Source: Octopus bimaculoides (taxonomy: Eukaryota). From it: a stretch of DNA of 46,102 nucleotides. A model generated the notes under the pieces. It ran no database searches, was not told where the DNA came from, and saw only the letters and a program-made list of their open reading frames with translations. Position 1 is the first letter of the stretch. The number at the start of each line of letters is the position of its first letter. The stretch is taken from NCBI RefSeq assembly GCF_001194135.2, contig NC_068981.1, positions 42,366,406 to 42,412,507 of the forward strand, given 5' to 3'. The translations under genes were made by a program, and so were the position numbers. This document shows positions 1 to 46,102 of the stretch, in pieces.

Positions 1-44
1 CACACACACACACACACACACACACGCACATATAAGAGTATGAT

Positions 45-375
45 GGTAAAGAACCCTTTCAGTCATGAATGACCATGGGATTGTACCGAGGAAGTTCCGA
101 GTAAGTCCAAGGAAGTTTGTTTAAGGAAGACCAGCAGTCGCCCATACATATCAGCCTCCCTTCTCCATGCCACCGATGTTATCCAGGGGGAAGACAAAAG
201 CCGATACAGCTTGGTACCAGTGACGTCGTAACTCATTTCTACAGCTGAGTGAACTGTAGCAACGTGAAATAAAGCGTCTTGCTCAAGATCACAACACACA
301 GTCCGGTCCAGGAATCGAAATCACTACCTCATAATTGTGAGCCCAATGCTCTAAGCACTGAGCCATGCACCTTCA
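45..375 (-). mobile_element. tRNA-derived SINE with CORE-like central domain, near full length
   Basis: The minus strand starts tgaaggtgcatggctcagtgc (A-box-like) ... gatttcgattcc (B-box-like). It continues tgtgttgtgatcttgagcaagacgctttatttc...cagctgtagaaatgagt, resembling the CORE-SINE domain. The same head occurs at 37119. Confidence 0.8.
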
Positions 376-395
376 TATATATATATGTATGTATT

Positions 396-692
396 GCGGC
401 CATGCTGAGATATCGACTTGAAGTGTATTAACCGAACGAATCAACACCAGTACTTATGTTTTAAACCCTGTTACACAATATTGGTCTCTTTTATTAAGTC
501 ACTAGGTTATGGAGATGTAAACAAATCGCACTGTTTGTCAAGAGGTGGTGGGAAACAGATACAAGCACACACACTTCCAGTTTTTGTCTATCAAATCCAT
601 TCACAAGTCTTTAGGACACTTGCAGTTAGTGCAACACAGTAGGGAGTGAACTCCAGAACGATGTAGTTGAGAAGCCTGCCACACCTGCGCCT
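396..692 (-). mobile_element. tRNA-derived SINE (second family), degenerate full-length copy with internal (CA) tract
   Basis: Collinear similarity to copies at 3398-3730, 21728-21862 and 32583-32740 (tcaaatccattcacaagtcttt...gacacttg...gaactc..gaac.atgt.gttg.gaag). Confidence 0.7.
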
Positions 693-1477
693 AAGTAATA
701 TTTTTTTTTTTACCGCTGCCAAGGTAAACTCATCAATATTGTAATTGAGCAGTTGAATGCTGCAGTGGACTAAACCACCTTTAGCATATACCTGGAAATA
801 AGTAATAATAGATAGGTAATCTTATTGACTGATATATTCATATATTATTCCTGAAAGCGAAATTAATGGACATATTAATATTAAATTCTATCTTTTGTGA
901 AAGTACGTACATTTCAAATGAGTACACTAGTTAATTAAATTTAACAGTACGAATACTTGATCGGTACTTATTTTATACGGTCTCAAACATAGGAACAGAT
1001 TTAAAAACAGATTTAAAGTCAAACCAAAGTCAATTTAAGCAGAGAACGTAAACAGACGAAAATAAGCTCTTGTAGTCATTTTGACGGGTACTGTGCCAAT
1101 TCTTCCATACACCACTCCTAAAGGAAATATTTCGTTAGTATAATGTTTTAATATTTTGATTTTCAAACTATCACTCTTTTCTTGTTGCATAGTTAAGTAT
1201 TCTCTACAAAACCATACTGAAATTCGTCAAGTGGATCTCATAATGGATTTTCAACTTGAATAATTTCCTGTGATATTTTTCGAAATTCAGTATACATAGA
1301 GTTATTTCATATGTGCAAGGGAATTTGCGCATGCGTGCGTGTGTCCGTACGTCTGTGTATGAATCTCGCTTTCTCTCTCGCTTTCTCTCTCTCTCTTTCT
1401 CTCTCTCTCTTTCTCTCTCTATATAAATATGCGTAATATATTTATATACATATATATATACATATATGCACGTATGT

Positions 1478-1545
<68 letters not shown>

Positions 1546-1847
1546 ATATGTATATGCATATATATTTTTACATGCATGTANNNNNNNNNNNNNNNNNNNN
1601 NNNNNNNNNNNNNNNNNNNNNNNNNNNNNNNNNNNNNNNNNNNNNNNNNNNNNNNNNNNNNNNNNNNNNNNNNNNNNNNNNNNNNNNNNNNNNNNNNNNN
1701 NNNNNNNNNNNNNNNNNNNNNNNNNNNNNNNNNNNNNNNNNNNNNNNNNNNNNNNNNNNNNNNNNNNNNNNNNNNNNNNNNNNNNNNNNNNNNNNNNNNN
1801 NNNNNNNNNNNNNNNNNNNNNNNNNNNNNNNNNNNNNNNNNNNNNNN

Positions 1848-1882
<35 letters not shown>

Positions 1883-2339
1883 AGACAGAGAGAGAAAGAG
1901 AGAGAGAGATGATAAAATATACTTTACCCTGAAGCATTAGCGCGGTAAATGGAATCACTTGCTTAATATTTATTCATCATAAGAAACTATCAATGCGTGA
2001 TCAGCCCTATCAAAATGTCTCGGAATGAGAGAAGTGACGAACACATATTTCCTGCGGGTAGACGTAAGTTAAGCGGAGCCTTTGCAACTGGAAATAAAAT
2101 CTAATTGACAAAATACACGCAGAAAACACACAACTGGGCGCGCGCACACTAACACGCACACACAAACACGTATTCTTATGCACACATGCGCTTTTTCTTT
2201 TACCCTGCTTCTCTGTCATTCAATAAATATGTTTAAATACACCTGTGTACATATATAGATATTTCTGTATTTATATATGCACACACACACACATAAATGC
2301 GCACCCCTTCCTGTATATATATATATTGTTTATATATAT

Positions 2340-2596
2340 GGTGGTGGTTGTCTACGCCTTAAACAGAGTTTGACCACCTCCTGCACCTACACCTTAGCCC
2401 TTTCATGGCGTCTGATGTGGCTTTTTAAACCAGACAGTGTTTTGAAAAAACACCCACACAGATTGCACCTCTGATTTGCACTACCAATACCTGCAAGTAA
2501 GTTCTGCTCATTGTGGATCCTAACATGTCTTTTAAGACCCCCATTGGATTTGCAAACCCTCTGGCACACACCACATTCAAACGTGTGCACAGACAT
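2340..2596 (-). mobile_element. Probable 3' end of an RTE-like LINE ORF encoding two C2H2 zinc fingers; truncated by the N-gap
   Basis: Translation SVHTFECGVCQRVCKSNGGLKRHVRIH-NEQNLLAGIGSANQ-RCNLCGCFFKTLSGLKSHIRRHERAKV*. It has two CxxC-x12-HxxxH motifs with a non-TGEKP linker, then a short 3' region ending in a simple repeat. A cellular C2H2 gene exon is not excluded. Confidence 0.55.
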
Positions 2597-3397
2597 NNNN
2601 NNNNNNNNNNNNNNNNNNNNNNNNNNNNNNNNNNNNNNNNNNNNNNNNNNNNNNNNNNNNNNNNNNNNNNNNNNNNNNNNNNNNNNNNNNNNNNNNNNNN
2701 NNNNNNNNNNNNNNNNNNNNNNNNNNNNNNNNNNNNNNNNNNNNNNNNNNNNNNNNNNNNNNNNNNNNNNNNNNNNNNNNNNNNNNNNNNNNNNNNNNNN
2801 NNNNNNNNNNNNNNNNNNNNNNNNNNNNNNNNNNNNNNNNNNNNNNNNNNNNNNNNNNNNNNNNNNNNNNNNNNNNNNNNNNNNNNNNNNNNNNNNNNNN
2901 NNNNNNNNNNNNNNNNNNNNNNNNNNNNNNNNNNNNNNNNNNNNNNNNNNNNNNNNNNNNNNNNNNNNNNNNNNNNNNNNNNNNNNNNNNNNNNNNNNNN
3001 NNNNNNNNNNNNNNNNNNNNNNNNNNNNNNNNNNNNNNNNNNNNNNNNNNNNNNNNNNNNNNNNNNNNNNNNNNNNNNNNNNNNNNNNNNNNNNNNNNNN
3101 NNNNNNNNNNNNNNNNNNNNNNNNNNNNNNNNNNNNNNNNNNNNNNNNNNNNNNNNNNNNNNNNNNNNNNNNNNNNNNNNNNNNNNNNNNNNNNNNNNNN
3201 NNNNNNNNNNNNNNNNNNNNNNNNNNNNNNNNNNNNNNNNNNNNNNNNNNNNNNNNNNNNNNNNNNNNNNNNNNNNNNNNNNNNNNNNNNNNNNNNNNNN
3301 NNNNNNNNNNNNNNNNNNNNNNNNNNNNNNNNNNNNNNNNNNNNNNNNNNNNNNNNNNNNNNNNNNNNNNNNNNNNNNNNNNNNNNNNNNNNNNNNN

Positions 3398-3730
3398 GTA
3401 CTTATTATTTTTTATAAGACTGGTATTTATTCTATCGGTATCTTTTGCCAAGTCGCTATGTGATGGGGGACATAAATGCATCATCTCGCTTTTCAAGACA
3501 TGCACACACATACATAAACACACACACACACAACGCCAACACAACACACACATGTGTATAAACATAATTACGACAGGCTTCTTTCAGGTTTCGTCTGTCA
3601 AATCCGCCCACAAGTCTTTGGTCGGCCCGAGGCTATATTAAAAGACACTTACCGAAGTTGCTACGCAGAGGGACTGAACTCTGAACCATGTGGTTAGGAA
3701 GTAAGTTTCTCATCACACAACCACCGCTGC
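3398..3730 (-). mobile_element. tRNA-derived SINE (second family), 3' end lost in gap
   Basis: cgacaggcttctttcaggtttcgtctgtcaaatccgcccacaagtctttggtcggcccgaggctat...gggactgaactctgaaccatgtggtt matches 32583-32740; internal (CA)-rich tract. Confidence 0.85.
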
Positions 3731-4967
3731 AACTATATATATCGCTTTGAAAATTATATATCGGACGCGAGTTTAGCAGCGCCGTCTAGCGGAGCAGCTA
3801 CTCTATGCTGATAAAGAGCAATAACCCAGTAACCGTTCCACAGATGTTATTTTGTGCTGGATGGGGGTACTGAGCTCCCTTGTTCGAAAATATAAGGAAA
3901 CAGATATTGTGTCGTATAGTCAGCTGGAAACGACGTAACAACAGTAACATTCATCCCATCCAGGAAAGCCATATTATATTGACAAATAGTCTTTACTTTA
4001 AAGCACTGTTACTGAATATCTCTCTTTGTGAGATTTAGAAATAATAATGTTTCAATTTATATATATAATGTAATAACAAAATATGAGCTCCTATCGGAAT
4101 TTACATACCATGGACAAGAAGCCTTCTATCCATTCTATACAGCACTTTCCAACATTTATTTTTACTTTTATTCTCTTATTTCCCTTTATACTTCCTATAT
4201 CTTTCCTTTTCCCAAATTAACATCTTATACTGGACTCTACTATTTCCCTCTGTTTAACTCTCCCATATCCCTGAAACAGCTGTAACGCTACTTTTCTCTT
4301 TATAAATGTCCNNNNNNNNNNNNNNNNNNNNNNNNNNNNNNNNNNNNNNNNNNNNNNNNNNNNNNNNNNNNNNNNNNNNNNNNNNNNNNNNNNNNNNNNN
4401 NNNNNNNNNNNNNNNNNNNNNNNNNNNNNNNNNNNNNNNNNNNNNNNNNNNNNNNNNNNNNNNNNNNNNNNNNNNNNNNNNNNNNNNNNNNNNNNNNNNN
4501 NNNNNNNNNNNNNNNNNNNNNNNNNNNNNNNNNNNNNNNNNNNNNNNNNNNNNNNNNNNNNNNNNNNNNNNNNNNNNNNNNNNNNNNNNNNNNNNNNNNN
4601 NNNNNNNNNNNNNNNNNNNNNNNNNNNNNNNNNNNNNNNNNNNNNNNNNNNNNNNNNNNNNNNNNNNNNNNNNNNNNNNNNNNNNNNNNNNNNNNNNNNN
4701 NNNNNNNNNNNNNNNNNNNNNNNNNNNNNNNNNNNNNNNNNNNNNNNNNNNNNNNNNNNNNNNNNNNNNNNNNNNNNNNNNNNNNNNNNNNNNNNNNNNN
4801 NNNNNNNNNNNNNNNNNNNNNNNNNNNNNNNNNNNNNNNNNNNNNNNNNNNNNNNNNNNNNNNNNNNNNNNNNNNNNNNNNNNNNNNNNNNNNNNNNNNN
4901 NNNNNNNNNNNNNNNNNNNNNNNNNNNNNNNNNNNNNNNNNNNNNNNNNNNNNNNNNNNNNNNNNNN

Positions 4968-5020
<53 letters not shown>

Positions 5021-7769
5021 CGCACAAACACATAGCGCTAATCAAATAGCGCGAAATATAAGAGAGAGACAATCCCTTTTATCAGTTCCCACCACCTAGT
5101 ATACATAGTGTCTGTGACCGAAGAGGAGATAACTACTACGAAATGCTTGCATCTCACAGCTTAGATAAGTGACGCTGCGAACTGATATGGGTATATCAAC
5201 ACCATTCTGTCGACAGCGAGAAATTTTCTCCATGACATATACAGTGAATGGCTTATTTACGAGTCCAAAACTGCCACACCCATATTTGAAGTGGTAATAA
5301 CATTACACATAAAGAAATTCACACATTCTCACTTCCGATTGGTGATTTTCACACAGTTTTCAGAATCTGGAACAGATTTATATAACTTTTATTAGATTCA
5401 TCAGGCTGATGAGTTACAAGATTTCATAGAAATAATGTACATGTGTCTATTGTTATTATAGTCAACAGATATACAGTTAAGAAGTGATTGATCAGTTGGG
5501 ACTCTATAACCATCAATTATTTTTCACAAATGTGTCTGTATATATATATATATATTAATTACTTAAAAGGAAATATATTGATTACCAAAATGGACATTAT
5601 CTAAAACTTAAACTAAATTCATTGACCTAACCACGACGGTAAAGTCTTATATTTGATCTAGTTTGCATTTCGTAGCCAATATGTTATTCTTAAGCGTATT
5701 TTTTAGATGAATATATATAAGGTAAACTGGTATGTACTGGGATTAGGAACCGCGAATATTCCTCTGTATATTTAACTATTATTTTTGTACAAAAGCACAC
5801 CTAAACTATTTATATCATGAAGCTGAATCAACCGTTGCGTTTCACAGAGATAACGTCAACTCTTTCGAAGCTCACTCATCGTCTTGGAAGAGAAAAGGTC
5901 ATTTTGGAAAATGCTACGTTGGATTGCACACTGCCTGAAAACAATATAGAGCGCAAACTATAACTCCTTTTATTAAATAGAAGACTTTGCTTTTCTATGG
6001 AATGTACACCGAATGTTCTAACGTTCACGACTTTTTTTTAGATATTATTAAAGTGAATTCTCTTCAATCAGTGCTTGAAATTGGTTCGTAAGCTCAGCTT
6101 GCAGAAAGAAGACCTTGCTATATACTACTGAATATCCATACCAAATATAAAATATTGCATTAAATACAGAGATGGTGATTTGGTAGGAACGGAACAGAAA
6201 ACGAATCTCAATGGTGTGTTTAGCTTTAATCTTAAATGTACACGTTCGAATACACCATAACACTTTGTTTTCGCTCAGAGTCGATAATAACTAGCAGAAT
6301 GCTATTGTCATCGAGATGTATTAAAGTGAAAGTTTACAAACTGTTTACTTTAATTCATCTTGTCCAAATATGTACATTATTTCTAGATACATAACATCAA
6401 TGTAGTAGAAGAATTGCACTTAAATACAAAATATTCAAACCAAATTAAGTATTAATCATTCTTTCAAAAGTTTAAACATTCTTTCAAATCTTATTTAATC
6501 TGTTTAGAATAAATGATTTAACAATAAAACCATTTAGTAATAAAATTTGTGTTGGTATTAAGAATTACAACTGATATTAAAATTTAAAATTGTACATGAC
6601 ATAGCTGCTATACATTTGTATGAGTAACTTAGTGATATCTTCGCAGGAAATTCAGCATTTCACTTATGAAGAGAAGAAATAAAAAGTCTTGATATAATTA
6701 ATGGTATTTGATTATTATCTATATTATTTTGGTGTCTCTGGTGGGTGTTTTCTCAATCAAATTTTTGTCTGATATCTACTGTCAAGTGTCGGATTTGTAT
6801 GTTGTCTTTTCATTTACTGATTTTATAAAATCATGAAATTTTATTTATATCATACAATGATTAGAAACGTTCAGTTCGATAATTGCTATGTAATTCTACT
6901 AGGATTTTCTTTCCTTGTGCATTCATTTGGGTAATATAGTTCTTGCCTATTTTTCTGCTATTCAAAATCCAGTGAGAGTTCAAAGTAACTGTCGAATAAA
7001 CGAAACAATAGGGCACTTGACTCTCATAATTACGACTGAAAATATTAATTATGACATATTTTATTACGTATCTAATCTATTGCATATTTAATCAGTAGCG
7101 GCCTAACAACTGCCATTTAGGTAATACTTTCCGAAGCAGCATATTGTTGTTAAAAAACAGAAAATGTACTATCTCTAGAAAAGTCTACCTGTAGTTGAAT
7201 ACATGTATACGTTTTAGCAAAAAAGAATTATAGATAGAACATCCGTATGTAAACTTCCGCCGGATGCAAATATAACTCGCATAAAATAGTTGCTTGGGAC
7301 AGACTAAAAATTATGCTATGTCTGCTCCGCAATTGGAAACATACTAAAATCAGTACGGGATATTTACAGACAAATTCAAAACTTCGAGCTCTTCTACCCA
7401 AATTCCTATTTGCACCTATCAGTGGTAATCTTGAAAATCTGATGTTTTTAAGCACCCCACCACTTCACCAAAACAAATCAAAACAGGGAAAAAACAAACA
7501 GCTATCATGCTGAATCGCATTCTTTAGTTAAAGTGTGGCTTTTCTAAAATCCTGCATATAATACTTCACTATTTTTCTTCTCTAAATTCGAGCGGTAGAG
7601 CTATATTTCTTCATTTGGAAGCAGTAATTTCTTTTGACAAAGAATTCAAATAACTATGAAAGATAACATACATACGCAGAAGTGCACGGATATCCATACA
7701 TACATACACACATACATACATACATATATATGTAAATATATATATAAATATATATATATATATAAAATA

Positions 7770-7823
<54 letters not shown>

Positions 7824-8304
7824 TTGAAGATATATATATGTATGTATCATATACACATATTACCCATACATATTAACGTGTGTCCTCACTTACACACATA
7901 TATATGCATTTGTTCGTCCATTTATGGTGTGTATGTGTGTGTTTCTGTCTGTTGCAGGATAATATGTCAAAAGGTCGACAGTCAAACGCACTTTGCTGTC
8001 TGTGTGAGCAAAACATTTATCTCTCAAGTGACATAATCCATATAACTGTAAAGATCACTGGGTCCAACGACTGTTATCCGTAAGAATGGGAGCACTTGAA
8101 TTAATGTCCACATTTTATTAGCTAGAATTACTCAGTCGACCTCTTTCCCTGAGAAATTTCTGAAAATGGTGTAGTCTTCACCAGAGTGATTTACTATAGA
8201 AACAATACATTGTTATTTGTACTGCTGTTCAACTTCAAGTCAATCTTAATCGAGCGAACCTATAATCAAAATCATTGCAGTCGTAATAATCTCATCTTTT
8301 TTGG

Positions 8305-8455
8305 GGGGGAGGTGGGGGGGGGCAGTATGTCCTCGGACAGCATTATCTAATGTAGCCTTCGTTTTGTTTTTTTATTTCTTTTTATAAACGGTAACTTGAC
8401 GGGAATTTGGCTGTTATTTCAAGCAGATTGAGCGACTATGTTGTAGTTTGGGAAG
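8305..8455 (-). mobile_element. Fragment of a dispersed repeat family (probably SINE-related)
   Basis: The reverse complement catagtcgctcaatctgcttgaaataacagccaaattccc aligns with 26221-26275 (+), 25865-25950 (+) and 10175-10300 (-). Confidence 0.55.
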
Positions 8456-10349
8456 ACGAAGTTTTCCGTAATACTGATACTGCGACCTATTGAGTGTGAT
8501 GGCTCACCTTGTTGTCGTCCCTGTGTGTGAAGAGTATTTGTTTTCATTTGTTTAGAATTCTTTCAATAACAATTAAACACGAGAAAATAAAAATAAAAAC
8601 AAAAATAAAAATAAATTATGATTGACGTGAAAAAATTCTTCACATTCTGTAATATAACCGAGTCAATTTGTCAAACCAACAAAAGAAATCACAAAGAATT
8701 CAATCCTTTTCTGCTATAGTAACTGAAGAAGTGTAAAATCAGCTTCATTGAATTAATTTCATAGATTCAAGTGAAAATGCTGTCATAATAGAACTATGAA
8801 TAGTTGATAAATAAAAGATGGTTAGTTTTTTTTTCCATCCCTCTGTATTGGAGCTGTATAATGTAGGCTATGAGAAACTGATAGCAGAACACAAATCAAT
8901 ACTAATATTACATTCATAAAAGAATGAGAGAGAGTACTTGCCAAATAGTTTGTGTAATATTTATTGAAATATCAATTTGAAGATAGCTATTCATTTAGTT
9001 ATTCATTTATTTTTCATGTTTATATTTAAGAAAGTACGCACACATACAATCACACACATACACACAGACACGCGCACACACTCACACATACCCAAACACC
9101 CACCCACACCTACACAAACACACACACACACACACACACACACAAATTTCGGAAGATTCAGGTTGATTAGCTGAATTTCAATTAAGAGAAGCTATGAAGT
9201 GTAGTCTGATACTTTTTGAAGTGTTTCAACTTTCCCTATCTGAATAGAATTAGACAATTCAATGAAGCAGAAAGTTTTTTTTCGAGTACCAATTGAAATA
9301 AATGAAATCAATTTCCTGTTTTCAACTCTGGGATATTAACTGTCTATATTCTATGATTTAACTGTTAGACTGATCGAGCGATTCAGTCATTTCGAACTAG
9401 AAAACAAAACGTATTCTTCCGTGAGCATTTAAGCACATCTGTTTCTTTTATTAATGGTGCTGATATCAAGAATTTATTTTGTAATATTATTTTAGAATAA
9501 AGTAAAAATAAGTATAAACAGGTTTTAGTTTTGACCTGCTTGACAAGATGTATGATTACAATCAAGTGAAGAGAAATTTTATACACTATAATTCATACAA
9601 TCGTCAAGCGGTTAAGAAAGGTTAGCATAGCAGAGGCATACTACTTAGCATATACAGATGATAACATTTTTTTGCACGTTAGAGAATTTCAATGTATATG
9701 TCTAAACGATTTTTAGGTTCCAGCTGACTCTCGAGAGTACTTGACAAAATAATATCGTATATTGACATACTGTCTATATTTAAATAGGCGTTCATAATAT
9801 CTATATGATCAAATGAAAGGAGGTGTTGAACTTGCCAGAAAGTTGCTTGAATTATGTATTAATATTGATTTTTGTTTGAATTGGCAGAAATCTCACAAAG
9901 TTTATGGGATGTTGCGACATTCAAAGCCTTTTCTAATGGTATTAGCAGTGGAAGTTATCTGCAGCAGACACAGGCTGTACATGAGCTAATCTCTACTCTA
10001 TAATGCACAACATTACACATTAATATTAGTTTCTTTTCGATTAAGTACAAAGGTACTATATTTTAAGGAAAGTGTGTAAATAGAAGTTTGCTGTTCATGT
10101 TGTATTACGACAGTACAGTCTTGGTCGAGTAGATATACGATCAAAGACTTGCCACGTGTGGTCTTCTAGCCTTCTTGGGGGCAAACAGAATGTTATCTAA
10201 TATGTCTTTTTATTATTTATATCAGTAACATATAGTTTGAGGGAGATGTGCCTGCAACTTTTAGCAGATTCACTAACCCTGTAAGCGCCTCCTATTTGAC
10301 TGGTTGATGTGTATGATTTATTATTAACACTATTAAAGATGTAGCATTC

Positions 10350-10485
10350 CTCTGAGGTCAATTTTGCCTTTCATCCTTTTGGAATCGATTAAAATAAATA
10401 CCAGTTGAGTACTGGAGTTGATGTAATCAACTTACTCCTTTCTTAAAAATTCAAGCCTTGTGCATATAATGAAAAAGGATTATTA
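10350..10485 (+). mobile_element. 5'-truncated SINE (same family as the 38.8-39.6 kb array)
   Basis: gaggtcaattttgcctttcatccttttggaatcgattaaaataaataccagttgagtactggagttgatgtaatcaactt aligns with 41550-41690. A more decayed copy lies at 10763-10885. Confidence 0.75.
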
Positions 10486-11005
10486 AAGGTGTAAGTTAAT
10501 TAGTTTTAACGGATGAAACTCTTTCACGATTTCAGTTTTTCAGTTTTCTAATGATAGTTAACTTACTACATCGCTATATATACAATTATTTCCTTATTTC
10601 ACCTTTGAAGGGGGAACAAATGATTGTGCTGCCTAAAGAAAGAGATGTAATTAAAATCGAAGCCAGGCTCGAAACATATCCCAACATGCGTTCACTCTAA
10701 GCATTATGCTAGTTACAGTGGTTAGTTATGTGTATTTCTGTTATAAGTTCGTTTAAACGTCGCAGAGGTCGACATTAACTTTCATCTTACCGGGGTTTAT
10801 AAGATAAGCGCATGTTGAGTGCTGAGCTCTTTTTAATCGACTGTATCTCTCCCTTAAATTTAAGGTCTTGTACCTTTGTTCAAATCCAATATTATCTACT
10901 TTTTCTTAATTAAAACCTTACTAGAGTTGGTAAAAAGAAAGGTCTAATAATGTATGTAGCCGATTAAACCGAATAAACAGACATCAAAGAGAATGGACTG
11001 AAGAT

Positions 11006-12567
11006 TAGGGTGGAGCGAAAAATGCAACTTTCGAAAATTGTAACCAAGAATCGATAATTTGTTACGAATTAGGGTTAAAAGAAAGATGTATAAAGAAGTT
11101 TGCGGTTAAATATTGTTTTAGGCTCCGCAGCGCAATTAAACATTTAAAAAATCGCTATCTTTTGTCGAATTTGGAATTTCAGGGATTATAAGTCGTAACA
11201 AACACACATTTCTACATAACAGAATGCAAAACAGTAAATGCAGTATTCTTAAGAGGTTGCATACAAAGTTTTAATACAATTGACTAGTATCTTGAGGTTT
11301 TGCATTGATTATAAAGAGAACGGGAGTGTGAACCTTTCTGCAGTGCTGCTGCAGCAGTCATTGCATGTGGACGTACGTCGTATGTGTGTGAAGTTTTCTG
11401 CTTTGTAGTTTGACTTTAGACCATTGTATCAAAATTAATAATCGTGTTGAATTTAATGTTGTTTACCTTTAGTGATGATTCATATGCCAATAAAGCGTTA
11501 TGAATGCCCAATACTTGGTATTCCATGTGATCTTAGCGAGCGAATTTTGCCAACTTACAAGGACGTACTAAAATGTTTTATTTGAACTAGGAAAAGAATG
11601 TAGTCAAGAAAGATCCTTCAATCAAAGAAATTGTCAAGATTGCAGCAGAAAAGATAATTCTTCTTTGGTAAAAGGCATTCATCCCTTGTGTTACGACTGT
11701 TAAACCAAAAATCTTAAACTTTTGTCTAAAGCACCAAGCATTACTAAAATCTGTGAAAAAAAAAAAGAAAAAAAATGTGCCATCATTTCAAACAAAGTGT
11801 AATGTGTTTAAAAATAATACAACAAAAGATTTATTTGACATTTCCCGTTGCAAGTGCAACTCCTTTAAAAACTGCAGTTGTAGCAGAGACAAAAAGTACC
11901 ACAGAGAGAACAAGATTTTTTACAAGATCAACGGACAAATCGGAAAATGATCGTTGGCGAAATAGATCAAGCAACATCTAAACAGAACGTTCAGAGGTTG
12001 ATTAGAAAGAAACAGCCAGATCACAGTCACCCTTCTACGTCAGCAAAGGAAAGTTTAAGATTTTAGGTTTAACTGACTCAATCGTAACACAACGGATGAA
12101 TACATTTTACCAAAGAAGAATCATCTTTTCTGCTACAATCTTGATAATTTATTTAATTTATTTTAATGTAATCTAGACTTCATGTAACACATACATTCGG
12201 TGACCTAGTATTAAAATAATAAAGAAAACAAATCAAACGTCTATTTATTTCACATAATTTCGAAATTTTAGGTGCGTTGCGGAGTCTAAAGATATAAATA
12301 TTAGAGCTTGAGATTTTACCACTCTTGTTTATAACGAATGTTGCAAAAGAAAATTTATTCGTAATAATGAATGTACAAAATAAAATGAGGAATGGCAAAC
12401 GTGTTACAAAAATGGATTTTTCACTAATTATTCAAAATTTCAAGTGGGCTGCGGAGCCTGAAGGTGTAAATTTAAGAACTTCAGATTTTAAGACAGATGT
12501 TTTTAAAGAATTTCGCAATAAAAATGTATTCTTGAAGACATATTTCGAAAATCTTCGCTCCACCCTA
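11006..12567 (+). mobile_element. Non-autonomous (internally deleted) hAT-superfamily DNA transposon, hATm-like, 1562 bp
   Basis: Perfect 14-bp TIRs TAGGGTGGAGCGAA (11006-11019) and TTCGCTCCACCCTA (12554-12567). Perfect 8-bp TSD CTGAAGAT (10998-11005 and 12568-12575). 12-bp subterminal inverted motif AGGCTCCGCAGC (11120-11131 / 12448-12459). Transposase relic inside. Confidence 0.92.
11484..12060 (+). pseudogene. N-terminal part of a hAT-like transposase with stops and frameshifts; no catalytic domain visible
   Basis: Pieced translation MPIKRYECPILGIPCDLSERILPTYKDVLKCF.. / KKDPSIKEIVKIAAEKIILLW*KAFIP.. / DLFDISRCKCNSFKNCSCSRDK / KVPQREQDFLQDQRTNRKMIVGEIDQ. The LFDIxxCKC...CxC...KVP..E..FL.DQR..RKM..G.ID pattern is typical of this transposase group. 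Confidence 0.8.
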
Positions 12568-13611
12568 CTGAAGATCCGAGTTCTTCTAAGTGGTTTAAAT
12601 GACAATTTTGTTTCTCTCCGCATAGTTCTACATTCGTAAAATGCTTGACAGAAGCTATAATAGTTTGTTAGTTCTGATCGACCTTAGAAAGTGAACCGGT
12701 AAATGTGTCAAAAAATCTTCACTTCTTTTGTACCATTATTTCGTTCGGGAAAATTACAAAGTTCTTTATTCTGCACTTTATTTCTTTGAATTCTCATGCT
12801 TATAACTATAAAAGTGACAATTAACTGATTTGACTTCATTGTGATTCACCGCGATAAAATGAAATTATTTTCACTCTGTTTTATCACGAAGTATGTGGTC
12901 AAGATGTACTTTTAGTTTATTGTTGCTTTTAAAATTCCGTTCTTGTTTTTTTTTCTTTTTTCTCCTAACACCTTCTTCCTTTGAAAGGCATGAGTTGCAA
13001 TCTAAATTTTACCAACAACATATACCGTTGAAATGATAAATGTTGGCATTCTCATATTATTTTCCCTGACCAGAATGGGTTGGCCTTTTATTTCAGTGCA
13101 AGACAAACCAGAATGTAACTTTCTCTTTTCAATCTCAAATCTATTAACCTTATAGATCAAGGTTTGACAAAATGTTAATATATAACAAAATAATAAAATC
13201 TTTAGTGGCTACTAAATAATACCTATGACACTCTGACCTAATCACATCGGATTAAAATGTAAATCAATTTCTACTTTAGATTTACCATAGACGGTCAGAA
13301 ATTTTATCTACCTCTCAATACTTCTCAGTGAGAAATAAAATCTGTCATGTGATGGAATTCTATTTACATATATTAAAATTGCTTTTATATGTTATCCCAG
13401 GAGAGGGATACAACTAGCAAGTTCGGAAGTACAAGTGGTGCTGGAGTAGCGATAAAATAGGGAAACAGGCGAAAACACATCTCTTTTAATTAATGGTTTG
13501 TAATTTAGGTACAAGGCCAGCAATTTTGAGGAGCGCGGATTGTCGATAACACCAACAACACTAGCGGTTACGAAAAGAATAAAGGCTGTATTTGAATTCA
13601 GTCCACTGTTA

Positions 13612-13800
13612 TTAAATGATCATAGTGTTGGTGGTCGAATCATTGTTGTCATTCAGTCTCCTTTGGTATGAAGCCTGGGATATCGGGGTGTGATAGCGGC
13701 TCTTCATATTGCCTATGCACGGGAGCATTACTTTAATATTAATACTGTTAAATGTTTTAATTTTTTCTGCCTTTAATCTCCCTTTGCAATTTAAGCTCAA
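13612..13800 (-). pseudogene. Possible highly decayed Penelope-like RT/endonuclease linker fragment
   Basis: KIKTFNSINIKVMLPCIGNMKS resembles the KIFNRNTVKISYSCMxNMKS-type segment of Penelope-like ORFs; short and weak. Confidence 0.3.
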
Positions 13801-14084
13801 GGTGAAATTTTGAATTGTTCTTTTGGATAATCTAATCTCAGCGACGCGACATCACTGCATTTATTATATAAAACTGGAACCAAGCTGGGCTACTGCACTT
13901 TTATTGACATGGTCTTCGCATGGACTTCCCGTCCCTTTCATGCATAATGTACCTAGCATATGAGTGAGTGGGTGAGTGAGTGTGTGTGTGTGTGTGTGTG
14001 TGTGCGCGTGTGTGTTATGTGTCTATATTATGACGATATTTTGTCAACAACTGAGGAAAGAAATAAGCGTGTCTGCGTTCACTG

Positions 14085-14163
14085 TATGGGGGTCGACTTT
14101 TTGGACTAAGTCGGTGCTCAAGCATGGTCACAGCCAATAACAGAAACAAGTAAAAGATAAAAT
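14085..14163 (+). mobile_element. SINE 3' end fragment (second family)
   Basis: ggggtcgactttttggactaagtcggtgctcaagcatggtcacagcc...gaaacaagtaaaagataaaa is reverse-complement-similar to the 3' part of the copy at 396-470. Confidence 0.55.
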
Positions 14164-15364
14164 ATCTGACATATTAAATATTACACAAACACCATTGCGT
14201 TTCCTAAACTCCCATTAATATATTCTTATTCGGCTTGTATCGTTTATTCCTATATGATGTTTATAATGGTCCACGTCATTGTTGTATCTTACATATTATA
14301 TTATGATAAATGTCGATAGACATTAGGATGTTGAATGATTACCGCGGACTTGAACTGTTCAGTAAAAGTGAGACCTAGAATTTTATAGGTCTTAGATAAT
14401 ATTACATGAAGGGGTTATAACGTCCCAGTGCGTTTTCATGGAGGTCAAGTTACATAGCAATCATTTTAAAATCGCACTACGAATGCAAACCTCAAAGGAG
14501 GAAGAGAATCAACAGTAAGAAATTACAGTAAATAGAAATTTCATCGAGAGGAGACTTCAGTGGAAACTGATCGGATAATAAACACTTTTATAATTCCATA
14601 TAGAATGAGAGTGCCTATTTGTAAACGAGTGAAAATGTGTGCTTACATAGACACGTACATGTATACATGCCGACATAGACACACACAGTTACATACATAC
14701 TTACATATATACATACATACATACATACATACATACGTAATTACGTATTTACACACGCGCGCGCGCACATACAAACACGCATAAATATATGTTATGTAGG
14801 TATGTTTATATGTGTGTCTGTATGTATACTGTCAGACAGACACATATATATGCTTATACTAAGACATACATATGTAGATACAAGTCAGTGACATGTTGCT
14901 ATACAGCCAAAAACTCGTGTTCTGCTGAGTATCAAAAAGTAATTTTGTTGTCAATGAGCAATGGAAGAGAGAAAGTTTACTGACAGCTATTCAGCTCACT
15001 AGAGTATTAACACTGACAGTTTATTCCATCTCCTCCAGTAGCAACAACAGTCAACACTTACATATCGAAGTACTTCAGCGCCAAGTGTACTGTATTAAAT
15101 CATATTCTGATATCCTGCAAGACTTTCATAACTTCATACGTGTATCATTCTCTAATAACATTCTGAAGCATTAATATTTTCCAGAAAAACCATGCTACTT
15201 AATTAACTCTATGAGAAGCCGTAGATAGTGAACTTTAATATCCGCAGAGATTTGTACGTATATATACACATACACACTTCTATATGCATATACAGACACA
15301 CAAAATGAGAGGGAAGAACAAAGAAATTTGAAAAACAGAGACACACACACTCACACATACTTAC

Positions 15365-15403
15365 GTGCCTGACGAGATCGGTTCGTTCGACGAGCCTACG
15401 AAA
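15365..15403 (-). CDS. Candidate 39-nt phase-0 micro-exon (FRRLVERTDLVRH) of an unidentified gene
   Basis: caacttacag|TTT CGT AGG CTC GTC GAA CGA ACC GAT CTC GTC AGG CAC|gtaagt: consensus donor, open frame, GC-rich relative to flanks. An alternative reading is a hammerhead-like relic on the plus strand. Confidence 0.3.
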
Positions 15404-16310
15404 CTGTAAGTTGCATGGAGCCGAATCAAACGATTATATATATNNNNNNNNNNNNNNNNNNNNNNNNNNNNNNNNNNNNNNNNNNNNNNNNNNNNNNNNN
15501 NNNNNNNNNNNNNNNNNNNNNNNNNNNNNNNNNNNNNNNNNNNNNNNNNNNNNNNNNNNNNNNNNNNNNNNNNNNNNNNNNNNNNNNNNNNNNNNNNNNN
15601 NNNNNNNNNNNNNNNNNNNNNNNNNNNTATATATATATATATATAAATGAGTGTGTGTATCTGCGTGTATGCGTGTTTGTGAGTCTGTTTGTGTTTTTGC
15701 ACACACGCGCGCGGGCGCTTACATGTAAACATATCAAATTTCATACTACGTTAAACCCAGCGATTTGCACAAAGTGTCTCCAATGAATTTTGCATTTGCC
15801 TTTGGGAGAGAAAATGAGTAATGCTGAAATCTAGCAATTAAGAAGTGCTGTTAACTCAGGGGCTGCGTAGGAGATTTATGTAAGCCATATAATTGTTTAG
15901 GGAATGAAAGAATTCCATAGTATGCGGAGCTCAATTCTAGAAAACGACCTTCCTTTATACCGAAGTTCACATACGCACACCACCTTAACTCAAAACTGGA
16001 AATAATTACAATTATCAAGATATCATGGAGAAAAATATACTCAATGTATTCATGCATTTTGAAGAGAATTGACAATTATCTATTTGTTTTGTGCTTAATG
16101 CTTTTGATTTTTTTAAAAATGACTTTCTTTGTGTATGAGCTATAGATAAATATATAAAAGAAATACACGTTTAACCACCCACGTCTTTCACAAGATCCAT
16201 ACCGTACACATACACGAATGTTAGCATGCACACACACATACATAGATAAATACTCATAAACGTTCTCTCTCACACGATCCCGCATACCTCACATACGTGC
16301 AGCCACATAG

Positions 16311-16421
<111 letters not shown>

Positions 16422-17078
16422 CTCATAATGCTCACACACCAGTATGCATACATGCATGAAAGCTCATTCACAGAAACACACAGATGCATATACACTGTCT
16501 CATTTTAACGCTCCCTTTAGCTCATATTCACACAAGTATAAATATAGAACCTGTAACCTAGGAGAAAAACAGACTTGAAGCGAAGTAGGCTTAGAAGAAG
16601 CATATCATTGATGAGTAACTAATGCAGCGAAAGGACTTTGGTTGACCTAACGATTAATCAGACAATCGACTAGATAATTGGTTATAAGGTTGCATGAAAT
16701 AGAACTATGTTTATTACTCACACAATGATCCTCCCGAGCTACAACAAAACATTTTCCATTCAAATGCTAAGATTAATTCTTACATATTGTAAAATCTACT
16801 TTTACAATCTCGTGTCTTCTTTTTTGCAAATTATTTTAAACTATAGTGGTTAAATTCGTCTCGATTTCACCATTTTAAATTCAGTTTAGATAAGACCAGT
16901 ATCAGGTACTGTATGCTGTATGAATTGAAAGGGCTCTTGAGCAATAGAAGCGGTAAGAAATATTCGCTCTGAGTATGTGTCCGGATATGCCAGCAACTTA
17001 AATGTCCGGGATATGCCAGCAATTGTTTGTCCAGTTTTGCTTGAGAAATTTTTCTGTTACAGATTTCCCTCAGTTTTC

Positions 17079-17497
17079 CGATCGAGTTCTGTTAATGCTA
17101 AGCTTCTAAAAACCGTAGTTGAGGAAAATCCAAAGCGAACCTCACAAAAAATGGCTGAACAGTTAACTTTATGTCACACTTCGATCATAAAACATCTTCA
17201 AAAAGTAGGAAAAATATCTAAAATTGATCAGTGGGTCTCTTATAATCTGACTGCTTCTCAGTTTCAACAGAGTTGCCCTCTGCTCGTCATTGAGTTGTAG
17301 ATATGCTACGAAACCATCCCTGGGTAGATCACAAGGGACGAAAAAGTGGGTTCAATATCATATCCGATGAAACGACAATTGTGAGCCGCTGATGAAGGAA
17401 CAAAGTTCATCCGCAAGTCAGGACTTCACTCGAAATAAGTTATCCCCTGCGTTTGATGAGATATGAAGGATGTCGTTTGTTATTCAGTGCTAAAAAA
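17079..17497 (+). pseudogene. Mariner (Tc1/mariner) transposase relic: HTH region to first catalytic Asp
   Basis: RSSSVNAKLLKTVVEENPKRTSQKMAEQLTLCHTSIIKHLQKVGKISKIDQWVSYNLT matches the mariner HTH plus WVPHEL motif. After frameshifts come ITRDEKWV (ITGDEKW) and KSGLHSK*VIPCV**DMKDVVCYSVL (KPxLHPKKVMLCVWWD...). Confidence 0.88.
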
Positions 17498-17850
17498 ATA
17501 TGCGTAGTGTGTGTGTGTTGCGTATGTTTGCCTGCGTGTTTACGAATATGAATTAGAGTTAGTGCAGTGTAGATAGGTAGGAGGAGCGATGGCGTAAGAA
17601 GGGAAATCCATGGAGACGGATAGAAGCAAAATATTTGCCTACACCGTGTGGCTCCATAGAAAGTTGCTGTGAAGAGAGTTATTTGGGTTCATATTATAAC
17701 CAGTTTGACACAGAAGAAAAGCAGCATATACCTATATAAAATGGCCTACACGAAAACGGAAAAACGGAAAGAATCAAAGAAAATCCTTCTCNNNNNNNNN
17801 NNNNNNNNNNNNNNNNNNNNNNNNNNNNNNNNNNNNNNNNNNNNNNNNNN

Positions 17851-17914
<64 letters not shown>

Positions 17915-18092
17915 CACACACATATATATACAAACTTCTAAAATGCTTGAGTAATCCTTCAGTTAAATGCTAAATTGTTTTATATATAACTTGACATAAA
18001 AACAAAAATTTATATATGTACGTATTCATTATGCCTGTACGTATGTATCTTTCTAATGTCTGTCTATCTAATATGCATGTGTGTGTGTGTGC

Positions 18093-18142
<50 letters not shown>

Positions 18143-18651
18143 CGTCAGACGATATAAACTTGACATTATTACAGAGTATTATATATTGCAAAGCTCATTT
18201 AGCAAGAGTGCTCAACTAGAAAAGAAGAATATCAAATTTCCAGAGATTAATTAGTTAAAACAGAGTGGCAATAAAAACAATCCAATTAGATTGAAATATA
18301 ATATATGCCATCAATATCCAATTTACAGATATCATCTGGTTTCTGCCAGTCGACTTCATTCCAGCATATGTACTGTGATCACTGGATTAATTATTGACAT
18401 TTGCGGAATGTTGCTAATCTAACCGACGCTGTTTATGTACAACAGAATAGTCAATGCTGAGCGGTAACATGCCCGAAAATTAATTTCAAGCTTACGAATG
18501 GTTTACAAAACAAAGCGATAGCTAGATTGCTTTAGCAAGGACAAGTACAAAATAGACTTGCGAAAAGAACAAGTATAATAAGTGACTAATTATATCGCAA
18601 TGATATTCAAGATTATTTTATTGCTGCAAAGTAATTTAGCAACAGTACTTA

Positions 18652-18778
18652 ATGTATGTATGTATGTATGTATGTATGTATGTATGTATGTATGTATGTA
18701 TGTATGTATGCATGTATGTATGTACGTACGTATGTATGCATGTATGTATGTATGTATGTATGTATGTATGTATGTATG

Positions 18779-18835
<57 letters not shown>

Positions 18836-18852
18836 GTCTGTCTATCTATATG
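18652..18852. repeat. Compound tetranucleotide microsatellite (ATGT)n-(ATCT)n
   Basis: Direct inspection. A similar compound tract lies at 41760-41840, and (ATGT)n at 33564-33660. Confidence 0.97.
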
Positions 18853-20057
18853 TATGTATATCAAGAAAAGGGGAGTGACGCTAAAACTCATACTAGGTAC
18901 AAACAAACAAAAAATAAAAAAACAACTAAAGTATCTACCATTGATTTCATGTCACTAGATACCGTTCTTGTGAGTCGGTACCTTCATCATATCTGGTTGT
19001 AAGCAGGATTCAAAACTGTGCGATATTGTTATATATATATATATATATATATATATATNNNNNNNNNNNNNNNNNNNNNNNNNNNNNNNNNNNNNNNNNN
19101 NNNNNNNNNNNNNNNNNNNNNNNNNNNNNNNNNNNNNNNNNNNNNNNNNNNNNNNNNNNNNNNNNNNNNNNNNNNNNNNNNNNNNNNNNNNNNNNNNNNN
19201 NNNNNNNNNNNNNNNNNNNNNNNNNNNNNNNNNNNNNNNNNNNNNNNNNNNNNNNNNNNNNNNNNNNNNNNNNNNNNNNNNNNNNNNNNNNNNNNNNNNN
19301 NNNNNNNNNNNNNNNNNNNNNNNNNNNNNNNNNNNNNNNNNNNNNNNNNNNNNNNNNNNNNNNNNNNNNNNNNNNNNNNNNNNNNNNNNNNNNNNNNNNN
19401 NNNNNNNNNNNNNNNNNNNNNNNNNNNNNNNNNNNNNNNNNNNNNNNNNNNNNNNNNNNNNNNNNNNNNNNNNNNNNNNNNNNNNNNNNNNNNNNNNNNN
19501 NNNNNNNNNNNNNNNNNNNNNNNNNNNNNNNNNNNNNNNNNNNNNNNNNNNNNNNNNNNNNNNNNNNNNNNNNNNNNNNNNNNNNNNNNNNNNNNNNNNN
19601 NNNNNNNNNNNNNNNNNNNNNNNNNNNNNNNNNNNNNNNNNNNNNNNNNNNNNNNNNNNNNNNNNNNNNNNNNNNNNNNNNNNNNNNNNNNNNNNNNNNN
19701 NNNNNNNNNNNNNNNNNNNNNNNNNNNNNNNNNNNNNNNNNNNNNNNNNNNNNNNNNNNNNNNNNNNNNNNNNNNNNNNNNNNNNNNNNNNNNNNNNNNN
19801 NNNNNNNNNNNNNNNNNNNNNNNNNNNNNNNNNNNNNNNNNNNNNNNNNNNNNNNNNNNNNNNNNNNNNNNNNNNNNNNNNNNNNNNNNNNNNNNNNNNN
19901 NNNNNNNNNNNNNNNNNNNNNNNNNNNNNNNNNNNNNNNNNNNNNNNNNNNNNNNNNNNNNNNNNNNNNNNNNNNNNNNNNNNNNNNNNNNNNNNNNNNN
20001 NNNNNNNNNNNNNNNNNNNNNNNNNNNNNNNNNNNNNNNNNNNNNNNNNNNNNNNNN

Positions 20058-20102
<45 letters not shown>

Positions 20103-20199
20103 CTCCATCTATCTATCTATATATATATAGTTAATAAAAAAAAACCATATCAGAAAGAAGCACACTCTAAATAATAGAGCAGTAATTATTACAACAAAA

Positions 20200-20810
20200 A
20201 TTTTATATCCTGGACGTAGAGTTACCCAAAGTTTCGCCTCTACAAAGAAAAGTCTTGTGGACAGCTCGTCAGAAACTATATAAATACAAAACTTAAGATA
20301 TCTACGTGTCAGACGCGAGGAAACGCCATAACTCGAGGAATACGTCTTATCAAAACAACGTTAATAAAGAGGGGTTATCTCCCTTGAATCAGGGGAGAAA
20401 GAAACCCTTATAGACCTGAAGAAGTCTAATTAGCAAACGGGGAGATTCAATTTTCCAGTAAGTAACGCTTGAAGTGGATACCTTTAGAAAACACTTCTTT
20501 ACGGCTGGTTAATGCGCCAGGTTTCTTATAGTCCTTAAGAATTTTGGCTCTCTCCATGATGCAGATCTTGCAACGGCCACTTCCATTAATATACGTGCCA
20601 GGATGATCAATTAATTTCCACCTGATATCACACGGGGTCCATTGAGCTTTGAAGTTCCATACATGGCGGGCCAGGGGCGTGACAAACCATCTTTCTAGGA
20701 CTCTGAAGGATGACTGTTTGTTAAGAAAACGTCGCTTGAACGAAGTACTCGTAGAACCAATATATTACACAAACTGAAGGCTGGTTATTGTGGAGGTCGT
20801 TGCACATTAA
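20200..20810 (-). mobile_element. 3' end of a Penelope-like element: GIY-YIG endonuclease domain plus 3' terminal region
   Basis: 20764->20447 reads YIGSTSTSFKRRFLNKQSSFRVLERWFVTPLARHVWNFKAQWTPCDIRWKLIDHPGTYINGSGRCKICIMERAKILKDYKKPGALTSRKEVFSKGIHFKRYLLEN* (105 aa, no Met so absent from the ORF track). It carries the YIG..FK.R, L.RHVW, CxxCxxE and R.E..SK..H motifs of PLE endonucleases. An in-frame TAA lies just upstream. Confidence 0.88.
20215..20280 (-). ncRNA. Degenerate type-I hammerhead ribozyme core in the PLE 3' region
   Basis: CTGACGA (20272->20266), a foldable stem II, GAAAC (20235->20231), tttgg, GTA (20225->20223). Stem I pairing is poor. Confidence 0.5.
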
Positions 20811-20929
20811 TGATCATAGAACATATAAGTTTGCAAAGTAGAGCTACTGAAGTGTTTTGGGAGTAGGTTAGGGATAATGACTACAACATATAGTTGTTTA
20901 CATGAAAACGAAATTTTTTCTCAGAAACA

Positions 20930-21045
20930 GCCGAAGCGCGTAGGCTCGAAACGTAAAAGACTTTCTCACTTCCCGAGCGTTAAACTAATACATATGTTTG
21001 TTGTTTACACACCCGTCTTTTGTTTTTTCGTAAATTCTCACTATA
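20930..21045 (+). mobile_element. Short dispersed repeat, Penelope-like terminal fragment, ending at (TA)n
   Basis: taggctcgaaacgtaaaagactttctcacttcc...ctaatacatatgtttgttgtttaca...gtaaattctcactatata is closely similar to 25381-25495. Confidence 0.65.
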
Positions 21046-21727
21046 TATATANNNNNNNNNNNNNNNNNNNNNNNNNNNNNNNNNNNNNNNNNNNNNNNNN
21101 NNNNNNNNNNNNNNNNNNNNNNNNNNNNNNNNNNNNNNNNNNNNNNNNNNNNNNNNNNNNNNNNNNNNNNNNNNNNNNNNNNNNNNNNNNNNNNNNNNNN
21201 NNNNNNNNNNNNNNNNNNNNNNNNNNNNNNNNNNNNNNNNNNNNNNNNNNNNNNNNNNNNNNNNNNNNNNNNNNNNNNNNNNNNNNNNNNNNNNNNNNNN
21301 NNNNNNNNNNNNNNNNNNNNNNNNNNNNNNNNNNNNNNNNNNNNNNNNNNNNNNNNNNNNNNNNNNNNNNNNNNNNNNNNNNNNNNNNNNNNNNNNNNNN
21401 NNNNNNNNNNNNNNNNNNNNNNNNNNNNNNNNNNNNNNNNNNNNNNNNNNNNNNNNNNNNNNNNNNNNNNNNNNNNNNNNNNNNNNNNNNNNNNNNNNNN
21501 NNNNNNNNNNNNNNNNNNNNNNNNNNNNNNNNNNNNNNNNNNNNNNNNNNNNNNNNNNNNNNNNNNNNNNNNNNNNNNNNNNNNNNNNNNNNNNNNNNNN
21601 NNNNNNNNNNNNNNNNNNNNNNNNNNNNNNNNNNNNNNNNNNNNNNNNNNNNNNNNNNNNNNNNNNNNNNNNNNNNNNNNNNNNNNNACACGCACACACG
21701 CGCACACACACTCATATGTATATATAT

Positions 21728-21862
21728 ACACATATTTACGACGGGCTTCTTTCAATTTCTAACTACCAAATCCACGCATTGGTCGCTACGAGACTATAAT
21801 AGAAAAGACTCGACAAAGGTGCCATGCAGTGGGACGGAACCTGAGATCATGTGGTTTAGAAA
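21728..21862 (-). mobile_element. SINE (second family) 5' half
   Basis: cgacgggcttctttcaatttct...ccaaatccac...ggtgccatgcagtgggacggaacctgagatcatgtggtt matches 32583-32740. Confidence 0.8.
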
Positions 21863-22993
21863 GAAAGATAGGAAGGAAAGGAAATAAAATAAACAAGGAA
21901 GCAGACATTTTGTTGAAAAGAGCTACATATTTTGTGCAAAGACACGCAATATAGAAAGTAATTACTTCATGGGAGTCAAAATCCTATTATTTTGTGAGTG
22001 GAATAAGTTACGTCGAGTAATTCTGACATTTATTAAATGAAACTGTGTTTATAAATTAAACGGTGTTTAAAAAACAATTTTCAAAACTAAATGATGATTA
22101 AGAACGAGCGCTAATTAAAAACTGGAATATGCATATGTGTCATAAATACATGAAGTTAAATTAAAGATTTTGTAGTACTTCTATCGTGGATAGAAGTATT
22201 TCCTTGCAATTCACATGCAGCAACTCCATAGAAAATGAATTCTTCAAATAACTTGAGAAGCATTTACATCCACAGCACAGGCATTACAAATTTTCTCATA
22301 GAATTACTTAAGTCTTCTTCATTACGACGCACGATAATGATAACAAAACTTGCAGCATCTAATTTGTTTTTATTGCTCCAAATTACATCCGAATCAATCA
22401 CCAACACAGTCAATTTCACGAATCCTCAAAACTTCCTCTCAGCTGCCGATTGATATAAGTTTCGAAACCAACACAGAAGCACAAAAGACAAAAAGAAAAA
22501 AAAAAACAAGAAGAAAAGAGAAAAGGAAAACACACCATTTTCGCCATCGATACTGGGGATAATCTAATTTAAAATATCAATATAAAAATACAGCAAAAAA
22601 TATAGGATTCCACATCCAGGAAAATCTTATACAAAAAACAAAATCTCTGCCAGCTACACGCACCTTCGAAATTTGAAATTATTTTAGAAAACCTATAAAT
22701 ATAAATGGACATAATAATAAAAAAAAAAAAAAAANNNNNNNNNNNNNNNNNNNNNNNNNNNNNNNNNNNNNNNNNNNNNNNNNNNNNNNNNNNNNNNNNN
22801 NNNNNNNNNNNNNNNNNNNNNNNNNNNNNNNNNNNNNNNNNNNNNNNNNNNNNNNNNNNNNNNNNNNNNNNNNNNNNNNNNNNNNNNNNNNNNNNNNNNN
22901 NNNNNNNNNNNNNNNNNNNNNNNNNNNNNNNNNNNNNNNNNNNNNNNNNNNNNNNNNNNNNNNNNNNNNNNNNNNNNNNNNNNNNNNNNNNNN

Positions 22994-23074
<81 letters not shown>

Positions 23075-23086
23075 CATATATATATA

Positions 23087-23298
23087 TAAGATTAATATGG
23101 AAGACGGGTGTACCAAAAAGCAATTTATTATCACAACAATTGTTTCGTCTTCACGATGCACTGCTCACTAGAGGAGTCTTCTTTGCACTGTGCGTTGCAT
23201 CTGGTGTTATTGCATCGTTCCACGCCCACTAGGGAAGACGAAACAATTTTGATAATAAATTGCTTTTTGGTACACACAATCTTCTCTACTAATCTTTA
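23087..23298. repeat. Inverted repeat A: about 65-bp imperfect stem around an 81-nt loop
   Basis: 23108-23152 gtgtaccaaaaagcaatttattatcacaacaattgtttcgtcttc is the reverse complement of 23234-23275 apart from one short indel region. Outer arms 23087-23107 and 23276-23298 also pair imperfectly. Confidence 0.9.
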
Positions 23299-23636
23299 AT
23301 ACACACCCTACGTGCACCCTGGGATTCCTGGAAGTTGAACCAACGATGAATGCAAATATACCGCTGATGACGCTTGGTAGCCATAAGTGGTGAACGTTCT
23401 CCGTGGACACACAACCTGGGACTTAATCTGAAACAAGGTTTCGATACTGTGTTTAACGCATACTTCCTAAACCTTAATTCTTTAACTTTAAATTCCACTT
23501 ATATACATATTCTGAAGTGGTGTACATATTTTATACATCAAGCAAAAGGAGGTAGTCAGTATTTTGGATACCTCTTTATTAGCGCTTTCATCTCATTCAT
23601 CCGAGATTCCTCAGATATAAGCTTTACATAAAATTT
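23239..23636. repeat. Local segmental duplication, copy 1 block 1 (paralog 28754-29137)
   Basis: Collinear over about 390 bp with long identical runs (e.g. ctgaaacaaggtttcgatactgtgtttaacgcatacttcctaaaccttaattctttaactttaaa); offset about 5.5 kb. Confidence 0.95.
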
Positions 23637-23840
23637 CTTTACCTTTTATACAAATCTGAATGAGGGTGTTTATTTCTCTTTTGCTTTGTTATGTATAAGT
23701 ATGTGTATATAGCAAAAGAGATATTTATATATAAATAACAAGCCAAAACGAATAAAATCTCTTCCAGATTTATATAAACGGCAAAGGAATTATCTTTAAA
23801 ACTTATATCTGAGGAGTTTCGATAAATGAGACGGAAGCGC
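23582..23840. repeat. Inverted repeat B: about 90-bp imperfect arms with a nested 11-bp perfect stem
   Basis: 23582-23674 (gcgctttcatctcattcatccgagattcctcagatataagcttt...aaatctgaatgagggtgtttatt) aligns with the reverse complement of 23751-23840. Inner tctcttttgct (23675-23685) pairs with agcaaaagaga (23711-23721). Confidence 0.88.
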
Positions 23841-24340
23841 AAATGGAGAATTATCAAAACTTCGTATCCTTTTATATTGTATTATTATTATATCATGTTA
23901 NNNNNNNNNNTATATATATATATGATAGAGGAAGACGGATTTAGTATGGATCTTTATTCAACACATCAATCGTTTCGACACATCCTGCATTTATTTCAGA
24001 GGATATTGTGCATCTGGTTGCGTTGCATCAATCACTTTGCAGGCTGTATCACTTCAGGTGGTTGGTGTGAGACATCCAAGGCAGAGTATTACAGGCGTTA
24101 CCCAGACTTTGGAGGTCTGCTGGTGCCTTGCAAACCTTTTGGAAAATGAAACAGGTTGAGGATCGAGTTTGATCCGGTGCTTTAATCGACATAGTAATAA
24201 ACATATAGCTAAAGTCCAAATAGTTACGCACGCACACACACACACACACACACACATGTATGATGGGTTGATGGATTTTCTTGTGAACGACAGATGAGGG
24301 TTCAATGAAATAAGACATTAATCATGATATAGGGATACGC

Positions 24341-24414
<74 letters not shown>

Positions 24415-24419
<5 letters not shown>

Positions 24420-24630
24420 GACAAACAGATAGATAGATAGATAGAGAGAAATATACGCAATGAGTGTGAGAATGTCTATATTTTGGAATAATTTACACAT
24501 GTATATGACCATTTAATTAAATCTACCTATTTAGCAATGTCTTCCTATATACTTACACACACAAACGCGCACACATATACATATGCACACAGTCAAACCT
24601 TTAAGTGGTATTGTCTCCTCTCAGTTATTC
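24415..24630. repeat. Local segmental duplication, copy 1 block 2 (paralog about 29275-29510)
   Basis: gaaatatacgcaatg.gtgtgagaatg.ctatattttggaat.atttacacatgtatatga...ctctcagttatt is shared; offset about 4.88 kb. Confidence 0.9.
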
Positions 24631-25354
24631 TTCCTATGACTTCACTCGCCTTTAAACATGAAGAGTCAAATTTCAGAATTTTGCCTCCTTAGAAGTGACA
24701 TCTCGAAATCTTAACTGTCTAAAAATTCGCTTTACGTAGGTCATCACTCTCACTTCCCACATAACTTGCAATAAACAGCTGTACAACTGACAGTCATACA
24801 GGCTTATTACGAAGACAGACTAACAGGGGTGTTTAATTTCATCGCAATATATCATATCCAATAATAACTTGCCAAATTATATATTATTTCACCTACTTAC
24901 ATACAATACTTATTTACTCTAATGATTATCTATTTACTTTCTCAATTACATTAGTAATATTTTATTTCTTTTCCAGTCTTTCTCGGCTTTACCTTTTAAA
25001 TCACATGTGTATGTGTGAGTGTGTATGCGTGTATGTGTTCTTAACTCTCATTTTTCAATCGCTTTTAATTCTACGACATAATTATCTGATATTACACATT
25101 CATCTCACAAAATGATAGATATTTTTTTTCAACTACAATGTGTCTGATTTCTGTCTTGTGAAGCCTTTCCTGTGTTTAAAAGATAGAAACAAAAAGAAAA
25201 AAAACATTAAATTTTCGATTAACGCTTTGATGAGCACCGCCAGCGAGCGAAACAGATCGAACATTTACTGCAGTGCCGCGCTGAATCGCTCTATATATTT
25301 GCCATGATAGATCGGTAGCCACTAAAGCTTTTCTATTGCCTCTCCCTGTTTATT

Positions 25355-25495
25355 TCTCCGTTCCTTCCTGTCGAAGGATTTAGGCTCGAAACGTAAAAGA
25401 CTTTCTCACTTCCTGACTTATGCTAATACATATGTTTGTTGTTTACATACTCGTCTTCGTCTTTTGTTGTTTTTTTTTGTAAATTCCCACTATAT
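25355..25495 (+). mobile_element. Short Penelope-like terminal fragment, second copy
   Basis: Paralog of 20930-21045; preceded by cctgtcgaagg...ctcgaaacgta. Confidence 0.65.
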
Positions 25496-26561
25496 ACATA
25501 CACACACAAATATATAAAATCTTTTACCTTAAATCCTTTACTTGTTTCAGTCGTCAGACTGCGATGTATAAATGTTTGTGTGTATTTATACAAGCACGTA
25601 ATACACCTACATATATGTGAATGTATCTATTTTTGTGTGATTTTGTAATGTGGGATTATGCTAAAATGTGATGGAAGAAGAAATGAATATTTGTGTATAT
25701 ATTGTAAATTTAGCAAAACTACGTCCTTAATCACTCTATATGTGATAGTTATATTTGCTAACTTCGTATACATAAGCCTCATGCACATCGCAAATACATA
25801 CACACATCTCTATGCATAATCTAAAAATATAATGATTAGAACTAACGAGGCACAGTCTCTATTGGATGCTCGAACCTCTAAAAATAGCTGTAAATATCAC
25901 CGAAACCATAACAGCAATGTAGTCCTGGATACATTATGCTAAAATAAGGAAAACATGGTGAGTATTGGCATGCCTTTAACAATAGGTCTGCTGGATAATA
26001 ACTGACCTACTTTTCTAAAAACTATCACCACAACCATTACAGCAATCTCTGTATCTCACGTCACCATCACGCCGCCGCCATCACCCCCCCTCCCGGCAGT
26101 ACCTCAACCATTATTACCACCACCAACAAATTAATACCAACAGCTACGACAAGAGGTTGCAAAACAGCAAAGCAATACCTGCATTATCATCGAACTAAGA
26201 AGTATTGTAATATTCTATCACACAGTCGCTTGATTAGCTAAGAATAGCAGTTAAACCTCCATCAAAATACAAACCAATAGTTCTTAAACGTAAGGGCGCA
26301 AGGGTGCATTTGACAATACAGCCGTAGATGCCACAACTTGAAAATTTTTTTTTTCCGTCGGTATTGATTTAGATACTAAACAACAGAATGAAACTCCCCA
26401 CTGTCGTAGAAATAAGGACTAACCGTTAAGTGAATGTGATCTATGGTAAATAATCCCCATAATTATGATGAGGCAGCTACGACTGATGTCGAACATATAT
26501 ATACTTCCTTTGCGCCCTAGTCTTGTTACCAAGTTGTGGTTAAAAGTTACTACTGCTGTTG

Positions 26562-26570
<9 letters not shown>

Positions 26571-26594
<24 letters not shown>

Positions 26595-26618
26595 TTACTA
26601 CTACTACTACTACTACTA
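26571..26618. repeat. (ACT)n trinucleotide microsatellite
   Basis: Direct inspection. Confidence 0.95.
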
Positions 26619-28279
26619 AGGATCCTCCTGTACAATAGTGATAACAACAGCGACAAAAACTATCATGAATAAGAGTTTCCTGCGTTTTTCTATTCTTCCT
26701 TTTTTTTTTTAGAGTTCGATATAAAATTCAGTTGTTTATCAACATATTCTGTTGAGGAGAAAATCGTTTGAATAGAAAAACAGCAGGAAAAAAAATAGCA
26801 TACCGTTACGTAAATGTATTGTCCTTAGCTTAACTGCTGCTGTCTTTCACCACTGCCATATATGTCAAATCACCAATACTTCTTGTCGTTTCAGTAAAAT
26901 TTCTTGCAAGTACAATACGTAAAAGTAAAGAACTTTCTACAATACGAACATATCTTGCAGTATGTTTTTAACGTTTGTGACATTAATTCTTTCAGCTACG
27001 AACGTAATGGAATCGAATTCTTCAAAGCAAGAGCGTACATTTTAAAAGCTTTCTGTGTAGTTCGTTTCTTGTATGTCAACTTAAGCCAGAGACAAACTTG
27101 TTATTACCATAACTATTATATGTCATTTTTTCCTTCTTTTTACTCACTGACACATTCATCTACTAACTTGTTGTTTACTTTAGTTCAGTTCTTATATATT
27201 ATAGGAAATTCGTTAGTTACAATTCTATTTCGATTATTCCAGAAATAAACTTCAAACTTTTCCATTTTGCACAAGAATCAAGAATATCAAGAAAGAAGGA
27301 TAAACGGAAAAAGAAACTGAACAAAGGTAGAGGCGAACCAATAAAAAAAAAAAGAAAAAAATGTTGATAGAAACGCATTAAAAGAACTCCATTTCTACAC
27401 ATTTCCGCTTAAGACACTCTAAATTCAGAAATTCCAACTCATTGTTAGTTGGTGAAGTAAAGTTGATAACGACTCACATTAAGAATTCGGAGCGGATTAA
27501 GCGCAAAAATGACTTACACTTCTTCGGAATGATAAATATATAACTTTATTACCAATTCGCAGATGGCCGGCTCTTTTATCACTCTAATCGAATGCCAAGG
27601 GCTAACTGTAAACGAAGAATGTAACTTATTAAGAAGATATATTAACTAAGACGCTTGAAAGATTGCAAATGGATGCAGTAACAAAATATGTTATTGATTT
27701 ATTCAACAAAAGTGTTCCTTTGATGTTTTAAATGTATGTCTAATTCCTTTATCAATATATGTTCTATATTATTCAACATTTTATATTAGTCCAAGTTGCT
27801 TAATATAAAATCGACTGTGTTTTGATGAACGACATATGAACGAGACGAGGATAGCTTTACAATACTATTAATAAGACACCAAAAACATATTTGTGACTCA
27901 AAGTTTGGATTTTATAAGATGACGAATACTTAAGCATTTCAAGACACAAATCTTGTTTTCATCTTATAAGATACACCAAATTTAGCATCGAAGCTCGGTA
28001 ACATTTACACAGCTAATGGATAATCATCTCTTGACAATCTTAAATTTGTAAAATGAAATTAAAATGAGAAAAAAGTCATGAATTTTTTGGTGGAGTGATA
28101 TACTCAGTAATATACAGCTCAGAAATTACCAACGCTGATGGAATGGATTAAATAAAAGAGAATGAGTAGTAGGTCATTTTTACGCATGTATGCATGAATG
28201 TATGTATGCATGTATGCATGTATATATGTATATATGTATGTATATTTAAGCACACACGCACATACACACACATACACAC

Positions 28280-28365
<86 letters not shown>

Positions 28366-28753
28366 TTATATATTTACACACTCAGGCTAATGACGGTAAA
28401 CAAGCCGAAACTGAGAAGATACCATCAACTTTTCTCCCGTATAAAGATTAAGAAAGATGTGAAAATTTTCCTCACATACGAAATGTGCAAAATAACTCAT
28501 TGGGCTATAGAAGACGTCATCGGATTGCATGATGCTCGCTTTTCTGTGTAATTGCACGTCTTCAGTATCGGGTAGCGAATTCATTTTTCACAGACGTAAT
28601 TACTGTTCTTATAAATACGAATTATCGTTCTTATAGAGCTGTGAAAGACGAATTCGGTATTCGTAGCTGACAATACACAATTTCAAAGAAATACATGCGT
28701 CCTACGATTCGATGACAACGTTGCAGTCCAATGAGCTTTTCGCATATTTTTAG

Positions 28754-29510
28754 CGAAACAATTGCTTCTTGGTACACACAGTCTTCTCTATTAATCTTTA
28801 ATGTATACCCTACGTGCATTCGAAGATTCCTGGAAGTTGAACCAATGATGAATGCAAAGTACCGCTGAATACGCTTGGTAGCCATAGGTAGTGAACGTGC
28901 TCTGCGGACACACAACCTGGGACTTAACCTGAAACAAGGTTTCGATACTGTGTTTAACGCATACTTCCTAAACCTTAATTCTTTAACTTTAAACTCCTCT
29001 TATATACATATTCTGAAGTGGTGTACATATTTTATACATCAAGGAAAAGGAGGTAGTCAGTATTTGGGATACCTCTTTATTAGCGCTTTCGTCTCATTCA
29101 TTCGAAATTCCTCAGATATAAACTTTACATAAAATTTCACACACACACACATACACAGACACACATACACACCCGCAAACACACACACATTCACGTATAC
29201 AAAGACACACGCACACACACTTACATACACACACATACATGCACAGAAAGGAGATTAGACACGCACATGCACATAGACAGACCGACAGAGAGACAAAGAG
29301 ATAGAGAGATAGATAAATAGATAGAAATATACGCAATGTGTGTGAGAATGCCTATATTTTGGAATCATTTACACATGTATATGAGCAAATGATTAAATAT
29401 ATATATTTACCAATGGCTTCCTGTATACTTACACACACACGCACGCACACATATGTTATACTTCTGCACACACACATACCTTTCAGTTGTATTATGTCCT
29501 CTCAGTTATT
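28754..29510. repeat. Local segmental duplication, copy 2; lacks about 640 bp present in copy 1
   Basis: 28754-29137 matches 23239-23636 and about 29275-29510 matches 24415-24630. A CA-rich tract replaces 23637-24410. Confidence 0.92.
28814..28928 (-). CDS. Candidate exon (VKSQVVCPQSTFTTYGYQAYSAVLCIHHWFNFQESSNA), duplicated at 23312-23427
   Basis: Acceptor gaaaccttgtttcag and donor CAC|gtaggg are conserved in both copies, and the phase-0 frame is open. Several copy differences are third-position in this frame (CCG/CCA, ACT/ACC, ACC/ACT). Copy 1 has a 1-nt insertion. No protein family recognised. Confidence 0.3.
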
Positions 29511-29731
29511 GAATGAGTTTTTCGCACATGTTGTGACAGGAGAATTTTCTTCCCACGTCTTAGTGTACAGAGAAAGTTAAATGCAATTGTAAACGATTAT
29601 ATTTTATCCAACGCTGCTTTCTGCGTCTCTAGTTATTTAATTTCATATTAATTAAGCAACTAAATTTCATGCAAGGTTTGCTTTGACTGTGGCCCTCAAC
29701 CTATCGAAAATATTTCTTGCTCAAGATTTAC

Positions 29732-29776
29732 CTCTATGATGACCCTTGCTACGACATAAGGAACAGATTGTTCATT
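29732..29776 (-). CDS. Candidate 45-nt phase-0 micro-exon (NEQSVPYVVARVIIE)
   Basis: ttctgtattttcag|AAT GAA CAA TCT GTT CCT TAT GTC GTA GCA AGG GTC ATC ATA GAG|gtaaat. Strong acceptor and donor; only phase 0 is open. Protein not recognised. Confidence 0.4.
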
Positions 29777-30519
29777 CTGAAAATACAGAAGTTGAATTAT
29801 GGAATTATTTCTTAATTTCTTGAAATTATTATCCCTTATCTTTGAGAGTTTACTAACAATTCTTGCTATGGTTTTGTTTTTGTTTGCAAAATTTGAAAGT
29901 GACTGCAACAATTTAAGGAACTATTTTGTGTATGATATTCATCACATCATCATTTAACTTAAAAGGCTCATTTCGTTTTTAATCATGTAAGGTATAATTA
30001 ACTAAACTATCTGCAAATCTTTAACTATCTACAGAAACCTATTCCCAAATCTCTAGGCTCGCATAGAATGTTCTATATTGCTTTACCAATTGCCTGCAAA
30101 GGATGATCGTTTCTTTAAGGGAGTATATTTATTTGAGAAATTAATTCTTAGTTTGCTCAAATGCTCTACCTCTTCTGAGCTATTAACAATTGCAGCTACA
30201 TTTTATATTTTTGCTTGTTTTTCTCTAGCTCAGATGGAAATACCAATAAAGTAAGAACCGAATGCCTACAGCATCCACTGCATTCCCTTTTACTTCCATG
30301 AAGTGATATACATGAATGCATCCGTCACTTCATATTTTACTTTAACTATATCACATATATTCTTAGTATTAAGCATAAAAATATGCGTTTATATGTACAG
30401 GATGTGAGCCTTCTCGTATCCGTGTGATTAATCGATGTGCATGCGTATGTATTAATGTTTGAAACTATAAAGTAAATTAAGAAGAAAGGGTGCATTTAAA
30501 AGAGAGAAAATGAAGACTT

Positions 30520-30571
<52 letters not shown>

Positions 30572-31237
30572 TTGGGAAGAACATAAATGGAAGTTATACA
30601 ATAACTTAATGTCTCACACCTTTACAATTTTGTTAATGCAATAATATAATTAGCAATTTGCAAATATACATTTCAACAGAATATAGATTAGTTTAAATTA
30701 AATAGAAACATCTGTAGTATATTATAAAATAAAATTGCGAAAAATCTATTATGATATCAATGATGAAAAACATCTGTTTCGTTCAGTAAAAAAGTCTCAA
30801 AACTTTCCGTATGAAAAAACAGACAGAAATTTCGATATGTAAATGTTAAAGTGTCTTGCTTACATACATATAAAGAGAAAAGAAAATATTAGGAAGCAAT
30901 ATGAAATTTTTATCAATATCTCCGTAATTTTTTCTTCGTACATAAGAAAATATGCAGATATTTTAACGCAGACGATAACAAAATTCCATCGGTTTGGTAA
31001 ATGAGAAATATTTTATGGCAAAATACAATAAGCACAAGTAGTAAACATCAAGTTTATCATGGCGAAATAGAGGAAAATTATAAAAATACCAATAATACTT
31101 ATATTAAGAATAATAATCTTGCAATATTTTAGTCTCTTGCAATATAACTAACACAGCAACGTCATCTTTCCAAACCAAGAACTATTCAATATAAACAAGC
31201 GTAGATTTCTGAAAACTGCAGACATGATTTCGTATAT

Positions 31238-31325
<88 letters not shown>

Positions 31326-31454
31326 TTGCATGCACGGTGTTTGGTTTAAATTTGACTGTTTTACATAAGGGGAAAAGAAAACAATATCCCACCCAAAAAT
31401 AAAAGTATTTGAAAAAAATCCAAAAATATTAACTAGATTATGGCTGGAAGAGAA

Positions 31455-32040
31455 CCGTTTACTCAAATTAGCAGACCTCAGCTTCCACCGTGGCCTTAAA
31501 ACAGTCCCAGAATCGCATTAAGTGTTCCTCATTGTGTCTCTGATAAGATCGTTGTACATGTCCTTAAACTTGGCCACCAGCTCAGTCTTGGTGTTGCAGT
31601 CACAACCGCACCTCACAAATAAAAATTCATGGGATTACAATCAGGGGAATTAAGAGAGGCTGGTGAATTCGTAGAAATTCTCTGACAACCATTTCTGGCT
31701 CTTTTCAGAGATATGGTGAGGAGAAGAATCTGACTACTACACATATCGCCTTTCAGCAGCAACCCTCTCGAGCCAGAATTTGACCACAATCTCTAGTAGC
31801 TTCACATAGCTGTCTGAATCGCAATTAATGCCCTGTTCATCAGTTGAATGAATTCCGGGCATGCCGACGCAATCAGGACGCCGGCTCTGTCCTGTCTTGC
31901 TGGCTACGGCTACTTAGTCTCTGTTGCACCTGTCCATGTCACGTCGTGTACTCTTTACAGTATTCAAAGAGCATTGAACAATAGCCATAATGTCGGTGTT
32001 TTCATACCGATACTCGACGCGAATCATGATGCAGGAAACT
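31455..32040 (-). pseudogene. maT-type (DD37D-like) Tc1/mariner transposase relic with internal deletion
   Basis: N-terminal IRVEYRYENTDIMAIVQCSLNTVKSTRRDMDRCNRD*VAVASKTGQSRRPDCV is joined directly to SYVKLLEIVVKFWLERVAAERRYV**SDSSPHHISEKSQKWLSENFYEF / NSPDCNPMNFYL*GAV / CNTKTELVAKFKDMYNDL / FKATVEAE (QDxAPxH and SPDxNPxD motifs). Confidence 0.85.
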
Positions 32041-32449
32041 CCTGTATATAATAAACCAGGATGAGTAAAATGTAAGAAAAATATAAATCATGAAATTCAT
32101 TATAATATATTTCACCAACGCGGAAATTTTATTCATTAAAGTAAGTGCCATTACAATTAACACATTTTTGCCTACGAGTTACAAGTCTGTTTATTCTAGT
32201 AACATATAAATCTGGAGACATATACATACGTNNNNNNNNNNNNNNNNNNNNNNNNNNNNNNNNNNNNNNNNNNNNNNNNNNNNNNNNNNNNNNNNNNNNN
32301 NNNNNNNNNNNNNNNNNNNNNNNNNNNNNNNNNNNNNNNNNNNNNNNNNNNNNNNNNNNNNNNNNNNNNNNNNNNNNNNNNNNNNNNNNNNNNNNNNNNN
32401 NNNNNNNNNATATATATATATATACATACACATATATATATTATATATG

Positions 32450-32495
<46 letters not shown>

Positions 32496-32582
32496 TATAT
32501 ACTCACACATACACACATACGCACAGATACACACACGCACACATACTAGCACATTCATACACACATGTATATATATATACAC

Positions 32583-32740
32583 AACAAGCTCCTTTCAGTT
32601 TCTCTCTACCAAATCCACTCACAAGGCTTCGGTCGGCCCGAAGCTATAGCAGAAATCACTTGGTCAAGATGCCATGCAGTGGAACTGAACCCGGAACCAT
32701 GTGGTTGGGAAGCAAGGTTTTTACTATACACCAGCGCCTA
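32583..32740 (-). mobile_element. tRNA-derived SINE (second family), best-preserved 5' half
   Basis: The minus strand reads aggcgctggtgtatagtaaaaaccttgcttcccaaccacatggttccgggttcagttcca (A/B-box-like head), then gcatcttgaccaagtgatttc (CORE-like). Confidence 0.85.
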
Positions 32741-33186
32741 TGATATTTCTTTGAGTTTTATTTAAGGTCTTGAGAGAGTTCAAGCCGGCTGCTACAAAAG
32801 TAGCAAGAGGTTTTGAGTTAAGAGAAACCTTGGTATTTGCAAATATGTGGTCGCGTTGGTATGCTTGTTGAACTGTTGATGCATTCCCATATGTATTGTA
32901 TTTGTTCACATAAACATCTTTTGATGGTGAATTTTTCGAATGTCTTACACTTCTTCACTGTGTTACTTATAGATTGGATTTGGAGGATCTGCTTCTCGTA
33001 CTGTTGTTCTTTCTCTGTGCGAATTCTTTGGTGCACAACCTAATGCACCTATGATGGTAGGCAGAATTGAGAATTCATAGTCAGTGTACAAGAGCCATGA
33101 GTTTTGCAATAATTCGCCATATATGTTGTATTTCTCCTGGAGTTTTGATTGTACATTAAGTTTGGGAGTACTACTTGCTAGAAATG

Positions 33187-33300
33187 CTGACAGCAGTAAT
33201 ACAGAAGATATGGAAAAATGAAGTTATGTTAGAAGACTGGAAGGATGCAGTTATGGACGTTGTGTTCAAGGGTAAAAGACAAAAGGATGCATGCAGCTGA
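33187..33300 (+). pseudogene. LINE (RTE/CR1-type) reverse-transcriptase fragment
   Basis: LTAVIQKIWKNEVMLEDWKDAVMDVVFKGKRQKDACS* matches the conserved IW...P.DWK.A.I..IFK.G segment just before RT domain 1. Confidence 0.7.
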
Positions 33301-33899
33301 TCTCCACAACAAGCCATAACTTTTGTTCCCTGTCCCACAGAACAATATCAGGTCTGTTATGTTTGTGCCGATTTGAGTTTTTAACTGGGCTGTTCGACAA
33401 ATATTACTCGCTTTTAATGTAGTAAATACCTGCTGCTCCTAACATGCATTTGATGTATACGTCAATGCAGTCCTTGTAGATAGCATTGTGAATAGTCTTC
33501 GAAACTATATCATGCCTCAGTGGCAGATAGTATCTCTATACAATCTAGGGCAGCAGCTCATGATGTATGTATGTATGTATGTATGTATGTATGTATGCAT
33601 GTATGTATGTATGTATGTATGTATGTATGCATGTATGTATGTATTCATGCATGCATGCATGTGCGTGTATGCGTATGAGTGTGAGTGTGTTTATATATAC
33701 AAAATTTTATATAATCGGCCATGCGCAATGTATTACTATAAAGAAAATATATAATTGCCACTAAATGCGACTAAGGGCGTCAAGACACTTACATTGCTAG
33801 AAATAAGAGCTAAAATGCTCTAATGCCGTAGAAAAGCGCATAATTGTATACATATATGCCCACGGAGTTGTAATTGTCCCAAAACACTAATTGAGAATT

Positions 33900-33945
33900 T
33901 CCTATACTTTAGTTTCAGCTATTTCTGTAGGCTCGTCAGTAAGGA
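33900..33945 (-). ncRNA. Minimal type-I hammerhead ribozyme motif
   Basis: tcctta-CTGACGA-gcctacagaaatagct-GAAAC-taaa-GTA-tagga. The core is intact, stem I is tcct(t)a/tagga, stem II is cta/tag, and stem III is tiny. A degenerate tandem copy lies at 33974->33952. Confidence 0.6.
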
Positions 33946-34026
33946 CCGCTTGTTCGGCTATTTCTGACCGTCAGTATATGTGTACTTTCCATAAAATTTA
34001 GAGGATGATTTAGGGAATCGCTAATT

Positions 34027-34086
<60 letters not shown>

Positions 34087-34839
34087 NNNNNNNNNNNNNN
34101 NNNNNNNNNNNNNNNNNNNNNNNNNNNNNNNNNNNNNNNNNNNNNNNNNNNNNNNNNNNNNNNNNNNNNNNNNNNNNNNNNNNNNNNNNNNNNNNNNNNN
34201 NNNNNNNNNNNNNNNNNNNNNNNNNNNNNNNNNNNNNNNNNNNNNNNNNNNNNNNNNNNNNNNNNNNNNNNNNNNNNNNNNNNNNNNNNNNNNNNNNNNN
34301 NNNNNNNNNNNNNNNNNNNNNNNNNNNNNNNNNNNNNNNNNNNNNNNNNNNNNNNNNNNNNNNNNNNNNNNNNNNNNNNNNNNNNNNNNNNNNNNNNNNN
34401 NNNNNNNNNNAAACACAATTAGAAGATCTGCGTTCCGAGATTCTCATATATAAGGGTGTACTCCCAAATCAGTTGGGAGTATCATTCTATATTCGTATAA
34501 GGTCACGTTTATAGTTTGTATTAACGATGAAGTATTAAGAGAAAATATTTTCTATCTTGGCTATACCTTCCTAATCAAATCAACATATCTGTAGTTCTTC
34601 TAGATATAGCTTGCAAATATAGATTTAGATTCTGCTTGCCATTCCCACGAGTTTCTTTCTATTTGTTCGAAGCGAAACTAGTATATTTTTTCAGATAATG
34701 TTACTGAGACAATATTCTATCTGATTATCATTAGGATTCATTTATACCTCCCTCAAACTGTTCTCACTATATGTTTCTCTTTCGCTCAGTAACTCTCTCC
34801 TTCACTCGTTTTTTCTCTACGCATATGTATATATGCGTG

Positions 34840-34903
<64 letters not shown>

Positions 34904-34913
34904 NNNNNNNNNN

Positions 34914-34961
<48 letters not shown>

Positions 34962-35254
34962 TACAGGTATGTGTGTAGAGAGAATGAGTGAAGCACATAT
35001 TTATATTACATGCGACTCTGTTCGTGTGTATGTATATATGTGTGCATGTATGTGTGCATGTATGTGCGTCTGTATTTATATCTATGTAGATATGCTTTAA
35101 ATATATATCAGTATATATATGAATATAAGTCCACACACACATACACACAACCGCACACACACATATATATATATTTTCAATATACACACACAGGCATATG
35201 TATATATATCTATATTTACAATACACACATATATATGTATGTGTATATATATTT

Positions 35255-35304
<50 letters not shown>

Positions 35305-36622
35305 NNNNNNNNNNNNNNNNNNNNNNNNNNNNNNNNNNNNNNNNNNNNNNNNNNNNNNNNNNNNNNNNNNNNNNNNNNNNNNNNNNNNNNNNNNNNNNNN
35401 NNNNNNNNNNNNNNNNNNNNNNNNNNNNNNNNNNNNNNNNNNNNNNNNNNNNNNNNNNNNNNNNNNNNNNNNNNNNNNNNNNNNNNNNNNNNNNNNNNNN
35501 NNNNNNNNNNNNNNNNNNNNNNNNNNNNNNNNNNNNNNNNNTATATATATGTATATGCGAGTGTGTCTGTGTGTGTATGTGTCCTTGTGTGCGCGTATAA
35601 GTATGTGTGTATGTACATATACAAGTTTTCCATTTAAATTCCAGTTTGATCACTGAACGTAAACACTGCATACGATGAAATCAAATTTATTGCGTAACCA
35701 ATCCCATTTATTAGGCAAATGAGAAAGTATTTGGCACACCTTTTTTTTCCACTGATTTGAAAATTCCCACATGGCGTAATGGAAAATGCAAGCAACAACA
35801 ATAAGAAATACATGATCATGGTTAACAATAACAACAATACTAGCAATTTCTTTTATGAAACGGATAACAAAATACAGGATTACATTAAGATATTATTCGA
35901 TTCGATACAGTATAGAATAAGCATGAGAGTTTGTATTGCATAAGTATAATAAATGCTTCTAACAAAGTATGCATCCTTTTGTTTGTGTATTGACAGTTGT
36001 ATGGTGTTTGCAACTTGATTGATACCTTATCCACCCTGGAGGGATGAAAAGCAAAGTTGATTTAGACTAGATTTGATACCAGAATGAAAAGGCGTGGCAA
36101 TCAAAGGGTTCTGTTAATGGATTGCTAAATTAAATCGTTCCCGTGTATACCAATGGATTTTATTTTAGCGGAACTTGGTGACTAGAACGGAATTCGAACT
36201 CGGAACTTAAATTTTTTTTTTTTTTTTTTTTGCGAAATATCGCTTGTTTTCACAATTATGATTTCTAGCAGATGCTCAATACCAAGAATTTACATAAGAC
36301 AGATGTTTAGTTAATTATACAGACACCAATCAATATTTATGTTATTGATACCAAGTGGTAAAACTCGAAGTCAACCTTAGCTGAAATACTTCTCAAAATC
36401 TTTTAAGAATAGAGTGGACAAAATGCTTTGTGGTGTTTTATCCCATTACTTCAATTTTGAGTTCAAATCTCTAGTACAGGTGGCGAATGAAATGAATACA
36501 AGGCTCATAAACGGGTACCGTGTGCATGAACTACTACTATTTATTCTTATTAATTTTACTAATATTGGACATTTAGGAATTAACGATATCAACACACCAT
36601 CAACTACACGGATGTCGTTGCT

Positions 36623-36653
<31 letters not shown>

Positions 36654-37118
36654 AAGATGACGTCGACAACGCGACATGAACGATGGTGATGAAGCGCATG
36701 TGCATGTATAAGAATTAAAAAAATGTATAAATATAAGAATAAAAAAGTAGTATTAATAATCAAGAAACTACGTGCGGTGAAACAGAATCCTAACAAAGAA
36801 TAAATAACGAAGCACGGATTAAAATATTCCAGCGTCAGCCTTGAGAGATACATCATATGTAACATTCAATTCACTAGCGTAGTTCACATCCTATTCGTTA
36901 GGCATAATCACACATCAGCAAATACTATAACAAAATACACGCACACAGCATATATTTTATAAATCACACTGCATTATAACATAATTCACGCAGTACATAT
37001 TCTTTACACTAAACGATTCTCCAGCCCTGATGCAACTCGCTCTATCTTAATGCGATTGGTCGTCTCCCTAAATATATTAGGTAAACGATGAATTTTCTGT
37101 TGCATATAAGAACTATGC

Positions 37119-37503
37119 GAAGGTGCATAGCATAGTGGACAGGGTAATCGGCTCACGATCGTAAAGTCGTCAGTTCGATTCCCGGCGACGCGTTGTGTCC
37201 TTGAGCAATGCACTTTATTTCTTGTTGCTCTAATCTACTCAGATGGCAAAAACGCGTTGTACCTGTCATTCAAAGGGCCAGCCTTATCAAAGGGCCAGCC
37301 TTATCAAAGGGCCAGCCTTATCAAAGGGCCAGCCTCATCAAAGGACCAACCTTCTGTGTCACGCTGACTCTCCCTGAGACCTACATTAAGGGAACGCATG
37401 TCTGTGGAGTACTCAACCACTTGCACGTTAATACCACGAGCAGACTGTCCCATTGATCGGATCAACAGGAAACCTCGTCGTCATCGTAAGTGACGGAGTG
37501 CCA
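37119..37503 (+). mobile_element. tRNA-derived CORE-like SINE, full length, with internal 17-bp tandem array
   Basis: Head gaaggtgcatagcatagtgg...cagttcgattcc, then gcgttgtgtccttgagcaatgcactttatttc; five copies of tcaaagggccagcctta at 37270-37353. Confidence 0.85.
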
Positions 37504-37859
37504 GTTAGTTATAAGAAGTATAGGGTGCCTTAGCGCGAGGGATTTGCTTTTGTAAAGGACCTCACATGTTCCGTATCTTCCCACACATGTTTGATAAACT
37601 CTTTCAACAAGGCTGTGTTCTTCTGTTTCTAGGCGTCACGTTTTTCTTGACACTCAGTGATACAGCACCATCTTGCGGGCGGCTGTTGCCAAAAGATCAC
37701 CTAGGATTGAACCTTGCGCTCTTCTACCTTCCACTTCCACAGATTTTGTTGCCTGTGTCAGGCATGGTTTCATGTTTTTGAGGGAGAAAGAAAAGAATTT
37801 TGTCGATTTCACCGCCATCCCATCAGAAAATTGACTCAACACATATTTTGCCATCGTCT

Positions 37860-38040
37860 CGTTGTTGATGTTACGGCTGCTGCTGATGTTGATTTCGCTG
37901 GTGTTCTTGCTGATATCACTGCTGCTGCTGTTGTTGCTGGTGTCGTAGTTATTACTGCTGATCCTGCTCATTGCTGCTGTCACTCTTTCGTTACAGCTGC
38001 TGTAATTGTTGATGCTGTTGTTCGTGTTGTTGTTGATTTA
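37860..38040. repeat. Degenerate (GTT/GCT/GAT)n trinucleotide low-complexity tract
   Basis: Direct inspection; explains the two overlapping ORFs here. A similar tract lies at 36617-36660. Confidence 0.8.
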
Positions 38041-38573
38041 TTACTGTTTCTGTAATTTTTCTATTATTCTGTCTTCTACCGATAGTAGTGAAGCTAGTGA
38101 TGAATGAGTTAACGGTCGGATTCGCCGCTATTCAGTGTCTTTGTCAGACGAATCATTTCCCCTCCTACCACTTCATACACTTTAGTGGGCGTGTTATTTT
38201 GGATTTGGGTAAATGGAAAATGAATTTCATATTTCGTAATACGGTGATAAATTCGGAGAGTTTTGGTATCAAAACCTCTTCAGAGAAGCATAGTCAAACA
38301 GTTACTTCAAGATATCACAATAATTAGTGCGAAAGATGTATTATTCTATTTTAGATTCGATATCAATAGGTACTTATGAAAGAAAACTAGCAGCTGGTCC
38401 GTGCTAACTAAAATTGAATAAAATGAGTTTTCTGTACCATACAGCAAATTGCATTTGTCTTAGTCTATTTCAAACAGTATGAAATATTTTCGAAATTCCG
38501 TTATGCTCAATTTCAGGACTGGAATTCCTTTTCATAATGTTTGTAATGTATATGCACATGTACAAATCGTCGA

Positions 38574-38621
<48 letters not shown>

Positions 38622-38744
38622 TGGAAAAGTGTGATAGAAATATGAATGAAACCACGTCTATTATATACTTTTGATGTGCAGAAAGTGTGTAGTCTCCTCT
38701 TGCACCGCATTTCAGAGAAGACACACATAGTCTCCTTCACCCAT

Positions 38745-39605
38745 CAGTACCAAATATATTGATTTCAAATGTTTGCATAAGGCCAGCAATTTTTGGAGAC
38801 GAAGTAAGTCGATTACATCGACTCCTATGCTCTACTGGTACTCATTTTATCGACCCCGAAAGGTATGAATTTGAACGCAGAACGTAAAGACGGACGAAAT
38901 ACCGCTAAGTATTTTGTCCGGCATACTAACGATTCTATCAGCTCGCCGCCTTAGCTCCATAGAAATATTATTTTCTACTCTAGGCACAAGGCCATCGACC
39001 CCATTATGCAACTGGAACTTAATTTATCGACCCCGAAAGAATGAAAGGCAATGACGACCTCGGCGGAATTTGAACTCAGAAAGTAACGGCAGAAGAAATA
39101 CCGCTAAGTATTTCGCCCGGCGTGCTAACGATTCTGCCAGCTCACCGCCTTAGTACCATAGAAATATTCTTTTCTTCGCTAGGCACAAGGCCCGAAAGTT
39201 TGGTGATTAGATCGGCTCAGTATGCAACTGGTACTTAATTTATCGACCCTGAGAGGATGAAAGGCAAAGTCGACCTCGACGAAGTTCGAACACAGAACGT
39301 AAAGCCAGACGAAACGCCGCTAAACATTTCGCCGCCTGAGTACCATAGAAATACTTATTTCTTTATTGCCCACAGGTGGTAAACTTAGAGGGGACAAACA
39401 ATTTCAGTCAAATGGATTAAGTCGATTACATTGACTCCAGTGCGTAACTGGTACTTATTTAATCGACCCCTGAAAAAAATGAAAGACAAAGTCGACCTCG
39501 GCGGAATTTGTACTCAGAAAGTAACGACAGAAGAAATACCGCTCAGCATTTCGGCCGGCGTGCTAGCGATTCTGCCAGTTCACCGCCTAGGACAATAGAA
39601 ATATT
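38745..39605 (-). mobile_element. Head-to-tail array of four SINE copies separated by a recurrent ~18-bp spacer
   Basis: Units at about 38761-38951, 38970-39150, 39169-39337 and 39354-39587, each with tcgacccc.gaaa...gaatttgaactcagaa...accgctaag..tt...ccgcct. The tagtaccatagaaatatt-like spacer occurs five times. Confidence 0.92.
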
Positions 39606-40773
39606 AAATAACCACTTACATAAGTGATAAGACTATCGTTATCGGGATTAACGTAATTTGCATTTTTGCATTTTTGTTGGCTTTCCAATATTTAAAGTTA
39701 TTTCAGCCCTGGGTACTTGATGAAATATTTATCGTTCAATTAGTGACAAGTTAGACATCAATGAAGTTTGTATACCTTCAGATTTATATATGAAAATATT
39801 TCAACGCTATATGGATTTAAAGTAGAACCTTAAATCGGGGATCTTAGTTTGAATGTGAATTCGCTTTTGTTTGAAAACCAGAATATTTGAAGAACGTGTA
39901 TCTGCTACTTTGAGTCAAGGTGTAGTTCTTAAAATATAATTTTCTTTCAGTGAAAGAGAAAAAACATGTTCTTTGATTGAGAGAAAAACGAGGCAGGGGT
40001 TGCAATTATTTTTGTTTCTTCGCAACTTGTAGGCATTTTCATATACAATATTCCTATATGTTCAAGCTCACCTATCAGGTTGTTTTTTCAGATTTATCGT
40101 TCCTACTTTATCCAAATGTATGATAGAATACATTCATAGAATATATTTAAACAAATGTATTCTATTCGACATTTGCTCTTGGCTAATATGTGTCTTCTCT
40201 TCTCCATTTAATCATCTCTCATAACAGCTTCTCCGTCTAAATTGTATGTGGCTTCATCGCTGTTAATATTGTTGTTGCTTATTCACATTTATCGTATAAC
40301 AACATTATGCAATGTGCCTTGCCAATTTTTAAGACAGAAGAGTGGGATTTTATGAAAATGTGATAGCTATTGTTAGTAGACAGAACGATCTCAGCCAAAA
40401 CCCTGCATTGGCTCGTAAAATAGTAAAGCAATATAAAAGTAAAAGTGTGATATCTCTTAATCCTGATTTTGACTGGCAAGATAGAAAATGATATTTTGTG
40501 AATTTTCCACCCGAGGTTATGGTATAACAAATCACTATTCGGCAGGTGGTAAAGCAAATAAATTAATAAAAAAGCATTTTGTTTATTTTTCCAGAGTGGT
40601 TGGTATTTGGGGGATTTTTCATGTAATATCTTTTATAAAATTTCAGCTTTATATGTATAGATATGTGGTTATGCATACAGTCATACATACATACTTACAT
40701 ACATAGATACATACATACATACATACATACATACATAATTATATATATATGCATGTATATATATATGTGTGCC

Positions 40774-40807
<34 letters not shown>

Positions 40808-41069
40808 TATATGTCTGCGTGTGTATACGTATATATAAATATAAATATTTATGATTCTTTTATGTTACAAAACCACGCAAACAATAAGAGAAAATTATGC
40901 ACAACAATTGTTGAGTTTTCTATTGTCTGGTTTTATATTTTCGATCAAAAACGTAGGACTCGCGTGTATGTGTGTGCGTGTGTGCGTGTGTGTGTGTGTG
41001 TGTGTGTATGTGTGTGTGTGTTTGCATACATTTTATCTGAATTTGCGTAAATGTGTATAAAATAATATA

Positions 41070-41502
41070 TCAGTTGAATAAAGTTGATCTGGTTTTCAGG
41101 TTTTTTTTATTATGGTATTTTTTAAAATAATATTTTTTTTTACAGTGTTCAAGTGTGTTAAACATTACATAAATATTCTGTAATGTTCATAAAGTTCAAT
41201 AAGCGCTTTCATACGTTTGTAGTAATCATCAGATTTCAAAATGTATTTAACTGACATTTGGGTTCTTGACAACTGTAGCAAAATCACTTTCTTTCTTTTT
41301 GTAGCATTGCACTTTTGTACGAAAAGAAAGAAGTCAGTCATTTGACTACAGTTATCAAGAACTCAACTGTCAGTTATAAAACATTTTGAAATCTGATGCT
41401 TGCTACGAACGTATGAAAGCGCTTCTAAAAACATTTATTTCCTTTAAAATACCATAATAAAAAACGTGAAAACTTGACCATATTTTAACTTTATTCAACT
41501 GA
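41070..41502. mobile_element. Palindromic MITE / foldback element with TA flanks (Tc1/mariner-type)
   Basis: Terminal tcagttgaataaagtt / aactttattcaactga, flanked by TA. Inner arms 41201-41304 and about 41317-41424 are mostly complementary around a loop of about 12 nt. Confidence 0.88.
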
Positions 41503-41547
41503 TATATATATATATATGCATATTTATATGCATTTATATATCTAAGT

Positions 41548-41692
41548 TCAAATGCCGCTGAGGTCGAGTTCGCCTTTCACCCTTTCGGGGTCGATAAAAT
41601 AAGTACCAGTTGAGTACTGGGATCGATGTAATCGACTTACCCCTCCCTCGAGATTGCTAGCCTTGTGCCTGCCAAAATTTGAAACCATTATG
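41548..41692 (+). mobile_element. 5'-truncated SINE
   Basis: tcaaatgccgctgaggtcgagttcgcctttcaccctttcggggtcgataaaataagtaccagttgagtactgggatcgatgtaatcgactt is the reverse complement of the array units. Confidence 0.9.
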
Positions 41693-41755
41693 TAAAAATG
41701 CGTATATATAAATGCGCGCGCGTATATATATATATATATATATACACACACATTG

Positions 41756-41839
<84 letters not shown>

Positions 41840-41844
41840 CGTCT

Positions 41845-42200
41845 AACATCATCATTGTCTTCATCATCATTATTATCACAATCTCTTAACTGATGCTGGC
41901 AGTCTTTGAGATGCCACTTTAGACACCTTAGTAACCAGTCGTCGCCATTGGTCCGTCCAGTCCCTGATGCTGTCAAACCAGAATTTTCTCTGTCTGCCTC
42001 TGTTTTTCCTTCCCCCAACTGTGGCCTGAAGAATGGATTTGGGAAGGGAGTTGAGGGAAGTTGTGGCAGGATACATAAAAGTTTCGTTTTCCACCTGCGC
42101 AAGGAGTGGTTCCTCTCTGCCAGTGTAGTTGTTGACTTGCTGTCTGACAAAGCTGCTCATTTTGTGCTCTGTGTACAAGATGTGTAACTTCTTGAAATAC
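41845..42200 (-). mobile_element. RTE-clade LINE 3' end (C-terminal RT thumb region) running into (GAT)n/(GATA)n tail
   Basis: LHILYTEHKMSSFVRQQVNNYTGREEPLLAQV...NSLPKSILQATVGGRKNRGRQRKFWFDSIRDWT..WRRLV is the typical RTE ILQG.V.G.R.RGRQRK.W.D.I..WT ending. Confidence 0.85.
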
Positions 42201-42570
42201 ATTTTCGGTGTCATATTATAATGCAAAAATTTATATTATTGAACATATGGCGCCTTGCAAGGTATTTAGATATGAGTAGAAGTAATGGTGTTAGCCTAAG
42301 AAACCTGTGAAACAATAGAAGTACATGCAGTAGTAGCTAAGAAAGAGTAAGTGGTATATAAAATTAGAAGAGACACGAAAGAGTAATAATATAAAGCAGA
42401 GGCAATGAAAATAAGATGGGGAATTGAAGGGATAGTAGGAACTGAAGAAGAATACGGAGAATTAAAAAAGGAAGAATCAGTAAGATATATGTTCTATTAG
42501 TCTCCATATTACAAATTTTTGCTGAAATAAAGCAATAGTATACATGTGTGTGTATGCATGTGTGTGTGCA

Positions 42571-42602
<32 letters not shown>

Positions 42603-45600
42603 CATATGTGTTTGTATATATGTGTGTATATTGATTATCTGGGTAGAACCTCTAATATTTAAACCCTAGTCAACTGAAAGATAAGAGTACTCACATCTTA
42701 AACTCATGTACTCTCATACTCGAAGGAGATGTCGAGGCAGAATCAAGCTTACGAAATTTTCGTTAAATTTAAGACTGGAAATATATGATATTTGTCCTGC
42801 TATTGATATGGATTTACCGATTTACTATAGGTACTGAAAATTGTTGGTGAGATACCAAGATGAAGAATTTAATTCCTTATAGTATGCTAAAATAACTGCA
42901 AGCAATTGTACGTATACATAATACAACAATCCACCAAATCACTAATGGTAAGCTTAAGCGATTATATATAAATTGGGAGTTACTTCCTATATGTCAAACC
43001 GTGACATAGCAGAGAAATACTACATTGATATGACAGTATACTTAATCTATCGAAAATTGTAGATTAAACACAACTCTTTTTTCAGTTTTGAGTGAAAGAA
43101 AATGTTACATCTGGCATTTGAAAGACAGTATTACTGCTTTTAACATTTAGTGGAACATACTAGAGAGAATTAGTGCAAGGAATAAAATACGTAAATTATG
43201 CACAACAGAAATATAAGAGTCTCATACATAAAGTATATTTTCTACGTGCAAGTGCGGTATACTTAAAATTCTTAAGTTCAATAATTACTTTAATCCAGAA
43301 GTCCGAATCGTTTGTAAAATGTCACCACTGCGACATATATTTACAGAAACACTAGAATTATTTAAGACAAGGAAATGAGTAGCTCAAACTCAACTTCTTC
43401 CATTTCCCTATATCACGCCACTTACATTTGCACAAAAGAGTGTGGCTCAGCTCCCTATTCTTGAACTTTCCAAACGCATATTGTTTGTCTGCCGGTGCAT
43501 ATACTTTTACTAGTATTCATGAATCTCACGATAGACGTAAGCAGAAGAATCTTCAACATGTTGATTAGTAAAGAGAACTTACATTAGGCAACTCTCTAGA
43601 ACAATGATGCCTTTAAAGACAGTGCGTTTAAAGAAAATGATCTACGAAACTAGCCATAACGAGGGGAGGTAGGATATTTGTTTTGCACTCCTCTTTTCAC
43701 TGAACATCATGCCTTATTAGGTATTTAAGCTCTCCCTAAATTTAATTGACAGACGTTTCCTACACAAAAGAAAAAAAGCTGGAAAAGTTTTAATAAACGC
43801 ATGGTTCAGATCACATTCAATTACAGCCCTAACATGTAATAAAATATATATAGCAAACACAAAACTACTTCCGAGGCCCTGCAAAATGCCCATTGCCTGA
43901 AACAAGTAGCAGAGGCCATTGTTTGTGAAGCAGAGGTAAAAATCTACTGATGAGTATGAGAAAGTCAACCCAATGCAATATACTTGAGTAGTCGCTGCTC
44001 GATTGTTTCTAGAAACTGACGCAAGAACCATTCAAATAGATATTACTCAGTCACATTATCTCAATGCGAAATATCCAAAAAGGGAATATGACAAAATTTG
44101 CATGATGCATCTGTCATTTTATAAAATGGTGAAGTAACCATCAGCTCGATGATCGTCAAAAAGTCCTAAGCATTAATAAATTCTATTAAGAGATGCAATC
44201 TTTGCATAGCAGGAAAGAGCATAATCCGTATGAAAGTGCGCAAACCAAGTCAGTACCTTAATGCTAAAACGAAAATATTCAACTCTGAGATACACAAGAG
44301 AAAAATCAGCTCAAAATCAACAAACAACGTTCCCACCTTTCCATTATGCATCTCACCCTTCATAAATCTTTATATTGTGCAGCTGTTTCTTTTCAACAAG
44401 TTTCCAATTCTCCAGTCATTTCCTGTTTACTCTCTCCTCTCCCTACACCCCACGCTCTCTCTTTCTCTCTCTCTATCTGCCTTTTCACCTCTGCCTATCT
44501 TCCACTCACACTTTCTTACCTCGGGCTTTCTTTATCTCTCGACCGCTTTATTATCTATTCTTAAAAATTTGAGTATATGACAGTGAGAGTATGTGCGTGA
44601 ATGGGTGTGAGTGTGTGTATGGACATGACATACATTCATAGTTAAGCATGACGTGAGAAGACAGATGACTCACATATTAGAAACAAGAATAAAAACTTTT
44701 AACTCTAAACAGCGTTCAAATGTGTGTCGTATAAATGTGGTTGCGTGTGAGCATATGCACACATACCTACATACATATACACATACATAAATGCATGCAT
44801 ATATCTATCCATCCATTTATCCATCCATCCATCCACCCATCCATCCATCCATACATACATACATACATACATGCATCATACATCCATCCAAATTTATAGA
44901 TATATATAAACACACACACACACACACGCACACGCACACGCACACACATATATACATGCTGTTTGTACATTTTCGCCAACTGCAATTTTTTCTCTGTGAT
45001 TGCTCTGAAGGCGCAAATAATAACCTCTAGGAAGTCATGACCGCTCTTTGAATGGAAAAAGAAACCTGAAGTACGTGTTGGTCCTTGTATGGATTTGATG
45101 CTAAGAATAGTTCTCCTTTCTTGCAGGAATTTCACTTGCAAACCATGTATGTATGTGAGCTCTATTTTGTACAGTTCATTCAGGAAACATATATGAGTGC
45201 ACATGTGTGTGGCGGGGGGTACATATATATATGTGTGTGTGTGTGTGCGTGTGCGTGTGTGTGTGTGTGTGCGTGTGTGTATGTGTGTGTGTGTGTGTGC
45301 GTTTGTGTGTGTGTGAGTGTGTCTGTGTATAAAGTCCAAGGATCGAGGTGCAGGAAGAAAGTTAGCTTCAAACAATCTGTAATAAATTTGAAAAACAACT
45401 TTCAGGAACAATAGTAAGTTATTGAGGTGAAGGCTATGGATTTTTTGATCGAAATACGATAGTCTGGAAAAAAATTATGCTTATATTTCACAGTAGGTAA
45501 GCAGGGTTGCCAGGCAAGCGAATAAGAATACAAGAGTTAAGGAATAGAATAGATAAGATCTGGTCTACATATGTTTCCTAGTGAGCGGAACCTCGGAGTG

Positions 45601-45920
45601 TGGTAAATGTCCAAGCGACGTGTGTGCCGTTGGCTATTCGTCAGGCTAATGGTATTTTGATTAAATGAAAGTTTATGCTACGCGTTAGAACATGGAAGAT
45701 TCGATCATAATCTTTAGTCAAGATAGCCTTAACCTGACAACTAGGTTGCGGTATACACCTCGCATGGATAGTTACCACTTCCAAGGTTCTGCTTGCTATG
45801 GAACATATGTAGCCCGGATCTTATTTACTCTATTCCTTAACTCATGCATATATGCATTTAAACGTATGTATATATATATATATCAAATTCACGACAGAAT
45901 CCAGTCGCAATGAATTACCA

Positions 45921-45922
45921 TT

Positions 45923-45999
<77 letters not shown>

Positions 46000-46025
46000 T
46001 TATCTATCTATATTTCTATCTATCC
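45921..46025. repeat. (TATC)n microsatellite
   Basis: Direct inspection. Confidence 0.97.
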
Positions 46026-46102
46026 ATGTCTATTGTTAATGGAACCTCATCCCAAAAAACAAAAAACAATATTTTCTTCTTGTAAACAAAACCCCCACAA
46101 AG

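What the first reader, a model, noticed from the sequence alone, without database searches (positions are those of the whole stretch)
38745..39605. Four SINEs stacked head-to-tail with the same ~18-bp spacer five times: apparent serial insertion into one target site
Seen: spacers cagtaccaaatatatt (38745-38760), tagctccatagaaatatt (38952-38969), tagtaccatagaaatatt (39151-39168), gagtaccatagaaata (39338-39353) and taggacaatagaaatatt (39588-39605) bracket four same-orientation SINEs. The units carry three different 3' tails (gatttcaaat..ggccagcaat; ttttct..ctaggcacaaggcc twice; ttctttattgcccacagg). Simple tandem duplication should copy one tail, whereas repeated target-primed insertion with TSD formation gives exactly T-S-T-S-T-S-T-S-T. 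The tails begin with AT-rich bases that merge into the spacer end (aatatt), suggesting tail-target annealing. Inference: a retroposition hot spot that regenerates its own target, recording successive SINE subfamilies in order.
Basis: partly seen in the sequence, partly recalled or inferred. Interest (0 to 1): 0.7.

Follow-up and report, generated by a model that had tools for sequence, protein, structure and literature searches.

The report
Octopus SINE stack at one target
Four short retroposons (SINEs) of three different subfamilies sit head-to-tail, each flanked by a copy of the same 17-base target sequence, which is best explained by repeated insertion into one site that every insertion re-creates; the principle is already known and such head-to-tail stacks look common in octopus DNA.

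Summary
Window 38745-39605 holds four SINEs, all on the minus strand, bracketed by five copies of a 17-nt sequence (T = AATATTTCTATGGTACT in SINE sense). Four copies are near-perfect; the fifth is decayed.

I recovered about 112 kb of Octopus bimaculoides DNA plus short contigs for comparison. Three results follow:
- The units belong to three subfamilies that also exist as solitary copies elsewhere: A is type I, B and C are type III, D is type II. They never cluster with each other.
- The 11-12 nt core of T is found next to no other SINE. Only its first 5-6 nt (AATATT) match the SINE 3' end.
- Solitary copies have target-site duplications of 11-17 nt (mostly 16-17) that also begin with AATAT-like bases. 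T therefore looks like an ordinary TSD of this family.

The site is not unique. In 138 kb, 12 of 13 close SINE pairs are head-to-tail, against 0.9 close pairs expected by chance. The principle is already published (double insertion; clam SINE arrays).

No orthologous empty site could be examined. The insertion order is only suggested: A, D, C, B.

The parts
39589..39605 (-). T1, the upstream-most copy of the 17-nt target (AATATTTCTATTGTCCT). It is not preceded by any SINE.
   Evidence: p about 0.0005 against random 25-mers. nhmmer finds no SINE upstream of it.
39351..39587 (-). SINE D, full length, subfamily type II. Its tail reads ...TTGTTTGTCCCCTCTAAGTTTACCACCTGTGGGCAATAAAGAAATAAGTATT.
   Evidence: nhmmer model positions 1-218. 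It is 12.2% from the type II consensus against 20% from types I and III. It is sister to the solitary copy L014:40600-40897, and its nearest non-array copy is type II in 99% of bootstraps.
39339..39355 (-). T2 (AGTATTTCTATGGTACT)
39163..39336 (-). SINE C, subfamily type III, with a 29-nt internal deletion in the head. Its tail reads ...TTTCGGGCCTTGTGCCTAGCGAAGAAAAGAATATT.
   Evidence: It is 10.5% from the type III consensus against 18.6-19.8% from the others. It shares no private change with B (alignment).
39152..39168 (-). T3 (AATATTTCTATGGTACT), identical to the consensus of the five copies
38964..39151 (-). SINE B, full-length head, subfamily type III, with a deletion of about 35 nt before the tail. 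Its tail reads GGCCTTGTGCCTAGAGTAGAAAATAATATT.
   Evidence: It is 8.2% from the type III consensus against 12.5-13.4% from the others.
38953..38969 (-). T4 (AATATTTCTATGGAGCT)
38756..38952 (-). SINE A, full-length head, subfamily type I, with a 22-nt deletion across the B-box region. Its tail reads ...AAAAATTGCTGGCCTTATGCAAACATTTGAAATCAATAT. The last 5 nt are also the first 5 nt of T5.
   Evidence: It is 14.4% from the type I consensus against 20.6% and 25.4% from types III and II. It nests among type I copies.
38746..38760 (-). T5, the decayed downstream copy of the target (AATATATTTGGTACT), followed by unique flank GATGGGTGAAGG
   Evidence: local alignment AATAT.T-T-TGGTACT, p about 0.008.

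Best explanation
The array records at least three, and probably four, separate target-primed reverse transcription events at one genomic site.

The original site read ...GTGGTTATTT-AATATTTCTATGGTACT-GATGGGTG... on the minus strand. The partner LINE machinery nicks the bottom strand just before AATATT. The nicked DNA end pairs with the 3' end of the SINE RNA, which in all three subfamilies ends ...GAAA(N)(N)AATAT(T), and primes cDNA synthesis. The top strand is cut about 17 nt downstream. Each insertion is therefore flanked by two copies of the 17-nt target (T-S-T).

Later SINE RNAs of other subfamilies used one of the T copies again with the same stagger, giving T1-D-T2-C-T3-B-T4-A-T5.

Shown: the layout; the independent subfamily membership of the units; the locus-specific core of T; and the TSD habits of the family. 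Inferred: the nick positions, the annealing step, the partner LINE, and the order of events. The order is suggested as A first, then D into the upstream T, then C and B into the T between D and A. Using the clock quoted in PMC13282606, that corresponds to roughly 44 to 24 million years ago.
For: Subfamily membership
- Three tail and body types exist as solitary copies elsewhere. Type I is at window 41541, 13490, 10346 and 10744, at L005, L010 and L012, and at several places in L014 and L018. Type II is at L008, L006, L009 and L014:40600-40897. Type III is at seven or more copies in L014 and L018 and at L010b.
- The diagnostic differences lie in the body as well as the tail: GATAAAATAAG/GTTGAGTAC/GATGTAATCGACTTAC for type I, GATAAATTAAG/GTTGCATAC/GATCTAATCGACTGG for type III, and GATTAAATAAG/TTACGCAC for type II.
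- Each unit is nearest to its own subfamily consensus, and the units are never sisters.

The spacer is not SINE sequence
- TCTATGGTACT (at most 1 mismatch) and TTTCTATGGTACT (at most 2) lie next to no other SINE in 138 kb.
- Upstream flanks of 15 full-length heads are all different.

T looks like a normal TSD of this family
- Solitary copies have the TSD pairs AATATTCTTCTTATTA/AATATTCCTCTAATTA, GATATACAAAAGCA/GATATACGAAACCA, GAGTGTGCGAGGTTGT/GAGTGTGTGAGGTTGT, TATTATCACCTTCATTA/TATTGTTACCTTCATTA, AATACTTCTAATACTT/AATATTTTTAATATTT, TATTAAAGATGTA/TATTAAAGGTGTA and TATAAGGCCTA.
- These are 11-17 nt long, mostly 16-17. Each begins with bases that match the SINE 3' terminus.

Ages agree between units and flanks
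- Private changes in the flanking T copies track the age of the units. T5 is the most decayed and A is 14.4% diverged; T1 has 2 private changes and D is 12.2%; T2 and T4 have 2 each, with C at 10.5% and B at 8.2%.

The habit is general
- There are 13 close SINE pairs against 0.92 expected, and 12 of them are in the same orientation.
- 8 of 96 SINE-derived ORFs in a public protein library contain two SINE segments.
Against: - No orthologous locus or empty site could be examined.
- The subfamily consensuses rest on 4 to 14 copies from 138 kb, not on the whole genome.
- B and C are the same subfamily, so one of them could be a copy made by unequal exchange soon after insertion. Their lack of shared private changes argues against this but does not exclude it.
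- B and D share two private transversions in the head that about 20 other heads lack (rough chance 0.01). This hints at gene conversion or exchange inside the array.
- T5 is more decayed than the divergence of A predicts.
- The divergence ranking of the four units lies within about 1-2 standard errors.
- A second array (L014:65989-66626) has similar-looking spacers, but the similarity of their non-AATAT part is not significant (p = 0.24).
Confidence: 0.7

Rival explanations
1. Mixed origin. Three independent insertions (types I, II and III) occurred at the regenerated target, and the fourth unit (B or C) arose by unequal exchange between T copies or SINE bodies. Some gene conversion between neighbouring units may also have taken place.
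For: B and C share the type III tail. B and D share two private head transversions. Unequal recombination between TSDs is the published explanation for TSD1-(SINE-TSD1)n arrays in a clam (PMC11481361).
Against: B and C share none of their 11 and 13 private changes or indels. They are mutual nearest neighbours in 0.3% of bootstraps. Each is closer to solitary type III copies than to the other.
Confidence: 0.17
2. Pure tandem duplication. One SINE with its TSD was amplified by unequal crossing-over, and the four copies then diverged.
For: The T-S-T-S-T layout is also what unequal exchange between the two TSDs of one element produces. Satellite-like SINE arrays of that kind do exist nearby in the genome (L014:37219-37621).
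Against: The units carry three different tails and matching body diagnostics that exist as separate lineages elsewhere. The units never cluster together. Their truncations and indels are all private.
Confidence: 0.04
3. A single insertion of a concatemer. Reverse transcriptase switched template from one SINE RNA to the next, so the four units arrived together.
For: Direct tail-to-head junctions without any spacer, some with a 5'-truncated downstream unit, occur elsewhere (L014:4208/4218, 4430/4429, 66210/66207 and 69654). These could arise this way.
Against: Template switching cannot place a copy of locus-specific target DNA between every pair of units. The units also differ in divergence from their consensuses, 8% to 14%.
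Confidence: 0.03
4. The spacer is part of the element, either a 5' leader or a 3' extension, so the array is just SINEs abutting each other.
For: The first 5-6 nt of T (AATATT) do coincide with the SINE 3' terminus. One type III copy (L010b) even continues AATATTTCT.
Against: None of about 20 solitary copies has TCTATGGTACT after the tail or before the head. T1 stands without a SINE upstream of it, and T5 without one downstream.
Confidence: 0.02

Closest known systems
Tandem transposable-element dimers and arrays formed by double insertion at one target site, with the TSD kept in the junction (McGurk and Barbash, bioRxiv 10.1101/158386; Drosophila R1 array with 33-nt rDNA duplications)
   Same: The target-site duplication is preserved between the units and at both ends. 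The insertion does not consume its preferred target. A site preference plus TSD formation is enough to produce the pattern.
   Different: Here the elements are non-autonomous SINEs with RNA polymerase III-type promoter boxes. Four units come from three subfamilies, so the independence of the events is visible in the units themselves. There is no later satellite-like expansion.
TSD1-(SINE-TSD1)n arrays of tRNA-SINEs in the blood clam Scapharca broughtonii (PMC11481361)
   Same: A mollusc, tRNA-related SINEs, and an identical T-S-T-S-T layout.
   Different: In the clam the units are highly similar and truncated at the same tail position, and the arrays are ascribed to unequal recombination between TSDs. 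Here the units are different subfamilies carrying only private truncations.
RTE-related SINE insertion signature: the first TSD base correlates with the microsatellite-like 3' end of the RNA (Nishiyama and Ohshima 2018, PMC6007223)
   Same: The RNA 3' end appears to choose, or to be matched to, the start of the TSD (abstract).
   Different: In the octopus family the match is 4-6 nt (AATATT). The partner LINE and its clade were not identified here, and the T-stretch signature was not examined.
Alu insertion into the A-rich tails of resident Alu elements (from my own knowledge, not checked here)
   Same: The tail of a resident SINE offers the preferred priming sequence, which gives head-to-tail pairs.
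   Different: A different primer sequence (poly-A / TTTT|A), a different LINE (L1), and a different TSD make-up.
Octopus SINE families OK, OR1 and OR2 (Ohshima and Okada 1994, cited in PMC4824008)
   Same: tRNA-derived SINEs of octopus.

Membership tests
tRNA-derived SINE (short, non-autonomous, LINE-mobilised retroposon) | Internal RNA polymerase III promoter (A and B boxes) in a tRNA-like head | tested here: inconclusive
   By eye, TGGCAGAATCG matches the A-box consensus at 9 of 11 positions and GTTCAAATTCC is B-box-like. ARAGORN finds no tRNA and Rfam gives no hit.
tRNA-derived SINE (short, non-autonomous, LINE-mobilised retroposon) | Dispersed copies about 220 nt long, frequent 5' truncation, variable TSDs flanking each copy | tested here: met
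   49 hits in 138 kb, many of them 5'-truncated. Solitary copies have TSDs of 11-17 nt.
tRNA-derived SINE (short, non-autonomous, LINE-mobilised retroposon) | 3' tail shared with a partner LINE | tested here: inconclusive
   One candidate only: L014:58732-58885 carries the type III tail on non-SINE sequence. No LINE body was linked to it.
Serial (double or multiple) insertion array with preserved target | The same target sequence lies between all units and at both outer ends | tested here: met
   Five copies of T. Four have at most 2 mismatches. T5 is decayed but significant.
Serial (double or multiple) insertion array with preserved target | The units are independent copies, not descendants of one another | tested here: met
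   Three subfamilies. The units are never sisters. For B against C only the absence of shared private changes is available.
Serial (double or multiple) insertion array with preserved target | The element has an insertion-site preference that the TSD retains | tested here: met
   All 7 clear TSDs of solitary copies begin with bases that match the SINE 3' terminus (A)ATAT(T), and so does T.
Serial (double or multiple) insertion array with preserved target | Empty or partly filled site in relatives | not testable with these tools
   No octopus genome collection can be searched by DNA. Two metagenome scans found nothing. Exact ORF look-ups next to the array found nothing.
Tandem duplication array (unequal exchange between TSDs; clam type) | Units highly similar to each other and truncated at the same positions | tested here: not met
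   Unit-to-unit identity is 70-85%, no higher than to solitary copies. All indels are private.
Template-switch concatemer | Junctions made of element sequence only, with no target DNA between units | tested here: not met
   Every junction holds the locus-specific core TCTATGGTACT.
SINE superfamily with a conserved central domain (Deu/Nin-DC, CORE, Meta, V, Ceph) | Central domain matching the superfamily consensus | not tested
A text search for the central motif in the paper library found nothing relevant. Any resemblance to Nin-DC/Deu is from memory only.

The most novel reading that the evidence does not exclude
These octopus SINEs home to the 3' junction of resident copies. Every insertion leaves its own tail end (AATATT) joined to a regenerated target, so any resident SINE becomes a preferred landing pad for the next SINE RNA. 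Head-to-tail stacks of mixed subfamilies would then be a self-propagating, genome-wide feature, involving perhaps a quarter of copies, rather than a local accident. The stacks would also serve as dated layers of SINE activity.
Probability: 0.4. Interest if true: 0.6.

Novelty: new member of a known kind. Interest (0 to 1): 0.4.

Why it matters
The array is a clean natural example of a target site that survives its own use. Because the units are different subfamilies, independent insertion can be told apart from tandem duplication without population data.

If the tendency is genome-wide, it would help explain how SINEs, which make up roughly 8-12% of octopus genomes, pile up locally. It would supply seeds for satellite formation. 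It would also warn that 'tandem-like SINE' counts in molluscs mix two different processes. Finally, it gives a concrete handle on the unknown partner LINE: an AATATT priming match and a 16-17 nt stagger.

Tried and rejected
- Tandem Repeats Finder does not call the array. ARAGORN and Rfam give nothing for the heads.
- A sense-frame consensus peptide found no homologues.
- Two exact-pattern scans of metagenome contigs found no octopus DNA.
- Exact look-ups of two window ORFs flanking the array found nothing, so the orthologous locus could not be fetched.
- A LINE fragment query gave only 2-kb contigs without SINEs.
- What worked was the open antisense frame of the SINE, used as a protein query. 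This led to short contigs and to two O. bimaculoides chromosome segments.
- A first neighbour-joining tree that counted gaps as mismatches grouped truncated copies artificially. I replaced it with pairwise-deletion distances.
- I considered that the spacers of the second array (L014:65989-66626) repeat a TSD. The similarity outside AATAT is not significant (p = 0.24), so I do not rely on it.
- A text search of the paper library for the central SINE motif found nothing useful.
- Papers on octopus repeats that I checked do not mention SINE arrays.

Full report
**1. What is there**

Window 38745-39605 contains four copies of a SINE about 220 nt long. All four lie on the minus strand. In SINE sense, each unit starts with a tRNA-like head, (AA)GGCGGTGAGCTGGCAGAATCGTTAGCACGCCGG. 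It continues through a B-box-like GTTCAAATTCCGCCGAGGTCGAC and a conserved core, GGGGTCGATAAA(A/T)TAAGTACCAGTTG. It ends in a tail that finishes ...GAAA(N)(N)AATAT(T).

- T1: AATATTTCTATTGTCCT
- T2: AGTATTTCTATGGTACT
- T3: AATATTTCTATGGTACT
- T4: AATATTTCTATGGAGCT
- T5: AATATATTTGGTACT

The 18-mer with up to three mismatches occurs four times in the window, all in the array, against 0.14 expected. T5 is decayed but still similar (p about 0.008), and T1 gives p about 0.0005.

The units are 70-85% identical to each other and carry private indels. C has a 29-nt deletion in the head, A has a 22-nt deletion across the B-box region, and B has a deletion of about 35 nt before the tail. That divergence is why Tandem Repeats Finder misses the array.

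**2. Getting comparison material**

No octopus genome can be searched by DNA with these tools, and two metagenome scans were empty. The antisense strand of the SINE consensus has a fully open reading frame. I therefore used an alignment of such translations as a protein query. This returned 96 SINE-derived ORFs.

Looking up some of them gave three kinds of material:
- short Logan and ENA contigs, L005-L013;
- L014, a 76-kb segment of the O. bimaculoides assembly GCA_001194135.2;
- L018, a 36-kb segment of the same assembly.

Together with the window this makes 138 kb of non-N sequence holding 49 SINE hits.

**3. The units are three different subfamilies**

Solitary copies fall into three types that differ in body and tail:
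- Type I: ...GATAAAATAAG...GTTGAGTACTGG...GATGTAATCGACTTACCCC...AAATTGCTGGCCTTGTGCCAAAATTTGAAACCAATAT
- Type III: ...GATAAATTAAG...GTTGCATACTGG...GATCTAATCGACTGGCCCC...AAATTTCGGGCCTTGTGCCTAGAGTAGAAAAGAATAT
- Type II: ...GATTAAATAAG...TTACGCACTGG...TTAATC..TTTGA.TGT.CTTGTTTGTCC.CTCTATGTTTAGCC..CTGTGGGCAATAAAGAAATAA.TAT

I built a consensus for each type without using the array units. Divergence of each unit from the three consensuses:

| Unit | Type I | Type II | Type III |
|---|---|---|---|
| A | 14.4% | 25.4% | 20.6% |
| B | 12.5% | 13.4% | 8.2% |
| C | 18.6% | 19.8% | 10.5% |
| D | 20.1% | 12.2% | 20.5% |

In a neighbour-joining analysis with pairwise deletion, D is sister to the solitary type II copy L014:40600-40897. 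B and C sit separately inside type III, and A sits inside type I. No two array units are mutual nearest neighbours in more than 0.3% of bootstraps. B and C share none of their private substitutions or indels.

**4. The spacer is target DNA, not SINE**

The flanks upstream of 15 full-length heads are all different; only an AA that probably belongs to the element recurs. The 3' flanks of about 20 tails are all different beyond AATAT(T). TCTATGGTACT with at most one mismatch lies next to no other SINE in the 138 kb. The second refutation test (spacer belongs to the SINE consensus) is therefore not met for the 11-12 nt core. Only the first 5-6 nt, AATATT, coincide with the SINE 3' terminus.

**5. 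T looks exactly like a normal TSD of this family**

Solitary copies with both ends identifiable have direct repeats of 11-17 nt, mostly 16-17:

| Copy | Upstream repeat | Downstream repeat |
|---|---|---|
| L014:58539 | AATATTCTTCTTATTA | AATATTCCTCTAATTA |
| L014:12920 | GATATACAAAAGCA | GATATACGAAACCA |
| L018:1189 | GAGTGTGCGAGGTTGT | GAGTGTGTGAGGTTGT |
| L018:6525 | TATTATCACCTTCATTA | TATTGTTACCTTCATTA |
| L018:23611 | AATACTTCTAATACTT | AATATTTTTAATATTT |
| window 10346 | TATTAAAGATGTA | TATTAAAGGTGTA |
| L014:40897 | TATAAGGCCTA | TATAAGGCCTA |

In every case the pre-insertion target began with bases that match the last 3-6 nt of the SINE. This is the footprint expected if the nicked target DNA pairs with the RNA 3' end to prime reverse transcription. 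It parallels the link between TSD start and RNA 3' end reported for RTE-related SINEs (PMC6007223). T is 17 nt and starts with AATATT, so it fits this pattern. The family's modal stagger of 16-17 nt explains why the same length recurs at each re-use.

**6. Mechanism and order**

The most economical account is serial target-primed insertion. The first SINE entered AATATTTCTATGGTACT and duplicated it. Each copy of T kept the priming match, so later SINE RNAs of other subfamilies re-used one of the copies.

Divergences from consensus, together with the private changes in the T copies, suggest this order:
- A came first: it has the highest divergence, and T5 is the most decayed copy.
- D then entered the upstream T: T1 has two private changes.
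- C and then B entered the T between D and A: T2 and T4 have two private changes each, and T3 has none.

With the clock quoted for O. vulgaris repeats (JC 0.065 = 18 My, JC 0.2 = 56 My; PMC13282606), this corresponds to roughly 44, 37, 31 and 24 My. The differences are within sampling error, so the order is an inference.

**7. Rivals**

- Pure tandem duplication is contradicted by section 3.
- A template-switched concatemer cannot place locus-specific DNA between all the units.
- A mixed history remains possible, with three insertions plus one unequal exchange or some gene conversion. B and C are the same subfamily. B and D share two private head transversions, TATTTCTTCTG and GTTACTTTCTGA, that about 20 other heads lack (rough chance 0.01).
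- An assembly artefact is unlikely, because the units differ by 15-30%.

**8. The site is not unique**

In the 138 kb there are 13 SINE pairs separated by at most 60 nt, against 0.92 expected from random placement (maximum 6 in 2000 trials). Twelve of the 13 are in the same orientation. One of those twelve is a single SINE split by a deletion; leaving it out, 11 of 12 are in the same orientation (binomial p = 0.003).

Other stacks in the O. bimaculoides segments:
- L014:65989-66626: three type III units, 19%, 14% and 5% diverged, with the youngest downstream.
- L014:4040-4584: three units with direct junctions, one of them 5'-truncated.
- L014:69439-69751: two units.
- L014:37219-37621: a satellite-like array whose units share truncation points and private changes. 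This is a true tandem duplication and a useful contrast.

Eight of the 96 SINE-derived ORFs contain two SINE segments. Head-to-tail stacking is thus a family habit, as expected if every SINE 3' junction offers the priming sequence again.

**9. Relation to what is known**

The principle that an element with a site preference and a TSD preserves its target, and so forms tandems by double insertion, is published for Drosophila elements, including the R1 array with 33-nt duplications (10.1101/158386). TSD1-(SINE-TSD1)n arrays are described in a clam, but with near-identical units, and they are ascribed to unequal recombination (PMC11481361).

The present array is a new member of that known kind. 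Its merit is that three subfamilies make the independence of the events visible. I found no description of SINE stacks in the octopus papers I checked. I could not test whether types I to III equal the classical OK, OR1 or OR2 families, or to which central-domain superfamily they belong.

**10. Verdict**

The hot-spot idea should be widened to a family-wide habit, and the stratigraphic order is left open. Interest is moderate. The decisive missing piece is the orthologous locus in other octopods.

Noticed in passing
window 37150-37360 (+): A different tRNA-like SINE (B box GTTCGATTCCCGG, core GTGTCCTTGAGCAATGCACTTTATTTC). Its 3' end is a 17-nt tandem repeat, TCAAAGGGCCAGCCTTA x4.9.
   Followed up: no
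window 39099/39086 and 39537/39524 (-): Array units B (type III) and D (type II) share two private G-to-T changes in the head that none of about 20 other heads has. This may reflect gene conversion inside the array.
   Followed up: partly
L014:37219-37621 (+): Three SINE-like units truncated at the same 3' position and sharing private changes. This is a satellite-like tandem duplication and contrasts with the mixed-subfamily stack in the window.
   Followed up: partly
L014:65989-66626 (-): A stack of three type III SINEs of different ages (19%, 14% and 5% from consensus), with the youngest downstream. The spacers after units 1 and 3 look alike, but the similarity is not significant.
   Followed up: partly
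L014:69660-69700 (+): A telomere-like (TTAGGG)4 run has grown inside a 5'-truncated SINE head, at the motif GCTTAGCGG.
   Followed up: no
L014:58732-58885 (+): The last 40 nt or so of the type III tail are attached to non-SINE sequence. This could be the 3' end of the partner LINE.
   Followed up: partly
window 41827-42226 (-): C-terminal fragment of a LINE ORF2-like protein (...GRKNRGRQRKFWFDSIRDWT...). Only one distant homologue was found, on 2-kb Logan contigs.
   Followed up: partly
window 16977-17300 (+) and 2387-2590 (-): A mariner-type transposase fragment, and a C2H2 zinc-finger fragment next to an assembly gap. The window has 13 runs of N totalling 4.6 kb, so it comes from a draft assembly.
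   Followed up: no
window, L014 and L018 full-length SINE heads: 12 of 15 full-length heads are preceded by AA, often TAA, so the element probably starts AAGGCGG rather than GGCGG.
   Followed up: partly
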